IMG/VR virus record: IMGVR_UViG_3300043410_001242
Length of the DNA: 64,000 nt
Origin: a virus
Strand: one strand, 5' to 3'
The translations under genes were made by a program, and so were the position numbers. The notes beneath the pieces are model-generated. The model searched no databases. It was not told the origin of the DNA and worked only from the letters and a program-made list of their open reading frames with translations. Positions 1 through 64,000 of this stretch are shown here, in pieces; position 1 is the stretch's first letter, and each line of letters opens with the position of its first letter.

Positions 1-216
1 ACCGAAAACAGACTTAACCAGGGTCTGGATCATCTTAGAATGAACCATTTGGAGATTATTCCACAAAACCTTGGTGTTTTTATTAAGTGGGTTACCTCCG
101 ATGCAATCCGAGAAGAACTGGATACCATTATTGAATCTGGCTTCATTCCAAAGGATATTGGTGCTGTGGCTTCCAAGGTTGCCCGTGACTGGTTCTTCCG
201 AACCACTCAGGTGTGA
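1..216 (+). CDS. RNA ligase (Rnl2 family), C-terminal part, truncated by window start
   Basis: Frame 1, not in ORF track: TENRLNQG...GVFIKWVTSDAIREELD...VARDWFF* resembles the Rnl2 C-terminal domain. Confidence 0.6.
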   Translation, partial: TENRLNQGLDHLRMNHLEIIPQNLGVFIKWVTSDAIREELDTIIESGFIPKDIGAVASKVARDWFFRTTQV

Positions 217-295
217 TTGTTTCTCCCTGGTTGATAGACTGTTTCACCGATCAGCCACAACCAGGGCTTGACTTCCGGGCCAGTTCTGATACAAT
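215..295 (+). promoter_or_regulatory. Early promoter cassette copy 1
   Basis: GATTGTTTC (215) and GACTGTTTC (237); TTGACT (268), 16-nt spacer, TACAAT (290). Confidence 0.75.
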
Positions 296-330
296 CCTTC
301 CATAGTTTAAGAAATCAATAGGAAATTTAT

Positions 331-720
331 ATGTCACTTAAAAATCGTCTTGGAAATTCACACAACCCATACCAGGGTTCATTCAAAAAAGTCCTTACCG
401 TATGCTCTGCTGGGTTACTACGTTCACCCACGGCTGCATGGGTATTGTCCAATCCACCATTCAATTTCAATACCCGTTCTTGTGGGTATAATGATGAGTA
501 TGCACTAACAGTATTGGATGAAGTATTGCTAGAATGGGCTGATGAAGTCGTGGTAATGGATACTAGACAAGAAAAGGTAGTCCGTGAAATGTTGGATAAT
601 AGTGGTTCAGATTCTAGAAAGCCTGTCCATGTATTGAATGTGCCGGATAATTATGGTTACCGTGAACCAGAATTAGTCGAACTAATGACCGAAAAGTTTA
701 ATGAATTATTTGAAGTTTAA
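331..720 (+). CDS. Low-molecular-weight protein tyrosine phosphatase-like protein
   Basis: VCSAGLLRS (CX5R) P-loop; WADEVVVM; NVPDNYGY. Confidence 0.85.
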   Translation: MSLKNRLGNSHNPYQGSFKKVLTVCSAGLLRSPTAAWVLSNPPFNFNTRSCGYNDEYALTVLDEVLLEWADEVVVMDTRQEKVVREMLDNSGSDSRKPVHVLNVPDNYGYREPELVELMTEKFNELFEV

Positions 721-735
721 TTGAGAGTTTATATT

Positions 736-1146
736 ATGATGAAAGCAGGTGAATTTTATATTGGCGATTTGTGCTACGTATTACATGATGTTTGGGATGA
801 AGTATGTGACCTATTATTCCCTGATGATGATGGTTATCGCGAAGGAGAATTCACACTAAAGGATGGTCGTCAGTTTGCCATTTATAATACTCAATTCGGT
901 GATGGTGAATACTTGACAAATGGTAATGGTAGATGCCTTGTCGATTCTGGTACTATTGGTTGTATTTTGAAGTCTGATATTCGGGACAATACTTATACAC
1001 CCGAACAAATTGAAAGATTCGCTGAGTTTGTTACTATGGACCGGCCGTTTGAAACCAGTATTGATTTCGATTCATATGAAGATGATGATGGTTATCGGGT
1101 TGAAGAAAAGATTATTCGCTTCGGCCATTTTAATGTTTACACCTAA
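736..1146 (+). CDS. Conserved phage hypothetical protein
   Basis: AGEFYIGDLCYV...GDGEY...VDSGTIG; start refined to ATG. Confidence 0.7.
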   Translation: MMKAGEFYIGDLCYVLHDVWDEVCDLLFPDDDGYREGEFTLKDGRQFAIYNTQFGDGEYLTNGNGRCLVDSGTIGCILKSDIRDNTYTPEQIERFAEFVTMDRPFETSIDFDSYEDDDGYRVEEKIIRFGHFNVYT

Positions 1147-1159
1147 TTAGGAGATATAA

Positions 1160-1324
1160 TATGAGTAATTACAGAGATTATAACGGAACTGAATATGACT
1201 ATTCAAAGGATGAAACCCTTGATAATGGTCGGTTATATAATAAGAGAATGGGTTATATGAACCCAAAGGTATCTGAAGATACTGAATTTGAACCTGAGTT
1301 TTATGACCCTGATTTGTGGTAATA
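1160..1324 (+). CDS. Small acidic hypothetical protein (54 aa)
   Basis: AGGAG RBS; MSNYRDYNGTEY...DPDLW*; below ORF-track cutoff. Confidence 0.55.
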
Positions 1325-1336
1325 GGAGATAGTATT

Positions 1337-1531
1337 ATGTTTGATCGAGAAAAGGCTATTGAAGCCCTTATTGATGATGATTTTGATGCAATCGTCGGTT
1401 GTCGTAGTTGGGATTATCTGTATGATATTCTATATCATGGGCATCTTGGTTATGACCATATGACTGATAATGAATTGGTTGATGAATGTGCAGAACGTGA
1501 TATTCCATATGAATTTGGAGAAACTGAATAA
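1337..1531 (+). CDS. Hypothetical protein
   Basis: ORF with AGGAG RBS, coupled to next gene. Confidence 0.6.
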   Translation: MFDREKAIEALIDDDFDAIVGCRSWDYLYDILYHGHLGYDHMTDNELVDECAERDIPYEFGETE

Positions 1532-1722
1532 TGACTTATATTTTGGTAATGTATATCTACGCGGGTATGTTGGCAAAGGGTGATAGTGTAACACTTGTTA
1601 ATGCGGGTGAATATACTAGTATTGATGCCTGTAATGCTGCGGGTATGAGTGGTAATGAATTGGTAAAGGGTTCTGCAAAAGAATACCGTTATCTCTGTCT
1701 GAAAAAGGGAACAAGAGAATAA
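1531..1722 (+). CDS. Small secreted/membrane protein with Cys pair
   Basis: Hydrophobic N-terminus; C...C pattern. Confidence 0.55.
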   Translation: MTYILVMYIYAGMLAKGDSVTLVNAGEYTSIDACNAAGMSGNELVKGSAKEYRYLCLKKGTRE

Positions 1723-1745
1723 TTATGGCATATTATTTTGTGGGA

Positions 1746-2360
1746 CTAATTCAATCTAATACACTTCCATCCTTTAGTATCTTTTAATTTCCCTTTAGAT
1801 ACTGAAGTCATGTTACCCGGATTCAAATTATTATCTCTACAAAATTGTGACATATTACTTATTGTGTAAGATATACCGTTTGGGTCCGTAACTAACCATT
1901 TTTTAGAATTTATAAAATAGGCATCTAACCGTTTATTAATTGATTCTATTTTATGTTTCTTTCCTTTATTAGAATTTCCTATTTTTCTTTTCCAATCATC
2001 AGAAAATGGTGGTCTTGATTTACCAGTATGTGATATACCTATTTTTCTCTTATGTTCATTGGTTAGTATTCGTCCAGAACAACCATCACCCCCGTCAGTT
2101 TTATTGCGAAGAATACCAGTATTATTATCTTTTCTACCAAACCAACGGATATAATATCTCTCAAGTATGAAAGATTGTAATTCTGTTAGATTTTGTTCTA
2201 TTATTATAATAAGAGATTTGTTTTTAGGTGGTCTTACTTCCCCTTGACCTTTGGTATGTGATCGTTTACCTTTACCCTTACCAATATAATATGGTGTATA
2301 ATCATCACGAAGATAAGCATAAACATAATATATTGATTGATTTGGATTATAAATATCCAT
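1746..2360 (-). CDS. Free-standing GIY-YIG homing endonuclease (Seg-like) with NUMOD3-type repeats
   Basis: YYVYAYLR...YYIGKGKGKR; N..DGGDG linker; EHKRKIGISHTGK and DWKRKIGNSNKGKK repeats; antisense to flanking genes. Confidence 0.85.
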   Translation of the reverse strand: MDIYNPNQSIYYVYAYLRDDYTPYYIGKGKGKRSHTKGQGEVRPPKNKSLIIIIEQNLTELQSFILERYYIRWFGRKDNNTGILRNKTDGGDGCSGRILTNEHKRKIGISHTGKSRPPFSDDWKRKIGNSNKGKKHKIESINKRLDAYFINSKKWLVTDPNGISYTISNMSQFCRDNNLNPGNMTSVSKGKLKDTKGWKCIRLN

Positions 2361-2421
2361 GTGATACTCCTTGATAGTATTACTGGGTATGGTAGTTGGT
2401 AGCTACGCGATACCCTTTTTT
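2348..2421 (+). ncRNA. Candidate antisense sRNA unit of endonuclease element 1
   Basis: TATAAATA 2348-2355; hairpins 2361-2383 and 2385-2415; T6 tract; same architecture as 25848-25921. Confidence 0.5.
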
Positions 2422-2462
2422 GTTGTCTTTTGTTTTATTATTTATGTATTTAGGAGTGAAAA

Positions 2463-2669
2463 ATGTATTATAGTGATGAGTATTACGAAAAGGTTGCACC
2501 AAACTTCCGTAAGTTTATGGATGAATTGACTGTATTATCTCGCAAGTATGGTGTTGCGGTATCAGGACATTATGATTTAACTGATAACCCTTCAGAATTT
2601 GCTAATCTAATGTATGATCGGGATTATACGTCAGGTGATATTAATTGTTATGGTTATTGGGATGTATAA
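2463..2669 (+). CDS. Hypothetical protein
   Basis: ORF with AGGAG RBS. Confidence 0.6.
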   Translation: MYYSDEYYEKVAPNFRKFMDELTVLSRKYGVAVSGHYDLTDNPSEFANLMYDRDYTSGDINCYGYWDV

Positions 2670-2911
2670 TGTATAAAATTCAATTAAAAGACTCTTATAG
2701 TAATACTGTTACCATCTATTTCAGTAATAGTTTGACAGTATATCCCCGTAGTGATGGCAAATATACTGTTATTATGGATGGACTTCATAATAATGGTGGT
2801 TGGTTAATTCCATCCGAATATCATACTTATGATGAAATCATTGAAAAGATTGATAATGCAATTCAGTATTGGGTTGAATATAATGATAAAATTAGGAGAC
2901 ATGGGAGTTAA
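2669..2911 (+). CDS. Hypothetical protein
   Basis: TAATG-coupled ORF MYKIQLKDSY. Confidence 0.55.
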   Translation: MYKIQLKDSYSNTVTIYFSNSLTVYPRSDGKYTVIMDGLHNNGGWLIPSEYHTYDEIIEKIDNAIQYWVEYNDKIRRHGS

Positions 2912-3077
2912 TGTATAAAGTAGAATTATCTAGTGAAGAACTGGAACTGGTATTATCTACCCTTAGATATACTGCCGAAAATGGTTATGAACCGGCACAC
3001 AAGGACGATTGGAATGAAATGGAAGAAGAATATAATTCCATTTATAGATTATATGACAAACTGGTGGAATTACGATA

Positions 3078-3272
3078 ATGGCAGATACTAATATCTCGGT
3101 TGGATTTTATACCGGAGAAAAGAATAAGAATATGGTTGGACTTACAGTAGATAATAAGAATACTGGATTATCCCCCCAATTAGCCAGACACCTTGCGGTT
3201 GACCTGATGATATGGGCAGATAGGATTGATCCACCAAAACCGACCGTTGAAAATCAAACACTTACCGACTAG
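3078..3272 (+). CDS. Hypothetical protein
   Basis: ORF track; coupled start. Confidence 0.55.
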   Translation: MADTNISVGFYTGEKNKNMVGLTVDNKNTGLSPQLARHLAVDLMIWADRIDPPKPTVENQTLTD

Positions 3273-3337
3273 AATCCTCCCCTCCTTCGTCCTACCTGCC
3301 CGCCCTGGTGTTGACCGTGCGGCACGCACCAGGGCAC

Positions 3338-3408
3338 CACTGTTTCTCCTCCGTTAGCAGACTGTTTCACGTCCGCTGGCTTGCAATCCTCCAGGACTCC
3401 TGTATACT
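3338..3408 (+). promoter_or_regulatory. Early promoter cassette copy 2
   Basis: CACTGTTTC (3338), GACTGTTTC (3360), TTGCAA (3381), 16 nt, TATACT (3403); upstream stem GCCCTGGTG/CACCAGGGC 3302-3335. Confidence 0.75.
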
Positions 3409-3460
3409 GGTCTCCAACAAGTGAGAGACAAGTTATTAAATTATTATTAGGAGTTATATT

Positions 3461-3691
3461 ATGTCTAAGTATCTGAATGTCAATGATTATGTAAATACCG
3501 TCGAAAAGGTTGCATATGCAAGGGGTAAAGAATATACCCTTAATGATTGGGAAAAAACCTCATATTCATATGCCCTTGGTTATGTTCTGTCCAATTTCAA
3601 GTATTGTCTTGATGAATTGAACCTTTCAGAGAAACAATTGCAAGTCCTGGCCAATCGTACCGAATGGCTGAATAATAACGGAGTAGATTAA
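3461..3691 (+). CDS. Hypothetical protein
   Basis: AGGAG RBS; first gene after cassette 2. Confidence 0.65.
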   Translation: MSKYLNVNDYVNTVEKVAYARGKEYTLNDWEKTSYSYALGYVLSNFKYCLDELNLSEKQLQVLANRTEWLNNNGVD

Positions 3692-3999
3692 CCATGAAAA
3701 GATATAGAGTAGAATTCAATACAACGGAATATGCATATGTGAATGCTTATGGATTATCTGACGCATACTGGTCTGCTAAGACTTATGAGAATTCAACCAG
3801 AATTATATTGGACATTGAGGTGATTAAATGATGAATCGTTATGAAGTAGATTATTCACTAGATAATAGTAAATCAGTTTTTTATATCTTTGATACCTTCC
3901 AACAAAGGTATCTGAAAGATGCTTATAGTTCTTTTGAGTATGCTCAGGAAGATTGTGATATTCTGAATGAACAAGAAGAAATCGACAATTGGAGATGTT

Positions 4000-4218
4000 A
4001 TGGATAAGGATTTGATTTGGTTCTTCATTGGATGGATATCCAATATTTGTGCGGCCTTTCTTTTTGCCCTTATTGTTGTTGATAATGGATATTATTTGAT
4101 TCCAAAGTCCAAGTGGAAATGTAGTGGTGCATATATCATTAATGACGATCCATCCAATACTGAATGTAATGTTTATAAATTAAAAAGAGGTGATGATAAT
4201 GTTCAATCCGGTGGCTAA
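4000..4218 (+). CDS. Small membrane protein
   Basis: GGAG RBS; one hydrophobic helix then C...C. Confidence 0.5.
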   Translation: MDKDLIWFFIGWISNICAAFLFALIVVDNGYYLIPKSKWKCSGAYIINDDPSNTECNVYKLKRGDDNVQSGG

Positions 4219-4303
4219 GCACGCCCACAAAACCAATCGTGCTGTAGTATTTAAAAATAAGAAACAATATAACCGTAAAACTAAGAGAAATGATTATGAG
4301 TGA
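4199..4303 (+). CDS. 34-aa basic peptide, ArfA-like (NPVAK family)
   Basis: MFNPVAKHAHKTNRAVVFKNKKQYNRKTKRNDYE; GAGG RBS; not in ORF track. Confidence 0.55.
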   Translation: MFNPVAKHAHKTNRAVVFKNKKQYNRKTKRNDYE

Positions 4304-4619
4304 TGAAACAAAGTTTGTTAATGAAATGGATTATGTTCTTGACCATTTCAATTTCGAGAAATGCCATAAGGTAATGGAGTTTCTGGATTGGAAATGGGCC
4401 CAGAGTAATGGTTGCGTACCTAGTATTGGTGAAATGCGGCAGTTTGCCCGTGAATTGATTCGGGATGCTTATCGTAATATGACACAGCAAGAAACTATCA
4501 CCAAGGAATGCACCATCGAATGTGGTGGGTTTGTTGTAAGGGTTGAACAGGAGTATCCAGGGCAGAAGGTCTATATTCGCCTTCGGTTTAGTGCGGCTTC
4601 CTGGGACAATTACGATTGA
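4296..4619 (+). CDS. Conserved phage hypothetical protein
   Basis: VLDHFNFEKCHKVMEFLDWKW. Confidence 0.7.
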   Translation: MSDETKFVNEMDYVLDHFNFEKCHKVMEFLDWKWAQSNGCVPSIGEMRQFARELIRDAYRNMTQQETITKECTIECGGFVVRVEQEYPGQKVYIRLRFSAASWDNYD

Positions 4620-4687
4620 TTGTTTCTCGATGGTTAACAGAGTGTTTCACAACCAGGGCTTGATCTCCTCCCTGGTTGTGTTATACT
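4618..4687 (+). promoter_or_regulatory. Early promoter cassette copy 3
   Basis: GATTGTTTC (4618), GAGTGTTTC (4640), TTGATC (4660), 16 nt, TATACT (4682). Confidence 0.75.
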
Positions 4688-4694
4688 CCTCACC

Positions 4695-4967
4695 ATGAAA
4701 AGAGTAAACAAAACACAAAAACTAGGGAACCTGGCCGGTTGGCTGGGTATGGTATCAATTCAGTCAGCTACCCTGCCTGTCACTTATAACGTATTGGTTG
4801 GCAATACAACCAATCTTCCTCCTATTTCGATGGTTATTATGGTTTGGGTAGGATTGATCCTATACCTAATCAGAGCCATTATTCAAAAAGATATGTTACA
4901 TATCACCTCTAATGGTATCGGATTCTTCACCCAATCAGTATTGATGGCATTAATCGTTTTTAAATAG
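4695..4967 (+). CDS. SemiSWEET/PQ-loop-like 3-TM membrane protein, probably leaderless
   Basis: Three hydrophobic helices; GWLG..SATLP; LYLIRAIIQKDMLHITSNGIG; ATG 7 nt after -10. Confidence 0.6.
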   Translation: MKRVNKTQKLGNLAGWLGMVSIQSATLPVTYNVLVGNTTNLPPISMVIMVWVGLILYLIRAIIQKDMLHITSNGIGFFTQSVLMALIVFK

Positions 4968-5238
4968 GAGTTTTATGGTTATTTGTAAGATTTCAGGTGT
5001 ATACCACAAACGTCAACGGTCTAAATGGTATCCAATAACACCGTTTGTTGCCAGAAAACTGGTTTCACAAGGTGCAAAGATAATGAAGGAAATTAAATGA
5101 GTAGAATTATCGCATTGGTTTGGGTAGGTGGCGCAATAGTAAACCCGGCAGGTACCAAGATTCTGCTGGGTAAGTCTGTTGATTTGATCCATAATCTATT
5201 TGGTGTTATTATGCACCATATTTCTACGGTGTCTTAAT

Positions 5239-5415
5239 ATGGAGTCATATATTGTATGTACCTCATGCGAAGAAGAGCATTTGGTATCCGAATTAGATAA
5301 AGAACATATTGATATTCAACAGGATATGTTGGGACATGATGTTTTGATTTATAAATGCCCTGTTACTGGTCGTATATCAAGAGCGTTCATTAGAAATAGA
5401 CTTGAGGAAGTATAA
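5239..5415 (+). CDS. Small Cys-containing hypothetical protein
   Basis: CTSC...CPVTG. Confidence 0.5.
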   Translation: MESYIVCTSCEEEHLVSELDKEHIDIQQDMLGHDVLIYKCPVTGRISRAFIRNRLEEV

Positions 5416-5786
5416 TGTCTTGGTGTAGATGGTCAACTCATTGTGATAATGGTAGAGATTCAAACCTATATGTTTATGAGGGTGATAATGGTCTTTATAT
5501 TCATATTGCAGGAAGGCATCTTATTAATTGGGAAGATGCACCAAAGGAAATGTTAGAATCTGAAATGACACAAGATAATGTCCAAGAATGGATTCGGCAA
5601 TATGACAATAGGTCTAAATGGATAGAAAAACATGGTGTATTTGGTCCTATTGGTCTACCTTATGATGGTGAAACCTTTGTTCTTACCAACAAAGAAGATA
5701 TTAAGAACACTCTTGATATGTTGAAGGAAGCAGGGTATAATTTCCCTGACCGTATCTATGATTATATTGATGAATTTGAGGAATAA
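5415..5786 (+). CDS. Hypothetical protein
   Basis: MSWCRWS; coupled ORF. Confidence 0.65.
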   Translation: MSWCRWSTHCDNGRDSNLYVYEGDNGLYIHIAGRHLINWEDAPKEMLESEMTQDNVQEWIRQYDNRSKWIEKHGVFGPIGLPYDGETFVLTNKEDIKNTLDMLKEAGYNFPDRIYDYIDEFEE

Positions 5787-5788
5787 TA

Positions 5789-6109
5789 ATGGAAGAAATT
5801 AGACATAAACATTATGAATATATTATTGCATGGGCTAAAGGTGCAAAGATTCAACGAAGGGTAAAACAATATGATGTGATTCCCACCCGTAAAGAACCAC
5901 AATTCATATGGTTGGATGATGAGAATCCTACTTGGAATGAAAATGAAGTATACCGATTGAAACCAGTATATAAATCCCAAGAAGTAAAGATTACACTTTT
6001 ATACCATAATTGGTATATTGAACCAGTGGATGAGGGTAAGGGTAACTGTCTTATCACTTATAATGCGATTGATGAACAAATTATTGATATTAGTAGGTTG
6101 AAAGAATGA
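5789..6109 (+). CDS. Conserved phage hypothetical protein
   Basis: HKHYEYIIAWAKGAKIQ...PTW...YRLKP. Confidence 0.7.
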   Translation: MEEIRHKHYEYIIAWAKGAKIQRRVKQYDVIPTRKEPQFIWLDDENPTWNENEVYRLKPVYKSQEVKITLLYHNWYIEPVDEGKGNCLITYNAIDEQIIDISRLKE

Positions 6110-6284
6110 ATCTAATCAGTAAAGAAAATAGAACTAATCAAGAAACCTTTGCACAAGAGATTATTGTTACTGTGTCATTTTCTTTGGAACAATTAATGGA
6201 TACTAGATTGAATAATGTTAGGGATGATTTTGCCTATTGGATTGGTAATGAAATCTTAGATTATATTGAGGATGGTAGACGATA

Positions 6285-6623
6285 ATGAATTTTGAACAGA
6301 TGCAATTTCTGAACAGAGATGCTTTAATGGACCCACATATTGGAGACTATTGGCAAGAAATGTATAGTCCTTATTTTGTAATTGTTGATATTAAAGATGA
6401 TGTTTATACCATATTGAACTTTATTAAAACATCACCAAATTCAGCATATATTGATAATGGTATTTCTTGGAGTGTTGATTTCTCTAAATCTATGGAAGTC
6501 AATAAAGAATGGATTGAAAAGACTGTAAAGTATTCAACTATGGATAAGTTTGTTGCTGATGTAGTAAGAAGTGAAAGATGGTCTGGTATAGCGCAAGAGT
6601 GGAGAAATTATAATGAATCCTAA
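6285..6623 (+). CDS. Hypothetical protein
   Basis: ORF track. Confidence 0.65.
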   Translation: MNFEQMQFLNRDALMDPHIGDYWQEMYSPYFVIVDIKDDVYTILNFIKTSPNSAYIDNGISWSVDFSKSMEVNKEWIEKTVKYSTMDKFVADVVRSERWSGIAQEWRNYNES

Positions 6624-6768
6624 AGAACTCATTTTACAAGTGGAAAGGGCTATTCAATTCGGTAGAATGGATGATTGGAAAGTAGTTATTCCAGTCCGAC
6701 GAATTGGTTCTATTGGTGGTACTCCTTGTGTTAATATTGAATCAGTTAGTGCTGGATTTGATTGGGAT
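6613..6768 (+). repeat. 156-bp near-identical direct repeat, copy A (copy B 8793-8948)
   Basis: 4 mismatches by manual alignment. Confidence 0.9.
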
Positions 6769-6966
6769 TCTGGTAAGGTATTTCTATCAACAAAAGAATC
6801 TCTCAGAGAAATTGATAGGGATGAAATCAAGGCCATCAGAGATAAGTATGAAGAACTTGGTTGGAGTCAATATAAGATTGGTAAAATCAAGAAAGAAAAT
6901 GAAATGTTGAAAAAGAGAATTGAAGAATTGGAAAAGATGCTTGACCAATTGGGAGGGGACGAATGA
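6613..6966 (+). CDS. Hypothetical protein with coiled-coil tail, paralog A of 8793
   Basis: IGGTPCV...AGFDWD motif. Confidence 0.75.
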   Translation: MNPKELILQVERAIQFGRMDDWKVVIPVRRIGSIGGTPCVNIESVSAGFDWDSGKVFLSTKESLREIDRDEIKAIRDKYEELGWSQYKIGKIKKENEMLKKRIEELEKMLDQLGGDE

Positions 6967-7130
6967 TGACTTATAAAAAAAGACTCGATCCACCCGTCCA
7001 TATATTTGATGAACCAGAAGAACCTTACCACATGAAAGTAATTAGAAATCTAATGCAAGAAAATGAAACTCTGAAAAAGAAAATTGTAGTATTGGAAACG
7101 AGACTCGACCTATTGGGAGGGGATGAATGA
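6963..7130 (+). CDS. Small coiled-coil protein sharing the C-terminus LD.LGGDE with 6613
   Basis: MMTYKKRLDPP...ENETLKKKIVVLETRLDLLGGDE; not in ORF track. Confidence 0.55.
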   Translation: MMTYKKRLDPPVHIFDEPEEPYHMKVIRNLMQENETLKKKIVVLETRLDLLGGDE

Positions 7131-7621
7131 TAGTAAAACCAACAAAACCGCTTGAAGAATATGTTAGTGTAAATATTGGAAGACCTTCTTTCTTTTATGA
7201 TATAGAAAAGGAATATTGGAGAGGATTTCAAGAATTCGTAAAAACTTGTGATATTCCTATTGTTGTTAATGGATTTTATTTTACGATAGATGGAATGTTA
7301 GAAGATGATGAATCATATTCTGGAGGTGGTTTTAAATATATGTTCTGGTTTGAATCAGAAGAAGATAAATCAATTTTTATGAAGTATCCACAACTGATTG
7401 ATGTTGATGAAAAGTTAAAGCAATGTAGAGATATGGTTGCTAAAATGGCAGAAGATTTGTGTTCAGTTCAACCTATGCCATCCACTATCATGAAAGATTT
7501 GATTGATTCTGCTGATAAAAGAACTAAAGAACAATTAATTGCCGATGGATATGAACCTGTTGATCCGGTTAGTAATATGCCACTAATGTGGATTAAGAAA
7601 GATATGGTATATAAGGAATAA
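7127..7621 (+). CDS. Hypothetical protein
   Basis: ORF track. Confidence 0.65.
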   Translation: MIVKPTKPLEEYVSVNIGRPSFFYDIEKEYWRGFQEFVKTCDIPIVVNGFYFTIDGMLEDDESYSGGGFKYMFWFESEEDKSIFMKYPQLIDVDEKLKQCRDMVAKMAEDLCSVQPMPSTIMKDLIDSADKRTKEQLIADGYEPVDPVSNMPLMWIKKDMVYKE

Positions 7622-7761
7622 GAAGATGAATGAATATATTGATTTTTTACAGAATTTAAAAGATAAAAAGCTTATTGTTGATTATCAAATTTGTGGTGAT
7701 GATGTGTATATTACACCAGTCGTTCCCATCAATAATGTAATCATAACTTCGGAATTGAATA

Positions 7762-7998
7762 ATGAACATAGAATCCAAACAAATCAACAAACAAATTAAA
7801 AAGATACTTGCAAAAGTTCTTGATCAAAATCAAAATATGCGATGGAATATTGAAGATGCAGAATATTTTGCTAAATTGATTATTGAAGAATGTATGGGTG
7901 TTGTTGATTCTTGCGAAAGTGATTTGTTTTATGATGATGGAATGGTTCCGATTATTGATGTTAACGATAGAATCAAAAAACATTTTGGAGTTGAATAA
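7762..7998 (+). CDS. Hypothetical protein, FAELI..EC/IK.HFGVE family
   Basis: FAKLIIEEC...IKKHFGVE. Confidence 0.7.
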   Translation: MNIESKQINKQIKKILAKVLDQNQNMRWNIEDAEYFAKLIIEECMGVVDSCESDLFYDDGMVPIIDVNDRIKKHFGVE

Positions 7999-8333
7999 TG
8001 GGAATTGATACACACTACTATACTATGCATGGTATTAAAACCGAGTGGGACGATGAATTCGCTCAAGCATATGATGAAGTATATGATGACAATGATACTC
8101 CATGTGTTCTACTTGAATGTATTACTGGTGAATATATGATATTTGGTAATATTCTATATGATAGTGGAAATCTGAGATGGGGTGATATTGAAGATTCGTT
8201 TGTTGAAATTGATATTGATAAACTAACTGAACAAGAACTTGAATATAAAAAACAGTTTATTGCAAAGTTTCCACAGTTTGAAAAATTCATGCAAGAACCA
8301 TTTAAACTAATGACTTTTGTACACTATAGTTGA
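7998..8333 (+). CDS. Hypothetical protein
   Basis: Coupled ORF. Confidence 0.65.
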   Translation: MGIDTHYYTMHGIKTEWDDEFAQAYDEVYDDNDTPCVLLECITGEYMIFGNILYDSGNLRWGDIEDSFVEIDIDKLTEQELEYKKQFIAKFPQFEKFMQEPFKLMTFVHYS

Positions 8334-8349
8334 TATTGAGGACTTGATT

Positions 8350-8793
8350 ATGAATGAACTATCTAATGATTGGAAAGAAGATTGTTTACATTTTTGGGGG
8401 AAAGTTCTAACGGGTAAATACTGTCATTGGTGTGCCGACTGGGACTACCTTTCACTGGACGAAACTTGTCATCCGTTTGCTTATTGTAATTGTGAAAGGG
8501 ATGAATGGGATATGAATGAAAAGATTAAAGAACTTGCTGAACAGGCAGAAGAGGCCGCAAGGAAAAACAATCCTTACTGGCAAATGTCAGATGAATTTCC
8601 AGAGGACAAGATTTGGAGAGAAAAGTTCGCCGAGTTGATTATCCAAGAATGTTCTAATGTGGTAAATGACTTTGCACTTCAACTAGCATCAGAACCAGAA
8701 CACATATTTAACATTCTTGGGGAAAATCTTTTGGTTAGCATCAAAATAACTGATGCTGCTCATAAAATTAAAGAACATTTCGGAGTTGAATAA
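8350..8793 (+). CDS. Two-module hypothetical protein (HWC.DWD module plus HFGVE module)
   Basis: N-terminus matches 13415 ORF; part from Met at 8512 matches 7762/9121/9813. Confidence 0.65.
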   Translation: MNELSNDWKEDCLHFWGKVLTGKYCHWCADWDYLSLDETCHPFAYCNCERDEWDMNEKIKELAEQAEEAARKNNPYWQMSDEFPEDKIWREKFAELIIQECSNVVNDFALQLASEPEHIFNILGENLLVSIKITDAAHKIKEHFGVE

Positions 8794-9137
8794 TGAATCC
8801 TAAAGAACTCATTTTACAAGTGGAAAGGGCTATTCAATTCGGTAGAATGGATGATTGGAAAGTAGTAATTCCGGTCAGACGAATTGGTTCTATTGGTGGT
8901 ACTCCTTGTGTTAATATTGAATTAGTTAGTGCTGGATTTGATTGGGATGCAGGTAAAATCTTTCTTAATACTGAAGAAGAACTGCGTGTTATTGGTGTTG
9001 ATGAAATCAAGGCACTTAAAGATGAATATAAGGAGTTAGGTTGGAAATACTCCCAGATTAGTGGTTTAAAGCGAGAAAATAAGAAACTGAAAGAAAGAAT
9101 TAAGGAATTGGAGAATAAGTATGAATCCAGTAATTAA
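8793..9137 (+). CDS. Hypothetical protein, paralog B of 6613
   Basis: First 52 codons nearly identical to 6613. Confidence 0.75.
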   Translation: MNPKELILQVERAIQFGRMDDWKVVIPVRRIGSIGGTPCVNIELVSAGFDWDAGKIFLNTEEELRVIGVDEIKALKDEYKELGWKYSQISGLKRENKKLKERIKELENKYESSN

Positions 9138-9342
9138 AAAGTTAGCAGAAGAAGCTGGTTTCTGTTTTTGGAGTGATGAAGAATGGAAACCGCATGGTGC
9201 TATTATTGATTGGAGTGCAGACTACGATAAAGAATTCCAGAAGTATACTGAACTCTTGATTAAGGAATGTATTAAAGAATTAAAATCTGTTGATGGTTAT
9301 TATTTTGGTGAATTCTTAGCTCAAAAATTTGGTATTGAATAA
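9121..9342 (+). CDS. Hypothetical protein, HFGVE family
   Basis: IKKLAEEAGF...ELLIKEC...KFGIE. Confidence 0.65.
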   Translation: MNPVIKKLAEEAGFCFWSDEEWKPHGAIIDWSADYDKEFQKYTELLIKECIKELKSVDGYYFGEFLAQKFGIE

Positions 9343-9593
9343 TGGATTGGAACAAACAACCTACATTAAAAGAATTTGTAACTATCTTTGATGATTATGT
9401 AAAAGAAATTGGTTGCATGGATAATGAAGATGGTTATATCGCATCACACAAAATTGTTGGAGATATTCGTATTCAAGATGACTCGGATGATGTGGTATAT
9501 GAAATTGTTGGATTGGATGTAAATCAACTTGGTGGTTGTGGTTGTTGGTCTGATATTATTATCAAGATTAAGAGGGTTAATAATGAAAGTTAA
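9342..9593 (+). CDS. Hypothetical protein
   Basis: Coupled ORF; GCGCW. Confidence 0.6.
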   Translation: MDWNKQPTLKEFVTIFDDYVKEIGCMDNEDGYIASHKIVGDIRIQDDSDDVVYEIVGLDVNQLGGCGCWSDIIIKIKRVNNES

Positions 9594-9816
9594 AGAACTG
9601 ATTGAAGCATTATCAAAGTATGATCCAGAACTTGAAGTCCAAGCATTTTCTGATATGGGTCCAGTGATTAGCGAACCAACATTGTTTCGTGGCAGATACG
9701 AAGACCCTGATAATACTAAATGTGCCTTTGTGTGGAAGGATGGTCTTTTTGTTGGTTTCGGAAACCCTAATGATTATGACCTTGACCATGAAGTATATGA
9801 GGTAATGGAACATTGA
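9583..9816 (+). CDS. Hypothetical protein, MKVKELIE.LS family
   Basis: N-terminus paralogous to 13170. Confidence 0.65.
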   Translation: MKVKELIEALSKYDPELEVQAFSDMGPVISEPTLFRGRYEDPDNTKCAFVWKDGLFVGFGNPNDYDLDHEVYEVMEH

Positions 9817-10049
9817 ACGAAAAGATTAGAGACCTTTTAGTTATTTGTGGTATGCCAAATGAACAAATAATGGAAATCCTTGAAGATCGGAAACAATCAT
9901 TCTATATTAATAATTTTGCAGAATTGATTGTTAAGGAATGTATTGAAGTTATCAATGATAATGTGGAAGTCGCATTAAGTGCTACTGGAAATGTAGTATT
10001 TGAAGATGAATTGTTGAAGAAACATTTTGGTATTGAAATTGAAAACTAA
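9813..10049 (+). CDS. Hypothetical protein, HFGVE family
   Basis: FAELIVKEC...LKKHFGIE. Confidence 0.6.
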   Translation: MNEKIRDLLVICGMPNEQIMEILEDRKQSFYINNFAELIVKECIEVINDNVEVALSATGNVVFEDELLKKHFGIEIEN

Positions 10050-10425
10050 ATTAATTACTGCCGCAGAAGCAAGAGGAATGCGAGAAGAATGTATCACTAA
10101 TTTTAAAATTATTGGTATGGACAAGTATATCAAACATATTAATAAGATTGTTAAGGATGCCACTTCAGAAGGCAAATGGGTATCTCAAACAATTATACAT
10201 TATTATCCAGATGCAAATTATGATAAAGTATTGGATGAATTGTCAAATGAAAAGATGCAAGTATTGATTGAACATTTGAAAGAGAATGGATACCAAGCTA
10301 TGGTATATAATAATTGTTTCTATCTTTCTTGGGATATTCCAGAAGAAAAACCAGCACCTGTAAAGGAAGAACCAAAGAAGAAATCTTGGTGGGAAATGTA
10401 TTGGAATTGCTGGAATTGGAAATGA
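10027..10425 (+). CDS. Hypothetical protein
   Basis: ORF track. Confidence 0.55.
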   Translation: MVLKLKTKLITAAEARGMREECITNFKIIGMDKYIKHINKIVKDATSEGKWVSQTIIHYYPDANYDKVLDELSNEKMQVLIEHLKENGYQAMVYNNCFYLSWDIPEEKPAPVKEEPKKKSWWEMYWNCWNWK

Positions 10426-10569
10426 AAGTCTTTGTAGTGGTATGGGGTATATCTGGTCTGATTCGTGTGATGGGTGTATATACCAAATATGAATCAGCAG
10501 AATCCAAACTATTGGAAATGAAGAATAACCAAATACAGGGTTTCTACCGTATAGTGGAATCGGAAGTAT

Positions 10570-10842
10570 ATGATTAGATATAATACAAACTGGATGGGTC
10601 CAATTAATACTGAATGGATTAAAAAGAATGGTGATGATTGGTCTGGTGGTCGTATTGATGTATGGGGTACTGATGAACCATATGGAGTGGAAATCGGTAT
10701 TCCTATTATGAAATCAGAAGATTGGCATAGATTTGGAAATTGGTTATGGAATTTTGAAACTGATACCGTTTGGACTCTGGATGAATTAGTCAAAGAATAT
10801 GAAAAGAATCACTATAATATAACATGGTGGAAGAATGAATAA
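10570..10842 (+). CDS. Trp-rich hypothetical protein
   Basis: ORF track. Confidence 0.65.
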   Translation: MIRYNTNWMGPINTEWIKKNGDDWSGGRIDVWGTDEPYGVEIGIPIMKSEDWHRFGNWLWNFETDTVWTLDELVKEYEKNHYNITWWKNE

Positions 10843-11200
10843 AGAAGATTTTGAATTACTGGGGTTTATAACAGAAATCCTTCCTTCTGGTTATATTAAT
10901 ATCAGCAATAAACAACCTTTCCGTTATAATGGTTCGACCACCATTATCTGTTATAAGGGTGGTCACTATATTAGGACCACCAACCACAAAACCTTGGACT
11001 CACTGTTTTCTGGTTTGTTCGAACTCAACACCATCGAACCATCCTCCGTAAATCCTGCCAAGCCGGTCAAGAAAAAGACCAAGGCCACCACTCCGGTGCA
11101 GGAGGACGCCTTTGAACCCCTTACAAATCAAGACCTTACGGCATTCTTGGTGTCCTCATCCGAGGCACCAGTCAAACCCAAACGCCGGCGCAAAGCCTGA
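10835..11200 (+). CDS. Hypothetical protein with basic low-complexity tail
   Basis: ORF track. Confidence 0.6.
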   Translation: MNKEDFELLGFITEILPSGYINISNKQPFRYNGSTTIICYKGGHYIRTTNHKTLDSLFSGLFELNTIEPSSVNPAKPVKKKTKATTPVQEDAFEPLTNQDLTAFLVSSSEAPVKPKRRRKA

Positions 11201-11269
11201 TTGTTCACTTCCACGAAGCAGATTGTTTCATCTCCGCTGGCTTGCAATCCTGGCCACTTGTGATAGAAT
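11199..11269 (+). promoter_or_regulatory. Early promoter cassette copy 4
   Basis: GATTGTTCA (11199), GATTGTTTC (11221), TTGCAA (11242), 16 nt, TAGAAT (11264). Confidence 0.75.
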
Positions 11270-11311
11270 GTGTCCATAGTTTGAGAGATTGATACATTTT
11301 TTGGAGTTTAT

Positions 11312-11494
11312 ATGGAAAAGTTTGTTTTTGTTGTTTCTAAGTTTGACCGTCTGGATATGCGGATGGGTGTGGTCAGCGACCACTTCAATACTAAAGAAGA
11401 AGCTGAGAAATACTGGTGGGAAACTGTCCAGAAGAATCTGGATTTAGTTCAGAAAGGTTATAATTATTATGTCGAATCCCTTCGGGTTGCTTAA
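11312..11494 (+). CDS. Hypothetical protein
   Basis: GGAG RBS. Confidence 0.6.
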   Translation: MEKFVFVVSKFDRLDMRMGVVSDHFNTKEEAEKYWWETVQKNLDLVQKGYNYYVESLRVA

Positions 11495-11506
11495 TTAGGA
11501 GTTATT

Positions 11507-11716
11507 ATGTGGAATCTTGAAGGTTTGTATATTTCTGGTAAATACTACGATAAACCCTTTACTGGTAAAGTGACTTCCTCTCGCGTTAAACTGGGTGGTA
11601 CTGTCGTGCATTATGTTACTTTCCCCGAACCACAACCCATTGGTTTTCGTGGTGAAATGCGTGATGGTATCATGGTAGAACACGCATGGGTTGAAAAAGT
11701 AATGAGTAACATTTAA
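11507..11716 (+). CDS. Conserved phage hypothetical protein
   Basis: MWNLEG...GKV..SRVKLGGTVVHYV. Confidence 0.7.
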   Translation: MWNLEGLYISGKYYDKPFTGKVTSSRVKLGGTVVHYVTFPEPQPIGFRGEMRDGIMVEHAWVEKVMSNI

Positions 11717-11730
11717 TTAGGAGATATATT

Positions 11731-11928
11731 ATGTCTAAGTTTGATATTAATGGTTTGGCTGAGGCCCTTGCAGAAAAGTCTGTTGATGAAATGGATGTTG
11801 GTACACTAATGCAAATTGTATATGAAATGCAATTGGATGTATTTAATGATATGTCTGAAGCTGAACTATTGAATGAAGCCGATTGGGTCGGTATTGATAT
11901 TAACCAGTTTCAAATTGAAGGAGAATAA
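11731..11928 (+). CDS. Acidic hypothetical protein
   Basis: AGGAG RBS. Confidence 0.65.
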   Translation: MSKFDINGLAEALAEKSVDEMDVGTLMQIVYEMQLDVFNDMSEAELLNEADWVGIDINQFQIEGE

Positions 11929-11930
11929 TT

Positions 11931-12425
11931 ATGGGTCTTGATATGTATTTTAATGCAAAGCGTTATATTTCTGAATGGAATGACGCAGATAAGGAATTGC
12001 AGACTAAGGTAAAGGATGTTGTTGCACCTTTTATTGATGATTGGAAAGTGCAAGAGGTTACTTATAAGGTAGGATATTGGCGCAAGGCCAATGCAATCCA
12101 TAACTGGTTTGTGCAGAATGTCCAAGATGGTGAAGATGATTGTAAGGAGTATTACGTTTCCGGTGAATCTATTCGTGATCTATATGATACCGTTGTTGAA
12201 TGTCTTGATGGTGGTGTAGAGGTGGCGAAAGAGAAACTTGCTCCCCAAGAAGGTTTCTTCTTTGGTTCTACCATTATTGATGATTATTATTGGCAAGATT
12301 TGGAAGATACCAAGAGGATGCTTCAACCCATTATTGATGCTTATAATGAAGCAAAGGAATTGGGTAATGAATCATATAAACACCCGATTTATCAGTATGA
12401 GTTCTATTATCAGAGTTCTTGGTGA
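11931..12425 (+). CDS. Conserved phage protein (MGLDMY/YWRKANAIH family)
   Basis: MGLDMYF...YWRKANAIHNWF...GFFFGS...YQSSW. Confidence 0.8.
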   Translation: MGLDMYFNAKRYISEWNDADKELQTKVKDVVAPFIDDWKVQEVTYKVGYWRKANAIHNWFVQNVQDGEDDCKEYYVSGESIRDLYDTVVECLDGGVEVAKEKLAPQEGFFFGSTIIDDYYWQDLEDTKRMLQPIIDAYNEAKELGNESYKHPIYQYEFYYQSSW

Positions 12426-12428
12426 GTT

Positions 12429-12671
12429 ATGAGTGGTTCTAAATCTTTTATTTCGAGTCTTGCAGGTAATTGGGCTTCAGAACAACCATATGGTCTATAT
12501 GAAAAATGGTTTGAATTGGAGAGGTGGGATTTATGGGCATTTGGTCCATTTAAATGGTATGCAAGAAACCATTATCGCAAGATGAAACAAAGGGCTTTGG
12601 CCAGTAGGTGTCGTGCGGTAATTATTCGGGATCGTGCAGAAAGAACTATTTTTGAAGGTGAAGAGGATTAA
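12429..12671 (+). CDS. Hypothetical protein
   Basis: ORF track. Confidence 0.55.
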   Translation: MSGSKSFISSLAGNWASEQPYGLYEKWFELERWDLWAFGPFKWYARNHYRKMKQRALASRCRAVIIRDRAERTIFEGEED

Positions 12672-12672
12672 T

Positions 12673-13167
12673 ATGTTTGTTCGTAATGTAATTGGTGGTC
12701 TGGTAATGTCTCTGGTATCTGGTGTGGTAATGGCTGACAAGGCACCAGAGGTAAACAAGTATAAGTCGCTCGAGTTATACAATGCACATAAGGGTATTGT
12801 ATTCAATCAGGTAGAAGAATTCAAGTGTCTTGCAGAAAATATCTATTATGAATCAAGAGGTGAACCTTATATTGGCAAGATTGCAGTAGCTCAGATTACA
12901 TTCAATCGTGCAGAAAAGGTTGGTTCTTTCTGTGAAGTGGTACACAAACCGAAGCAGTTCTCTTGGACTCTTAATAAGGATATCAAGAAACCTCACGGTA
13001 AAGAGTGGGAGGCCTCTGTCCATGCTGCCAGTATGTTCGCTCATGGTGTTCGTGTGAGAAACCTGGAAAAAGTGGAACACTACCACACGGGTTATGTGAA
13101 TCCAGTCTGGGATAATAACATGGTCAAGGTAGCAACCATTGGTGGCCATGATTTTTATGGAGAATAG
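12673..13167 (+). CDS. Cell wall hydrolase (SleB/Hydrolase_2 family)
   Basis: Signal peptide; CLAENIYYESRGE, QFSWT, HYH..V.P.W, IGGHDFY. Confidence 0.9.
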   Translation: MFVRNVIGGLVMSLVSGVVMADKAPEVNKYKSLELYNAHKGIVFNQVEEFKCLAENIYYESRGEPYIGKIAVAQITFNRAEKVGSFCEVVHKPKQFSWTLNKDIKKPHGKEWEASVHAASMFAHGVRVRNLEKVEHYHTGYVNPVWDNNMVKVATIGGHDFYGE

Positions 13168-13169
13168 TA

Positions 13170-13415
13170 ATGAAAGTCAAAGAATTGATTGAAAACCTTT
13201 CTGAATTGGATCAAGAATCTTACCTTTTTGTTCATGGTTATGAAGGTGGATATAATGATGTTGGTTTTTGTAGTGATGAAATCCAAATGGTAAGGGATGT
13301 TAATGATGCATGGTATTATGGTAAACATGAACTTTTGGAAGACAAATGGCAAATTAGACATATTAATCTTGATACCAAAGTAGTTGATAAAGGTTACATT
13401 ATTGGAGCAGATTAG
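13170..13415 (+). CDS. Hypothetical protein, MKVKELIE family
   Basis: GYEGGYND motif. Confidence 0.7.
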   Translation: MKVKELIENLSELDQESYLFVHGYEGGYNDVGFCSDEIQMVRDVNDAWYYGKHELLEDKWQIRHINLDTKVVDKGYIIGAD

Positions 13416-13600
13416 TGGAACCCAGTAAAGAATGGATAGAGGATTGTATGCATTTTCATGGAAAGGTATTAACAGGGAAGTATTCCCATTGGTGTCCTGA
13501 TTGGGATTATTTGCCAATAGACGAAACCTGTGAACCGGAGTTTGGATGTTGTCTTTGTGGATATAGGAGAATTACAGATAATGATTGTAACACGAAATAA
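13415..13600 (+). CDS. Cys/His-rich small protein
   Basis: EDC.HF.GKVLTGKY.HWC.DWDYL..DETC shared with 8350. Confidence 0.65.
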   Translation: MEPSKEWIEDCMHFHGKVLTGKYSHWCPDWDYLPIDETCEPEFGCCLCGYRRITDNDCNTK

Positions 13601-13826
13601 TATTAAAGAATGTCATGTCAATACTCTTGATGCAGTATATCAGTCCGACTATTATATCAGTCTATTACCCGATTGGGAACCAGAAACTACACAAGAGATT
13701 ATAACCTATTGGAATAAATTCTGGATGAATCTGCCTGATAATAAGAGTATTCACCGCGATCCTTTCTATCAGGTTTGTGATATTGCAGAATGTGTATTTG
13801 ATGAACAATTTTATGAGGATGAATAA
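13581..13826 (+). CDS. Hypothetical protein
   Basis: GGAG RBS before MIVTRNN. Confidence 0.55.
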   Translation: MIVTRNNIKECHVNTLDAVYQSDYYISLLPDWEPETTQEIITYWNKFWMNLPDNKSIHRDPFYQVCDIAECVFDEQFYEDE

Positions 13827-14023
13827 TGGAAATTCTTGATTGTATGTGGTTTTCTGGTAGAACTAGTGTTGGTATTGTAAAAGTTAAGGATGAATATGAA
13901 GGAGTGAAATACTATATTGGTTCTGCAATGGGTATTAAAGAAAAAGATGATATGCAACATATTGCAGATTGGGGTGCGACATTCCCTAAATCTGCCGGTG
14001 ATGTTTTGTTTGGAGTAAATTAA
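13826..14023 (+). CDS. Conserved phage hypothetical protein
   Basis: VGIVKV...KYYIG...HIADWGATFP. Confidence 0.7.
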   Translation: MEILDCMWFSGRTSVGIVKVKDEYEGVKYYIGSAMGIKEKDDMQHIADWGATFPKSAGDVLFGVN

Positions 14024-14208
14024 TGAATAGTAATACTAAAATGACTTTGGTTATCTTCTTGTCTTTGGTTTTTGTTGTATTTGGACCAATTTTAGTTATT
14101 TGGTCTCTGAATACTCTATTCAAACTGAATATTGAATATAATTTTAATACATGGGCAGCTACTGCATTTCTAAGTAGTGTTATTGCTGGTGCACCTAGGA
14201 AATCTTAA
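14023..14208 (+). CDS. Small membrane protein
   Basis: GPILVIWSLNTLF...Y.F.TW.A. Confidence 0.7.
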   Translation: MNSNTKMTLVIFLSLVFVVFGPILVIWSLNTLFKLNIEYNFNTWAATAFLSSVIAGAPRKS

Positions 14209-14221
14209 TAAGGAGATAATT

Positions 14222-14407
14222 ATGACATATCGTGATCTTTTGGACAATCTTCAGCTCATGTCTGAACTGGAACCATCTATGCTTAATCGTACTGTAATGG
14301 CTTCTTATGAAGATGCTGAATTCTTCTCTGTGGACAATATCATGGTAGAACCTCTTGGTAATGATTTCCATGATAATAAGCAACCACTATTGGTTCTTGG
14401 TAATTAA
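14222..14407 (+). CDS. Hypothetical protein
   Basis: AAGGAG RBS before MTYRDLL. Confidence 0.6.
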   Translation: MTYRDLLDNLQLMSELEPSMLNRTVMASYEDAEFFSVDNIMVEPLGNDFHDNKQPLLVLGN

Positions 14408-14432
14408 TTCATCATTAACGGAGGACATACCT

Positions 14433-14618
14433 ATGGTAACTAAAAATGAAACTTTTGTCAATACTCTGAGTCAAATTAATTTGCTGGTTTTTTATATTGT
14501 GGGTCTAATGTCATTGTCCAGTTTTGTTCTGGGACATTATGAAAAGTTCGGGTTTCAATTAATCATTGCACTTTTGAATCTGTATACCTATTTTGATTTA
14601 ACGGAGGATAAAGAATGA
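14433..14618 (+). CDS. Small membrane protein
   Basis: GGAGG RBS; two hydrophobic segments. Confidence 0.55.
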   Translation: MVTKNETFVNTLSQINLLVFYIVGLMSLSSFVLGHYEKFGFQLIIALLNLYTYFDLTEDKE

Positions 14619-14793
14619 ATGTATGGATGTTGGTCATTCTGTTCAATTCAACGACAGATTCCAAAATGGCAATTTATACAACCGAACAGGAGTGCAGAAA
14701 AGTTTTGCCTATTGTGAAAGAAATGAACAAAGATGATACTGATATTAGTTTAATTGATTGTATGAAAGGAAGAATTGTAAAGGAGAAAAAGTA

Positions 14794-15012
14794 ATGTTAT
14801 TTGACTTTCTGTTTAAGAACAGAAGTGGAGACACTTCTATTAATGAACGTATTGATAATCAGGAGTTTACTGATAGTGAAATTGAGAATCTAGTAAAGGA
14901 TGAATTGAAAGTCCTCACCCTTGGTGAATTGGTTGACTATTATTTTGAAACCAGGTGTAGAGAACTTGATAAGATTAAACCTAAGACACGAAAGAAAAAG
15001 GTTGCCAAGTGA
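14794..15012 (+). CDS. Hypothetical protein
   Basis: AGGAG RBS. Confidence 0.55.
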   Translation: MLFDFLFKNRSGDTSINERIDNQEFTDSEIENLVKDELKVLTLGELVDYYFETRCRELDKIKPKTRKKKVAK

Positions 15013-15196
15013 GTGGTACTGTGTTAGGATTACGTTTCTTGACCAGTAGTGATACTAGGGGACGACCTATTACAGTCCTACAATACAAGAATGATCTTGG
15101 TGAGTGGGTGGACGTTCCCTATGCATATACTGAAGAGGTTATGAATGACCACCACACCGACTGGTCAAAACATTTTTCAAACAACCAGTAATTATT

Positions 15197-15382
15197 ATGA
15201 TTTATCTTCTTGAAACCACAAACTGGACAGACAATACTCCCAATCACATATATATTTTCGATAATAAAAAATCATCTAAATGCATTGGTTATATCAAAGA
15301 CGGAACTCTTGATATTGAATTTTTCAAAAAACCTATGCCTTTTGATAAGAAGAAAAGAACATTTAAAGAAATAAAGGTGTAG
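15197..15382 (+). CDS. Conserved phage hypothetical protein
   Basis: ETTNW..PNHIY...GYIK...FDKKKRTF. Confidence 0.7.
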   Translation: MIYLLETTNWTDNTPNHIYIFDNKKSSKCIGYIKDGTLDIEFFKKPMPFDKKKRTFKEIKV

Positions 15383-15558
15383 TATGTTTATAGCCGTCAA
15401 ACTTATAATCTATATTATTGCGGCCCATACATTGTATACTCATGGAATTGACCCAACAAAGAAACTTATGGATTTTATAGTTTTGATGAGCTGCGTTTTG
15501 TTTATGGACGTTATTTCTTATTTTTCTGCTAAATATACTTTTGAAAAGGAACAAATGA

Positions 15559-15996
15559 ATGACAGAAAAGACTGAAATAGATGATGATTGTGGTTGTAAT
15601 TCACAATCATCACAAGAACATAACGAAAGAGAATTTGAAAAGATTAAGGATTCAATGGAATCCACTAGAGAGAATCTAAATTCAATGTTCGACAAAATAA
15701 AAGATATGAATTTGGATTTTTCAAGATTCTCCAACCTTGAAAAGGATGTCAGAGAAATGACCCAGTATATGCGATCTGGTGACTTTCTAAAATCTATGGA
15801 AGGAGTATTGGAAAAAGCAAATGTTGACACATCAGTTCTATCAAAGATGAATACTATAAACCCACAGGTTTATAGTCCATTTAAACAAAAAGAAAAACAA
15901 CCCATCGGATACGTTTGGATTGATGAGAGTGGAGAACAGAAGTTTTCTCCTGAAAAACCAGACGATATTGTATCAATGCCAGTATATGGTGAATAA
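15559..15996 (+). CDS. Hypothetical protein
   Basis: ORF track. Confidence 0.6.
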   Translation: MTEKTEIDDDCGCNSQSSQEHNEREFEKIKDSMESTRENLNSMFDKIKDMNLDFSRFSNLEKDVREMTQYMRSGDFLKSMEGVLEKANVDTSVLSKMNTINPQVYSPFKQKEKQPIGYVWIDESGEQKFSPEKPDDIVSMPVYGE

Positions 15997-16295
15997 TGAA
16001 TATTCTAGAATTTATTAGACAAGGCGGAAAATGTAAATCCGCAGCAGGACATTGGTTTCATCTGACAGATATTGTTGAGGGTGAACAATACCCTATTAAA
16101 GGTACACTCATTCACAATAATGAACCATTCAAATATGAATGGGCAGAAGATGGAACTCCAAGCAATTTGCCATATACCCATTGCCTGGATTTGGTGCCTG
16201 TTATTGAAGTTATCAAATACAAAATGGTCGATAAAAAAGAATTGGCCAAATATGATAATATCGAGGACTTTAAAAGTGCTTGCAAAACTGATTGA
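15996..16295 (+). CDS. Hypothetical protein
   Basis: YPIKG...W..DG...LDL. Confidence 0.65.
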   Translation: MNILEFIRQGGKCKSAAGHWFHLTDIVEGEQYPIKGTLIHNNEPFKYEWAEDGTPSNLPYTHCLDLVPVIEVIKYKMVDKKELAKYDNIEDFKSACKTD

Positions 16296-16438
16296 TGAAG
16301 TTCTGGCCAGGATCGTCCTGGTCGCTCTTGGTGTTCTTGTCATTGTCCTTGCGTTGGTGTCTCCTACCCGTTGCCTGTTCGCTCTCCGATACGCCTTCCT
16401 TCAAGACTCAGCCTTGAGTCGAATCTGTAACGACTGCT

Positions 16439-16509
16439 GATTGTTTCTTCCTAGTCAGCAGACTGTTTCACGGCCAGCGGCTTGCAATACTGGCCCTCTC
16501 CTGTATAAT
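16439..16509 (+). promoter_or_regulatory. Early promoter cassette copy 5
   Basis: GATTGTTTC (16439), GACTGTTTC (16461), TTGCAA (16482), 16 nt, TATAAT (16504). Confidence 0.8.
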
Positions 16510-16567
16510 GACTCCATAAATTGAGTGAACGAACTATTTTTTGTTATTTTTATTTGGAGATTATATT

Positions 16568-17380
16568 ATGCCTCGTGGTATTCCTAAGTCTGGTTTTCGT
16601 ATGACCAAGAATCGTGCTGCTTCTATTGTTGCAGAAGTACCAGTATCCCGTTTTTCAATCAACCAGCGTTTCGGTTTCGTATCTGACATGGTGTCCATGC
16701 TCGCTAACGGTGAGCAGGCCTCTGTTGTTGTTACTGGTCCTGGCGGTCTTGGTAAGTCACACACCGTATACCAGTCTCTTGTCAAGTCTGGTTTCAAAGA
16801 TGTTACCACCCTTGACGGTTTCGATGCTGGCACCGTTCTTGGTAAGAAAACCTTTGTTGTAGTCAAGGGTTACTCTACTGCTAAGGGTTTGTATCGTACT
16901 TTGTTCGAGAACCGTAACGGGGTTATCGTATTCGATGACTGTGATTCGGTACTCAAGGATCCAGTATCTCTTAACATTCTCAAGGGTGCTCTTGATTCTT
17001 ATTCAAAGCGTATTATCTCTTACAAGGCTGATATTCGTGATGATGACCTGCCTAATGTATTCGAGTTCAAAGGTCGCGTAGTATTCATCTCAAATCTTGG
17101 TTCTAATCAGCTGGATCAGGCCATTATCTCACGTTCAATGGCTGTTGATTTGACTATGACTCCCGATCAGAAAGTTGATCGTATGCGTTACCTTATCGAA
17201 CAGTCTGACTTTATGCCAGAGTTTAATAAGTCTCTCAAGGTAGATGCTCTTGATCTTATTTCTTCTCTTGCTGGTACCGTCAAAGACTTGTCGCTTCGCA
17301 CTCTTATTCAGGTAACTAAGATTCGCAAGTCAGCAGGTGCCAATTGGCGTGATCTTGCAGAGTATGCAATCTGTGGTTAA
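16568..17380 (+). CDS. P-loop (AAA-like) ATPase
   Basis: Walker A GPGGLGKS; Walker B VIVFDDCD; VFISN; SRS. Confidence 0.85.
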   Translation: MPRGIPKSGFRMTKNRAASIVAEVPVSRFSINQRFGFVSDMVSMLANGEQASVVVTGPGGLGKSHTVYQSLVKSGFKDVTTLDGFDAGTVLGKKTFVVVKGYSTAKGLYRTLFENRNGVIVFDDCDSVLKDPVSLNILKGALDSYSKRIISYKADIRDDDLPNVFEFKGRVVFISNLGSNQLDQAIISRSMAVDLTMTPDQKVDRMRYLIEQSDFMPEFNKSLKVDALDLISSLAGTVKDLSLRTLIQVTKIRKSAGANWRDLAEYAICG

Positions 17381-17381
17381 C

Positions 17382-17410
17382 TTGACAAAGTTATAAAAAT
17401 GTATTATAAT
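17382..17410 (+). promoter_or_regulatory. Sigma70 promoter
   Basis: TTGACA-17-TATAAT. Confidence 0.8.
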
Positions 17411-17440
17411 GTATTCTCAAATCGAAAATTGGTGATGTAG

Positions 17441-18589
17441 ATGACTAAAAATCAAAGTGAATTTCTTGATGCTGTTAAACAGGTTCTTGGTGATAAAATG
17501 GTTCTGACCCGATCTGAAATTGATCAGGTCGTGTCAGAGAAAGGTGTTAAGTTTCCATATTGGTTAACCACCAAGTCGAAGTTTCGTATTGGTCGAGGTG
17601 AGTATTCTCTACCTGGTAATGAAACAACCAAGGTAGCAGTAAAAATGGAAATGCCTGAACCTGTCGAGGCAATGGCTCAGGTGTCGTATCTACGTCAACC
17701 TAAACTGGTCGATGAGTCTGATACTGCCATTCCAGAAATTTGGCCTGATTATGTACCATTTGGTTTTTATAAAGATTTACTTAATATTGTAAAATCTAAG
17801 ATGTTTTATCCAGTATTTGTTACTGGTCTGTCAGGTAATGGTAAAACTCTGATGATCGAACAAGTGTGCGCTAAACTGAAAAGGGAGTGTATCCGTGTTA
17901 ATGTATCTATCGAAACTGATGAATCTGACCTATTGGGTGGTCCTACTCTCGTTAATGGTAATGTTGTTAATCGAGATGGGCCGGTTCTTATAGCAATGAA
18001 ACGTGGTGCGGTACTTTTGATTGATGAGGTGGATCGTGGATCGAATAAGCTTATGTGCTTGCAAGGTATTCTTGAAGGAAAGCCATATTATAACAAGAAA
18101 ACCGGCGAGGTCGTATACCCAACCGACGGTTTCAATGTCATTGCGACCGCAAACACCAAAGGTCGTGGTTCAGAAGAAGGTCGGTATCTTTCACAAGTTC
18201 TTGATGATGCCTTCCTGGAACGGTTTCCTATCACGGTAGAACAGGAATACCCGGATGTCAAGACTGAGAGAAAAATTCTCGCACCGTTGATCTCCGACCA
18301 GGAATTCATCGACAATCTGGTCAAGTGGGCGGATGTGGTGCGCCAATCATTCGACCAAGGTGCCATTGATGAGATTATTTCTACTCGCCGACTGGTGCAT
18401 ATCGCGAAAGCATTCCAAATCTTCGGTGATCGTAAAAAGGCAATTGAACTTTGTGTAAATCGTTTTGATACTGACACTAAGAATGCTTTTGTTGATCTAT
18501 ATACTAAAGTCGATGAAAAGGTTGAAGAAGACCAGACCAAGGTTTGGGTGAATGAAACATTAACTATAAATGAAGAAGTGCCGTTTTAA
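17441..18589 (+). CDS. MoxR/CbbQ-NirQ (CobS-like) AAA+ ATPase of T4-like phages
   Basis: GLSGNGKT; LLIDEVD; ATANTKGRGS; LDDAFLERF; ISTRRLV. Confidence 0.9.
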   Translation: MTKNQSEFLDAVKQVLGDKMVLTRSEIDQVVSEKGVKFPYWLTTKSKFRIGRGEYSLPGNETTKVAVKMEMPEPVEAMAQVSYLRQPKLVDESDTAIPEIWPDYVPFGFYKDLLNIVKSKMFYPVFVTGLSGNGKTLMIEQVCAKLKRECIRVNVSIETDESDLLGGPTLVNGNVVNRDGPVLIAMKRGAVLLIDEVDRGSNKLMCLQGILEGKPYYNKKTGEVVYPTDGFNVIATANTKGRGSEEGRYLSQVLDDAFLERFPITVEQEYPDVKTERKILAPLISDQEFIDNLVKWADVVRQSFDQGAIDEIISTRRLVHIAKAFQIFGDRKKAIELCVNRFDTDTKNAFVDLYTKVDEKVEEDQTKVWVNETLTINEEVPF

Positions 18590-18600
18590 AGGAGAATTGG

Positions 18601-19353
18601 ATGTTTTTCTTTTTTAAGAAAAAGCCAGTATATCTGGATTGTTTTACTACACACACAGGAGCCTTTCACGCTCCTGTGGATTATTCATATAGGTTTTATC
18701 CTGATTGGTGGAAACTACTGGAAAAAACTGTTACAGATGAGGAATATGGAGATTTAGGTGTAGAAAATCCCACAATGAAGAATTGTGTGGGTTTTATAGA
18801 TTTTTTCAAAAATTCTATAACTGTACCGATGTGGAGTGACTTCTCATTACGTTTAGGAACAAAATACAGGCCTGGATATAACTGGAAATTTGCAGATGAC
18901 TTTTCACGAATAGAAGTGCATAAACCTATGCAATGGGGTTCATTTTTTCCAGAAAACAAATATCTTCATGGAAAATTTGTTAGTCCATGGAAATTCAAAT
19001 GTAAAGAAAACATATACTTTCAAAAATGTGGACCTTTTTATAACATTCTCAATCCACACCTTATTATGTTTCCCCCAGGTTTACTTGAGTTCAAGTATCA
19101 AGCCGCAGTTAATGTTAATTTTCTTTTAGTGCCACAAAACGAAGAATGTAATATGTTTATGAAGTATTATGATCCTTTGGTGCATTTTACTCCTCTTACA
19201 GAAAGGCCAGTTAAACTGAAAATACATCTTGTTTCACATGAAGAATACGAGAAGATTGGACTAACATTTGTTTCGTTTAATAGAAATTATTATAAAATGA
19301 AAAGGGCATCAAAGAATAGTAGTGTTTGCCCGTTTACACACCCTAATAGGTAA
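18601..19353 (+). CDS. Conserved hypothetical phage protein
   Basis: PDWWK...TMKNC.GF.D..KNS...PMW motif. Confidence 0.7.
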   Translation: MFFFFKKKPVYLDCFTTHTGAFHAPVDYSYRFYPDWWKLLEKTVTDEEYGDLGVENPTMKNCVGFIDFFKNSITVPMWSDFSLRLGTKYRPGYNWKFADDFSRIEVHKPMQWGSFFPENKYLHGKFVSPWKFKCKENIYFQKCGPFYNILNPHLIMFPPGLLEFKYQAAVNVNFLLVPQNEECNMFMKYYDPLVHFTPLTERPVKLKIHLVSHEEYEKIGLTFVSFNRNYYKMKRASKNSSVCPFTHPNR

Positions 19354-19357
19354 TATT

Positions 19358-19600
19358 ATGACAGAAGATGAAAAGTTGAATTTTAAGGAATTACTCAAGA
19401 GTAATGTTGTAGAAGTTGAATTCACCAAGTTAAATGGTGAACAAAGAGTAATGAATTGCACTTTGATGGAATCATATCTACCACAGACGGATTCAACAAA
19501 AAGCAAGAACCAAGACAATTCTTTGGCCGTTTGGGACATTGATAAGAATGGTTGGAGGAGTTTTAGATATGAAAACATTACGTCCTTTGGTCTAAAATAA
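19358..19600 (+). CDS. SH3 beta-barrel (WYL_2-like) protein
   Basis: VEFTKLNGEQRVMNCTL...VWDIDKNGWRSFR. Confidence 0.8.
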   Translation: MTEDEKLNFKELLKSNVVEVEFTKLNGEQRVMNCTLMESYLPQTDSTKSKNQDNSLAVWDIDKNGWRSFRYENITSFGLK

Positions 19601-19603
19601 ATC

Positions 19604-19644
19604 TTGACAAAATTACTCAAGAATAGTATAATCCAGTATAAATA
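19604..19644 (+). promoter_or_regulatory. Tandem sigma70 and T4-type late promoters for pmoC
   Basis: TTGACA (19604)-17-TATAAT (19627); TATAAATA 19637-19644. Confidence 0.8.
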
Positions 19645-19731
19645 GTTTTGATGATGTGGAGAGTGTGACAGGATGTCGCACCTAACTCACAAGGACGTAT
19701 TTTGTAACTTTAAGATGTAAAGAGGTATAAT

Positions 19732-20508
19732 ATGTCAGCTATTAGTGCAAATGCTGTTAGAGAGGAAGCACCAGTCTTGAATAAGGCTTGGTTGTCTTTC
19801 GCGTTTGGTTTGTATTTCGTATTCTATCTATGGGTACGTTGGTATGAAGGTGTATATGGTTGGTCCGCAGGACTTGATTCATTCGCACCTGAGTTTGAAA
19901 CCTATTGGATGAATTTCTTATATACAGAAATTGTCCTAGAAGTCACAACCGCAAGTATTCTTTGGGGTTATCTTTGGAAGTCAAGAGATCGTGATCTTGC
20001 CAATATTACACCAAGAGAAGAACTTCGCCGTAATATGACACACCTTGTATGGTTATTTGCTTATGCAAATGCAATCTACTGGGGTGCATCATACTTTACT
20101 GAACAAGATGGTACTTGGCATCAGACTATCGTAAGAGATACTGATTTTACTCCAAGTCATATCATTGAGTTCTATCTTACATACCCAATCTACATTATTA
20201 CTGGGTTTGCTGCATTCCTTTATGCAAAGACAAGACTTCCTTACTTCGCACAAGGACTTAGCCTTCCATACTTGGTAACTGTTGTAGGACCATTTATGAT
20301 CCTTCCAAATGTTGGTCTTAATGAATGGGGACACACCTTCTGGTTTATGGAGGAACTTTTTGTCGCCCCTTTACATTATGGTTTCGTGTTCTTTGGTTGG
20401 CTTGCTTTGGCTATTGCGGGTGTATTGCTACAGGTCTTCTCATCTTTTGCTGGTTTAATCGGCGATCAGATTGTTGAGTCTGTTGATAAGGGTTTGATTG
20501 CAAAGTAA
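19732..20508 (+). CDS. pmoC: Particulate methane monooxygenase subunit C
   Basis: WSAGLDSFAPEFETYWMN; EQDGTWHQTIVRDTDFTPSHIIEFY; NVGLNEWGHTFWFMEELFVAPLHYGF; metal ligands intact. Confidence 0.97.
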   Translation: MSAISANAVREEAPVLNKAWLSFAFGLYFVFYLWVRWYEGVYGWSAGLDSFAPEFETYWMNFLYTEIVLEVTTASILWGYLWKSRDRDLANITPREELRRNMTHLVWLFAYANAIYWGASYFTEQDGTWHQTIVRDTDFTPSHIIEFYLTYPIYIITGFAAFLYAKTRLPYFAQGLSLPYLVTVVGPFMILPNVGLNEWGHTFWFMEELFVAPLHYGFVFFGWLALAIAGVLLQVFSSFAGLIGDQIVESVDKGLIAK

Positions 20509-20528
20509 TCTAACTCACATAACCAAAC

Positions 20529-20556
20529 AAAGGGGAACTTCGGTTCCCCTTTTTTA
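20529..20556 (+). terminator. Intrinsic terminator after pmoC
   Basis: AGGGGAAC-TTCG-GTTCCCCT then T-tract. Confidence 0.9.
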
Positions 20557-20562
20557 TTGCAA

Positions 20563-20618
20563 TTTTAATGGAATCTTAATATAACTGTAATACTCCGGTA
20601 ACATTCCTGTGATAAAAT
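20563..20618 (+). promoter_or_regulatory. OmpR/PhoB-type 11-bp-phased direct repeats with extended -10
   Basis: TTTTAAT/TCTTAAT/CTGTAAT/CGGTAAC/CTGTGAT at 20563, 20574, 20585, 20596, 20607; TGaTAAAAT. Confidence 0.5.
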
Positions 20619-20649
20619 ACCTTCGTATTTTTAAACAACGGAGACATAA

Positions 20650-21366
20650 ATGAAGAAATGGTTACTTTTAGTTCTTATTCTTATATCACATTCTGTATTC
20701 GCGAATGGAGAAGGTTCTGAACAATTATTTGGACAATGGACACAGTTTGCAGCTTACGGTAATTTTGGTAACAAAAGTCCTTGGATTTGGTGGACTGATG
20801 TTGCAGTAAGAAGTTCTCAGAATCATAAAGCAAAAGACGGAACACAAGGTTATGACGTTGGTTCTATTCCAACTCATAGCGCAGTAGGATACCAATTTGA
20901 TCCATCCAATTCTTTGATGTTGGGTTATACATATCAGTATAGTCAACCACCATACGCAAAGAAATCAACCAATGAAAATCGTATCTATCAACAATTTCAA
21001 AACTCTTTAGATTGGAAAGAAAACGGTAAACTAACAAACAGAACTAGATATGAACAGAGATGGGTTACATATTCCAGTGAAATGGCTCAAAGGTTGAGAC
21101 ACCAAGTTAAGTTTCAATATCCTATCAATAAAGACTGGGGATTCGTAATTAGTGATGAATTGTTTCTAAATATTAATAGTGTAAACTGGGGACCAAAGGC
21201 TGGATTTGACCAGAATAGAGTGTTTATTGGACCCGTTTACAATATAGATGACAGACAGAGAGTAGAGTTTGGTTACATGAATAACTATGTAAACAAAGAC
21301 TTAAAATCAGATCTAGATAATGATGTGTTAGTTATTAACTATTATTACAATTTTACAGATTATTAG
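20650..21366 (+). CDS. DUF2490-like outer-membrane beta-barrel protein
   Basis: Signal peptide; NENRIYQQF, NRTRYEQRW, RLRHQ, SDELFLN, GFDQNRVFIG, VEFGYMN; aromatic C-terminus. Confidence 0.85.
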   Translation: MKKWLLLVLILISHSVFANGEGSEQLFGQWTQFAAYGNFGNKSPWIWWTDVAVRSSQNHKAKDGTQGYDVGSIPTHSAVGYQFDPSNSLMLGYTYQYSQPPYAKKSTNENRIYQQFQNSLDWKENGKLTNRTRYEQRWVTYSSEMAQRLRHQVKFQYPINKDWGFVISDELFLNINSVNWGPKAGFDQNRVFIGPVYNIDDRQRVEFGYMNNYVNKDLKSDLDNDVLVINYYYNFTDY

Positions 21367-21374
21367 GAGGAATT

Positions 21375-21446
21375 ATGTGGGAAAAACCTTCATTTAAAGA
21401 CATTCGTTTGGGATTTGAAGTAACTACCTATATCTACAATAGATAA
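21375..21446 (+). CDS. pqqA: Pyrroloquinoline quinone precursor peptide PqqA (23 aa)
   Basis: MWEKPSFKDIRLGFEVTTYIYNR: W.KP...D.R.GFEVT.Y..NR signature with Glu-X3-Tyr; AGGAGG RBS at 21365-21370; not in ORF track. Confidence 0.92.
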   Translation: MWEKPSFKDIRLGFEVTTYIYNR

Positions 21447-21447
21447 C

Positions 21448-21476
21448 TTGACAAAACATTCTTATTGTGATACAAT
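21448..21476 (+). promoter_or_regulatory. Sigma70 promoter
   Basis: TTGACA-17-TACAAT. Confidence 0.75.
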
Positions 21477-21501
21477 ATATACTAAATTATGGAGAGTGAA
21501 A

Positions 21502-21822
21502 ATGGCAAAGCATAAGTTTGTTGTAATTAAAGGCAGAAACCTTTTTGTAGGAATTCATGGGTTACAGTATGAGATTTTTGATACTGTAACCTTTGAATGC
21601 AAGGAAGAACAAGTCACAGACTTACAACGGAAGTACGTCTATCGTAAACTACATACAGTAGACAACAAAAGTAATCCACTTTCTTTTCGCAGAAAAGTGT
21701 ATTGTCGTAGGCGTCATATTCTAAAACATGACGGGTCTATCTTTGCAGATAGAATCAAATTATTTGACCATGAAGATGGAACATATTACGGGTTTATTCC
21801 TGTAGAGTGTTTTAAATTCTAA
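21502..21822 (+). CDS. Hypothetical protein
   Basis: GGAG RBS before ATG 21502. Confidence 0.6.
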   Translation: MAKHKFVVIKGRNLFVGIHGLQYEIFDTVTFECKEEQVTDLQRKYVYRKLHTVDNKSNPLSFRRKVYCRRRHILKHDGSIFADRIKLFDHEDGTYYGFIPVECFKF

Positions 21823-21856
21823 TCAAATCTTTCTGTTAACAACTAGAGGTAATTAA

Positions 21857-22249
21857 ATGAAGAAGCTTTTTGTATTTGTACTTTCTGCATTTCTTTTTGG
21901 ATGTGCGGGCACCACTAAGTGGGAACCTACTCTGAATAGTATGCCACACAAGAATCAGGCGGCCGAGTCGAAGGATCTTGCAGAGTGTAAGGATCTCGCG
22001 TTCCAGGCGGCAGGGTACGTCAAGGAAGGTGCAGAATGGGCATTTGTGAGTGCCGCAGGTGGTGCTGCTGAAGGCGCCGTGATCGGTGCCTTGGTGTCTG
22101 GTGCTGGTGGCGCAGGTATGGCCGCTGCAGCTGGTGCACCAATTGGTGCAATCGCCGGTCTCTGGTATGCTGAATATGAAGCAGATATTAATTATAAGAG
22201 AGCATACTCAAATTGCCTATTCCAGAGAGGTCATTATCCTATTAACTAA
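21857..22249 (+). CDS. Glycine-zipper lipoprotein
   Basis: Lipobox LFGC; DLAEC...G/A-rich zipper...YSNCLFQRGH. Confidence 0.8.
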   Translation: MKKLFVFVLSAFLFGCAGTTKWEPTLNSMPHKNQAAESKDLAECKDLAFQAAGYVKEGAEWAFVSAAGGAAEGAVIGALVSGAGGAGMAAAAGAPIGAIAGLWYAEYEADINYKRAYSNCLFQRGHYPIN

Positions 22250-22268
22250 TAGTTTCTTGGATGTTGAC

Positions 22269-22294
22269 AAAGGGACCTTCGGGTCCCTTTTTTT
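22269..22294 (+). terminator. Intrinsic terminator
   Basis: AAAGGGACC-TTCG-GGTCCC then T-tract. Confidence 0.9.
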
Positions 22295-22299
22295 ATGGA

Positions 22300-22328
22300 T
22301 TGACAACACCACCAAAGTGTGTTATAAT
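22300..22328 (+). promoter_or_regulatory. Sigma70 promoter
   Basis: TTGACA-17-TATAAT. Confidence 0.8.
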
Positions 22329-22358
22329 GTGTCATACATTATGAGTTAAGTGATTGTT

Positions 22359-22730
22359 ATGAATCTTGAATCGTTTTTTGAAACTTCCACTCCACAGGAC
22401 CTTGGTCAGTTCCTGACTCAATCGAAACAGGAATTAAAGGCCAAGGTCCAATCTAAAATTCGCCAGCGCAGATCACAAATGTTGGTGCATTCATATATCT
22501 ATTATGTTCTAGACGATAATATCGTTTCTGATGACAAATGGCAACAATGGGCTAATGAATTGCGTGATATACAAAAGGAATATCCGGAGTATTGCAAAAT
22601 CAATTTCTTTGATAGAGAATTCTCAACATGGAACGGTGATTCCGGTGCCTTTCTGCCGTTAAAAGATCCATACGTTATTCGCAAAGCGAATTACATTTAT
22701 AATCTGGTGAAAAATGAAGAAAACAAATAA
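22359..22730 (+). CDS. Stand-alone NAD+-ligase domain Ia-like protein
   Basis: HSYIYYVLDDNIVSDDKW...EL..IQKEYPE resembles LigA subdomain Ia. Confidence 0.6.
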   Translation: MNLESFFETSTPQDLGQFLTQSKQELKAKVQSKIRQRRSQMLVHSYIYYVLDDNIVSDDKWQQWANELRDIQKEYPEYCKINFFDREFSTWNGDSGAFLPLKDPYVIRKANYIYNLVKNEENK

Positions 22731-22974
22731 AAGAGACACTTTCGATTCACAAGAACTGGCATATTTCTTTGCCAACCTTGAAGATAAACCAGTATATGCA
22801 TATTGTGCGTATAACTATTATCGTCTTTTGAAGGTTGTTGATTTGGGTCATGCATATGTCCTGCTTTCACCTGAAGAAGAAGGTTGCTGGATGCCTTCAT
22901 CTAGTATTAGAGAAAATGAAAACAAACCAGAACATATAGTAAAGGAGGAAGACAATGGACCAGAAATCGCATAA
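22714..22974 (+). CDS. Hypothetical protein
   Basis: ORF track. Confidence 0.55.
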   Translation: MKKTNKRDTFDSQELAYFFANLEDKPVYAYCAYNYYRLLKVVDLGHAYVLLSPEEEGCWMPSSSIRENENKPEHIVKEEDNGPEIA

Positions 22975-23152
22975 TGTTTTAATATCATACGACCATAACT
23001 TATATGATATACCTTCAGACTTAGAAGAAAGATTTGAATTTCTGACTAAGAAAATTGATTATGCCAAATCTGATCCTGATTATTATGAACTATTGGCTGG
23101 AACTAAGATAATTTTTAATTGTGAGTTTGATAAGTATGAATGTAAATCTTGA
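22955..23152 (+). CDS. Hypothetical protein
   Basis: GGAGG RBS. Confidence 0.55.
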   Translation: MDQKSHNVLISYDHNLYDIPSDLEERFEFLTKKIDYAKSDPDYYELLAGTKIIFNCEFDKYECKS

Positions 23153-23588
23153 TCTGTCAGATTTTTGGCGGGGGTATATTGATATTTCAAAAGTAGAAAA
23201 GAAATATAATGTAAAATTTGTCTGTGAAACTCCAATCAAAGATAAATTTGGATGGAGAGTGACACCCTCACTTATCTTCTATGGAGAGAAACATCCACAA
23301 GGTTCAAATTACATGGCCCTTTCAGTAATACTTAATTCTGATGGTAAAGCTGATATGGTAGTCTCCGATGGTATCTCTGCAACAGGGTGTGATATCATTG
23401 GTATTATTGATGGAGACGAGGTAATTTATTCTAGATATCGGCATGATTATCGTGTAGGTAAAACTGGGGTATTTATTGATGGTGGCCGCGATTATGTAAG
23501 GTCTGGTACTCCTGATCCAGATCAATATGTAACAATGAAAATCATTGAAGGTAAATTAGAGGTAATTGAAAATGAAGAATCGATTTGA
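23136..23588 (+). CDS. Conserved T4-like hypothetical protein
   Basis: YSRYRHDY...IDGGRDYVR. Confidence 0.75.
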   Translation: MNVNLDLSDFWRGYIDISKVEKKYNVKFVCETPIKDKFGWRVTPSLIFYGEKHPQGSNYMALSVILNSDGKADMVVSDGISATGCDIIGIIDGDEVIYSRYRHDYRVGKTGVFIDGGRDYVRSGTPDPDQYVTMKIIEGKLEVIENEESI

Positions 23589-23781
23589 TTTTGAACAAGA
23601 AATTATGGGTTGTTGGAATGTCGTGGAAGATCTAAAACTATTGAATGAAGGTGTTTTAGAAAGGGATATTTCGCGGGATCAGGTTTCTAATATCCTGTTG
23701 GGTATGCAAGAGGTATATCAATTGAAATTTGAAATTCTATTTGATACATTTGAAACTCTAATTAGAGATAAGGAAATCTAA
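23572..23781 (+). CDS. Conserved phage hypothetical protein
   Basis: RFDFEQEIMGCWNVVEDL...LKFE.LF.TFE. Confidence 0.7.
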   Translation: MKNRFDFEQEIMGCWNVVEDLKLLNEGVLERDISRDQVSNILLGMQEVYQLKFEILFDTFETLIRDKEI

Positions 23782-24596
23782 TGAAAATCTTAGTAACGGG
23801 TTCGGAAGGATATATTGGTAAACATCTAATTAAAATGTTGGGTGATGAACATGAAGTAACCAGACTTGATATAAAAGCTGATGACTTTATGATGGCAACA
23901 GATATTACTAAACTTCCATCTGAAATACCCAATGTTCTTGCTGAGTTGGATGTTGTTATTCATCTTGCGGCTAGAGTAAAAGTTAACGAATCAGTTACTA
24001 ACCCTTGGTTATATTATAACACAAATGTTAATGGAACCAAGAACATTCTAAATCATGTAAAATGTCGCCATTTTATCTTTGCATCCACAGGAGTGGCATC
24101 AAAACCTGCAAACCCTTATGCATTATCTAAGAGAATTGCAGAAGATATTGTAAAGGAACATTGTCAGGAAAATGGATTTGACTTTACCATCTTTAGATTC
24201 TATAATGTTATTGGTTCTGATGGATTTGAACCTACCAACCCTGATGGGTTATTCTTCAACCTGAATAAGGCAGTAGAAACAGGTACATTCAACCTTTGTG
24301 GAACTGATTATAACACTATTGATGGAACTTGTCTTAGAGATTATATCCATGTGAATGAGGTCTGTAATGCTATCATTAAGTCATTGGAAACTCCATCAGG
24401 TCAGGTAGAAAATTTAGGTACTGGTGAAGGTAAAACTGTATTGGAAATTATCAATCAATATAAAGATACCAATCAGGTAGATTTTGAGGTAATCGATGTA
24501 GGTAGAAGAGAAGGTGATCTTGAGGTAAGTGTGTTGGATAACCCTTCCAAATACTTCGATAAATTGTATACATTTGAAGAATTGTTGAGGAAGTAA
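23781..24596 (+). CDS. NAD-dependent epimerase/dehydratase (GalE-like)
   Basis: TGSEGYIG; HLAA; YALSK; FRFYNV; DGTCLRDYIHV. Confidence 0.9.
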   Translation: MKILVTGSEGYIGKHLIKMLGDEHEVTRLDIKADDFMMATDITKLPSEIPNVLAELDVVIHLAARVKVNESVTNPWLYYNTNVNGTKNILNHVKCRHFIFASTGVASKPANPYALSKRIAEDIVKEHCQENGFDFTIFRFYNVIGSDGFEPTNPDGLFFNLNKAVETGTFNLCGTDYNTIDGTCLRDYIHVNEVCNAIIKSLETPSGQVENLGTGEGKTVLEIINQYKDTNQVDFEVIDVGRREGDLEVSVLDNPSKYFDKLYTFEELLRK

Positions 24597-24597
24597 A

Positions 24598-25239
24598 ATG
24601 AAAGTCTATTTGTCCAATTATCGTAACCATTGGTTATCACCTTATCACATTCTGGAAAAGGTATTGTTCTGGAAAGATTGGGAAAATATTGATTACGATG
24701 AACCTTGGGTTGATAAATGGTCAGATAGACTTGAACCATCATGTATTAAATTACAGAAGGTATTGGATTTTATTCATCCTCGCATCACTTATGTGAAGAT
24801 TGATAAGTATGATACATGGGACATGGATAAAACTCTGTCTCCTATTATTCTTCCTATGTTGAAACAATTGAAGGCAACCAAACATGGTGCGCCTATGGTA
24901 TCTGATGATGATGTACCAGAAGAATTAAAAAGCACTTCTGCACTACCTAAAGAAAATGAATGGGATACTGATAGCAATCATTTCAGACGATGGGATTATG
25001 TCATAGGTGAAATGATTTGGGCTTTTGAACAATTAGTTGATGAGAATTGGGAAGACCAATATTACACAGGAGAAAGTGATTATATTTTCGTCAAATCGGA
25101 TGAATATGGTTTGATGGTTATGGAGAAAGGTCCAAAACACACTCAAGAATGGGATCGTGAAGGTTGGACAAATCACCATAAACGCATAGATAATGGATTG
25201 AGGTTGTTTGGTACTTACTATAGAGGACTATGGTCGTAA
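24598..25239 (+). CDS. Conserved phage hypothetical protein; 3' end interrupted by endonuclease element
   Basis: DTWDMDKTL..IILPMLKQLK..KHGAP; ends YYRGLWS* with alternative end YYRGLWD* at 25962-25989. Confidence 0.8.
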   Translation: MKVYLSNYRNHWLSPYHILEKVLFWKDWENIDYDEPWVDKWSDRLEPSCIKLQKVLDFIHPRITYVKIDKYDTWDMDKTLSPIILPMLKQLKATKHGAPMVSDDDVPEELKSTSALPKENEWDTDSNHFRRWDYVIGEMIWAFEQLVDENWEDQYYTGESDYIFVKSDEYGLMVMEKGPKHTQEWDREGWTNHHKRIDNGLRLFGTYYRGLWS

Positions 25240-25860
25240 TTTACATTTATCAAAGTGCCATCTTTTCATATTTGTTAATTGACCAACTTTACCACAATGA
25301 GGACAATCAACTTTAGTTGTATTATTTTGATGACATTTCAGATTTTTCTTATGATTTTCACTCATTGGTTTTGATACACCTCTAGTTGTTAATGATATTT
25401 TTCTTTTGGTTTCCTCTGAAAGTTTTGGTATTGGTGTTATGCCTGATTTAAAATTTATTACCCTAGATTCGGTTCTTTTTCTTATATGTTCTTTAGTTTG
25501 GGGTTTTGGTTTTCCTTTAGTTTTTATTGATTGTTTAAGTCTTTCTTCTGATGTTCTTACTCTACCAAAACAACCATCACCACCAAAAGTTGAATTATAA
25601 CCATTATGGAATGAATCATATTCATTAATGAAATAATTTTCCATTTCTTTTAATGTGTGATCCTTATCTGTTGATTGATATATGATTTCCCAAATAAAAT
25701 TATCCCAACCATATTTCCTTATGGCACGATAAAATTTACAATCTTGATTTTTGGATGCGGATTTATGAATTCTTTGACGATTGGGATAATTGGAATCAAA
25801 TCCAATATACACTTTATTGTTTATGGTATTTCTGGCACTATAGATGGTATAAATATTCAT
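25228..25860 (-). CDS. GIY-YIG homing endonuclease (Seg/I-TevI-like) with C-terminal Zn finger
   Basis: TIY...NNKVYIG; FYRAIRKYGW.NF; GYNST.GGDG; SEETKRKIS; CPHC...HFDKC. Confidence 0.9.
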   Translation of the reverse strand: MNIYTIYSARNTINNKVYIGFDSNYPNRQRIHKSASKNQDCKFYRAIRKYGWDNFIWEIIYQSTDKDHTLKEMENYFINEYDSFHNGYNSTFGGDGCFGRVRTSEERLKQSIKTKGKPKPQTKEHIRKRTESRVINFKSGITPIPKLSEETKRKISLTTRGVSKPMSENHKKNLKCHQNNTTKVDCPHCGKVGQLTNMKRWHFDKCKLRP

Positions 25861-25921
25861 GCTGATACTCCGTTATAGTATTAGAGTCTGTGGGAACGCC
25901 AATTCCGTGACAGACTTTTTT
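25848..25921 (+). ncRNA. Candidate antisense sRNA unit of endonuclease element 2
   Basis: TATAAATA 25848-25855; hairpins 25862-25884 and 25886-25915; T6 tract. Confidence 0.5.
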
Positions 25922-25922
25922 A

Positions 25923-25951
25923 TTGACTTATTTTACTATTTATGTTATAAT
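25923..25951 (+). promoter_or_regulatory. Outward sigma70 promoter inside the element, overlapping a minus-strand CATAAATA late promoter (25937-25944)
   Basis: TTGACT-17-TATAAT. Confidence 0.65.
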
Positions 25952-26144
25952 TTATGAAAATTACTTACTATAGAGGACTATGGGATTAATATGAAACATC
26001 TATATGATTTCTTCAGATCAGTATTTCATAACGTAGTAATTCACCCCATTCTCCCATTTCTACCTAGAAAGTGGGCAAAATGGTTACATGAAAAGAATGG
26101 TAAATGGGCTTATCCTGATGGACCTTTTAGTGGACTAGATTAAT

Positions 26145-26411
26145 ATGTCACATGAACAAGACAAACTAAAACATTCTAAACGCAGACATAATACCGATTC
26201 AGTTATTCAAAAAAGAAGAAAACTTCTTAAAGAATATAATATGGATCAGAATAATAGTGTTTATATCAGACAATATCACAGACTATCTAAAATGAATGGT
26301 ATCAACTGTGGTAATCCTGGTTGTATGTTGTGTATTAACCCTAGAAAGTATGGTGAAAAGACCATTCAAGAATTAAGTTTTGAACAAACAGAAAAATGGA
26401 GTGAAGAATGA
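26145..26411 (+). CDS. Basic Cys-containing conserved phage protein
   Basis: CGNPGCMLCINPRK..EKTIQE. Confidence 0.7.
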   Translation: MSHEQDKLKHSKRRHNTDSVIQKRRKLLKEYNMDQNNSVYIRQYHRLSKMNGINCGNPGCMLCINPRKYGEKTIQELSFEQTEKWSEE

Positions 26412-26935
26412 TTGAATTAAATCAAAAGGTTTGGAATGAGTTGGTATTTGATTTTGGTAAAAGGTTGGGTCAAGGTCGAACTATTGATCAATCATTGCAA
26501 TGTTTTCTTGAAGATTATTGGACAGAACTAGATAATATGGCAAGTCAAGCTTCTGTTGCAAAGTATAAACCTGATTATGAACCAGAGAAGGATTTTGTAA
26601 CCAAGAAGTACCTAGAAGAAAAGAATAATATTCTTTGGAATTATGTTTATAATCTGAATAGAGAAATTGGTGAGTTAAGGAAGAAAGTTAACCTTATAGA
26701 CAATATGAAGGTTAATGGTCCAACACCAAAGTATCCCAATAATATTCCTCCGACACATGAGTATCCACTGGATTGGTATAAGATTACTGCACATTCAAAT
26801 GCACAAGATAATCAACCAATTAAAGGTTTGACTCCAGGACGGGTTGCAACCACTGGTTATATGCAAGTAACTGATGCACAGTATACCCCAGAACAAATTG
26901 AAGAATGGTCTAAAGTTAGATTTACTCCGAAATGA
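26408..26935 (+). CDS. Hypothetical protein
   Basis: ORF track. Confidence 0.65.
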   Translation: MIELNQKVWNELVFDFGKRLGQGRTIDQSLQCFLEDYWTELDNMASQASVAKYKPDYEPEKDFVTKKYLEEKNNILWNYVYNLNREIGELRKKVNLIDNMKVNGPTPKYPNNIPPTHEYPLDWYKITAHSNAQDNQPIKGLTPGRVATTGYMQVTDAQYTPEQIEEWSKVRFTPK

Positions 26936-27117
26936 TAAGTAAAGAGGTGGTGTCTGAGTTATATTCCAAAGCATATTCGGATATATTAGAACCATATCGT
27001 GTGTTTAAAAATGGTACACCATATTTTGATTATCTTGTTACAGATCAAATTGAAAGTAAAATACGATATCGTTTTGCAGAATTGTTAGAGGAATATATAA
27101 GAAATAAAGAGGATTGA
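26932..27117 (+). CDS. Hypothetical protein
   Basis: Coupled ORF; RFAELL. Confidence 0.55.
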   Translation: MISKEVVSELYSKAYSDILEPYRVFKNGTPYFDYLVTDQIESKIRYRFAELLEEYIRNKED

Positions 27118-27118
27118 T

Positions 27119-27343
27119 ATGAATTTGTTCAAGTATATATCTGCAAGAAGCAGACTTGTGGAGATTAATAAGACGGTCGAGGCCATGGGTGGTGAAGAAG
27201 CACCATCAATGTTGTTAGCTCAACAGGAGATGACCTCAGACGAAGTAACTTATTTCTTTTACAAGACCATATCAGATATCATATATACTCTTTTATTCTT
27301 GATAATTTTGATTGGTGGTTATGGAGTAACAGATGCCATTTGA
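27119..27343 (+). CDS. Small membrane-anchored protein
   Basis: C-terminal TM helix. Confidence 0.6.
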   Translation: MNLFKYISARSRLVEINKTVEAMGGEEAPSMLLAQQEMTSDEVTYFFYKTISDIIYTLLFLIILIGGYGVTDAI

Positions 27344-27728
27344 TAATGAAACTAAACGCGAATGTCCACATTGCGGTAAAGAAATTGGTGGAGGTAGAGG
27401 TAACCTTAAAACTCACATAAACAAATGCAAAACCAAACTTGGTATTGTAGATGAACCTGAAACCCTTAATGTAATTGAAGGAGATAATATGTCACTTTTT
27501 GTTGAAGTAAATTCTGTTGATAAACAATGTCAAGTTATTATTAATTTGGATCATGTATTCGAAATCACCCCACTTGTAGCTGGTGGTTGTATTCTGATGT
27601 TTAATGATGGTGCAGGTAAGTATGATATGAAGGTATCAGATTCTTATGAATTGTTCCGTCAGTTTGCTATGCAGACTGTATCATCTGAAGACATTCAAAA
27701 GAAGATTGAATCTATTAAGAAGTCGTAA
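27333..27728 (+). CDS. Hypothetical protein with N-terminal CPHC...H...C Zn finger
   Basis: Possible internal start at 27489 (GGAG RBS). Confidence 0.6.
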   Translation: MPFDNETKRECPHCGKEIGGGRGNLKTHINKCKTKLGIVDEPETLNVIEGDNMSLFVEVNSVDKQCQVIINLDHVFEITPLVAGGCILMFNDGAGKYDMKVSDSYELFRQFAMQTVSSEDIQKKIESIKKS

Positions 27729-27768
27729 TGGTTGACTTCTAATTGTCTTTTGTGATATACTATACATT

Positions 27769-28323
27769 ATGAATATTTTTTATCTTGACAAAGATGTTAG
27801 TCGTTGTGCCGAAATGCATAACGACAAGCATTGTATTAAAATGATTCTTGAATATGCTCAACTTCTTTCTACTTCTCATAGGGTCATCGACGGTACTTTG
27901 TCTGTTGAATTATCTAATAACGGACGTAAACGAAAGGTCTTTCGGTTACCTGATGGTAGGGATAATGTTCTGTATTCTGCTACTCACATCAACCACCCTT
28001 CGGCTATTTGGGTAAGACAATCTCTTGATAATTATTTTTGGTTGTTTGACTTGTGGATCGAACTCATGAAGGAATACACTTATCGTTATGGCAAAAATCA
28101 TAAGTGTGAATTTCTTATTGATACACTATCATTTGCACCTGATAATATTTCTAGTGGTCTATTCACTGAACCAACACCAGCTATGCCTGATGATATAAAA
28201 GTACCAGGTGACTCTATTGCATCTTACAGAAATTACTATATAAAGAATAAGACACATCTGGCTTCATGGTCAGGTAAAGTAAATTCACGTCCAATTCCAC
28301 AGTGGTATCAAAATGCAGGATAA
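27769..28323 (+). CDS. Pyrimidine-dimer DNA glycosylase/endonuclease V superfamily protein
   Basis: MNIFYLD...HNDKHCIKMILEYAQLLS...HINHPSAIW...AMPD...YRNYY; ATG 7 nt after TATACT, likely leaderless. Confidence 0.75.
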   Translation: MNIFYLDKDVSRCAEMHNDKHCIKMILEYAQLLSTSHRVIDGTLSVELSNNGRKRKVFRLPDGRDNVLYSATHINHPSAIWVRQSLDNYFWLFDLWIELMKEYTYRYGKNHKCEFLIDTLSFAPDNISSGLFTEPTPAMPDDIKVPGDSIASYRNYYIKNKTHLASWSGKVNSRPIPQWYQNAG

Positions 28324-28900
28324 TTTAGATGAATACTATTACTTCTCTACACCTATCTTTAGAGAAGAGAATTTAGACTTTTTGGAAGATTTAAATAATC
28401 TTTGTGATGAAAAATTGTCTGAATGCCAAGACGATGAAATCTGTAATCATGTCCTTCTTGAACCAGACTCAAGGTTGGATGGATTTTGCACACACTTAAA
28501 TCAGACTGGTTGGGATCTGTTAGTACTCCAGGGTTATGACCTTGACAATTTTGAGACCTATACTGGTGATTTATGGTTACATGAACACAAGAAGAATTCA
28601 TATGTGGATACTCATTCACATGGTTTTGGCGCACAGATATCCGGTTTCTATGTATTAAATTGTGGGGATGATTCACCTAAGATGGTTATTCATGATCCTA
28701 GACCAACTAAGGTACATTCACAACCACCAGAAAAAGATTGTTGTGACTTGACATATGCATCAACAAAGGTCAATTTTACTTTGAGTAAAGGACATATGTT
28801 CTTTATGAATTCTTGGTTGCAACATTCATTTAATATGAATTTTTCTGATACAAGTCTAAGATTCATACACTTTAACTTATACCTACAACCAAAGTCGTAA
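28313..28900 (+). CDS. 2OG-Fe(II) oxygenase-like protein (TIGR02466 type)
   Basis: HSH..ISGFY...HDPRP...SWLQHS...R..HFN. Confidence 0.8.
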   Translation: MQDNLDEYYYFSTPIFREENLDFLEDLNNLCDEKLSECQDDEICNHVLLEPDSRLDGFCTHLNQTGWDLLVLQGYDLDNFETYTGDLWLHEHKKNSYVDTHSHGFGAQISGFYVLNCGDDSPKMVIHDPRPTKVHSQPPEKDCCDLTYASTKVNFTLSKGHMFFMNSWLQHSFNMNFSDTSLRFIHFNLYLQPKS

Positions 28901-28904
28901 AAAT

Positions 28905-29186
28905 ATGCCAACTTATCAATTCTTAAATAAAGAAACAAATGAGGTTGAAGAATATCTCATGTCTTATACCAAACTTGAGGAGTTTAAGGAACAAAATCCT
29001 CATTTGGAACGATACTTTACACCAGAAAATCTACCAGTTTTCGGTGATGGTATGCGTATGAATGTTCCTGGTATTAGTGGAGGCGATCCTGCGTTTGAGC
29101 ATGGTGTTATTGAAAGGATTAAACAAACTGTTCCGGGTAACAACCTAGGCAACACCCACAAAACAAGAGGTTCAAAGTGGGTATAA
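28905..29186 (+). CDS. FmdB-like regulatory protein of T4-like phages
   Basis: MPTYQF.NKET.E...F..QNPHL. Confidence 0.7.
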   Translation: MPTYQFLNKETNEVEEYLMSYTKLEEFKEQNPHLERYFTPENLPVFGDGMRMNVPGISGGDPAFEHGVIERIKQTVPGNNLGNTHKTRGSKWV

Positions 29187-29207
29187 TAACAACCATAAAG
29201 GAACAAT

Positions 29208-29909
29208 ATGGCAACAAAGAAAAGGACCGCGGCCGAAGAAGCACAAAAACAACACTTTTCAATTAGAAACATACAACCATTAACAGAGAATCAAGAGAGA
29301 GCGTTTCAAGCATATTTTAACGGTAAACACATAGCCTTAACTGGTTCAGCAGGAACTGGTAAATCATTTCTTGCAATGTATTTGGCATTAAAGGAAATTA
29401 TTAAAGAAAATGGTCAAGGTTATAATAGGTTAATTATCGTAAGGTCGGCAGTTCCGACAAGAGACTTGGGTTTTGTGCCTGGTACACTAGAAGAAAAGTC
29501 TAAGATATATCAAGATCCTTATAAAAATATAGCTAATGAATTAATTGGGAGAGGCGATGCGTGGCATTTTCTTATTAACAAAGAGATTATCGAATTTCAG
29601 ACAACTTCTTTCTTACGTGGTCTTACTTTCAATGATTGTATCATTATCTTTGATGAGTTTCAGTCTGCTACATTTCATGAAATAGATACTGTACTAACTC
29701 GTATAGGTGAGAATTGCAGATTCATTCTTTGCGGTGACTTTAACCAGAATGATTTGAGTATTAAGAGAGAGAAATCTGGATTTGAAACTGCTTTAAATAT
29801 ATTGAAAAATATGGAAGATGTTGAAGAAATCAGATTTACTATATCTGATGTTGTTAGGTCTGGTTTCGTTAAAAATTATTTACATGAAAAAGAGAGACAA
29901 GGATTATAA
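29208..29909 (+). CDS. phoH: PhoH family ATPase
   Basis: GSAGTGKS; LGFVPG; FLRGLTF; DEFQ; TRIGEN; GD..Q; DVVRSG. Confidence 0.95.
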   Translation: MATKKRTAAEEAQKQHFSIRNIQPLTENQERAFQAYFNGKHIALTGSAGTGKSFLAMYLALKEIIKENGQGYNRLIIVRSAVPTRDLGFVPGTLEEKSKIYQDPYKNIANELIGRGDAWHFLINKEIIEFQTTSFLRGLTFNDCIIIFDEFQSATFHEIDTVLTRIGENCRFILCGDFNQNDLSIKREKSGFETALNILKNMEDVEEIRFTISDVVRSGFVKNYLHEKERQGL

Positions 29910-29910
29910 T

Positions 29911-30093
29911 ATGGAAGAAAAAATGATTAATTTGGAGATTCCGATCTCTGAATTGAATAGACTTTTTGCTGTGCTGGCTGAACAGAAGTCAGTTTATGAA
30001 CAAAAATACACACATGTTAATTCTTTGATTACATTACTTCAAAAACAATCTGTTGCTCAGATTAGTGATATTGCAAACGGCGAAAATGTTTAA
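29911..30093 (+). CDS. Hypothetical protein
   Basis: Start refined to ATG 29911. Confidence 0.5.
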   Translation: MEEKMINLEIPISELNRLFAVLAEQKSVYEQKYTHVNSLITLLQKQSVAQISDIANGENV

Positions 30094-30760
30094 TTATTGT
30101 CCTCCTATGATTTTGCCTGACCTGGTGTCTGAAACCAGGTCAGATGGCAGCAGAGTCTATGTCACACCTGAAGGAGAAAGTTTCTCCTCCGTCACCACCG
30201 TGGTAGGACACCACAAGAAAAAAGTGATCGCAGAGTGGAGAAACAAGGTAGGTCACGAAACTGCCAACAAAATCTCAGCACAATCATCTAAACGCGGTAC
30301 AGGGGTGCATACACTTTGTGAACGGTATTTAATGAATGAGAAGACCATTGGAAAGGGTGTCATGCCGGATGCCCTTGAAATGTTTAGGTCTATTCAACCA
30401 CATCTCAACAAGATCAATAATATTCACTACCTTGAACAGGCATTATGGTCCAAACAATTACAATTAGCTGGAAGAGTGGATTGTATTGCAGAATATGAAG
30501 GTCTTCTGTCTATTATCGACTTCAAAACTTCTAGAAAAATTAAAACACTAGAACAAATTACAGATTATTTCTGGCAAACTACAGCCTATGCCTTAATGTA
30601 TGAAGAACTGGTAGGTCAACCGATTGATAATCTAGTTATTATCATGGCTGTAGAACACGAACAACCGTTAATCTTTCAACAAAAAACGGAAAAACATATT
30701 GAAGGTTTGGTAAAAGTAATACATGACTACAGAACAGAGACTAACAGAGTTCAAAGATAG
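30086..30760 (+). CDS. PD-(D/E)XK exonuclease
   Basis: SVTT; RGT.VH; AGRVDC; IIDFKTS; QTTAYA. Confidence 0.9.
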   Translation: MFNYCPPMILPDLVSETRSDGSRVYVTPEGESFSSVTTVVGHHKKKVIAEWRNKVGHETANKISAQSSKRGTGVHTLCERYLMNEKTIGKGVMPDALEMFRSIQPHLNKINNIHYLEQALWSKQLQLAGRVDCIAEYEGLLSIIDFKTSRKIKTLEQITDYFWQTTAYALMYEELVGQPIDNLVIIMAVEHEQPLIFQQKTEKHIEGLVKVIHDYRTETNRVQR

Positions 30761-30905
30761 AATTGAAATCTGTAGAAAATGTGAACATTTAAATACAGTT
30801 CTTGTTCAATGTAAAGTATGTGGATGTTTTCTCCACGCAAAAGCAAGAATGGAAGGTCAAGACTGTCCCAAAGGAAAATGGGTCTTGACAAAAGGAGAGG
30901 AATGA
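30724..30905 (+). CDS. Small Cys-rich protein (DUF6171-like)
   Basis: R.EIC..C....C..CGCF..AK....CP.GKW. Confidence 0.65.
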
Positions 30906-30913
30906 TATATAAT
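30885..30913 (+). promoter_or_regulatory. Sigma70 promoter of tmRNA
   Basis: TTGACA-17-TATAAT. Confidence 0.85.
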
Positions 30914-30918
30914 ACAAG

Positions 30919-31240
30919 GATTCGTTGATGTTGACAAAATAGGTCACCTTGGACGGGAGTTCGACTCTCCCCACCTCCACCAAAAGCACATTGGGCACCC
31001 TGGTTAACGATAACACCTGAACCCAATCTTAATCATTGTAACAGTGTGCTTCTGATGGGGGTGTATTGGTTTTCGACAGGGGATAGTAAAGGTCAACGGA
31101 GAATCGGCAAAGCTAAAGTCGTTAGGATTGGGAGTTCCCGGTCAAAGAGGCAAATTAAATTAAACGCAAACGATGACGTTTATTCTTACGCACTAGCTGC
31201 TTAAGCGGGGTTTGGGGGTTCCTTGTCAAATAATACCCCC
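30919..31240 (+). ncRNA. ssrA: Circularly permuted (two-piece) tmRNA
   Basis: T-arm GGGAG-TTCGACT-CTCCC and CACCTCC-ACCA (30955-30982) lie upstream of the 5' end GGGGGTG (31057); G3:U wobble; tag ANDDVYSYALAA* at 31166-31204. Confidence 0.92.
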
Positions 31241-31258
31241 TCTAATTTTGAGGGTGAC

Positions 31259-31876
31259 ATGAGTTTTTCTGAAGATGGTTTTGAAGTAGTAAGATCCTTC
31301 ATAAATCCACAAACAATGAATCTATTGAAGCACGAATATCATACACTACTGGACTTATTGTTTGAAAATCAAACATATAGTGAACAATCTATCAAGTTTC
31401 CAACAGGAGAAGTACTGACCTGTTTCAATTGGTATTCTCCAGTATTCACTGAATCTCTGTCCAAGTTATTGCAAAATAAAGTAGAAGAAATTGTAGAAAA
31501 GAAATTAGTTCCAACATACAGTATGGTGAGAACCTATAAAACTGGAGATGAATTATATAAACACAGAGACAGGCCGAGTTGTCAATACTCTGTTACTATG
31601 CCAATATTGACATCTATTAATTGGCCTATATACATAACTGATAGAAAAAATGTTAACAGAAAAGTATACCTAAACGAAGGTGATATGCTTGTTTATGATG
31701 GTTTTCTGGAACATTGGAGAGAAAAATATGAAGGTGAAAAACACACACAATGCTTCCTACATTGGGTTGACGTTAATGGAAAATATAAATACCTAAAATA
31801 TGACGGAAGAGCCAATTTAGCTCTACCAATGGTGAAAATAACAGAAGAAAATGAAGCTTTCTTCAACAAACACTAA
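31259..31876 (+). CDS. 2OG-Fe(II) oxygenase family protein
   Basis: PTYS..R.Y..GD.L.KHRDRPSCQYSVT...GD...Y.G..EHWRE...Q.FLHWV. Confidence 0.85.
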   Translation: MSFSEDGFEVVRSFINPQTMNLLKHEYHTLLDLLFENQTYSEQSIKFPTGEVLTCFNWYSPVFTESLSKLLQNKVEEIVEKKLVPTYSMVRTYKTGDELYKHRDRPSCQYSVTMPILTSINWPIYITDRKNVNRKVYLNEGDMLVYDGFLEHWREKYEGEKHTQCFLHWVDVNGKYKYLKYDGRANLALPMVKITEENEAFFNKH

Positions 31877-32049
31877 TCAGCAGGTAACAAATCACATTAG
31901 ATTATGCAATTTTGATTCAAACGGGATCTTACAAATCCCATTCCTAAAACACTCCAAAATATAAAAAGCGAAAAAGTCTATTCGTAACTGGAGACCAAGA
32001 GGCTTCAGGGATTGATCCCTTTGCCTCGTAATCGAGAGGTAAGAAAACG

Positions 32050-32406
32050 ATGTATTCGAAACATCTAAAATCTAAACTTTTGTCATTTCTTTTTATGACA
32101 TTGTTATCAAGTAACTTATTAGCAGACCAGATAGGTATTGCATCCTGGTATGGAATTCCACATCACGGAAAAAAGACCGCATCAGGTGAACGGTATAATA
32201 TGCATGGACTGTCGGCTGCACATAGAAAAATCAAATTAGGTACAAAGGTAAAAGTAACTAATCTTGAAAATAACAAATCAGTAATTGTCAAGATCAATGA
32301 TCGGGGACCTTTTGTTCGTGGTAGAATACTTGATTTATCACTAGGTGCCAAAAAAGTATTAGACATGGATGGAACCACCAAAGTGTCAATTAAAATTTTA
32401 GATTGA
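32050..32406 (+). CDS. RlpA-like lytic transglycosylase (DPBB domain)
   Basis: ASWYG...TASGE...AAHR...INDRGPF..GRILDLS. Confidence 0.92.
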   Translation: MYSKHLKSKLLSFLFMTLLSSNLLADQIGIASWYGIPHHGKKTASGERYNMHGLSAAHRKIKLGTKVKVTNLENNKSVIVKINDRGPFVRGRILDLSLGAKKVLDMDGTTKVSIKILD

Positions 32407-32431
32407 CATTGATTCTCCTTTGTGATATAAT
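32403..32431 (+). promoter_or_regulatory. Sigma70 promoter
   Basis: TTGACA-17-TATAAT. Confidence 0.8.
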
Positions 32432-32455
32432 TACATTTTTAGAAGTGATATTACT

Positions 32456-32686
32456 ATGGCCTCCAAACCAAACATAGAAGAAATAAAAAAGTTTAGTCTG
32501 ATGATAGACGAACTGGCATCCGAATTGGGTTGTACCCGATTGGATGCCATATTGTTTCATTGTGATAAGACTGGATTAGAAGTTGAGGTTGCAAGTACCT
32601 TGATTTCTAATGCTCTTAAATCCAGAATACGCGAAGAATCTGAACGTGAAAACCTAGTTAAGAGGAGTTCAAGACTGCCTATATGA
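32456..32686 (+). CDS. Late transcription coactivator, T4 gp33-like
   Basis: FS..I...LDAI..C...EVE....LI...LK.RI..E...LPI; gp33-gp59-gp32 synteny. Confidence 0.85.
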   Translation: MASKPNIEEIKKFSLMIDELASELGCTRLDAILFHCDKTGLEVEVASTLISNALKSRIREESERENLVKRSSRLPI

Positions 32687-33303
32687 ATCTAGAAGAAAAT
32701 ACGGGGTTTGCAGCCTATGCAATATACAACGCTATTCATCTACACTTCACCAGCAGTTCTTATAATTTTCAAAAATATAATGGTAAGACTAACGTATCAA
32801 AAGATTCCTTTCTAAAACGAAAGGACAAATACCACTTCTATAAACTGTCTAGAAAGTATTCAATTGAAGAATTAAAAGACTTCTTTATTGCAAATTTCTT
32901 AGACACTAGTGTGAAGTGGGTAGGTGATATTTCGGGTGAAGAAGGTGAAAAGTCCTACTTAAAATGGAAGAAACGCAAAGAGAGTTTGTCTTATATTTTC
33001 CAGAATGATATTGATTTCTTATTGGATCAGGTAAAGAAACCAGATCATCTTCTGGTTGTTAAGTCAGGTAACTATCCTAAACTACTTGAGGTAACAATGC
33101 AAGGTAGAGTTGAGGTAGAAACCACCTGCATTCTTAATGACATGATGAACTTCTTACCTATGTGGAACAAAAAGATAACGGATGATATTATCTGGCCAGA
33201 CTGGAGAATGAAAATAGATAAGTATACACCATTCATCGAATATAACAAAACTAAATATAAATTATTGTTGACAAAGAAGATTAAAGACCATGAAGAAACC
33301 TGA
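32683..33303 (+). CDS. Helicase loader, T4 gp59-like
   Basis: Y.AI.LHFT...Y...KYNGKT...F.KRKDKY.F.KL. Confidence 0.9.
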   Translation: MNLEENTGFAAYAIYNAIHLHFTSSSYNFQKYNGKTNVSKDSFLKRKDKYHFYKLSRKYSIEELKDFFIANFLDTSVKWVGDISGEEGEKSYLKWKKRKESLSYIFQNDIDFLLDQVKKPDHLLVVKSGNYPKLLEVTMQGRVEVETTCILNDMMNFLPMWNKKITDDIIWPDWRMKIDKYTPFIEYNKTKYKLLLTKKIKDHEET

Positions 33304-33784
33304 TGTTAGTGTTATTTACGTTGATATGGATGGAGTCATTGCAGACTTCAGAAAGGCATATCTTGAGATGTTTAATGTCGATCCTATGGATTCTCACTTA
33401 CACAAGTCCATGAGAAAGAATTGGGATAAGTTTGTTGATGAAGGTGGCTTCACCGAATTGGACCTTATGCCAGATGCAATGATTGGCCTTAACTATCTTA
33501 AAACAATAAAGAATATTCCTATTGAGATTCTATCATCCACTGCAAATGAGAAGCAGTATGATATGATCTCATCTCAAAAGAAAAAGTGGTTGGAAAACCA
33601 CAAAATCAACTATCCTGCAAATTTTGTTCCTGGTAAAAGGTACAAGAGAGATTATGCAGAGAAAGGTGCCATTCTCATTGATGATACTTTAGAAACAATC
33701 GAGCAATGGAACGAATCTGGTGGTGTTGGTATCTATCACACCGACTGGATAACGACTACAACCATTTTGAACATGTATATATAA
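33290..33784 (+). CDS. 5'(3')-deoxyribonucleotidase (HAD family)
   Basis: YVDMDGVIADF; ILIDD. Confidence 0.85.
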   Translation: MKKPDVSVIYVDMDGVIADFRKAYLEMFNVDPMDSHLHKSMRKNWDKFVDEGGFTELDLMPDAMIGLNYLKTIKNIPIEILSSTANEKQYDMISSQKKKWLENHKINYPANFVPGKRYKRDYAEKGAILIDDTLETIEQWNESGGVGIYHTDWITTTTILNMYI

Positions 33785-33788
33785 TTGG

Positions 33789-33817
33789 TTGACAGTTGTT
33801 TTTTGTTATGTTATAAT
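33789..33817 (+). promoter_or_regulatory. Sigma70 promoter for SSB
   Basis: TTGACA-17-TATAAT. Confidence 0.8.
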
Positions 33818-33877
33818 ACGTTTTTTATTATGATTAAGTGGACAATCCGATAATACACCGTTATATAGAGGTATAAA

Positions 33878-34780
33878 ATGTCATTTGCAAATCTTAAGCG
33901 TCAATCAGGCAATTTGGATAAGTTAGCTAAGGCGCTTGAACAAATCAGTTCTTCAAACGAAGGTGCAGGTAATCAGGACAATTTCTGGAAACCTGAAGTT
34001 GATAAGGCAGGCAATGGTCTTGCAACAATTCGTTTTCTCCCAGCACCAGAAGTCGATGGTGATGATTCTCTGCCTTGGGTAAAGATCTTCACACATGGTT
34101 TCCAAGGTCCAGGCGGATGGTTTATTGATAACTGTCTGACCACCAAGAATCAGCAATGCCCTGTTTGTGAATCAAACTCTGCATTGTGGAACTCTGGCAT
34201 CGAAGCAAACAAGCAGATTGCTCGTGATCGTAAACGTAGACTTTCATATATTGCTAATGTCTACATCGTTTCTGATCCTAAACACCCAGAAAACGAAGGT
34301 CAAGTAAAACTGTTTAAGTTTGGTAAGAAGATCTTCGATAAGATCACCGAAGCAATGAATCCTCCTTTTGAGGATGAAACTCCTATCAATCCCTTTGATA
34401 TGTGGGCAGGTGCAAACTTTAAGTTGAAGATTCGTAAGGTGGCTGGTTATCAGAACTATGATTCATCTGAATTTGAAGATTCATCCGTTCTTGGTAACTT
34501 TGATGATGCCAAGTTGGAATCAATCTGGAAGATGGAACACTCACTGCAAGAACTGGTTTCTGATAAGGAATTCAAGTCTTATGATGATCTCAAGAAGAGG
34601 TTGGATCGAGTCCTAGGTCAGGCGGTAGAACGTCCTAAGACCACAGTGGAAACCATCAAGGAACAAACTCGTTCACAACCAGTTAAGGATGAACGTGATG
34701 ACACTCCTTGGGAAGACACTTCAACAGTAGAGGAAGATGACGATATGGCATACTTCAGAAACTTGGCTGAAGAAGATTAA
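33878..34780 (+). CDS. Single-stranded DNA-binding protein, T4 gp32-like
   Basis: DKAGNG.A.IRFLPA; HGFQGPGGW..NC.T...CPVC; GANFKLKIRKV.GY.NYD; acidic tail. Confidence 0.95.
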   Translation: MSFANLKRQSGNLDKLAKALEQISSSNEGAGNQDNFWKPEVDKAGNGLATIRFLPAPEVDGDDSLPWVKIFTHGFQGPGGWFIDNCLTTKNQQCPVCESNSALWNSGIEANKQIARDRKRRLSYIANVYIVSDPKHPENEGQVKLFKFGKKIFDKITEAMNPPFEDETPINPFDMWAGANFKLKIRKVAGYQNYDSSEFEDSSVLGNFDDAKLESIWKMEHSLQELVSDKEFKSYDDLKKRLDRVLGQAVERPKTTVETIKEQTRSQPVKDERDDTPWEDTSTVEEDDDMAYFRNLAEED

Positions 34781-34790
34781 TCTCCTAATA

Positions 34791-34817
34791 AAAACCCCGC
34801 TTCGGCGGGGTTTCTTT
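34791..34817. terminator. Bidirectional intrinsic terminator between convergent genes
   Basis: AAAACCCCGC-TTCG-GCGGGGTTT. Confidence 0.9.
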
Positions 34818-36479
34818 TTATCTATAACTTACCAATTGGTCATTTCGGACCTTTTTTTCTCCATTAAGTTGATATGAGGTACTACCTCTCACATTTGTAC
34901 TGATGTTATTGTTTGTGTTAAATATAGGTTGATCAGTTATTGATCCTATAGTCAATCTTTCATTCTGGGACATAACATCATTATATCTTGTTCCTGTTGG
35001 TGATGCCAATGTCATTTGTTCGGCCACAGATTTGTCAATATATTTTTTTATACTGGTTATCTGTTCCAAAGACCAATCACCCCATGACATATCAACACCC
35101 CATTGGCCACCTTGTTCTTGCACATAGTCTCTGGCTCTTTGTGTGGTGTTTCTTTCAAACCATTGTCCTATAGATTCATCTGTTCCCCATTGACCGCCAT
35201 GTTTTTTATTATATTCAATTGATTGTTGTCGTAGTTCTTCAAATGATGTTGGTATTTCAATATCATTCCTTTCAATATAGTCAATTGCTTTCTCCACAGC
35301 AAAAGAACCACCTATACCACCAACAATAGCACCTACCGCTGTTCCAAACACTGGTACAATTGAACCTATCATTGCACCTAAGGCCGCACCTCCTGCACCT
35401 CCAAGACCTGTAGCCACTATCTTTGACAGTTCCTTTTTGGCTTCTGTGTCTGAAATTTCACCTTTACTATGTTTATAGTATAGAGTACCAACTTCATAAG
35501 CAAGAGTCGCAAGGCCTACGGCACCTAAAATCTTTCCAAATTTACTTATAGTTTTGGCCACTTTCGAAGAAGTCTTTTCAACTTTTTCAGCAGTTGGTTT
35601 TGGTTCTTCAACCGTTGGTTCAACCGGTTTTGGTTGGGATCTCTGTTCTTGTGATTTCTTAAATCTTTCACTGCCTCTAGTTGGTTTTTTTGTTTGTTTG
35701 GTTGCTTTTCCAGTACCCTTTTCACCTTTCGTCTTTTCTTTGGGTTTCTCCGGTTCTTCAACCTTTGGTTGATCAATCTTAGTGCCTTTTGGTGGTTTAG
35801 GACCTTTTGGTGGTTTTTTCGGTTTTCTCATTAATGCTTTTCTGGTAGCCCAAGCCCCGGCACCAGCTGCAAGTAATCCTCCGCCAGCGGCCAGAAGACC
35901 ACCACCAATACCTTTAACCGTATTAAGAATTGATTCAAATGGATTAACTCCATCAGCGGAATCAGCACCTTTACCATCTACTTTAGGAATCAATCCAGCA
36001 ATCATTGCTTTAAGATTATCGTCAGATTGCTTTCGTATCTTTTTCTCTTGTTTCAGTAAAGCAAGTTCTTCTTTTTTCTTTCTGTCATGTGATTTCTTTA
36101 ACAACACATATATTTTGGTGACGATATCTGTGACACCATCATCACGTTTTAAAGGAACTACACTACTTGAATTGAAGTGTGCATAAAGTGGATCTTTCGT
36201 TCTAGTTCTCTTTTTACCACCAGCAAAATGTTGAATATCTTCATTTGTTCTGCCCATCATTTTTCCGAGCAAAACGGTTGGAAGCGCGGAGCCTCCCGAA
36301 AAAAATTTCACGACATTTAAAGGGTCAAATTTCTCTTTGATCCTAGTGCGTTTCGCAGTTATCTTTTGAGAGACAGAAGATCCTATTGATTTACCAATAC
36401 TTTCATCAGACAACAACTTCTCAACTATCAAATCAGATAGTGATCTACTACCAACGTTTCTTGCTTCTGAATAATTCAT
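34818..36479 (-). CDS. Tail/baseplate-hub (tape-measure-like) protein, paralog of 36490
   Basis: Shared N-terminal IKEKFDPLN..GGSAL..GR..DI.HFAG; glycine-zipper segments. Confidence 0.55.
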   Translation of the reverse strand: MNYSEARNVGSRSLSDLIVEKLLSDESIGKSIGSSVSQKITAKRTRIKEKFDPLNVVKFFSGGSALPTVLLGKMMGRTNEDIQHFAGGKKRTRTKDPLYAHFNSSSVVPLKRDDGVTDIVTKIYVLLKKSHDRKKKEELALLKQEKKIRKQSDDNLKAMIAGLIPKVDGKGADSADGVNPFESILNTVKGIGGGLLAAGGGLLAAGAGAWATRKALMRKPKKPPKGPKPPKGTKIDQPKVEEPEKPKEKTKGEKGTGKATKQTKKPTRGSERFKKSQEQRSQPKPVEPTVEEPKPTAEKVEKTSSKVAKTISKFGKILGAVGLATLAYEVGTLYYKHSKGEISDTEAKKELSKIVATGLGGAGGAALGAMIGSIVPVFGTAVGAIVGGIGGSFAVEKAIDYIERNDIEIPTSFEELRQQSIEYNKKHGGQWGTDESIGQWFERNTTQRARDYVQEQGGQWGVDMSWGDWSLEQITSIKKYIDKSVAEQMTLASPTGTRYNDVMSQNERLTIGSITDQPIFNTNNNISTNVRGSTSYQLNGEKKVRNDQLVSYR

Positions 36480-36489
36480 CTAGAATCTC

Positions 36490-38094
36490 TTAATTTCTTA
36501 GTATTGCCGGCAAATCGGAATTATCTTCTTCCATAGTATAAACAACTTTATCACCAGGCTGATATGTGAAGTTGACATTGTTTCCAACACTAAACAAAGA
36601 AACACTTTGTTTCAGAGTTTCTTTTATTTCTTTGTTTTCGGTTGAAATGTTTGACATATAAGTTCCAACTTCTTTCTTAGGGGTTTGTGCAGTAGTCTTG
36701 CTCATCAATTTAGCTGAAAACTCTTCTGAACTCACCTTAGTGGCCAACTGGGTAGGTTCGGTTCTGGTCTTAGTTGTTTGTGCGGATTTATTTGCATTAT
36801 TCTTTGTGGAACTGGATACAGATTGAACTTCAGATGTTTTGTTTGCCGATTTATCCTGCATTTCAGATGAATCCTTTGGTTGACTGTATTCATCGGATAC
36901 TAATTTGTTCTGTATATTTGCACCCTGTATTTGTTCAACTGTTCCTTCTTTAAATCCTTCAACCTTCTGCATAGCGTTCATGATAGATGTTCTTTCTGAG
37001 GGTGTATACTCACTCATAATTTTGTCTGATCCACCCACAGCAGATAAAACAGAATTTCTATACATACCAGTATCGTTTTCGGATGGTGGTGCATATCTCG
37101 CAATTGCTTCAGACAATTTGAGGTTCCTGTATGATTTTCCGGAAAAAATCAATTCCTCTTTAGCTTTTCTTCCGACTTCATATGACGGAAAAATAGCAAA
37201 ACGTCCATCCGTTCCTATAGCACCTTGACTTTTGGCAAAGGGACCATATTCTATGTTGCCAGGATTATTATTTCTCCAATTTCTCCTACCTTTTTGTTTT
37301 TCCACAGAACCATCTGGCCTTTTAACAATATTGTATCCTTCTCCAGTTTCAACAACTGAAGCAATAACATTACTTCCATAAATCACAGCCGCAGCTCCGG
37401 CAGCAACGGTTGCTGCTCGTCTTACACCAGAAGATATTGCTGAAAAAACTCTCTCTGAAGTTCCAGTTCCACCCTTGGTTTTATCGTCAGGTTTTGTATC
37501 ACTTTCTTTTCTTTTTTTGTCTTCATCTTTCTTCTGTTCTTGTTGCTTTCTGGCTTTTTCATTGATTTTCTTTGCCTTCAGTGCAACCTTTTTAATTTGA
37601 CGAATGACTTCTTCATTACGTCTTTGTTCTTCTTCAATGCGTTCTTGTTGAAAGTCCTTTCTCAATTGTGCTGCAAGTTTTTCATCATCATCAATTGTTT
37701 TGAACAACGTATATAACTTGCCTAAGGCATCAGCAAAACTATCATTAACTCTAATATTATCTTGAGTCCTTTTGACCATACCCAGTAATAGCGGATCTTT
37801 CTTTTGTTTTGCCTTGCCTGTGCCTGCAAAATGTTCTATGTCTTGAGAACTTCTTCCCATCATTCGACCTAGAAGTGCAGGACCAAGTGCAGATCCACCC
37901 ATCATCATCTTCGCAATATTTAATGGATCAAATTTCTCTTTAATACCAGTAACATTGGCCAAAAGTGATTCAGATATAGACTGGGAAAAAGAAGAAGAGA
38001 TGCCTTCTCCCGAAAGCAATCTCTCTGTGATTTGATTTGATAGTCCAGACTGTCTTATTTGTCTAGCACTAGAATAAGATAATTTATTGGCCAT
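36490..38094 (-). CDS. Tail/baseplate-hub protein with lysozyme-like domain
   Basis: RNNNPGNI...FAIF...G...AIARYAPPSENDT..Y; coiled coil. Confidence 0.65.
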   Translation of the reverse strand: MANKLSYSSARQIRQSGLSNQITERLLSGEGISSSFSQSISESLLANVTGIKEKFDPLNIAKMMMGGSALGPALLGRMMGRSSQDIEHFAGTGKAKQKKDPLLLGMVKRTQDNIRVNDSFADALGKLYTLFKTIDDDEKLAAQLRKDFQQERIEEEQRRNEEVIRQIKKVALKAKKINEKARKQQEQKKDEDKKRKESDTKPDDKTKGGTGTSERVFSAISSGVRRAATVAAGAAAVIYGSNVIASVVETGEGYNIVKRPDGSVEKQKGRRNWRNNNPGNIEYGPFAKSQGAIGTDGRFAIFPSYEVGRKAKEELIFSGKSYRNLKLSEAIARYAPPSENDTGMYRNSVLSAVGGSDKIMSEYTPSERTSIMNAMQKVEGFKEGTVEQIQGANIQNKLVSDEYSQPKDSSEMQDKSANKTSEVQSVSSSTKNNANKSAQTTKTRTEPTQLATKVSSEEFSAKLMSKTTAQTPKKEVGTYMSNISTENKEIKETLKQSVSLFSVGNNVNFTYQPGDKVVYTMEEDNSDLPAILRN

Positions 38095-38298
38095 TTATCG
38101 TTTTGAATTATTCTTTTGTTTTATCTTCTCATTCTCTTCTTCCACATGTCTAATCAATAATGTAATATAAATTTCTCTTTCCCACGGTAACATATTTTCC
38201 AATTCTGTCAAACTATACTTGTGGTGTTGCATTAACGAAAAATTCGTAGTATAATAGTTCTTCAGATTATCATGACGAAAAGTTAGACGAAAAAATCC
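38095..38298 (-). CDS. Baseplate hub assembly chaperone, T4 gp51-like (probably reached by -1 frameshift)
   Basis: HDNLKNYYTTNFSLMQHHKYSLTELENMLPWEREIYITLL; first ATG only at 38232; not in ORF track. Confidence 0.8.
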   Translation of the reverse strand, partial: GFFRLTFRHDNLKNYYTTNFSLMQHHKYSLTELENMLPWEREIYITLLIRHVEEENEKIKQKNNSKR

Positions 38299-39005
38299 TC
38301 AAGTCCCTCCACATGTATTACATGGTCGAAACCACATCTACTGCACTTAACATCCAAAGTCTTATTCAATTTAGGAAGATTATCAAAGAAACTTTCTATC
38401 TTACTGAATTGATTATGACTTAGTGATTCAATAAAAGAAATCAATTCTTTCTTTGGTGTTTCACTTGCATAGTAATACTGTTCACCATCAAAAACATAAT
38501 CAATACTATCAACAATCATATTGATAGCCAGTTCTGTTATGTCTTTAACTTCAGCAAACTGTTTTATTGATCCAAATTTTGGATAATTCAACTTTATAAA
38601 GATCTGTTCCGTCAATTGTATAAGACTGTCTTCAGAAGTTTTATCTGCTTTAATTTCAAGAATGTCAACACTTGTTTCCATAATGTTTCCACATTCTCTA
38701 CCTTCGACCTCATTGTTGCATCTATATTTCAAATCTACTACTTCACCAATCGATCTGGCTCTCAGATTTAAAAAGTAATATTCAATATCAACAACAGGTA
38801 AAGAATCAAAATCGATATCTTCGTTAATTGTACAATTAATTAAAACTTGTTTTATGTTCTTCTCGATGGTATCCGAATCATCTGCTTCTAATGCCATCAT
38901 CAAATTTTTCTGTTCTTTGACCAAAAATGGTCTAAATTTTATAATGGTTCCCGATAACGGTAATGTTATATCATAAACCGGTGTGTCAATTTTTGGCAAA
39001 GCCAT
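38283..39005 (-). CDS. Baseplate hub assembly protein, T4 gp26-like
   Basis: MALPKI..P.Y...FRPFLVKEQK...LRARSIGE...C..C...EGL.DFF. Confidence 0.92.
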   Translation of the reverse strand: MALPKIDTPVYDITLPLSGTIIKFRPFLVKEQKNLMMALEADDSDTIEKNIKQVLINCTINEDIDFDSLPVVDIEYYFLNLRARSIGEVVDLKYRCNNEVEGRECGNIMETSVDILEIKADKTSEDSLIQLTEQIFIKLNYPKFGSIKQFAEVKDITELAINMIVDSIDYVFDGEQYYYASETPKKELISFIESLSHNQFSKIESFFDNLPKLNKTLDVKCSRCGFDHVIHVEGLEDFFV

Positions 39006-39027
39006 AGTTTAAAAACCTCCAAATCAA

Positions 39028-39612
39028 TTATAGTCCAAAAATACCTGATATTCCTTGAACTCCCAAGTTATTTGCAATAGAATTAACAGTACCTTCTTGC
39101 CAATTAGTGTAAGCAAAGACCACAGTTAATCTATGATAGTTGTCAGCCGTCCAATCCAAATCTAATTGATTCACCACTAAAGGATACGCATCAATCAAAA
39201 CCGATTTATATGTGACCTTGTTTTGCATATCATATTGTGTGATAGCAATGTCAGTCGAATAATTGTTTTTATACTTGAAGTTATACGTTGAAGAAGGATT
39301 GATATATTCCATCCATTGATCAAAAAACAACCTTTCTTGCATATCACCACCAACAATAAATGTCATTTGAACATCGTTGTACATGGTTTGATATGGATAC
39401 TTTTGTAGTGGTGCAGAACCAATCTTTCTTTCTGTTGTAGCAAAAGTTCTTCCAGGCAACTCAGTAACTTCACATCTAAAGTTTAACTGTTGTGCAACAT
39501 CTTTATAGAATGGAGCTAAAGCAACAGGTATAGGAATTTGCACATCAAAACGTGATGGTCTAGCTAAATCTTTTTTGAAAGTGGATACAAAGTCTCTGAC
39601 ATTGGATCTCAT
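39028..39612 (-). CDS. Tail tube family protein (gp19/gp54-like)
   Basis: LARPSRFDV...C....LPG...FF..W...AYP...L.V.FAY. Confidence 0.8.
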   Translation of the reverse strand: MRSNVRDFVSTFKKDLARPSRFDVQIPIPVALAPFYKDVAQQLNFRCEVTELPGRTFATTERKIGSAPLQKYPYQTMYNDVQMTFIVGGDMQERLFFDQWMEYINPSSTYNFKYKNNYSTDIAITQYDMQNKVTYKSVLIDAYPLVVNQLDLDWTADNYHRLTVVFAYTNWQEGTVNSIANNLGVQGISGIFGL

Positions 39613-39613
39613 T

Positions 39614-40234
39614 TTAATTTTCTCTTATTTCTTGTAGTGAATCTTGCCAAACTGTTGATACTGGTGCCTTTCTGAACGCTTGTACAGGTAACATACACGC
39701 CACATCCCACTCATCAGGCATTACAGCCAAAACTCTGGACTTTATATGACTGTTCAGGTATCTCTTTACACAGGGCCTAAACTCTTTATAACGTCTTGTG
39801 GTTTGAAGTATATCATAAGTAATCTTGACTCGTTTTATCTCGTCATTATCATCATAAATTGCCCTGCCCATGAGTTTGTTTAGAAATACAGCACGATAAG
39901 CTGGCGGCAAATAATGAAAATTCAGTCCAAGAAAACCATCTGAATATTTTTCAAGAGGCATGACCAAAGGAAACATATCATAATAAGGCAGATCGGCTTT
40001 AGTCTTAGGATTATAGTAATAAAAATACAGACCACCTAAAAGGAACTTAGTGTTGGTGCCCAGTAAAAATTTATTTCTATATCTTTCCTTCTCTGAATTG
40101 ATATCTCTTCGTATCAATCCTGGATTTTTAATTTGTGTTACCTTATTATTGAGCCAACGAATCGACTCGCGACTCATCATTTGAAGTTGAGCCGCTGATT
40201 TATTTTGTGTAAGTTCTGTTAGTTTGGATGCCAT
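39614..40234 (-). CDS. DNA end protector, T4 gp2-like
   Basis: Y.PKTK..LPYYD.FPLV...GFLGLNFHYLP...PCVKRYL..H. Confidence 0.92.
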   Translation of the reverse strand: MASKLTELTQNKSAAQLQMMSRESIRWLNNKVTQIKNPGLIRRDINSEKERYRNKFLLGTNTKFLLGGLYFYYYNPKTKADLPYYDMFPLVMPLEKYSDGFLGLNFHYLPPAYRAVFLNKLMGRAIYDDNDEIKRVKITYDILQTTRRYKEFRPCVKRYLNSHIKSRVLAVMPDEWDVACMLPVQAFRKAPVSTVWQDSLQEIREN

Positions 40235-40242
40235 GACAGTAT

Positions 40243-40713
40243 TTAGTTGAGCATTAATTCGTTTTCGGTCAAGTATTTAAATTCAATACCATCAGTGGAA
40301 CACATAACCACAAACGTCCATTTCCTATCTTTGCAGTAATCAATTGCTGCCTTCCATTTGGCTTGATTGACACCCCATGTGACAACTTCTTGAATATATT
40401 GTTTAGTCACTCGACTCTTCTTTGTTGGTGGTTTGGACTGTTTCTCTGGTTTGACCTCGACCATCATGGTCTTTATGTTGCCATCTTTAGTTCTCACCTT
40501 CACGATGAAGTCTGGAAAGTACCTGTGTCTTCTTCCATCGACAGGAGAGATATATGGAATGGCCATTTCTTCCGATGACCAAGAGAGAATGTCTGGTCTT
40601 TTGTCGAATGTGTCCATCACCTTGCATTCCCAAGATGACCTATAGATTATGTTTGTTGGATCACCATTATACTTTTGTGGATTTCGTGGTGAAAATTTGC
40701 CTTTATACGCCAT
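40243..40713 (-). CDS. Head completion nuclease, T4 gp4-like
   Basis: YKGKF.P.NP.KY.GD...YRSSWE...W.SEE...HRYFPDF...EVKP...NQAKW.AA. Confidence 0.95.
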   Translation of the reverse strand: MAYKGKFSPRNPQKYNGDPTNIIYRSSWECKVMDTFDKRPDILSWSSEEMAIPYISPVDGRRHRYFPDFIVKVRTKDGNIKTMMVEVKPEKQSKPPTKKSRVTKQYIQEVVTWGVNQAKWKAAIDYCKDRKWTFVVMCSTDGIEFKYLTENELMLN

Positions 40714-40718
40714 AAATA
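40711..40718 (+). promoter_or_regulatory. T4-type late promoter for baseplate operon
   Basis: CATAAATA upstream of 40747. Confidence 0.55.
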
Positions 40719-40746
40719 CTATATATAAAAATTTCTAGGTACCTAA

Positions 40747-41928
40747 ATGGCAACAATCGACATACTACCTCTCAGCATAGACGGTGTGAGACCACCACTA
40801 AATCTGCTGTATGAGTTATTCTCTGGTAAAATAAACACACAGAACTTGATGTATCCATTGGACTTAGCGACAAATCCAAATTATGGTCACGCAGTACAAT
40901 TCACTGCTTTTGATTATGAATATCCTTTAGCGTCTGCTGTTGGTAATGTATTCAATGCAGATAATTTGACTGATGCATTAGGCAGATTAGGAAACTTGGC
41001 TGCGGATCCTCAAACATTTAATCCTATGGGGTTGAGACCCAGAAAGACAGCACCTCTGGCAACAATATCGTTATACATGCCAGACACTTTAGCATTTGAT
41101 TATAACCACAATTACGGTGAAATAAGTTTAACTGAGACTTTAGGTGGAGCCGCGTTATTGGGTTCTGCAATTGCTGATGTTGGCGCCAAAATGCAGGGCA
41201 AAGATGACAGTAACGGAAATTACACACAATTATTAGCCAAAGGTGCATCACTGTATGGAGTATCCAAGTTTGCGGGACAAGACATAGCTGGAGTTCTTGG
41301 TAATGCCATGAAGACAGTTCCAAACCCGCAGTTGCAATTGTTATATAAGGGTATTGGTCTTAGAGAGTTTCAATTTGAATTTAGATTCACACCAAATTCC
41401 AAAAAAGAAGCACAGTCGGTCGAAGAGATTATCAAATCTTTCACCTACTATTCCGTACCTAGACTCCTGGGCGCTCAGAGTCACCAATATCTAGAACCAC
41501 CACAGATATTTCAAATTAAATTCGCATTCACTGGTGGAACAGGTTTATCTGGTGCTGTGTCCGACTTCTTTAGAAATATAGGAACAAACATTCTAACAAG
41601 TCAAATATCAGGTAGTTTGTTTGGTTCGAACCCACTAAACTCAAACACAGCACCAACAGCCAAAATATTTGAAATATATAGTGATTGTGTTTTGACCAAC
41701 ATGAACATTGACTATGCACCTAATGGTTGGGCTGCACACGATGATGGTTATCCAGTTGAAATCAGATTGACCTTACAGTTTAAAGAATTGGACATTGTAA
41801 CGAAAGACAATATACGTCCTCCAAACACAGCTGGTTTTTTTGGGGGCAACTTAGGACCGACTAATTTACAGGACGCGGTCAGACAATCATTCCCTTCATT
41901 CGATCAAATGTTTCCAAATTTAAAGTAA
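40747..41928 (+). CDS. Baseplate tail-tube cap, T4 gp48-like
   Basis: ISLYMP; NP..QLLY.G...REFQF.F.F.P; CVLTN...DYAP; L.LQF.E. Confidence 0.85.
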   Translation: MATIDILPLSIDGVRPPLNLLYELFSGKINTQNLMYPLDLATNPNYGHAVQFTAFDYEYPLASAVGNVFNADNLTDALGRLGNLAADPQTFNPMGLRPRKTAPLATISLYMPDTLAFDYNHNYGEISLTETLGGAALLGSAIADVGAKMQGKDDSNGNYTQLLAKGASLYGVSKFAGQDIAGVLGNAMKTVPNPQLQLLYKGIGLREFQFEFRFTPNSKKEAQSVEEIIKSFTYYSVPRLLGAQSHQYLEPPQIFQIKFAFTGGTGLSGAVSDFFRNIGTNILTSQISGSLFGSNPLNSNTAPTAKIFEIYSDCVLTNMNIDYAPNGWAAHDDGYPVEIRLTLQFKELDIVTKDNIRPPNTAGFFGGNLGPTNLQDAVRQSFPSFDQMFPNLK

Positions 41929-41934
41929 TAAGCG

Positions 41935-42555
41935 ATGAAGTATTTTCAATCATTACCACTGTTGTCAATGAAAGACCCCAATAATAACACTATTGTGGTC
42001 AACAATCTACTATCAAGAAATTATTTTCTTCCTAAGTTAATAAAAAACTTTTCTCTATTCTATGAATATGAAATAAAAGAAGGTGACACACCAGAGAACA
42101 TTGCATATAGATATTATGATGACATATATCGTTATTGGATTGTTCTGTACTCAAATAACATTTTAGACTTTCAAGCTCAATGGCCATTAACAACATCTGA
42201 GTTTGAATCGTATTTAAAAGATAAGTATAAAGATGTTGGTGGTCAGAGCATTATTGCTTATACACTGTCCACTGTACATCATTATGAGAAGTTAATATAC
42301 ACCTCAGAGAACACATCAAGCAAAGAAAAACTGACAAGAATTAATATTGATGAAGGCACATATAATTCATTGATGGAATCCAGCGTAGAAAAGACAAAAT
42401 CTGGTGTCACATATAGAATGAGAATTACCAAAAATGCAGTCTCAATTTACAATTATGAATTTGAATTGAATGAGAGTAAGAGAAAAATAAATCTACTGAA
42501 GAAAGAATACTCCACAGACGCAGAAAAACAATTTCAAGATTTGATGGTACAATAG
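41935..42555 (+). CDS. Baseplate wedge subunit, T4 gp53-like
   Basis: YF..LP; GDTPENIA..YY...WIVL..N; WPL; HHYE; NE.KR.I.LL. Confidence 0.9.
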   Translation: MKYFQSLPLLSMKDPNNNTIVVNNLLSRNYFLPKLIKNFSLFYEYEIKEGDTPENIAYRYYDDIYRYWIVLYSNNILDFQAQWPLTTSEFESYLKDKYKDVGGQSIIAYTLSTVHHYEKLIYTSENTSSKEKLTRINIDEGTYNSLMESSVEKTKSGVTYRMRITKNAVSIYNYEFELNESKRKINLLKKEYSTDAEKQFQDLMVQ

Positions 42556-42556
42556 T

Positions 42557-43975
42557 ATGGATATTCTGAATACTATTACAGAGTTAGGTGAAATAACTGT
42601 AACAACTTCAAGATATGATTCGATTAACGAACCAACAAGAAGTTCTACTGTTTCGCAGATTAAAAACTTATCTTACCCAACCGACTATAATCTAAGAGAG
42701 GTAAGATTAACAAGCGCCACAATAGGTGATCTTGACCTTAAAGAGTATTTGGTTGAGTTAAATTACTTTGAAGACATATACAGTAATTTTGTATCAGGTA
42801 AAATTGTACTCTCTGACTCAGTGGGTGTTATTTTTCTTGGTGGTTTAAATGGTAGTGAATCACTATCATTAGAGTTTGCTAAAGGTCAAGGTGGAAAAAC
42901 AATAAAACAAACTTTCAGAATATTCTCATTGTCTGATAGGCATCATGATATTAGTCACAGTTATGAGAACTTCACATTGAATTTTTGTTCAGAAGAATTA
43001 TTGATGTCTGAAAAGTATAGAATCAGTAAGTCATACAAAAACAAAACAATATCAAATATCATTGAAGACTTACTAAAAAACGCTCTAAAAACAAATAAAG
43101 ACCTGAACATAGAACAATCTTCTGGCAATTATGACTTTGTGTTGCCCAACAAAAAAATTTTTGAAACCATCAACTGGTTGTCGTCATACGCTTTGCCGTA
43201 TTCTAAGCCAGGCGCGGATATGATATTGTTTGAGAATGCAAAAGGTTATCATTTTAAGTCATTGCAATCATTGTACGAACAAACTCCTATTTTTGAGTTT
43301 GAATATAATCCTAAAAATGTCAAGTTGAATTATCAACAGAATTTTTTCCACACCCAAACACACAACATATTCAATTTGGAAGTTATGAATAACTTCAACA
43401 CATTGGATGCAACAAATAAGGGTGTTTTTAATAATCGTCTAATAACTATTGATACAATCAATAGAACTAAAAAAATTACAGATTTTAAGTATGATGAATA
43501 CTTCAGTAAGAGCAAGAAACTGAATAGAAATGATGTTACTACAAATAATAAGAATCAGGTATATGTAGATAGGTTCAATAAAGCCTTGTATGATAGTCCT
43601 CCCGACGATAAGGACGCAGGTAAATTGCAGGTGTGCATTGGAAACTCAGAACAATATAACACCAGATACCTAAAAGAAAATTCTGATTATATACCAAAAG
43701 ATTTCTTTATTGAAAAAAGTTTCTCACACAGAAACGCACAATTGTTATTATCAAATTATATAAGAATAAAGATTGTAGTTCCAGGAAACTCCGACATACT
43801 GGTTGGTTCTGTAGTAACAGTTAAGGTGTTCGAAACAAAACAGATAACAAAAAATGATGTTAAAAAAGAAGACACATATCTATCTGGAAAATATCTGGTG
43901 ACCGCGATCAGACACATAATAAATTCAACAAGATACACCTCAGTTATTGAACTTGCAAAAGAAAGCAACATATGA
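42557..43975 (+). CDS. Baseplate hub protein (gp27-like)
   Basis: YFEDI...SG...D; FEN..GYHF.S; I.VPG; LSGKYLV.AIRH; position before gp5. Confidence 0.7.
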   Translation: MDILNTITELGEITVTTSRYDSINEPTRSSTVSQIKNLSYPTDYNLREVRLTSATIGDLDLKEYLVELNYFEDIYSNFVSGKIVLSDSVGVIFLGGLNGSESLSLEFAKGQGGKTIKQTFRIFSLSDRHHDISHSYENFTLNFCSEELLMSEKYRISKSYKNKTISNIIEDLLKNALKTNKDLNIEQSSGNYDFVLPNKKIFETINWLSSYALPYSKPGADMILFENAKGYHFKSLQSLYEQTPIFEFEYNPKNVKLNYQQNFFHTQTHNIFNLEVMNNFNTLDATNKGVFNNRLITIDTINRTKKITDFKYDEYFSKSKKLNRNDVTTNNKNQVYVDRFNKALYDSPPDDKDAGKLQVCIGNSEQYNTRYLKENSDYIPKDFFIEKSFSHRNAQLLLSNYIRIKIVVPGNSDILVGSVVTVKVFETKQITKNDVKKEDTYLSGKYLVTAIRHIINSTRYTSVIELAKESNI

Positions 43976-44289
43976 TAAACAAGAACACTTTTCTAGGCAG
44001 AGATGATTTTATTTGGTGGATTGGTGAGATTGAGAATAGAAAAGATCCACTCAAGTTGGGTAGATGCCAAGTCAGAATATCGGGATGGCACACAGACAGT
44101 AAGGAACAATTACCCACCATAGACTTGCCTTGGGCTCAGGTTATACTACCAGTCAACAACTCAAGAGTAATCAATCCACCAAACCTTGGTGATTGGGTTG
44201 TGGGATTCTTCATGGACGGAGAGAATGCACAGTTTCCATTGATAATGGGTGTTATACCTGGCATCAAACAAGATCAACAAAATACATAA
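43972..44289 (+). CDS. gp5 N-terminal OB-fold domain as a stand-alone ORF
   Basis: WWIG.IE.R.DP..LGR.QVRI.G.H...LPWA...WVVGFFMDG..AQ.P.IMG. Confidence 0.9.
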   Translation: MINKNTFLGRDDFIWWIGEIENRKDPLKLGRCQVRISGWHTDSKEQLPTIDLPWAQVILPVNNSRVINPPNLGDWVVGFFMDGENAQFPLIMGVIPGIKQDQQNT

Positions 44290-44303
44290 GACAGGTGATA
44301 TAA

Positions 44304-45191
44304 ATGGCAGAGCAACCACCTAAACCTAGTGTTTCGCCGCAACCAACATCAACTTCGTTTACAACAGTAACAAACAACATAAAGTTCACAGATAACTCGG
44401 CGAACCTGCAAAAAAAGGTTGATAGCACAAAAATACAGGAACAAAATCCTTGTCCAAAATCGGATAGTGGTATTCAGTGGGGAAAAAGTAAAACCACCGG
44501 CGTTAAATGGTCTGGTGGTGGTTTCTCATTAACAGAATATAATCCACCAAAACTAACAAAGAAAGCCGGACCCAACGGTGGCCCGGCCGTTGGAACTCCA
44601 ACAACAAATACTCCATATCAAGATATTAGATGTGGAAATCTTCTAGATAAACCCATTGAATTCAAATGTAGTTTGGTATCAAACATTAAATTGAAATCTT
44701 GTTTGTTCCAATTCGAAGCACAAATTGAAAACTACATTGATGAACAATTGAAGATTGCTTGGTCATACATACAATCATTATTTCCAGGTGTTGACTATTT
44801 CATCAAGTTGGCAAACACAATATGTAGAGTTCTAAATGAATTTCAACGTGTTATGTGTATCATACAACAGATTATGGAATGTATATTGAGTACAATACAA
44901 TTCGTAACACAATTAGTTTCATGGGCACTATCATTACCAATGCAGTTCTTAGCCAATCTTATGCAATGTATAACTGGGTTTTTAGGAGGAATAACTGGTG
45001 GTATGACTAGTTTGCTTCGTGCTTTAGGCATGGCATTCTCTTCCATATTCAAGTGTAAAGGTTTTGAATGTGCCTCTATCACCAGTGCATACGACATTGG
45101 TGATACTGCTGCCGGTGTAGGAACAGATTTCACACAAATTGACGATGAGTGGGCAAAAGATTATTCAAACTCAACCGTGAAAACACAATAG
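44304..45191 (+). CDS. Hypothetical Cys-rich helical protein within the gp5 locus
   Basis: ORF between the two gp5 pieces. Confidence 0.7.
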   Translation: MAEQPPKPSVSPQPTSTSFTTVTNNIKFTDNSANLQKKVDSTKIQEQNPCPKSDSGIQWGKSKTTGVKWSGGGFSLTEYNPPKLTKKAGPNGGPAVGTPTTNTPYQDIRCGNLLDKPIEFKCSLVSNIKLKSCLFQFEAQIENYIDEQLKIAWSYIQSLFPGVDYFIKLANTICRVLNEFQRVMCIIQQIMECILSTIQFVTQLVSWALSLPMQFLANLMQCITGFLGGITGGMTSLLRALGMAFSSIFKCKGFECASITSAYDIGDTAAGVGTDFTQIDDEWAKDYSNSTVKTQ

Positions 45192-45200
45192 GTCTTTATA

Positions 45201-46238
45201 ATGGCTACAGAAAATACAAATTCACATATTGATGACCGTTGGGATGCATTCACTACAGAGCCTGTTCCTGATTTTGATGGTGATTATTGCCACACACATC
45301 AGACGGAATGTGGTCACATAAAAATGATGAGTGATACTCCAGACCAAGAGTTCATTCTAACACAACATGCTGATGGTTCTTACAGAATGTATCTACCGGG
45401 TGGAAAGATACAAGAAAAGGTCGAAGGTGATTTTGTACAATTAGTGGTAAAGAATAATAAAATTTGGATAAAAGGTAGTTCATTAATACATGTAGATGGT
45501 CATGCAAACATTAACGTGGGTAAAAACGCATATGTTGGTGTCGATGGTGATTTGGACGTGTATGCAGAAGGAAATGCAAGATTCACAAGCAAAAAGACAT
45601 TGACACTACAAGGTGAAAGTATCAACATTGTGGGTAAGAATGAGATATCTTCGTCAACTAAAGAGTACACTTTCCCCAACACCACAATTCGTGGTGATCT
45701 TCATGTAAATGGTACCATACATGCTTTAGGTGAGGTGTATACAACTTCATCTATGTTCTCACAGTTAGGTTATTTAACACCAGGTTCTTTGGTTGTTGGT
45801 CCATTAGCATATGCAATGGAAAAACATATGATGATACTCAACTTTGTGACAATAACCGCGGTTGGTATAAACCCCATGTTGCCTTTCAGTGTAATGGTAT
45901 CAGCAACAGGACCCACTTTCATCGAATCAATGAGTTACATGAACATCAGTGTTCTTGGTGCATTAAGTATTGATGCTGGTGGTATAATCGACATATTGGC
46001 TGGAGGTGCCACTACCATTGAATCTGGTGGTGCTGCAACCATTGATGCTGGTGGTGCTGTTGAAATTGCCGCAGGTGGTCTTATTGACATTGCGGCTGGT
46101 GGTGCTGTAGGCATTCAAGGTTCATTTGTATCCATTGAACCAGACCTTTCTGTTGGATGGTTACTTTCTATTCTTGGTCACATTCACGGAAACGGAAATA
46201 TGGGTACTCCGACAACTCCGCCTATTCCGGGAACCTAA
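45201..46238 (+). CDS. gp5 C-terminal beta-helix/spike protein
   Basis: H...TECGH....DTP; VxG repeats; IDAGG repeats; terminal H.H (GHIHG) metal-tip motif. Confidence 0.75.
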   Translation: MATENTNSHIDDRWDAFTTEPVPDFDGDYCHTHQTECGHIKMMSDTPDQEFILTQHADGSYRMYLPGGKIQEKVEGDFVQLVVKNNKIWIKGSSLIHVDGHANINVGKNAYVGVDGDLDVYAEGNARFTSKKTLTLQGESINIVGKNEISSSTKEYTFPNTTIRGDLHVNGTIHALGEVYTTSSMFSQLGYLTPGSLVVGPLAYAMEKHMMILNFVTITAVGINPMLPFSVMVSATGPTFIESMSYMNISVLGALSIDAGGIIDILAGGATTIESGGAATIDAGGAVEIAAGGLIDIAAGGAVGIQGSFVSIEPDLSVGWLLSILGHIHGNGNMGTPTTPPIPGT

Positions 46239-46256
46239 ACGTAACATAAATAAAAG

Positions 46257-46652
46257 ATGGCAACAACACTACAAAAATTATATTCGGATATAGACCTTAG
46301 GTTTATTCCACAGCCAGGAACAAAAGACATAGCTTTAAGTTATGATGAACAGGCTGTCATAAGGTCTATAAAAAATCTTTTATTAACAAAACCATATGAA
46401 AGGTTGTTTCAGCCCACACTGGGGTCAAACATTGACAACTTACTTTTTGAACCAGTTACTCCACTAACTGCAAGTTTGTTGAGAGATGAAATAACAAGAA
46501 CCATAAACAACTTTGAACCTAGAGCCACAATCGCAAGTATTGATATTGTTGATTATGCTGAACAAAATGGTTACAAAGTCTCTCTGTTTTTCTATATCTT
46601 GAATAGAACAGAACCAACGGGTGTTAGTTTGGTATTAAAACGTTCACGATAA
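46257..46652 (+). CDS. Baseplate wedge protein, T4 gp25-like
   Basis: YSDIDL.F...AV.RSIKNL.LT...ER.F.P..GS....LFE...FEPR. Confidence 0.95.
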   Translation: MATTLQKLYSDIDLRFIPQPGTKDIALSYDEQAVIRSIKNLLLTKPYERLFQPTLGSNIDNLLFEPVTPLTASLLRDEITRTINNFEPRATIASIDIVDYAEQNGYKVSLFFYILNRTEPTGVSLVLKRSR

Positions 46653-46702
46653 TACCCAGGCATCATAATAAATATAAAAAAATAAACAAAAAGGTTCAAT
46701 AA

Positions 46703-48790
46703 ATGGCCGGAGCTAATTCACAAACATCCCTTGTCGGGTTAGATTTTGATACAATAAAATCAAATCTAAAAACATTCTTGAAATCTCAGGACACCTTTAA
46801 GGATTATAATTTTGAAGGTTCTGGCCTATCAGTATTGCTTGATGTACTAGCATATAATACACAATACAATTCATTCTATCTTAATATGGTAGCAAATGAA
46901 ATGTTTTTGGATACTGCACTACAGAGATCTTCTGTGGTATCTCATGCTAAATTATTGAATTATACACCAAGATCATCAACATCACCATCTGCTTTTGTTG
47001 ATGTTATAGTCAACAATGTTACATCAGGAAGTTTAACTCTTCCTGCATATACCAATTTTATGTCAGAGTCTATTGATGGTGTAAATTATAATTTTGTTAC
47101 AGCAAACAGTATAACCATTAATGCTAATACCACAAGCAACACGGTTACATTCACTAACGTAGAATTAAAACAGGGTATTCCTTCTACATTCTCTTATGTT
47201 GTAAACTCAACCAGCAACCCTAATTATATTTTTGAAATACCAGACAACAATGTAGATACAAATACAATACGTGTTACTGTAGGTGAATCATCTTCAAACA
47301 CTTATTATGAAACATATGTAAAGTCCTCTTCTTTCTTGTCTCTAAATTCAGACAGTAAGATATACTTTATACAAGAAGCTATAAATGGAAACTATGAGAT
47401 ATATTTTGGAAATGGAGTTCTTGGTAAGAAACTCAAAGACGGGAACATAGTAAGTATATCATATATTACAACACAAGGCAATATGTCCTCAGGAGCAAAT
47501 AACTTTGTACTGATGGATAATATCAGTGGTTTTTCTTCCGTTACGGTAAATGGAAAAATTGCCGCATATCAAGGTTCAGAGAAAGAATCAATTGATTCAA
47601 TTAAGTTGCAGGCACCAAAGTCTTTCGCAGCACAGAATCGTGGAGTCACCAAGAACGACTACATCACGCTGTTGCAACAAAACAGTGTTGGTGTAACCTT
47701 CGATGCGGTTAACGTCTGGGGTGGTGAGGAGAACGATCCTCCTGTCTATGGTCAGGTGTTCGTATGTTTCAAACCATCAGGCGCATACACACTGACAGAA
47801 ACACAGAAGCAGAAACTAATCAATGACGTTATCAAGCCAATCTCGGTTGTTACTGTTGAACCAAAGATCGTTGATCCTGATTACACATTCATTAAAATAA
47901 ATGCAAATGTTGTATACGATCCGTCTAAAACCAATCTGTTGCCTAGTCAAATAGAAGAACTTGTAAAGGAAACTATTACAAATTTCGGTTCTTTCACGTT
48001 GAATAGTTTCAATTCAACCTTCATGTCAAGTGAATTGACAACCGAAATAAAACTATCACACCCATCCATTGTGACAAGTGAGTTGTCTATACAATTGCAG
48101 AAGAAATTCTATCCCAATCTGACAACACCAACAACATATAACTTCTATTTTGGTACAGAGTTGGATAGAGGTATGTTCCAGAGTTCGATTGGAAGTTATC
48201 CATCAGCTCAATTCAGAGATCCATTAAACTTTAACACAATCGTTAATGGTGTATACATTGAAGAATTACCTTCATCTACTGGTGGTGTCGAATCAATATC
48301 AATTCTGAACCCAGGGTTTGGTTATCAATATCCACCAACAGTGACAATTTTGGGTGACGGTCAAGGTGCAACGGCGAATGCTGTTATCAATACAAGTGGA
48401 CAGATTAGAAGAATTGACGTTACAAATTCAGGCAATAACTATACAAGTGCTATACTGTCGATAACACCTTCAACATATGACACCACAGGAAGAAATGCAG
48501 CTGGTGTTGTTAATCTGGAAGGAAGATACGGTACACTCAGAAGTTTCTATAACAACTCTCGTTTTGTGAAAACTGTATTCAAGAATAATGTTGGAACAAT
48601 AGATTACAATCAAGGTATTATCACTCTCAATTCTTTTGATCCAATACAGATTGATAATCCATTGGGTCAATTAACATTATCAGTTAAACCTAAATCAACC
48701 ATATTATCCTCTTCATATAATAGAATACTATCTTTAGATCCTTTCGATCCAAATGCAATAACTGTTAATATCATTGCTAAGACTCAATAA
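46703..48790 (+). CDS. Baseplate wedge subunit, T4 gp6-like
   Basis: LDFD.IK.NLK.FL..Q..F.DY.FEGSGL..LLD.LAYNT; QNR.VT..DY; WGGE.N.PP.YG.V. Confidence 0.95.
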   Translation: MAGANSQTSLVGLDFDTIKSNLKTFLKSQDTFKDYNFEGSGLSVLLDVLAYNTQYNSFYLNMVANEMFLDTALQRSSVVSHAKLLNYTPRSSTSPSAFVDVIVNNVTSGSLTLPAYTNFMSESIDGVNYNFVTANSITINANTTSNTVTFTNVELKQGIPSTFSYVVNSTSNPNYIFEIPDNNVDTNTIRVTVGESSSNTYYETYVKSSSFLSLNSDSKIYFIQEAINGNYEIYFGNGVLGKKLKDGNIVSISYITTQGNMSSGANNFVLMDNISGFSSVTVNGKIAAYQGSEKESIDSIKLQAPKSFAAQNRGVTKNDYITLLQQNSVGVTFDAVNVWGGEENDPPVYGQVFVCFKPSGAYTLTETQKQKLINDVIKPISVVTVEPKIVDPDYTFIKINANVVYDPSKTNLLPSQIEELVKETITNFGSFTLNSFNSTFMSSELTTEIKLSHPSIVTSELSIQLQKKFYPNLTTPTTYNFYFGTELDRGMFQSSIGSYPSAQFRDPLNFNTIVNGVYIEELPSSTGGVESISILNPGFGYQYPPTVTILGDGQGATANAVINTSGQIRRIDVTNSGNNYTSAILSITPSTYDTTGRNAAGVVNLEGRYGTLRSFYNNSRFVKTVFKNNVGTIDYNQGIITLNSFDPIQIDNPLGQLTLSVKPKSTILSSSYNRILSLDPFDPNAITVNIIAKTQ

Positions 48791-51700
48791 TGGATATTGT
48801 AAAAACTTCACTCTTAGTACCTTCACAGTTACCTGAGTTTATCAGGGACGATGAAAATTATTCCAATTTTGAACTGTTCCTCAAATCATATTATGAGTGG
48901 ATGGAACAGGCCAATAATGTTCTGGGGTACTCAAAGAATTTATTATCTTATCAAGATATTGATGAATCATCAAACACATTTTTAAATTACTATGTTGGTG
49001 ATTTTCTTCAGTACTTTCCTAAAGACTCTCTGATTTCACAAGAAACTGCATTAAAGGCTGGGAGAGAATTATACCAATCAAAAGGAACTCCAGCAGCATA
49101 TCAATTCTTGTTTAAGGTCCTTTTTGATTCTGAGTTTGATATATTCTATACCAAAGAAGCTGTACTGAAAGCATCAGCAGGAAATTGGTATGTTGCTAAG
49201 AGTCTAAAGTTATCAACAAATGACTATCGATTCTTAAACATAAACAATTATAGAATCTTTGGCGAGTCTTCAAAATCTATTGCTACCATTGAAAGTTCTG
49301 TTATTGTTGGTAACAAAATTGAAGTATTCATTTCCAACATCGAAAGATTGTTTGAGTCGGGTGAATTTGTTAGAGTTCTTGACAATAGAAATCAAGATGT
49401 AACAATAGACGGACAATTATTAAGAGCTAAGATCGTAGGCCAGGTAAGTCAGGTCAATATTGATCCTAAAAACAGAGGTTTACAATACGTTGTAGGTGAC
49501 CCTGTAATCGTCTATGGTGGTCTGAATGATGCGAATGGTGTTGGTGCTATAGCAAGAGTTAAAGAAACCACAACGGGTTCTATTGAAAGAATTAACGTAA
49601 TTAGTGGTGGGTTTGGTTACAGATTAAACCCAAACACAAAGATCAATATCACACCAACTAATGGTGCAGCGGCACATGTATTCTCTTATGATCCTGATCC
49701 TAAGAATACAGCTAACGTAAACTTTGCATGTAATAATAGTATAACTTTCTCAAGATATACCACCATAGGCAATACAGTATATTCTTTTTTTGATCTGAAA
49801 CCAGGCGCAAATGCAAACACAAGATTGGTTGATGCTCTAACCTTTGAATCATTCATAACATACCCAATATCATCAGTAAGATTGGATAATGGTGGTGGTG
49901 GATTTGCACAGACTCCACAAATTACAGCAACCTCTATATACAAAACCAATAATGATGCTGATATTGATATCAGTTCTTTGGGTATCCTTGGACCTATACA
50001 GATAATAAACCCAGGTTTAGGTTATGTTGCAAACGATAAGATTAGATTCTCGGGTGGTTATGGTTATGGTGCATACGGAAATGTAAAGACGGTCTCAGCA
50101 AACGGTCAGATATTGTCAGTAGAATATATTCAATCTACAGACGGAATATATCCACTGGGTGGAATGGGATATAAACTCAGTTCATTACCAACATTAAACG
50201 TGGAGTCTTCCAACGTTCTTGCATCAAATGCATCTCTTGTTGTCACCTCAATCTTAGGTGATGGTGCCGTGATGGTTCCAATCGTAAACAGAGTTGGTTC
50301 CATCAGCACAATAGAACTTGTTGAAAATGGCGAAGACTATTCAAGTACACCTAATGTATCATTGAAGGTTCAAGATATTGTTGTGTCGAATGTATTCATC
50401 TCCAATCTTCCTAAGAAAGATGATATCATATACCAGGGTGACAGTTTATCTCTGTCAACTTATCAAGCAACAGTTAACTCCATTTCTCTGTTGACACCAT
50501 ATTCTGATCCACAACAGTCACTTTATAATCTGAGAGTGTTTAATTACAACACCAATCCAGATACAAATAAAGAATTGAAGATTGATAGTAGAGGTATCGG
50601 CCTGGTTATGGCTAATACCAAATATAGTTCTGACTATAATACTTTTGGTGTAAGAAACTACGGTGACGGATCAGCAAAGGCAACAGCATCATTCTTGAAC
50701 GGTCTTGTTATCGGTCAAGGAACATACTTAAGTAAACGTGGCCACCTGAGTTCATTCAACGTACTACAGGATGAAAACTATAACAATTACACCTATCAGA
50801 TAACTGTTAAAAAGGAAATTGCAAAGTATAGAGAAGTATTACTGAATCTTCTGCACCCAGCAGGAACAAAAGTTATTGGTAGATACTCATCCAAATCAAA
50901 TTCAAGTTTCAATCTAGAAAGTTCAACAAGTTACTTTGATGGATTACCATTGAAGGCATACACAAATTATCCAGCATCGTCATTATCAATGACAGTGCCT
51001 ATCATTGACAGAACAAATATTCTATTGTACTCTGAACAAATTGATAATGCAGTTTGGACAAAAGAAGGATCTATCACAGTATCTGCAAACAGCAGCATCT
51101 CTCCTGATGGAAGAACTACAGCCGACTTGGTGACTTCTGGTTATAATGAAAGTGTATCTCAAACGATTAGTGTTGACAGTGGAAACACATACACTGTTTC
51201 TGTATACGTCAAAGCACCGGAATTTACCTTAACTGTTGCAACACTTGATCTACAATTCTCAGACACATCAAACGGTTCTATTGCTTATATTGATTCAAAT
51301 ACGCAATCAGGAAATGTAATAAGTACCTCTAATGTATTAAGTTCGGGTACGATTAGTTCTGGTGATGGATGGTATAGAATGTGGATGACTTATATACCCA
51401 CATCAAACACAATAACATTAAATACAAAATCATTAACTCTCGGAGTATCCGAATATAATGTTTGGGGATTCCAAGTAGAGAAATCTAATGTATTGACCAG
51501 TTATATTCCAACAACTGCAAATTCAGTAACATATGGACCTGATATTTGGCAAGTTGTCAAGAGTAATAACACAATTGTTTTCGATAATCTGGCTGGTGCA
51601 AATATTGCAAACATTGTTTTTGCAAATAACACAATAGTAGAAGCACAACCAACAAACGGACCTTACATAAGTTCTGTTGTGGACTCGGTTGACTATACCA

Positions 51701-52125
51701 CAAATACTGCTATATTGAAAACCAACACTTGGTTGTTCTTTGCAAATGTAGCAACAGTTAGTGGTAATGTAGGTTCAAACGTAATAAATATTAAAACAGT
51801 AACCAACTCATATAATATTATCAACAATGGTGTATACTCTAACCCATTGTATCCGGTAACTGATATTGTGTTTGTTGGAGATACAGTTGTTATAGCCAAT
51901 AACTCACAGAGAACTGTAAATCATGTAGATTATATTAACAACATGATTTACCTGGATTCAAATTTAACAAGCAATGTTTCTTCTTACCTATCAGTTAGAA
52001 GAACCTTAAACACAACAAACGTAAACATTTGGGGTCCTGTAGGAACAATTTACTATCCAGAATTGACTACAGAAGATGGCCGCAACCTAGTAACAGAAGA
52101 CGATAGAATTATTATCCTGGGGTAA
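48790..52125 (+). CDS. Baseplate wedge initiator, gp7-like
   Basis: QLPEFIR...FL.SYYEWME; Y.SKGT...FLF..LF; Y..Y.Y...LLHPAG. Confidence 0.8.
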   Translation: MDIVKTSLLVPSQLPEFIRDDENYSNFELFLKSYYEWMEQANNVLGYSKNLLSYQDIDESSNTFLNYYVGDFLQYFPKDSLISQETALKAGRELYQSKGTPAAYQFLFKVLFDSEFDIFYTKEAVLKASAGNWYVAKSLKLSTNDYRFLNINNYRIFGESSKSIATIESSVIVGNKIEVFISNIERLFESGEFVRVLDNRNQDVTIDGQLLRAKIVGQVSQVNIDPKNRGLQYVVGDPVIVYGGLNDANGVGAIARVKETTTGSIERINVISGGFGYRLNPNTKINITPTNGAAAHVFSYDPDPKNTANVNFACNNSITFSRYTTIGNTVYSFFDLKPGANANTRLVDALTFESFITYPISSVRLDNGGGGFAQTPQITATSIYKTNNDADIDISSLGILGPIQIINPGLGYVANDKIRFSGGYGYGAYGNVKTVSANGQILSVEYIQSTDGIYPLGGMGYKLSSLPTLNVESSNVLASNASLVVTSILGDGAVMVPIVNRVGSISTIELVENGEDYSSTPNVSLKVQDIVVSNVFISNLPKKDDIIYQGDSLSLSTYQATVNSISLLTPYSDPQQSLYNLRVFNYNTNPDTNKELKIDSRGIGLVMANTKYSSDYNTFGVRNYGDGSAKATASFLNGLVIGQGTYLSKRGHLSSFNVLQDENYNNYTYQITVKKEIAKYREVLLNLLHPAGTKVIGRYSSKSNSSFNLESSTSYFDGLPLKAYTNYPASSLSMTVPIIDRTNILLYSEQIDNAVWTKEGSITVSANSSISPDGRTTADLVTSGYNESVSQTISVDSGNTYTVSVYVKAPEFTLTVATLDLQFSDTSNGSIAYIDSNTQSGNVISTSNVLSSGTISSGDGWYRMWMTYIPTSNTITLNTKSLTLGVSEYNVWGFQVEKSNVLTSYIPTTANSVTYGPDIWQVVKSNNTIVFDNLAGANIANIVFANNTIVEAQPTNGPYISSVVDSVDYTTNTAILKTNTWLFFANVATVSGNVGSNVINIKTVTNSYNIINNGVYSNPLYPVTDIVFVGDTVVIANNSQRTVNHVDYINNMIYLDSNLTSNVSSYLSVRRTLNTTNVNIWGPVGTIYYPELTTEDGRNLVTEDDRIIILG

Positions 52126-52128
52126 TCA

Positions 52129-53727
52129 ATGTCAACAGTTAAAATTTCACAGTTATCAGAGATAACTCATTTAAACACAAACACAGCCAACACACTAATT
52201 GTTGGTGTTGACATTCCATCAGGTGTCACTGGTAAAATAACAGCCACAACACTAGCACATGGACTGTACTCACACAATCCATTAAATGTGGGAAATAATG
52301 AAATTCTATTTCCAGACACAGTAGGTCAATTTTCAGGTAATAGTTCAAATTACCTACAAGTTAATTTGCAAAACTTTGATGCAAACGGAACTGCTGACTA
52401 TATTGTTACTGCTGACTTGGGTAATGATGTAACAAGTTACATTGATATGGGTATAACCAATTCAGAATACTCAAATACAAATCCCTTTAACAGTCTAGGA
52501 ACAGCAATAGAACAGCTCAGTGGTTACCTTTATGTTAAAGGAAATACTGCGGGTGGAAACCTAGTTATTGGTGTTACTGATCCTAACAGAGAAATACGTT
52601 TTATTTCTGGTGGTATAGATAAAGAGAATGTAATATACACAATCTCAAACACTGGAATTATATTAAATAACAACAGCAATATCAAGTTTAAAGATTCATC
52701 ACAACAAGATACGGCTGCGGCACCAGCAAATTATACACAATCTGCATTTGACAAGGCAAACACAGTAAACACATATGCTTACTCAGCCAATACCTGGTTG
52801 CAAGCAAACACTGGTTCTGCCTTGGCCGCAGCAAAAGTATACACAGATACCGCAAACACTTATATTCAATCAAAATACCTTGCAAACAATTCAGGCGCTT
52901 TGTTCAATGGTGTATTAAACATTGGCGACAAACTAAATGTTAATGGTTCTGTGATTCTTGCAAATACTAATTTCTCTGCAACTCAAGCAGCATTCACCAT
53001 AGCAGCATGTCCTATTGGTGATATTCAAACACCATCAAATGATGGTTATATGATACATATATCTGGTAAACAGAATGTTGCATCTAGATTAGTTATCGAT
53101 TCATTTGGTGCAAACACTTATGGTCTACTTGCGGGAAGAACTGCAAGAGGTACTCCTACTGCACCACAAGCTGTTGCAAATAATGATATTCTATTAAGAA
53201 TGTCTGGTAATGGTTACGGTTCTACTCAGTTTGCACCACTAGGTATTGCAAGAATTGATATTGTCGCATCAGAAACTTATACTGATGCGACAAGGGGTTC
53301 TAGAATTGAGTTCTGGAACATTCCAAATGGTTCCAATACACTCAACAGAATAGCAACATTCAATGGTGAATCTGTAGAATTTACTGGTCATGTAGAGCCT
53401 AAGAAAGGTTTTGTATTAACACCAAATGTTATCTCTGGTTCTACAACAACTCTTAATATAGATATTGCAAACAACTCACTATATAAATGCAGTAGTACTG
53501 GTGGTTTGACCGTTAATTTAAGTGGGTTCCAGTTTGGTAAAGTTGTTGAATTGTGGTTTGTTAATACTGCTGGTTCAACACAGACGGTAACTCATGGTTG
53601 TTATTCTAATAACTCTACCATTAACTCAACATCATTCTCAATGCCTGCATCAAGTTCTGCATATCTAAGATACTTCAGTATTAATGGTGACTTAGCTAAC
53701 ACTTATGTATCAATTCAACACGCATAA
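52129..53727 (+). CDS. Virion structural/fibre protein
   Basis: VKISQL N-terminus; N/T/S-rich; SAFDKAN repeats. Confidence 0.65.
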   Translation: MSTVKISQLSEITHLNTNTANTLIVGVDIPSGVTGKITATTLAHGLYSHNPLNVGNNEILFPDTVGQFSGNSSNYLQVNLQNFDANGTADYIVTADLGNDVTSYIDMGITNSEYSNTNPFNSLGTAIEQLSGYLYVKGNTAGGNLVIGVTDPNREIRFISGGIDKENVIYTISNTGIILNNNSNIKFKDSSQQDTAAAPANYTQSAFDKANTVNTYAYSANTWLQANTGSALAAAKVYTDTANTYIQSKYLANNSGALFNGVLNIGDKLNVNGSVILANTNFSATQAAFTIAACPIGDIQTPSNDGYMIHISGKQNVASRLVIDSFGANTYGLLAGRTARGTPTAPQAVANNDILLRMSGNGYGSTQFAPLGIARIDIVASETYTDATRGSRIEFWNIPNGSNTLNRIATFNGESVEFTGHVEPKKGFVLTPNVISGSTTTLNIDIANNSLYKCSSTGGLTVNLSGFQFGKVVELWFVNTAGSTQTVTHGCYSNNSTINSTSFSMPASSSAYLRYFSINGDLANTYVSIQHA

Positions 53728-53735
53728 TAAAAACT

Positions 53736-55100
53736 ATGGCAAATAAACAACTCTTGACATACGGATCAAAATTATTTTCTGTAGAAAGTGTGTACTTCTC
53801 ACCGGTTGTTACCATTCCTCCAGAATATAAAATTATTTCATCTCTGTACTTTTTCCTATCAAAAGTACAACCATGGGATGATGATAATGATCCTGAAGCA
53901 CCAAGACAAGATCAAAAATATTTAAAACAAGTTGCAAAAAATATTTTTATTGTTAAGCACATCACATCAGGTGATATTTCTCCTGTAATCAAAAGAATAG
54001 ATTGGGAATCAGGATCAATTTATGATTATTATCGTGATGACATTGATATGTTTCAAGAAGACGAGAATGGTTATCCTGTATTGAGTTATTATGTCAGAAA
54101 CAGATACGATCAGATTTTTAAATGTCTTTGGAACAACAACAATTCTGCATCAACAGTAGAACCATACTTTGAACCAGGCACATATGGAACAAACAACATA
54201 TTCTCCGGTGCCGACAATTACAAGTGGAAATATATCTACACGATTGATACTGCACTTAAAAATAGGTTCATGGATACCACCTGGATTCCTGTTCCTGCTA
54301 CAAAAGGAACTGTTAATCCACTTGCATCTGCTGCAGGTTACGGTAATATTGATGTAATCAATGTGACAAATGGTGGTTCTGGGTACGATCCCGCAAATGC
54401 AATCATAACCGTAGCGGTCACTGGAGACGGTTTAGGTGCAACCGGTACTGCATATTCATCAAACGGATCTATAACCAAGATTGAAGTCAATACTACTGGT
54501 GCAAACTATACCTATGCAAACGTTTCGATAAGTTCTTCTAGAGGTACAGGTGCAGTAGCTATCGCGCCAGTATCACCTATCGGTGGCCACGGTTTTGAAA
54601 TTGAATCTGAATTAGGATGTTCCCATGTTATGATTACTTCACAATTCAATGGTTCAGAATCGGGGCAACTACCAACTGATATGAGTTTCCACCAGGTTGG
54701 AATAATAAACAGTCCGGTAACCATCAGTTCTCCAAATAGTATTGCAAATGGAGCAATATACAAAACAACAACAGACTTAATTGTTTCTTCCGGTTTCGGT
54801 CTCTATCAAAGTAATGAATATGTCTATCAGGGAAATAGTATAACAGACTACAGTTTTATTGGAAAAATTTTAAGTTTTGATCCAGCATCCAATGTTATTA
54901 AGTTAATAAATACACAAGGAACATTAATTATCAATGCTCCTGTTTTTGGTGAATCTTCCAAAACTACAAGAACATTGTTGTCATATAACACTCCCGAATT
55001 TGTAACATTGTCTGGAAACATTTTCTATCTAGAAAATAGATCCGCAGTTCAAAGAAGTAGTGATGGCATAGAACAATTTAAAGTCGTACTAAGATACTAA
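53736..55100 (+). CDS. Baseplate wedge subunit, T4 gp8-like
   Basis: R.DW.SG..YD.Y; FKCL.NN; D.Y.WKY.YTI; P.GGHG; SG.I.Y.ENR...R. Confidence 0.9.
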   Translation: MANKQLLTYGSKLFSVESVYFSPVVTIPPEYKIISSLYFFLSKVQPWDDDNDPEAPRQDQKYLKQVAKNIFIVKHITSGDISPVIKRIDWESGSIYDYYRDDIDMFQEDENGYPVLSYYVRNRYDQIFKCLWNNNNSASTVEPYFEPGTYGTNNIFSGADNYKWKYIYTIDTALKNRFMDTTWIPVPATKGTVNPLASAAGYGNIDVINVTNGGSGYDPANAIITVAVTGDGLGATGTAYSSNGSITKIEVNTTGANYTYANVSISSSRGTGAVAIAPVSPIGGHGFEIESELGCSHVMITSQFNGSESGQLPTDMSFHQVGIINSPVTISSPNSIANGAIYKTTTDLIVSSGFGLYQSNEYVYQGNSITDYSFIGKILSFDPASNVIKLINTQGTLIINAPVFGESSKTTRTLLSYNTPEFVTLSGNIFYLENRSAVQRSSDGIEQFKVVLRY

Positions 55101-55109
55101 GGTAAAGAA

Positions 55110-58100
55110 ATGGCACTGAATTTTAACGTTGATCCGTATTACGATGATTTCGACGCATCTAAAAACTTTCACAGAATATTGTTTAAGCCTGGTGTCGCAG
55201 TTCAAGCCAGAGAATTAACACAATCACAGTCTATTCTGCAAGATCAGATAACAAAATTTGCAGATAACATATTCAAACAAAATTCTCCAGTAACTGGTGG
55301 ACAAGTTACAACAAACTTCAGTTGTTACTATATTAAACTGAAGTCAACATATAATGAAATTTCGTTTGACGTTACTGACTTTGATGGTCTTTTAGTACAA
55401 AATAGTACTGGTTCTGTAAGGGCCCGAGTTCTCGCAACTTCACCTTCAACAGGTGATGGTGGTGACCCACCAACACTGGTAGTATCTTACCTAACGCAAG
55501 GTCGTTTCGTTGATAATGATATCATCTATGATACAAATTCAAATCTTGCAGCACAAGCAGTAGAAACTGAATCTACTGGCCTTAGTTCAACTGCATCTAT
55601 TTCAAGAGGCGTTTTCTATACCTTAGGAAATTTTGTACAAGTAAACGAATCTACTGTTATTCTATCGAAGTATGATAACACACCAACACTTAGAGTTGGT
55701 TTAACAATCACAGAAAGCAATGTAGATTACATTGACGATCCATCACTTCTTGATCCTGCAATCGGTGAATCCAACTATCAGGCACCAGGTGCAGACCGTT
55801 ACCTAATCTCACTGAAACTTGATTCCAGACCTATCCAGTTTGGTGATGATGCGGACTTCATCGAACTTGTCCGTATCGAGGAGGGTTCTGTATACAAAAT
55901 GGTCGATGGTTCCGTTTATGCAACCATTGACGATTACTTTGCAAAAAGAGACTATGAAACCAATGGTGATTATGTAGTAAATGACTTCAAGTTAACACCA
56001 AAAACGGATACTGCTAACAGTCAGAACTACATCATGAGTGTTGGTAAAGGTCTGGCATATGTGCATGGTTATCGTGTTGAGAATCCTGCTCCTATTGATA
56101 TCACATCACCAAGAGCAAGAACACAGGAATCACAGAACAACAATCCAGTTTACATCAATTACGGAAATTATCTGTATGTAAATAACGTTAGAGGCAATAC
56201 CTCATTCTATGATGTAACTACTTCAGAATCTGTAGATATTCACTGTGTACCATACGAACACATTTCAACAAGCACACAGACTGCATATAACTCAACAGTA
56301 ATTGGGGTAGCTAGAATAAGAAATTTTGAGTTTGACACCTCACTTGGTTCATATTCAAACACTGCATCTTACATATACAAGGCGTATATACATGATGTAC
56401 AAACATATTCACTATCAGCTAACGTAGTATCTGCCACATCCAACTCAGTTGTATTGGCGACAAATTCTTCTTCTGCAAACGGTGCATATGTTGGTGTCAA
56501 CATAACCATTTCAAAAGGAACAAATGCTGGCGACTATCGTTACATAACCAGTTATGATGCTGTTACCAGAACTGCAACCCTTAACCAAAACTGGACTGTT
56601 GTACCAGATTCAACATCAGTATATATTCTAGACTTTGATATTAAAGATGCAGAATCTGTTGTAACTGCAACCAAAACATCAACACCTTATCTGTTACAGT
56701 CAAGATCAAATATTGCAACAAGTGGTAAGACTGGAAATGTGGCCAGTGGAGACACCATATTAGAGAATCCACTTGTACCAGAATTGATCTTCAATGTTGG
56801 AAATCAATATGTATCATCAATAACAGATACATCATACACCACAACACAAGAATTTAGAAACATTGCTTTCACAAGTACTGGTGTTGGTTCAATTTCAGCA
56901 CAATTAAACTATGAAGGTGAATATCTAAATATCATTAGACACCTTGGAACACCAGGAACAACTCTATCAAATGACCTGGTAAGACAAAACTATACCATTG
57001 TCTGTGTCAACAAGGGTTCTAATTCAACAATCAATGTTGGTGATGTCATTCCTTGGACCACACCAAATAGATCAGTAACACTTGATGATGATGCATCTAT
57101 TGCAACATTCACTTCAAATGATCTTTCACCATTCACTGCAACCGTGATCGCAAAGGTGTTTGTGGAAAATGGTAATGACACCTCACACATTCTGAAGATT
57201 AAAAACTACATTAAGGCAAACGGTGCAACCATCGTCACCAACGGAACTCAAGTAAATGTAAACACATATGTTGATGATACTCCATTAACATCTTCAGGTC
57301 AAGTTTACATTAAACAAGCAGGCCTTGTTGATCCTGGCAGAAAACAATCATTGTATCTATCTGACGTTAAAGAAGTTGTTAGAATCATAGACACACTGAG
57401 TGTTGATAATTTGCCAACTGTAGAGATGGTAAACAGTCCACTATATGACATTACCAACAATTACATATTCAATAACGGCCAAACCGATACGTTCTATGAC
57501 CATGCATATCTGACTTTAAGACCGGGCGCAAGTCAACCAAAAGGTAACATACTGGTGTTCGTGAATTACTACCAACATTCTGGTGGTGATGGTTACTTCA
57601 GTAAGTTATCTTATATTGATAATGCGACTCTAAATGATGATTACAAGAATCTTCCTGTTTACAGAAGTACTAGTGGTAAGGCATACAATCTGAGAGACTG
57701 TATTGATTTCAGACCAAGCAGAACAAATGCAACTACAGATTTTGTATTGAGAACATCAAATCCAGGTGACACCACAAAGAAAGGAACATACATTCCTTCT
57801 GACACAACAGTATTCACTTGTGATTATGCATATTATCTGGGAAGAAAGGATAAATTGATTTTAACTAAAGACCGTTCGATACAGATTATCGAAGGTTCTC
57901 CTTCTTTAACTCCTGTTCCACCAGCAGAACCTGATGCATCTCTTGTAATTGCAATTCTGACACACAATCCATACACTGGGTATCTACCTTCTGAAACCAG
58001 TCCTAGAGGTCTTCCAGACCTATCTGTTGACAAGGTTCAACATAAGAGATATACGATGAGAGACATTGCTGGATTAGAATACAGAATAAGCAATGTCGAA

Positions 58101-61100
58101 TACTACACATCACTGTCTCTGTTAGAAAAGAATGCAGAATCATTACAGATTTCGGACTCTTATGGACTGAACAGATTCAAGAATGGTATTCTTGTTGATG
58201 ACTTCTCTGGATATTCCACATCTGATACCTATAGTGAAGACTTCTTCTCTTCTATCAATAGAAGAACTAGACAGATGACTTGTGCTCAATTGGTAAACAA
58301 TTATCCTCTGAGAAACTACAACCTGTTGCAGAATCTGGGTAACCTGTCACCATCAATTGCAGCTGCACTGAACTACACTATCAATAGAGATAATGAGGTT
58401 AATTACTACACATTACCATATACCTCTGCGAATCTGACTTCACAGAAAATTGCAAGTAGATCAGTAAATATTAACCCATTCTCATTCTCTTTGAGTGAAG
58501 GTGTGGCCTCATTGTCACCAAACATCGACAACTGGGTTGACAATACAGCAGCACCATCATTATTAATTGTTGATCCTAATCTACAGGTATTCAGACAATC
58601 CAACACTGTAAACGTCTTGCAAGTAGGTGACTGGCAGACCATTTCTTCTGTGACAGTACAAACAGGATCAACAACTTCTTCTTGGGGTGGACAGACTGTG
58701 GAAGAAAACCACAGAGGTGAGGACTGGGGATTCGGCATGAACGTTGGTCGTGTTACCAACTGGGGAGGTTCATCAACCACATCATTCTTCCAAACGACCA
58801 CACAGCAGTTACAAAACAACATTATGGGTTTCTACAACAATATTGGAAACACATATTCGTTGAACAACGGTTACCTAACTGATATCAGTATTCTGCCATG
58901 GATGAGAGCTCAACAAATTGCTGTTAGAGTGAACAACCTGTTGCAAAATGCAACTCTGCATACATTCTTCGATGGCACCAATGTTGATGGTTATGTTAGA
59001 AAGGCCAACATTATCGAACTGACAAACGTATCAGGAACATTTGTTGATAATGATGTTGTTGGATATATGAGTGCTTCCAATTTCGTTCCTACTGCTAGAA
59101 TTCTTGGTGTCAAGAACTATGCAAACACCAACAGTGTTAGATTGTATGTGGCGGGTGATCCTTTCACAACACAATATTCTAACACTGCAACTCTGGTTAG
59201 TGCTGTATTCAACACAAGTGGTTCTTACCAAAGTTCACCTGCAAGTGGTACAATATCTTCAACCAGTCACTACGGTGGTCGTGTACAGAGAGCAAACTCT
59301 TCAACACAATTACAACTTAGCAACCTAGCACCGGCAATAAGTGGTTACTATAATGGTAATACCATTTCATTCATGACTGGTTCAAGTGCAGGTAGAAGTG
59401 CAATAGTATCAGGATATGACGGCGCAACAAAAACAATTACACTGAACTCTGCATTGACTTTTGCCAACAATGATATTTACTCGATAGGTGACTTCCATAG
59501 TGACACCGACGGTAACTTCTATTGCATCTTTAACTTGCCAGCAAATGTCTTCCATTCAGGTGAAAGAGTATTCCGTGTTGACAATAGAATAGGAACAAAC
59601 GCAAGCAGTTCCACAACCCATGCACAAGCAAGTTTCTATGCACAAGGTTTGGCATCAACTTCACAAGCATTAGACTTTGGTGCTTCTCCATCAGGTGCAA
59701 AGAACACATTCACACAAACAAACAACAGAACCCTTGTTTCAAACTTCTCACAAACATCAGAATCATCTTGGGCTGCATCAAACCCTTGGGATCCAGTTGC
59801 ACAAACATTCATTATTGACGCTGTTAACTATCCTAACGGTGTATTCTTGAAGAGTTTGAAAATATTCTTTGCAACCAAACCATCTATTGATAACTCACCA
59901 ATTACACTTTCAATAGTGGGAACTTTAAATGGTTATCCAAATGGTGAAACACTGGACCACAGTATTGTAACTGTACCAAAAGATAAAGTGAAAACTTCTT
60001 CATCACCACACTATCTGGATCCAAATTCTTATACTGAATTTACATTTAATTCACCAGTTTATATTCAACCAAATACATTATATGCATTCATATTAAAGTC
60101 TGCATCAAATGAGTATACACTTTGGTCTGCATTTAATGGTGATAGTGCATTGGCATCTTCTGTTAGAAACCTTCCAACAGATCCTCTACCATCATCAATC
60201 ACTAAGATCAATTCAGCACCATATGTTGGAAGTTTGTTCAAGTCACAAAATGCACAGACATGGACAACAGACCAGAATGAAAGTTTGATGTTCACGATTG
60301 AAAGATGTGTATTCGATATCACGAAGACGCCATCAATTAGATTCGTTGTTCCCAAGATGCTTCCACAAAGAGCATTGATCGAACAGAGTATCGAATATGT
60401 ACTGAACGCAAACAATGTTGTGGCTAACAACTCATCAACTTCAAATACAACAATGTATGTTGATGCATTTAATGTTACTACAACTGATTTCTTGCCTACT
60501 TCAACAACTATTCAGTATTCTTATTCATCTACATTGCCTAACGGTACATCACCAGGTACAATCAGTATCAATCCTGGTAAACTTGCAGCGTCAATGCCAG
60601 AGAACATACATCTGGATGATGGAAATGGTAGAAGAATATTGGATGCAAACACTGATTCATCATTCTCTGTGTATGCACAACTTCTTTCTGTAAGTAACAC
60701 AGTAAGTCCTGTACTTTCTGACGCTGGTCTTACAGTATATGCAATTGAACATAAGATCAATAACTGTGAATTGTCCAATACTCTAATCACTGTTGCTAAT
60801 ACAGGTTCAGGTTACAATGCAAACACAACACTTGTAACAGTATCTGCACCAACAGGTAAGAATGGTGTACAAGCATATGCTGTTGCTAATGTTGCAAATG
60901 GTACAATTCAATCAGTATACATCACATACCCAGGTTCTGGTTATATTGAGACACCAAGTATAACAATTCTTGACGCAAATACAACTCCAGGAACAGGCGC
61001 TAATGTAATCATTTCAGGTGAAACATCCACCTCTGGTGGTCCTGCACTATCTAAGTATGTTACAAAGAGAGTAACACTTGATGCGGGATATGATTCAGGT

Positions 61101-61469
61101 GACTTGAATGTATACATGACCGCATACAGACCAGTCGGAACAGATATTCAAGTATATTACAAGATACTGAATAGAAATGACACAACCAACTTCTCTGATG
61201 TTAATTGGAATCTGATGACTAAGATCAGAAACAGTGATGGTCTATACGCACAAGCTAGAGGCGACTTCTATGAATATGTGTTTGCACCTGGTATAAATGG
61301 TTCTGCAAACGGATATGTTTCATACACAACAACATCTGGGTTGTCATATACATCATTTAGTCAGTTTGCAATAAAGGTCGTGTTGACAACTAGTGACAAG
61401 ACCAATATTCCTATTGTACAAGACATTAGATGTATAGCACTTCCACAAAACGCAACTACAATATTCTAA
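55110..61469 (+). CDS. Large virion structural protein (VrlC/DUF4815-like)
   Basis: NV.PYYDDF...RILFKPG.AVQARELTQ.QSILQ.Q; APGADR; KRYTMRDI; RFKNG.LVDDF; DPVAQTF. Confidence 0.85.
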   Translation: MALNFNVDPYYDDFDASKNFHRILFKPGVAVQARELTQSQSILQDQITKFADNIFKQNSPVTGGQVTTNFSCYYIKLKSTYNEISFDVTDFDGLLVQNSTGSVRARVLATSPSTGDGGDPPTLVVSYLTQGRFVDNDIIYDTNSNLAAQAVETESTGLSSTASISRGVFYTLGNFVQVNESTVILSKYDNTPTLRVGLTITESNVDYIDDPSLLDPAIGESNYQAPGADRYLISLKLDSRPIQFGDDADFIELVRIEEGSVYKMVDGSVYATIDDYFAKRDYETNGDYVVNDFKLTPKTDTANSQNYIMSVGKGLAYVHGYRVENPAPIDITSPRARTQESQNNNPVYINYGNYLYVNNVRGNTSFYDVTTSESVDIHCVPYEHISTSTQTAYNSTVIGVARIRNFEFDTSLGSYSNTASYIYKAYIHDVQTYSLSANVVSATSNSVVLATNSSSANGAYVGVNITISKGTNAGDYRYITSYDAVTRTATLNQNWTVVPDSTSVYILDFDIKDAESVVTATKTSTPYLLQSRSNIATSGKTGNVASGDTILENPLVPELIFNVGNQYVSSITDTSYTTTQEFRNIAFTSTGVGSISAQLNYEGEYLNIIRHLGTPGTTLSNDLVRQNYTIVCVNKGSNSTINVGDVIPWTTPNRSVTLDDDASIATFTSNDLSPFTATVIAKVFVENGNDTSHILKIKNYIKANGATIVTNGTQVNVNTYVDDTPLTSSGQVYIKQAGLVDPGRKQSLYLSDVKEVVRIIDTLSVDNLPTVEMVNSPLYDITNNYIFNNGQTDTFYDHAYLTLRPGASQPKGNILVFVNYYQHSGGDGYFSKLSYIDNATLNDDYKNLPVYRSTSGKAYNLRDCIDFRPSRTNATTDFVLRTSNPGDTTKKGTYIPSDTTVFTCDYAYYLGRKDKLILTKDRSIQIIEGSPSLTPVPPAEPDASLVIAILTHNPYTGYLPSETSPRGLPDLSVDKVQHKRYTMRDIAGLEYRISNVEYYTSLSLLEKNAESLQISDSYGLNRFKNGILVDDFSGYSTSDTYSEDFFSSINRRTRQMTCAQLVNNYPLRNYNLLQNLGNLSPSIAAALNYTINRDNEVNYYTLPYTSANLTSQKIASRSVNINPFSFSLSEGVASLSPNIDNWVDNTAAPSLLIVDPNLQVFRQSNTVNVLQVGDWQTISSVTVQTGSTTSSWGGQTVEENHRGEDWGFGMNVGRVTNWGGSSTTSFFQTTTQQLQNNIMGFYNNIGNTYSLNNGYLTDISILPWMRAQQIAVRVNNLLQNATLHTFFDGTNVDGYVRKANIIELTNVSGTFVDNDVVGYMSASNFVPTARILGVKNYANTNSVRLYVAGDPFTTQYSNTATLVSAVFNTSGSYQSSPASGTISSTSHYGGRVQRANSSTQLQLSNLAPAISGYYNGNTISFMTGSSAGRSAIVSGYDGATKTITLNSALTFANNDIYSIGDFHSDTDGNFYCIFNLPANVFHSGERVFRVDNRIGTNASSSTTHAQASFYAQGLASTSQALDFGASPSGAKNTFTQTNNRTLVSNFSQTSESSWAASNPWDPVAQTFIIDAVNYPNGVFLKSLKIFFATKPSIDNSPITLSIVGTLNGYPNGETLDHSIVTVPKDKVKTSSSPHYLDPNSYTEFTFNSPVYIQPNTLYAFILKSASNEYTLWSAFNGDSALASSVRNLPTDPLPSSITKINSAPYVGSLFKSQNAQTWTTDQNESLMFTIERCVFDITKTPSIRFVVPKMLPQRALIEQSIEYVLNANNVVANNSSTSNTTMYVDAFNVTTTDFLPTSTTIQYSYSSTLPNGTSPGTISINPGKLAASMPENIHLDDGNGRRILDANTDSSFSVYAQLLSVSNTVSPVLSDAGLTVYAIEHKINNCELSNTLITVANTGSGYNANTTLVTVSAPTGKNGVQAYAVANVANGTIQSVYITYPGSGYIETPSITILDANTTPGTGANVIISGETSTSGGPALSKYVTKRVTLDAGYDSGDLNVYMTAYRPVGTDIQVYYKILNRNDTTNFSDVNWNLMTKIRNSDGLYAQARGDFYEYVFAPGINGSANGYVSYTTTSGLSYTSFSQFAIKVVLTTSDKTNIPIVQDIRCIALPQNATTIF

Positions 61470-61472
61470 AAC

Positions 61473-61706
61473 ATGGCATTATTGAAAGTAAGAGACAATA
61501 TACACCTAGTAAGAGATTCTGAAACAGGGGCACTGATTAACAAAAATCATAGTGCCCTACAGGAATATATTGAGAAAAGGAAGTTCCTTGAATCTCAGAA
61601 ACACGAACTAAATAAAGTAAAGTCTGATATAGAAGATTTAAAAGATGATCTAGGTGAAATTAAAGCTTTAATGTACAAACTACTGGATAAGAATTCTCAT
61701 GGCTAA
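61473..61706 (+). CDS. Small conserved T4-like protein
   Basis: LVRD..TGALIN...EIK.L. Confidence 0.75.
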   Translation: MALLKVRDNIHLVRDSETGALINKNHSALQEYIEKRKFLESQKHELNKVKSDIEDLKDDLGEIKALMYKLLDKNSHG

Positions 61707-64000
61707 TACAGTTTCCCAAATCAGTTATAATAATACTTTCGGCGACTGGGTAGTTGCAACAAATTCATTGATACGAGAAAACAATGATTTTGCCGCAAAC
61801 AACTTTGTTAAACCTACGGGAACTCTTTTTCTAAATGAACCCACTCTCGGTTTACAGGTAGCAAACAATGCAATCGTTGCAGGTCAATTACAGGTAACAG
61901 GTGTAGGTTCTTCTGCTCTAGTACAAAACAACCTTCGCGTTGACAGACAAGTATATTTCACAAATACCACATTAGGTTTGGTCAACTCAGGCCAAGCAAA
62001 TATTGGTGGTATATTGATGGCACTTGGTTCAGGTACAAGTCTTTACGCCGCAAACTCGGTGCATATCAGTGGCACCACCAGAATGAACAGTACTGTGATT
62101 ATCACAGGTAATACAAACATATCAAATACTGTTTACATCTCAGGTACAACAAATATTTCCAATACTGTCTATGTAACAGGAAGTGGAAGTATGACTGGTT
62201 CACTTGTAATCGGTGGTTCAGCAGCCGCTATTGGTGCTATACAGGCCAACTTCCTAAAAGGAAATACTGGTGTAGATACTACCACCATGACATCCAATAT
62301 CATTAGAAATACTGGTATTGCATACACAGACACATTACAAGCAAACAACCTTGTAACAACAGCCAACTTAATTGTTACTGGCGCAAGTTACTTTGACGTT
62401 ATCAACGCAAATACTGCATTTGTTGGTCCTAAAATATCCATTTCAAGTCTGTTTGATGCCAATTCTGCGGCAGCATTCTTCGGTTCTGTAAAGACAAACA
62501 GTGATTTGGTTGTTGGCGGCAACTTTGTAATTAACGGAACAACCGTATACAACTCCAATACTCTGATTATCAGTTCAAATCTTCCAAATCAAAACTGTTT
62601 GTTTGGAACATTCAGAACAGCACAAACCGGAAATTCATACATCAAATGGAATGAAACCAACAAGTATTGGGAAACAAATGACGTTTTCACTGGTACATAC
62701 TATAGGTTGTTAACAGACCAGTATGCCAATAACTCACTAACAAATTCAAGTTCTTCGAATGTTGCCACATCTTTCGTGGCCAATACAATATACACCTATT
62801 CACAAGCAGCATTTGCTCTAGCTAACACAACAGCATCAACACTGTCTGCTAATACTTCTACACTAAGCAACTCAATAAGTGTAATTCAAGGTGTTGATCT
62901 TACACAGAACACCAATATAACCAATCTAACAAATTGGTTGAGTTCTAATGTGTCTTATACACAAGCAATCAACAATGCACAGAACTCAGCAATAACAATT
63001 ATACAGGGTGTTGATAACACACAGAATACAGTCATCAACAACCTATCAAACTCTCTGACATCAAATGTTACATATCTGAATGGTATTGCAAATACACAAA
63101 ATAGTACAATAACGTCTGTAAACAATTATGCACAGTCCGCGTTCGACAGAGCAAATAATGCGTCAGCCGCATTAACATTTAATGGTTCTACTGGTTCTGC
63201 AAATGCAAATGCCGCAGGTTACCTGGTTATAACTGGCAATACTGGTGTATCTGTAGTAGGTTCTTCAAATATATTGACGATTAACCTGCCACAAGACCTT
63301 AGACAATCAGCAAATCCTTCGTTCACCACTATAACATCATCTGTTGCTAATGGTACTGCACCATTCTCCGTAACTTCGTCTACGATGGTTAATAACCTAA
63401 ACGCACAGTATATTGGTGGTCAACCATTATCATACTTCGGTGATGCTGCAAACCTATCAGGAACCATACCTTCAGCAGTTCTAGGAAATTCAGCACTGTT
63501 TGTTGGTACTTCATCAATATCATTAAACAGAACTAGTGGCACACAGACACTAACGGGAGTTAGTATTGATGGTTCTGCCGGTTCAGTTATGGCAAATACC
63601 ATAACAGGAACAACATTATCAAGTAGTGTTGCAAACTCATCCATAACTTCACTGGGCACATTAACAGCATTAAATGTTAATGGTGCAATGTCACTTACTG
63701 GTAACCCAGCAATAACAGGACAAGCTAGTGCGACAAAGGGATATAGAGAAGGTGTGGTTGCAGTAGGTACTGTTTCAAGTCCAACAAACTTAGACTTGTC
63801 TCTAGGTAATGTATTCACTCTAACTCTGGCTGCAAGCACAACACTTACATTCACTAATGTTCCTTCTTCTGGTTCAGTGTGTTATGTAACTCTTGTTATT
63901 ACACAAGACGGAACAGGAAGTAGAAATCCATCATTCTCACCAACACCCAGATGGACAGACAGTTCTGCACCTACGTTATCCGGCGCAAATAAAATAGATG
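61699..64000 (+). CDS. Tail fibre-like structural protein, truncated by window end
   Basis: MANTVSQISYNNTFGDWVVATN...; no stop seen before the window end; IQGVD.TQNT repeats; absent from ORF track. Confidence 0.75.
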   Translation, partial: MANTVSQISYNNTFGDWVVATNSLIRENNDFAANNFVKPTGTLFLNEPTLGLQVANNAIVAGQLQVTGVGSSALVQNNLRVDRQVYFTNTTLGLVNSGQANIGGILMALGSGTSLYAANSVHISGTTRMNSTVIITGNTNISNTVYISGTTNISNTVYVTGSGSMTGSLVIGGSAAAIGAIQANFLKGNTGVDTTTMTSNIIRNTGIAYTDTLQANNLVTTANLIVTGASYFDVINANTAFVGPKISISSLFDANSAAAFFGSVKTNSDLVVGGNFVINGTTVYNSNTLIISSNLPNQNCLFGTFRTAQTGNSYIKWNETNKYWETNDVFTGTYYRLLTDQYANNSLTNSSSSNVATSFVANTIYTYSQAAFALANTTASTLSANTSTLSNSISVIQGVDLTQNTNITNLTNWLSSNVSYTQAINNAQNSAITIIQGVDNTQNTVINNLSNSLTSNVTYLNGIANTQNSTITSVNNYAQSAFDRANNASAALTFNGSTGSANANAAGYLVITGNTGVSVVGSSNILTINLPQDLRQSANPSFTTITSSVANGTAPFSVTSSTMVNNLNAQYIGGQPLSYFGDAANLSGTIPSAVLGNSALFVGTSSISLNRTSGTQTLTGVSIDGSAGSVMANTITGTTLSSSVANSSITSLGTLTALNVNGAMSLTGNPAITGQASATKGYREGVVAVGTVSSPTNLDLSLGNVFTLTLAASTTLTFTNVPSSGSVCYVTLVITQDGTGSRNPSFSPTPRWTDSSAPTLSGANKID

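Follow-up and report, generated by a model that had tools for sequence, protein, structure and literature searches.

The closest described counterparts of the locus analysed here are found in pmoC-phages. These are large T4-like freshwater phages, which possess a stand-alone pmoC without pmoA or pmoB nearby; their PmoC proteins are close to those of the hosts, retain the copper ligands, and group with phage copies (Chen et al., 2020, Nat Microbiol, PMC7674155). All of these features are shared by the phage represented by the 64-kb stretch of DNA under study (hereafter, the window; 64,000 nucleotides of IMG/VR record IMGVR_UViG_3300043410_001242). Its stand-alone pmoC, which has no pmoA or pmoB beside it and lies in a phage context, fits the pmoC-phages sensu Chen et al. 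(2020); that freshwater phages with pmoC are known was stated in a previous sequence-only reading of this DNA. The difference concerns pqqA. The PqqA family was listed only in a supplementary table, without discussion and for a single pmoC-phage, TP6_1, where it was called as a protein of 36 aa (Chen et al., 2020, Table S7, PMC7674155). In the present analysis, the window and four other contigs show linkage of pqqA to pmoC, and four more pmoC-phage records possess the gene.

The second relevant system is a T4-like Methylophilaceae phage from Lake Baikal, which carries pqqA and methanol dehydrogenase as auxiliary genes and for which a boost of methanol oxidation was proposed (Coutinho et al., 2020, Microbiome, PMC7678222). 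Both this phage and the window phage are T4-like freshwater phages of C1 oxidizers and both encode PqqA. However, the Baikal phage has a methylotroph host and its PqqA is accompanied by the very enzyme that uses PQQ, methanol dehydrogenase, whereas the window phage most likely has a methanotroph host and the partner is a C subunit acting one step upstream; the complete genome of another phage with pmoC and pqqA, G128, contains no methanol dehydrogenase gene. Also, amoC-phages of freshwater ammonia oxidizers resemble the window phage in being large and in having a stand-alone CuMMO C subunit gene as well as an outer-membrane porin gene, theirs being oprP (10.64898/2026.06.18.733297). The preprint that describes them does not mention pqq (10.64898/2026.06.18.733297). 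In the bacterial pqqABCDE(F) operon, pqqB and pqqC come after pqqA, and, in host genomes, pqqA is not located within 8 kb of pmoC. By contrast, pqqA of the window stands alone, without pqqB–E, and its peptide differs from PqqA of Methylococcales at only a few positions. Finally, cyanophage psbA, which encodes D1 of photosystem II, is comparable by analogy, not by homology: the phage provides one part that is presumably in high demand and the host provides the rest. PqqA is, however, a consumed substrate and not a subunit, and, while high turnover is documented for D1, a similar turnover of PmoC or a depletion of PqqA during infection would be an assumption.

No description of a pmoC–pqqA pair was found in the literature searched, in agreement with the earlier reading, which knew of no such phage module. 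New in this study is the recurrent pairing of pmoC and pqqA in phages; phage pqqA itself was already known (Coutinho et al., 2020). The interpretation that we favour, with moderate confidence, is that pmoC and pqqA are host-derived genes acquired separately, that their linkage was assembled in phages, and that the encoded products would serve the host machinery, PmoC by entering the host pMMO and PqqA as the precursor for host-made PQQ.

Profile searches and the T4-like genes found on both sides of the island (gp32, gp59, PhoH, baseplate gp6, gp48, gp5, and gp8-like) confirmed that pmoC (19732–20508), a gene for an outer-membrane barrel (20650–21366), and pqqA (21375–21446) follow each other on the plus strand of a T4-like phage genome. 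The GC3 values of these genes are 0.32, 0.26, and 0.29, respectively, as compared to 0.60–0.81 in the closest bacterial pmoC genes; the overall GC content of the window is 0.36. As candidate auxiliary metabolic genes, pmoC and pqqA reside in a phage genome and have an ameliorated composition, and promoter and ribosome-binding signals are present. The most likely hosts of the window phage are type Ib Methylococcaceae methanotrophs. In PHROGs, neither PmoC nor the barrel, PqqA, hyp124, or the lipoprotein is represented by a family. The island DNA had no match among GenBank phages, and a search with the PmoC protein gave none there either.

Assemblies often break at pmoC, the host copies being so similar (Chen et al., PMC7674155), and the region might, on this ground, be suspected of being an assembly chimera of phage and host DNA. 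The location of the island genes in a T4-like phage and their phage-like base composition, with GC3 far from that of bacterial homologues in all three genes, argue against a host chimera. The same is true for L010 and L014, which are independent assemblies from other samples but share the backbone of the window and carry both pmoC and pqqA in the corresponding position. Also, the island is punctuated by phage-type promoters and terminators, and the PmoC clade of the window consists of phage sequences only. We consider a chimera extremely improbable.

The pmoC gene encodes a full-length pMMO subunit C of 258 aa, as revealed by profile searches and alignment. The protein scores 406 bits with PF04896 (cut-off 26.7; E = 5.7e-122) and 380 bits with TIGR03078 (cut-off 280.6), and aligns end-to-end with PmoC of M. 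capsulatus (7ev9_C; residues 7–258 on 8–260; E = 1.5e-144). All six copper-site ligands are kept in this alignment. Namely, Asp156, His160, and His173 of the CuC site (FTEQDGTWHQ...PSH) and Asn227, His231, and His245 of the CuD site (LNEWGH...APLH; M. capsulatus numbering) are identical in the window protein. In the PmoC tree, a phage-only clade (SH-aLRT 96) takes in PmoC of the window and those of contigs L008, L009, L010, and L014.

The gene is preceded by a sigma-70-type promoter motif (TTGACA-17-TATAAT, 12/12 match; 19604..19632, plus strand), the kind of promoter that serves early genes of T4-like phages. It is followed by an intrinsic terminator-like hairpin with a 10-bp stem and a T run (20529..20552, plus strand), which closes the pmoC unit. 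A candidate T4-type late promoter (TATAAATA at 19637) was considered but is not claimed, since the window contains 4 copies of this motif versus 7 expected and thus shows no enrichment.

The pqqA gene encodes a PQQ precursor peptide of 23 aa, MWEKPSFKDIRLGFEVTTYIYNR. The peptide reaches 42.4 bits with PF08042 (cut-off 21.1) and 42.2 bits with the equivalog model TIGR02107 (cut-off 20), which is about twice the curated cut-off. Residues E15 and Y19 represent the E-x3-Y cross-link core, and the W-x-x-P leader is also present. An AGGAGG ribosome-binding site is located 4 nt upstream of the gene and overlaps the barrel stop codon (21365..21370, plus strand). The next sigma-70-type promoter (TTGACA-17-TACAAT with TG; 21448..21476, plus strand) begins 1 nt past the pqqA stop codon. 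This element precedes, and would drive, a conserved hypothetical gene with a likely true start at 21502 and is kept in L010 and L014.

Between pairs of phage pqqA genes, 7–9 of the 23 codons differ synonymously and the core DIRLGFEVT.YI is unchanged, a pattern that points to purifying selection on the phage gene. A ribosome-binding site is present at every compared phage copy, though the DNA upstream is unalignable. The earlier reading had allowed for degeneration of pqqA in related phages; the phage copies proved to be intact, with both leader and core conserved. The pmoC-linked phage peptides have the common motif RLGFEVT[T/C]Y as compared to RFGFEVTMY in the hosts, and I, L, and T/C at three positions where the hosts have M/L, F, and M. 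The common motif supports a shared origin of the pmoC-linked phage peptides.

These three shared differences from the host peptides and the lack of phage pqqB–E could also be taken to mean that phage PqqA is a decoy or regulator, which ties up PqqD/PqqE of the host, or that it is turned into a non-PQQ product. Such a function is very improbable. Although many synonymous changes have accumulated, the different phage lineages all retain the complete leader as well as the Glu and Tyr that become cross-linked. The substitutions are within the range observed among phage pqqA copies, several of them being host-type, and every phage copy scores above the curated equivalog cut-off. The peptide is better viewed, in line with the favoured interpretation, as a probable precursor of PQQ. 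This cofactor is cut from the PqqA peptide, and one peptide is consumed per cofactor made. In M. trichosporium OB3b, pqqA transcripts are approximately 30–80 times those of pqqB–E (PMC3615186), which we take as a sign of high demand for the PqqA precursor.

The genes for the partner proteins were not detected. As noted in the sequence-only reading, the window has neither pmoA/B nor pqqB–E; a tblastn search with the host proteins covered its 64 kb, out of a genome of about 170 kb. The complete 372-kb genome of phage G128, which contains pmoC and pqqA, also possesses no pqqC, pqqE, pmoA, or PQQ-dependent alcohol dehydrogenase gene. In both the window and this complete genome, the phage contribution is therefore limited to the C subunit and PqqA, as proposed earlier. 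Assembly of pMMO with phage PmoC would accordingly need host subunits, and the phage peptide would have to be processed by host PqqD/E/B/C/F. The genes for this processing, pqqB–E, are present in candidate hosts. Methylococcales genomes contain pqqA in 109 of 121 cases, and pqqC adjoins pqqA in the three of three that were checked; hosts of this group could thus process the peptide.

Four other IMG/VR contigs, L008, L009, L010, and L014, likewise have pqqA downstream of pmoC on one strand, and all of them belong to the phage-only PmoC clade of the window. The two genes are separated by 73–82 nt in L008, L009, and L014, and by 2.1 kb with inserted genes in L010. The backbone of the window is common to L010 and L014 (o16541, AAA/CbbQ-like ATPase, WYL_2, hyp124, and Nlig-Ia), while the flanking genes of L008 and L009 are different. 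None of 80 bacterial pmoC loci examined with 8-kb flanks contained pqqA, which indicates that the linkage arose in phages.

This linkage is optional, not obligatory. Four further pmoC phages (G126–G129) have pqqA unlinked, tens of kb from pmoC. The backbone of the window occurs in L005 and L011–L013, but without pqqA, and in L004, L006, and L007, despite 90% identity to L008, unrelated DNA takes the place of the pqqA segment. Furthermore, pqqA is absent from another 11 long records of pmoC-phages, including four with a completeness of at least 98%, whose PmoC proteins are only 62–64% identical to that of the window.

Phage pqqA is much commoner than reported. At least 120 IMG/VR contigs were found to contain it, and the majority of these have no pmoC. 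In the GenBank phage collection, 12 records matched pqqA; nine of these are cultured Methylophilales/Methylophilaceae phages of several morphotypes, in which the gene is intact and, in all nine, unannotated. Together with the Lake Baikal phage, the cultured phages provide independent support for a presumed benefit of pqqA to phages of C1 oxidizers. The matches from 'Acinetobacter phage MD-2021a' were dropped as phage evidence, its ppk-pqqA-pqqB-pqqC locus looking bacterial. The gene has escaped notice because gene callers pass over reading frames of this size: with its 23 codons, pqqA is below the minimum of 90 nt used by Prodigal.

Also, four IMG/VR contigs of a separate T4-like lineage have pqqA directly 3' of amoC of the AOB type, and it encodes a host-type PqqA peptide there. 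PQQ is not known to act in the step that follows AmoC in ammonia oxidizers. The amoC–pqqA pairing therefore argues against a strict reading of the locus as a module for two consecutive steps. Of that earlier proposal, the intactness of the genes and their residence in the phage were retained, but the linkage is optional and pqqA follows amoC as well.

The same distribution may be explained without any functional coupling. In that case, pmoC and pqqA are mere neighbours in one hypervariable early region, pqqA feeds any PQQ enzyme, and the adjacency reflects an insertion hot spot and common descent rather than selection for a two-step module. The frequent occurrence of pqqA without pmoC, both in most of the IMG/VR contigs and in the cultured Methylophilales phages, agrees with this explanation, as do its unlinked position in G126–G129, its behaviour as a presence/absence cassette among near-identical phages, and the insertion of other cargo between the two genes. 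Moreover, the instances of adjacency in the pmoC clade may go back to a single origin. However, the same order and strand of a C subunit gene and pqqA arose a second time, with AOB-type amoC in a different T4-like lineage, and the pair stays linked in two flanking contexts, one of the window, L010, and L014 and the other of L008 and L009. We regard the absence of coupling as possible but rather unlikely.

The gene between pmoC and pqqA encodes a DUF2490 outer-membrane beta-barrel of 238 aa with a Sec signal peptide. It was identified with PF10677 (143 bits; cut-off 29.8; E = 9.6e-42) and an AlphaFold2 model (mean pLDDT 89.9), in which an N-terminal helix leads into a barrel made entirely of beta-strands. 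Invariant Arg, Glu, Asp, and Tyr columns fit the buried charge network of the DUF2490 family (10.64898/2026.07.29.741452). DUF2490 proteins are encoded in 83 of 121 Methylococcales genomes, the best identities to the window barrel being 41–47%. In one host genome, a DUF2490 homologue adjoins the gene for a heavy-metal-associated membrane protein. The genes around the best bacterial homologue in its host genome offered no clear clue to function.

The sequence-only reading had included this barrel in one C1 island with pmoC and pqqA. In such an island, it might act as an outer-membrane route, for example, for copper, lanthanide, methanol, or PQQ. Its position agrees with such a role: the gene lies between the two others, only 8 nt from pqqA, with no terminator in between and with its stop codon overlapped by the pqqA ribosome-binding site. 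The wide occurrence of DUF2490 in Methylococcales, the metal-related neighbour mentioned above, and the oprP porin gene reported for amoC-phages (10.64898/2026.06.18.733297) may be added. However, DUF2490 was not found in any of 80 viral pmoC loci. The phage relatives of the barrel (48–88% identity) occur in other T4-like phages far from pmoC and pqqA, next to clamp-loader, HSP20, dCMP deaminase, PhoH, and glycosyltransferase genes. The family is classified only as putative porins (TC 1.B.81, PMC4827864), and the structure matches are limited to small porins of a generic kind, among them KdgM and NanC (TM-score approximately 0.44–0.59). A three-gene C1 island is therefore improbable, and this part of the earlier reading was abandoned. 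The barrel gene is an accessory gene in its own right, and only in the window phage has it been inserted between the other two.

According to the favoured interpretation, the variable early-gene region of a T4-like phage would hold host-derived accessory genes that were acquired separately. The pmoC–pqqA linkage would have been built in phages and not copied from a host operon, and the pair would be inherited or moved as a unit, with other cargo inserted in between, such as the DUF2490 barrel in the window. During infection, phage PmoC would be expressed from its own host-type promoter and terminator unit and enter the host pMMO, as proposed for pmoC-phages. The phage peptide would be converted by PqqD/E/B/C/F of the host, and the PQQ supply for methanol dehydrogenase may thereby be kept up or raised once host transcription fails, presumably to the benefit of the phage. 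Mature methanol dehydrogenase holds its PQQ tightly, and the gain from new PQQ in a short infection is therefore uncertain.

An influence of phage pmoC on methane efflux from lakes is already presumed. If these phages contribute to the cofactor supply of the next enzyme as well, viral reprogramming of methanotrophy would span more of the pathway, and phage pmoC would less likely be a neutral passenger. The pqqA gene is under-reported in viral AMG catalogues, in GenBank records of cultured methylotroph phages, and in studies of pmoC- and amoC-phages, since Prodigal-type pipelines cannot see it. Its pairing with amoC poses a new question, that of the role of PQQ in ammonia oxidizers or their phages. 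We tentatively suggest that pqqA may be near-universal in phages of C1 oxidizers, and perhaps of ammonia oxidizers, and that a CuMMO-C–pqqA module, with pqqA directly behind the C subunit gene, may have been selected as a unit in at least two independent lineages, one with pmoC and one with amoC. If true, CuMMO function and PQQ would be linked in a way that extends beyond the textbook sequence from methane to methanol to formaldehyde.

The pmoC gene of the window (19732-20508, + strand) encodes a protein of 258 aa, which matched PF04896 (E = 5.7e-122) and TIGR03078 (380 bits; cut-off 280.6). The solved PmoC of M. capsulatus (7ev9_C) aligned with it over the whole length (E = 1.5e-144), and every copper ligand, i.e. 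Asp/His/His of CuC and Asn/His/His of CuD, was present. It is followed by a gene for a DUF2490 outer-membrane beta-barrel (20650-21366, +; 238 aa; E = 9.6e-42) and by pqqA (21375-21446, +), which comprises 23 codons. The corresponding peptide, MWEKPSFKDIRLGFEVTTYIYNR, scored 42 bits (curated Pfam and NCBIfam cut-offs, 20-21) and displays both the W-x-x-P leader and the Glu-x3-Tyr core; the sequence AGGAGG is located 4 nt upstream of the gene. A perfect promoter (TTGACA-17-TATAAT) starts at 19604, the left edge of the finding, and a strong hairpin with a T run lies downstream of pmoC (20529-20552). No terminator was detected in the 8-nt gap between the barrel gene and pqqA. A single nucleotide separates the pqqA stop codon from a second promoter, which is near-perfect and drives a conserved hypothetical gene (21448-21822, +). 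The listed ORF of 124 aa begins at a TTG within this promoter; the true start is probably the ATG at 21502 (MAKHKF...), giving 106 aa. In all phages of the window's backbone, this gene accompanies pmoC or pqqA; it matched no Pfam or PHROG family. Another gene (21857-22249, +) codes for a lipoprotein with a glycine-zipper region and the lipobox LFGC. It has a GC content of 0.50 (0.36 in the window), is 82-87% conserved in the related viral contigs L010 and L014, where it also adjoins pmoC or pqqA, and may act in the envelope or in exclusion.

The genes around the island include T4-like genes for gp32, gp59, PhoH, the baseplate proteins gp5, gp6 and gp48, and a gp8-like protein, as well as those for a 2OG-Fe(II) oxygenase and homing endonucleases. 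Profile matches, copper ligands and these neighbours all agree with the sequence-only reading of intact host-like genes in a T4-like phage. As that reading also stated, pmoA, pmoB and pqqB-E are absent from the 64-kb window. Host contamination or an assembly chimera is very unlikely on three independent lines of evidence. First, the GC3 values of pmoC (0.32), the barrel gene (0.26) and pqqA (0.29) are phage-like, with 0.26-0.40 in other phage genes, 0.60-0.81 in the closest bacterial pmoC genes and an overall window GC of 0.36. Second, the window backbone (o16541, an AAA/CbbQ-like ATPase, WYL_2, the hypothetical gene, the glycine-zipper lipoprotein and Nlig-Ia) recurs at 62-87% identity in L010 and L014, two IMG/VR contigs from other samples, with pmoC and pqqA in the same position. 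Third, a tree built from 127 PmoC sequences grouped the window PmoC with phage copies only, in a clade of ten rows (SH-aLRT 96). The sister group of this clade consists of contigs from type Ib Methylococcaceae MAGs, which points to these methanotrophs as the likely host group. One of the loci compared, L102 (DYIL01000002.1), comes from a MAG labelled Methyloversatilis universalis, yet it carries a gamma-type pmoC and its genome fell in the order sample of a Methylococcaceae genome (G121); the NCBI name is, for these reasons, probably wrong.

A six-frame search for PqqA-like ORFs in the 80 best viral pmoC loci revealed pqqA by pmoC in L008, L009, L010 and L014. It is located 73-82 nt 3' of pmoC on the same strand in L008, L009 and L014, and 2.1 kb downstream in L010. 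The genes flanking the pair in L008 and L009, such as those for RNase H, a GroES-like protein and 2OG oxygenases, are unlike those of the window. Every pmoC-linked copy passed the TIGR02107 cut-off and kept a ribosome-binding site, while the upstream DNA could not be aligned. In pairwise comparisons, 7-9 of the 23 codons differ synonymously and the core DIRLGFEVT.YI is invariant, a pattern of purifying selection on a predicted translated peptide; the gene is thus not degenerate in related phages. In L009 (6853-6981), the stop codon is lost and the frame extends to about 42 aa with the core intact. The pmoC-linked phage peptides share RLGFEVT[T/C]Y, where Methylococcales hosts have RFGFEVTMY. 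Together with the PmoC clade, this motif suggests a single origin of this particular pair. Neither pqqA nor DUF2490 was found at 80 bacterial pmoC loci with 8-kb flanks; the linkage of pqqA to pmoC therefore arose in phages.

The linkage is real and recurrent but optional. Four loci with the window's backbone (L005 and L011-13) possess pmoC without pqqA. Three others (L004, L006 and L007) match L008 at 90% identity over pmoC and the flanking DNA, but about 100 nt with pqqA are exchanged for unrelated DNA with another small ORF (about 5100-5300 in L006; about 2400-2600 in L007), which reads as a cassette swap and not as decay. The replacement ORF has about 26 codons: MKGFDQLGKHTDLHSAMKHLVSSHKQ. 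When 15 long pmoC-phage records were searched whole, 11 lacked pqqA, including four that are at least 98% complete and whose PmoC is only 62-64% identical to that of the window. In the remaining four (G126-G129), pqqA lies tens of kb from pmoC; the PmoC of G127, G128 and G129 is of the Methylobacter type. Such arrangements would fit the main rival explanation, in which pmoC and pqqA are independent accessory genes at a common hot spot; we regard this as less likely than a joint mechanism. The complete 372-kb genome G128, which has terminal repeats, contains no pqqC, pqqE, pmoA or PQQ-dependent alcohol dehydrogenase gene, as judged by searches whose positive controls in host genomes worked. The earlier proposal that the phage supplies only the catalytic C subunit and the PQQ precursor is therefore borne out by at least one complete genome. 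The 259-kb record G126 (locus L015; IMGVR_UViG_3300001580_000005) contains a split pmoC, a 39-codon open frame with pqqA, and a DUF2490 homologue (P0030; 49% identity). These features correspond to what Chen et al. (2020; PMC7674155) describe for TP6_1, with a fragmented pmoC and PqqA called at 36 aa; the PqqA family is given for TP6_1 in a supplementary table only.

The barrel did not hold its place in the proposed three-gene methanotrophy island: the pmoC-pqqA linkage recurs, but a DUF2490 gene occurs at none of the 80 best viral pmoC loci, and the barrel is an unrelated insertion, a separate passenger. Since it was inserted there, it is probably co-transcribed with pqqA in this phage, to judge from the gene layout. 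In L010, its place is held by other cargo (6885-8819), namely genes for an LpxH-like metallophosphatase of 251 aa and a glycosyltransferase of 362 aa, together with an ORF of 56 aa. The fold predicted from a 41-sequence alignment (pLDDT 89.9) comprises a signal-like N-terminal helix and an all-beta barrel, and its PDB matches are limited to small porins and autotransporter barrels of a generic kind, e.g. KdgM and NanC (TM-scores about 0.44-0.59). The family carries the entry TC 1.B.81, a putative porin of unknown function (PMC4827864), and has a conserved buried charge network (10.64898/2026.07.29.741452). Relatives from the database search were 48-88% identical, and every context read was phage-like; none of those contexts (L196, L198, L199, L203 and L204) included pmoC or pqqA. 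DUF2490 adjoins genes for the sliding clamp, clamp loader, RegA, HSP20 and dCMP deaminase in the T4-like contig L196, and those for PhoH, a metallophosphatase and a GT4 glycosyltransferase in L199. The metallophosphatase and glycosyltransferase of L010 and L199 may represent a shared envelope-related cargo set. DUF2490 is widespread in Methylococcales, with proteins encoded in 83 of 121 genomes (best identity 41-47%), so that the barrel gene is plausibly host-derived. In one host genome, DUF2490 adjoins genes for a heavy-metal-associated membrane protein and carbonic anhydrase, and the pqq operon is 15 kb away, separated from it by uvrA and serine-cycle genes. Neither the relatives' contexts nor the family record gave any sign of a role in methane oxidation.

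The occurrence of pqqA in phages extends far beyond pmoC loci. Searched as a degenerate DNA pattern, the motif D-x-R-[L/F]-G-F-E-V-T-x-Y-I had hits in at least 120 IMG/VR contigs, with an estimated chance expectation of about 0.01. A well-formed PqqA of 23-26 aa was present in 79 of the 80 loci read (L205-L284; L265 was left out of the tally); in L238, no start codon was detected just before the W-x-x-P leader. These 80 loci are low in GC (0.29-0.47), with neither pqqB nor pqqC next to pqqA in any of them. Among GenBank records, 12 gave tblastn hits to the peptide; nine of these belong to cultured phages infecting OM43 or LD28 methylotrophs: Venkman, four Melnitz isolates, P19250A, MEP301, MEP401 and MEP402. 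ORFs extracted from five of them (L341-L345) encode intact PqqA (TIGR02107, 34-41 bits; cut-off 20) with ribosome-binding sites: Venkman (MT375522.1, 9977-10045), Melnitz (MZ577095.1, about 74882-74953), P19250A (KX815270.1, 28085-28153), MEP301 (MW452941.1, 3316-3384) and MEP402 (OP830907.1, 43050-43118). MEP401 and the three further Melnitz isolates are represented by the tblastn match alone. All five ORFs are unannotated, being located in a gap or, as in Melnitz, beneath a spurious ORF on the opposite strand. The short pqqA escapes annotation in bacteria too, as in M. trichosporium OB3b, where its transcription is about 30-80 times that of pqqB-E (PMC3615186). One GenBank entry, 'Acinetobacter phage MD-2021a' (CAKLQF020000010.1, 105905-110032; L346), was rejected; with ppk, pqqA, pqqB and pqqC, it looks like bacterial chromosome.

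A counterpart of the pmoC-pqqA pair was revealed in four IMG/VR contigs of another T4-like lineage, where a gene for a 270-aa AmoC is followed by pqqA about 90-100 nt on, on the same strand (L237:3659-4635; L248:5606-6583; L278:4573-5550; L284:3960-4936; all - strand). This AmoC (TIGR03078, 428 bits) is of the betaproteobacterial AOB type and 68% identical to that of Nitrosomonas eutropha; the linked PqqA is intact (44 bits). The peptide is host-type at the positions where pmoC-linked peptides deviate, and the adjacency therefore appears to have arisen independently of the pmoC-pqqA pair. This recurrence points to selection for the order 'C subunit, then pqqA'. To our knowledge, hydroxylamine oxidation is not PQQ-dependent, so the amoC pairing is not simply accounted for by PQQ serving the next pathway step. 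Of the earlier idea of two consecutive methane-oxidation steps, the recurrent pmoC-pqqA pairing stands, and the amoC case speaks against its strict form. A 2026 preprint on amoC-phages, which used Prodigal for gene calling, makes no mention of pqq (10.64898/2026.06.18.733297).

Phages with pmoC and phage pqqA were both published in 2020, the latter from Lake Baikal (PMC7678222), the sole such report found in the literature searched. That literature describes neither the pmoC-pqqA linkage nor the matching amoC arrangement, nor how widely phage pqqA occurs unannotated. We conclude firmly that pmoC and pqqA are intact, phage-resident genes under purifying selection. On the basis of family knowledge and comparative evidence, we favour, with somewhat better than even confidence, a joint mechanism in which phage PmoC would enter the host pMMO, host PqqB-F would turn phage PqqA into PQQ, and this PQQ would sustain methanol oxidation during infection.

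What the first reader, a model, noticed from the sequence alone, without database searches (positions are those of the whole stretch)
21365..21446. Unannotated phage-encoded pqqA
Seen: AGGAGG overlapping the DUF2490 stop, then MWEKPSFKDIRLGFEVTTYIYNR*. Established: PqqA is a ~23-24 aa peptide whose Glu and Tyr (ExxxY) are cross-linked by PqqE/PqqD and excised to make PQQ, so one peptide is consumed per cofactor. Inference: extra precursor raises PQQ supply, and the gene is too short for standard gene callers, so it may be widely overlooked in phages.
Basis: partly seen in the sequence, partly recalled or inferred. Interest (0 to 1): 0.9.

Follow-up and report, generated by a model that had tools for sequence, protein, structure and literature searches.

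The report
Phage copy of PQQ precursor gene
A T4-like lake phage that already carries a methane-monooxygenase gene (pmoC) also carries a real, conserved 23-codon copy of pqqA, the peptide that bacteria use up to make the cofactor PQQ for methanol oxidation; this kind of viral gene is mostly unannotated but was first reported in 2020.

Summary
Window 21375-21446 (+) encodes MWEKPSFKDIRLGFEVTTYIYNR behind an AGGAGG that overlaps the stop of the DUF2490 gene. It scores 42 bits on both PqqA models, against cut-offs of 21 and 20.

The window is a T4-like pmoC-phage. It has no pqqB-E and no PQQ enzyme. The gene recurs in related phage contigs, with diverged flanks, near-saturated synonymous sites (pN/pS 0.1-0.4) and phage-like GC. 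It is kept even where pmoC has decayed to a remnant. The DUF2490-pqqA junction is conserved in three independent assemblies.

Most likely it is an auxiliary gene. It would supply the stoichiometrically consumed precursor to the host PqqBCDE pathway, keeping PQQ-dependent methanol dehydrogenase running next to pMMO. This is inferred, not shown.

It is not a new kind:
- Viral PqqA was reported from Lake Baikal in 2020.
- I find it unannotated in cultured methylotroph phages (Venkman, Melnitz and others) and in at least 78 IMG/VR contigs.
- This scan has already noted phage pqqA in 54 or more other genomes.

New here are its place in pmoC-phages (the pmoC-phage paper never mentions pqq) and a second T4-like lineage with amoC directly upstream of pqqA.

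The parts
19604..19644 (+). Promoters ahead of pmoC: TTGACA-17-TATAAT (12/12 match), then TATAAATA 4 nt later (context of the island)
19732..20508 (+). pmoC (subunit C of particulate methane monooxygenase). Nearest named relatives are Methylocaldum (80%) and Methylomagnum (78%).
   Evidence: PF04896 406 bits and NF041641 401 bits
20529..20552 (+). Intrinsic terminator after pmoC (10-bp stem, UUCG loop, T run). It is identical in the metagenome relative L294.
20563..20618 (+). Intergenic leader of the DUF2490-pqqA unit. It has heptamers in 11-nt phase (..CTGTAAT-N4-CGGTAAC-N4-CTGTGAT) and TGATAAAAT. This is a candidate regulated promoter and is unproven.
   Evidence: Letters read. About 80% nucleotide identity to L294, although the DUF2490 protein is only 54% identical. 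No such boxes upstream of 37 host pqqA genes.
20650..21366 (+). DUF2490 gene: signal peptide plus a predicted outer-membrane beta-barrel of about 12 strands. It is the operon partner of pqqA.
   Evidence: PF10677 143 bits; model pLDDT 82.8; weak likeness to KdgM, NanC, OmpG and FadL
21365..21370 (+). Shine-Dalgarno AGGAGG overlapping the DUF2490 stop codon
   Evidence: the TAGGAG junction is conserved in L294 and L290
21375..21446 (+). pqqA: 23-codon PQQ precursor peptide with Glu15 and Tyr19
21448..21476 (+). Sigma-70-type promoter (TTGACA-17-TACAAT with TG) directly after the pqqA stop. It serves the next conserved gene and marks the 3' end of the pqqA unit.
   Evidence: conserved in L010, L014, L290 and L294
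21503..21822 (+). Conserved phage gene of unknown function (no Pfam family) that follows pqqA in all close relatives

Best explanation
Window 21375-21446 is a genuine, translated, stand-alone pqqA gene in a T4-like phage of gammaproteobacterial (Methylococcales) methanotrophs. The phage has none of the processing enzymes. The peptide can therefore only act as substrate for the host's PqqD/PqqE (Glu15-Tyr19 cross-link), protease, PqqB and PqqC, which turn one peptide into one PQQ. Because the peptide is consumed stoichiometrically, a phage copy would keep PQQ synthesis supplied. This matters once host transcription is taken over. The copy is expressed from the phage island, probably together with the DUF2490 outer-membrane barrel, downstream of pmoC. 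PQQ is the cofactor of the periplasmic MxaF/XoxF methanol dehydrogenases, which take the product of pMMO. So pmoC and pqqA together would prop up two consecutive steps of methane oxidation that power phage replication. Shown here: the gene's identity, its phage location, its orphan status, its conservation and purifying selection, and the presence of pqqABCDE in the host order. Inferred: translation, processing to PQQ, and any gain in PQQ or phage fitness.
For: Identity: PF08042 42.4 bits and TIGR02107 42.2 bits, about twice the curated cut-offs. The W-x-K-P leader, R-x-G-x-E-V-T-x-Y core and C-terminal IYNR match Methylococcales PqqA at 17-18 of 22 positions.

Phage setting: T4 gp59, gp32, baseplate wedge and hub, and PhoH lie in the same window.

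Orphan status: tblastn with Methylococcales PqqB-E finds nothing in the window or in 158 viral loci, apart from one host flank.

Selection: the ORF and its SD are conserved while the flanks diverge. Among 9 phage copies pS is mostly 0.5-1.0 and pN/pS 0.1-0.4; two near-identical pairs are uninformative. GC is 0.31, like the phage (0.36), against a mean of 0.47 for host pqqA.

Independent retention: L293 and L294 keep pqqA although pmoC is reduced to its last 37-39 codons.

Recurrence: the DUF2490 stop/SD/pqqA junction recurs in three independent assemblies, with DUF2490 only 54-81% identical.

Host pathway: canonical pqqABCDE operons and extra orphan pqqA copies occur in Methylococcales genomes.

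Precedent: methylotrophs carry up to five pqqA copies, and orphan copies are the most highly expressed during PQQ production (PMC9851590). Viral PqqA was proposed as an auxiliary gene in Lake Baikal methylotroph phages (PMC7678222). Lone pqqA passes the Pfam cut-off in the cultured methylotroph phages Venkman (43.3 bits) and Melnitz (37 bits).
Against: Only a minority of pmoC-phages carry the gene. It is in 5 of 81 pmoC loci, and five large pmoC-phage contigs, one of them complete, lack it, so it is dispensable. No recognisable promoter lies directly upstream. In L014, and probably in L008, pqqA follows the pmoC terminator directly, so its expression level is uncertain. The residue between Thr and Tyr is Thr or Cys in these phages but Met or Leu in the hosts; the effect on processing is unknown. 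Whether PqqA, rather than PqqE or PqqB, limits PQQ synthesis in Methylococcales is not known.
Confidence: 0.75

Rival explanations
1. The peptide is a decoy or modulator. It binds host PqqD/PqqE but is processed poorly, because of the unusual Thr/Cys before the Tyr. It would then throttle or redirect host PQQ synthesis rather than feed it.
For: The pmoC-phage copies share EVT[T/C]Y, whereas 39 Methylococcales copies have EVT[M/L]Y. Nothing shows that the peptide is turned over.
Against: All residues scored by the equivalog model are present, at twice the cut-off. Phages of other methylotrophs carry host-type copies, and Venkman's is 100% identical to a Methylophilaceae PqqA, which fits supply rather than inhibition. 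Lowering PQQ would cut the energy flow that the neighbouring pmoC is thought to sustain.
Confidence: 0.07
2. The gene is a neutral passenger: a scrap of host DNA captured with pmoC or other host genes and not yet lost.
For: It is patchy among pmoC-phages. It lies in a hypervariable island with rearranged neighbours.
Against: Synonymous sites are near saturation while the peptide is conserved. The SD is conserved. Base composition has been ameliorated to the phage's. The gene is retained where pmoC has decayed. In host genomes pqqA was not found next to pmoC or DUF2490, so a single co-capture is unlikely.
Confidence: 0.07
3. The peptide works with the DUF2490 outer-membrane barrel in a role unrelated to the host PQQ pathway. 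Examples would be an exported peptide or a partner of the barrel.
For: The two genes are translationally juxtaposed (stop overlapping SD, 8-nt gap) in three diverged assemblies.
Against: Most phage pqqA copies have no DUF2490 neighbour. PqqA has no signal peptide. No pqqA lies next to any of 80 bacterial DUF2490 homologues.
Confidence: 0.06
4. It is a chance ORF that is not translated.
For: It has only 23 codons, below gene-caller thresholds.
Against: HMM E-value is 6e-11 against 952 small ORFs. It has a consensus SD. Conservation is confined to the ORF. There is no RNA structure signal (z = +1.1).
Confidence: 0.01

Closest known systems
Bacterial PqqA (Pfam PF08042, NCBIfam TIGR02107) of Methylococcales, both the operon-leading copy and the orphan second copy
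   Same: Same length and same W-x-K-P...R-x-G-F-E-V-T-x-Y-I-Y-N-R layout; 17-18 of 22 residues identical. Like the host's orphan copy (L277-L281) it stands apart from pqqB-E.
   Different: It is encoded by a lytic-type T4-like phage. It is AT-rich (GC 0.31 against a mean of 0.47). It has Thr, not Met or Leu, before the Tyr, and Ile in D-I-R. It is coupled to a DUF2490 barrel gene.
Virus-encoded PqqA of Lake Baikal methylotroph phages (VP_266; Coutinho et al. 2020, Microbiome 8:163, PMC7678222)
   Same: A lone viral pqqA, interpreted as an auxiliary gene that supports PQQ-dependent methanol oxidation.
   Different: Those phages are assigned to methylotrophs rather than methanotrophs, and their island carries methanol dehydrogenase. 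This one sits beside pmoC in a phage of Methylococcales-type methanotrophs.
Unannotated pqqA of cultured methylotroph phages (Venkman, Melnitz 1-3, MEP301/401/402, P19250A)
   Same: A stand-alone ORF of 23-24 codons; the two copies scanned (Venkman, Melnitz) pass the Pfam PqqA cut-off. It is missed or mis-annotated in GenBank.
   Different: Only 12 of 22 residues match the two copies read (Venkman and Melnitz), which are of the Methylophilaceae type with ..[11 protein letters not shown]... The phage lineages and hosts differ. No pmoC is annotated in the flanks inspected.
pmoC-phages (Chen et al. 2020, Nat Microbiol 5:1504, PMC7674155)
   Same: A large freshwater phage with a stand-alone pmoC. 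80 IMG/VR relatives of the pmoC were retrieved.
   Different: That paper does not contain the strings pqq or pyrroloquinoline. The pqqA (and DUF2490) addition is confined to a sub-clade whose PmoC is 87-88% identical to this one.
Cyanophage psbA-type auxiliary genes
   Different: This is an analogy only. The product here is a cofactor precursor, not an enzyme subunit.

Membership tests
PqqA (PF08042 / TIGR02107) | Scores above the curated cut-offs of the family models | tested here: met
   42.4 bits against 21.1, and 42.2 bits against 20
PqqA (PF08042 / TIGR02107) | Small peptide of about 20-40 residues with Glu and Tyr spaced E-x-x-x-Y, the residues that become PQQ | tested here: met
   23 aa, Glu15-Val-Thr-Thr-Tyr19
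PqqA (PF08042 / TIGR02107) | Conserved leader and core W-x-K-P ... R-x-G-x-E-V-T-x-Y shared with experimentally studied gammaproteobacterial PqqA | tested here: met
   Matched over model positions 1-19 of 19 and 1-21 of 21; compared with 39 Methylococcales copies
PqqA (PF08042 / TIGR02107) | Encoded at the head of a pqqBCDE operon | tested here: not met
   No PqqB-E in the window or in related viral loci. This is not disqualifying: orphan copies exist in Methylococcales and in methylotrophs (PMC9851590).
PqqA (PF08042 / TIGR02107) | Cross-linked by PqqE/PqqD and converted to PQQ | not testable with these tools
   Needs an in vitro assay or complementation. The peptide is too short for the complex-prediction tool (30-residue minimum).
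Phage auxiliary metabolic gene | Lies inside a bona fide phage genome, flanked by phage genes, and not on a host flank | tested here: met
   T4-like genes on both sides. The same arrangement occurs in independent contigs L010, L014, L290, L293 and L294.
Phage auxiliary metabolic gene | The host lineage has the pathway that the gene feeds | tested here: met
   pqqABCDE operons in Methylococcales (L282, L283). The pattern is present in 83 of 301 genomes of the order.
Phage auxiliary metabolic gene | Maintained by purifying selection in phages | tested here: met
   pN/pS 0.1-0.4 with pS mostly 0.5-1.0; flanks diverged
Phage auxiliary metabolic gene | Expressed during infection | not testable with these tools

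The most novel reading that the evidence does not exclude
Pairing a copper-monooxygenase subunit C gene with pqqA is a recurrent phage module that was assembled independently at least twice. One case is pmoC-(DUF2490)-pqqA in freshwater T4-like phages of Methylococcales. The other is an AOB-type amoC placed directly upstream of pqqA, between gp23 and uvsY, in a second T4-like lineage. That would imply that PQQ precursor supply is a general bottleneck whenever a phage props up a CuMMO-based energy metabolism. Alternatively, PQQ (or PqqA) could have an unrecognised link to CuMMO function, including in hosts regarded as ammonia oxidisers.
Probability: 0.25. Interest if true: 0.7.

Novelty: new member of a known kind. 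Interest (0 to 1): 0.42.

Why it matters
It extends the auxiliary-gene set of methanotroph phages from the first step of methane oxidation (pmoC) to the cofactor of the second step (methanol dehydrogenase). That sharpens the idea that these phages sustain, rather than merely exploit, methane oxidation in lakes.

It is also a clean example of a functional gene that standard callers miss. The exact peptide is absent from 15 billion called proteins, and the homologous gene is unannotated in cultured methylotroph phages. Surveys of viral auxiliary genes therefore undercount it.

The gene is easy to test, because a 23-mer peptide and a PQQ assay suffice. The class itself is already published, so the gain is incremental.

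Tried and rejected
- The search for homologous proteins and the search for related loci refuse a 23-aa query. I used degenerate DNA patterns instead.
- The genome search with family TIGR02107 found nothing even in the control genomes, so it is insensitive for this 21-position model. I replaced it with pattern searches.
- No whole genome is held for the window, and blastn of the island against GenBank phages found nothing.
- DUF2490 gave no relatives in IMG/VR. Its bacterial relatives are 36% identical or less (Nitrospirota, Bacteroidota), and none has a pqqA nearby. The barrel does not reveal the origin or role of pqqA.
- A class-level genome sample centred on a mislabelled MAG gave no methanotroph. 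Three attempts to obtain handles failed because the genomes are not held. Whether Nitrosomonadaceae hosts have pqqBCDE therefore stayed untested.
- I looked for the phased heptamers upstream of DUF2490 in front of 37 Methylococcales pqqA genes and found none. There is no support that they are the host's pqq regulatory boxes.
- RNA folding of the pqqA region shows no structure beyond shuffles (z = +1.1), so an RNA-element reading is rejected.
- An exact 43-mer of the junction is absent from JGI metagenome contigs. The degenerate pattern then found six relatives.
- Complex prediction was not used, because the peptide is below its 30-residue minimum.

Full report
**Observation.**
- The DUF2490 ORF (20650-21366) ends in TAG.
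- AGGAGG (21365-21370) overlaps that stop.
- An ATG at 21375 opens a 23-codon ORF ending at 21446, which encodes MWEKPSFKDIRLGFEVTTYIYNR.

The peptide matches Pfam PqqA (PF08042) over the whole 19-position model at 42.4 bits (gathering score 21.1, E = 6.1e-11). It matches the NCBIfam equivalog TIGR02107 over all 21 positions at 42.2 bits (cut-off 20). The window has 952 ORFs of 20 codons or more, so the match is far beyond chance. Glu15 and Tyr19 are the pair that PqqE cross-links in the established pathway.

**Setting.** The window is a T4-like phage. It encodes:
- baseplate wedge, hub and tube-cap proteins, and a gp32-type SSB;
- gp59, a T4 baseplate protein, PhoH, a PD-(D/E)XK nuclease, and GIY-YIG and NUMOD3 homing-endonuclease-like genes.

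Directly upstream of pqqA lie a full-length pmoC (19732-20508, 406 bits) and the DUF2490 gene. The PmoC is closest to Methylococcaceae-type sequences: Methylocaldum 80%, Methylomagnum 78%, Methylohalobius 79%. IMG/VR holds 124 viral contigs with relatives of it. This is therefore a pmoC-phage of the kind described by Chen et al. 2020. That paper does not contain the strings pqq, pyrroloquinoline or DUF2490.

**Transcription signals.**
- pmoC has a perfect TTGACA-17-TATAAT promoter, followed by TATAAATA, and its own terminator at 20529-20552.
- No consensus promoter precedes DUF2490-pqqA.
- A strong promoter (21448-21476) begins two bases after the pqqA stop and serves the next gene.
- pqqA is therefore the last cistron of a short DUF2490-pqqA unit. 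It is expressed either by read-through of the pmoC terminator or from the unusual leader at 20563-20618.

**Is it maintained?** Among the 80 pmoC loci fetched, pqqA occurs in four others: L008, L009, L010 and L014. All four have a PmoC 87-88% identical to this one. A scan of JGI metagenome contigs with a degenerate pattern added six more. Evidence for selection is as follows.
- Alignments show diverged flanks, while the SD, the ORF and the downstream promoter are conserved.
- Across nine phage copies, synonymous differences are mostly near saturation (pS 0.5-1.0) and pN/pS is 0.1-0.4; two near-identical pairs are uninformative.
- GC of the ORF is 0.31. The window is 0.36 and 39 Methylococcales pqqA genes average 0.47. 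The gene has therefore resided in phages for a long time.
- L293 and L294 keep pqqA although pmoC is reduced to its last 37-39 codons. Selection on pqqA does not depend on pmoC.
- The DUF2490-pqqA junction (TAG overlapping the SD, 8-nt gap) recurs in L290 and L294. DUF2490 there is only 81% and 54% identical.

The gene is also dispensable. Syntenic relatives L005 and L011-L013 lack it. So do five large pmoC-phage contigs, one of them complete.

**What it can do.** tblastn with PqqB, C, D and E from a Methylococcales operon finds nothing in the window. In the 158 viral loci it finds only one host flank. No PQQ-dependent enzyme is in the window. The peptide can therefore act only through host enzymes.

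Methylococcales genomes have the canonical pqqA-pqqB-pqqC-pqqD-pqqE operon (L282, L283). Some also have a second, orphan pqqA beside MauG/CCP-type di-haem peroxidases and a sensor kinase (L277-L281). The host peptide of L282 is annotated by NCBI as PqqA of Methylococcales. The phage peptide is 17-18 of 22 identical to both host types and shares their IYNR tail. Against the Methylophilaceae-type copies of Venkman and Melnitz it matches only 12 of 22. A 22-residue comparison cannot resolve a donor beyond that.

One PqqA is consumed per PQQ. Methylotrophs multiply pqqA (five copies in one strain), and orphan copies are the most expressed during PQQ production (PMC9851590). The best reading is therefore an auxiliary gene that keeps precursor available for PQQ-dependent methanol dehydrogenase, the enzyme next to pMMO in the pathway. 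This step is inference. I could obtain no expression data and cannot test processing.

**Rivals.**
- A decoy that blocks PqqD/E is conceivable, because these phages have Thr or Cys where hosts have Met or Leu before the Tyr. It runs against the logic of the neighbouring pmoC. It also runs against host-identical copies in other phages: Venkman's peptide is 100% identical to a Methylophilaceae PqqA.
- A neutral passenger is contradicted by the selection data.
- A role tied only to the DUF2490 barrel is unlikely, because most phage copies lack that neighbour and 80 bacterial DUF2490 loci have no pqqA.
- A chance ORF or an RNA element is excluded.

**Comparison with what is known.**
- Viral PqqA was reported in Lake Baikal methylotroph phages together with a viral methanol dehydrogenase (PMC7678222). 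It was listed again among viral P-cycling genes in 2026 (PMC13188868).
- tblastn of GenBank phages finds the ORF in Venkman, four Melnitz isolates, MEP301, MEP401, MEP402 and P19250A. In most there is no annotated feature. In Melnitz a wrong-strand hypothetical CDS lies over it. The Venkman and Melnitz copies pass the Pfam cut-off.
- A strict degenerate pattern finds 78 IMG/VR contigs, and all eight copies tested pass the cut-off. Part of these are host flanks of Klebsiella-type prophages.
This scan has already recorded phage pqqA in at least 54 other genomes, with the same conclusion.
- Specific to this case are the pmoC-phage setting, the conserved coupling to an outer-membrane barrel gene, and the adjacency described next.

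**Second lineage.** Clustering the neighbours of all viral pqqA copies shows about 30 T4-like contigs with pqqA in the variable gap between gp23 and uvsY. In five of them (L103, L110, L126, L131, L154) a 270-aa AmoC sits directly upstream of pqqA.
- That AmoC is only 50% identical to this window's PmoC.
- It is closest to betaproteobacterial ammonia-oxidiser sequences: a Nitrosospira MAG at 85% and Nitrosomonas eutropha at 68%.
- A 2026 preprint on amoC-phages does not mention pqq.

Subunit C of a copper monooxygenase and pqqA have thus come to lie side by side in two separate phage lineages. I could not determine whether the hosts of the second lineage have pqqBCDE. This is the basis of the more novel reading, to which I give about one chance in four.

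**Verdict.** This is a real, selected, phage-borne pqqA: a new member of a known kind of auxiliary gene. The mechanism is plausible and readily testable, but untested.

Noticed in passing
L103:3656-4635, L110, L126, L131, L154 (IMG/VR): A second T4-like lineage has the order gp21-gp22-gp23-small ORF-AmoC (270 aa, AOB type, 50% identical to this PmoC)-pqqA-unknown-UvsY-2OG oxygenase-UvsW. Sister contigs have pqqA without amoC. The amoC-phage preprint does not mention pqq. Whether the hosts have pqqBCDE is unknown.
   Followed up: partly
L293:3997-4107 and L294:174-290 (JGI metagenome contigs): Close relatives of this phage retain only the last 37-39 codons of pmoC plus its terminator, yet keep pqqA. 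L294 also keeps DUF2490.
   Followed up: partly
window 20553-20649 compared with L294:330-460: The leader between the pmoC terminator and DUF2490 is about 80% identical in L294, although the DUF2490 protein is only 54% identical. The terminator hairpin is identical. The phased heptamers noted by other first readers lie here. They are not found upstream of 37 host pqqA genes.
   Followed up: partly
window 20650-21366: DUF2490 has a signal peptide and a C-terminal aromatic residue. It models (pLDDT 82.8) as a small outer-membrane beta-barrel with only weak likeness to KdgM, NanC, OmpG and FadL. Its bacterial relatives are 36% identical or less, mostly Bacteroidota and Nitrospirota and not methanotrophs.
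   Followed up: partly
L090, L095, L104, L108, L109, L113, L117, L135, L141, L144, L145, L149: A Klebsiella/Enterobacter-type pqqA (MWKKPAFIDMRLGLEVTLYISNR or a close variant) lies at the very end of lambda-like prophage contigs of about 40 kb. It is beside tail-fibre genes and has no pqqB within 4 kb. The prophage seems to sit immediately downstream of pqqA.
   Followed up: no
L284:2461-2569 (Melnitz-1, MZ577095.1 74848-74956): GenBank annotates a 31-codon hypothetical CDS on the opposite strand across the real pqqA ([33 protein letters not shown], 37 bits). It lies between phage tRNA genes.
   Followed up: yes
L277-L281 (Methylococcales genomes G430, G459, G435, G471, G467): An orphan second pqqA (..RLGFEVTLYI[YH]HR) lies next to two MauG/CCP di-haem cytochrome c peroxidases, a DAHL-domain sensor kinase and a TAT-exported metallophosphoesterase, far from pqqBCDE.
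   Followed up: partly
L100:1674-1748: The peptide [24 protein letters not shown], found beside gp23 on T4-like viral contigs, is deposited in NCBI as PqqA of a 'Candidatus Pelagibacter sp.' MAG on a 20-kb contig. That contig is probably a phage contig binned with the bacterium.
   Followed up: no
L001-L003 (IMG/VR): Their PmoC is 94-95% identical to this window's, but none of the flanking genes match. Nearly identical pmoC copies therefore sit in different phage backgrounds.
   Followed up: no
window 17441-18589 and 16541-17380: A CbbQ/NorQ-type AAA+ ATPase (AAA_5 plus CbbQ_C) and a second AAA-like gene lie just upstream of the island. They are conserved with it in L005, L010-L012, L014 and L293.
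   Followed up: no
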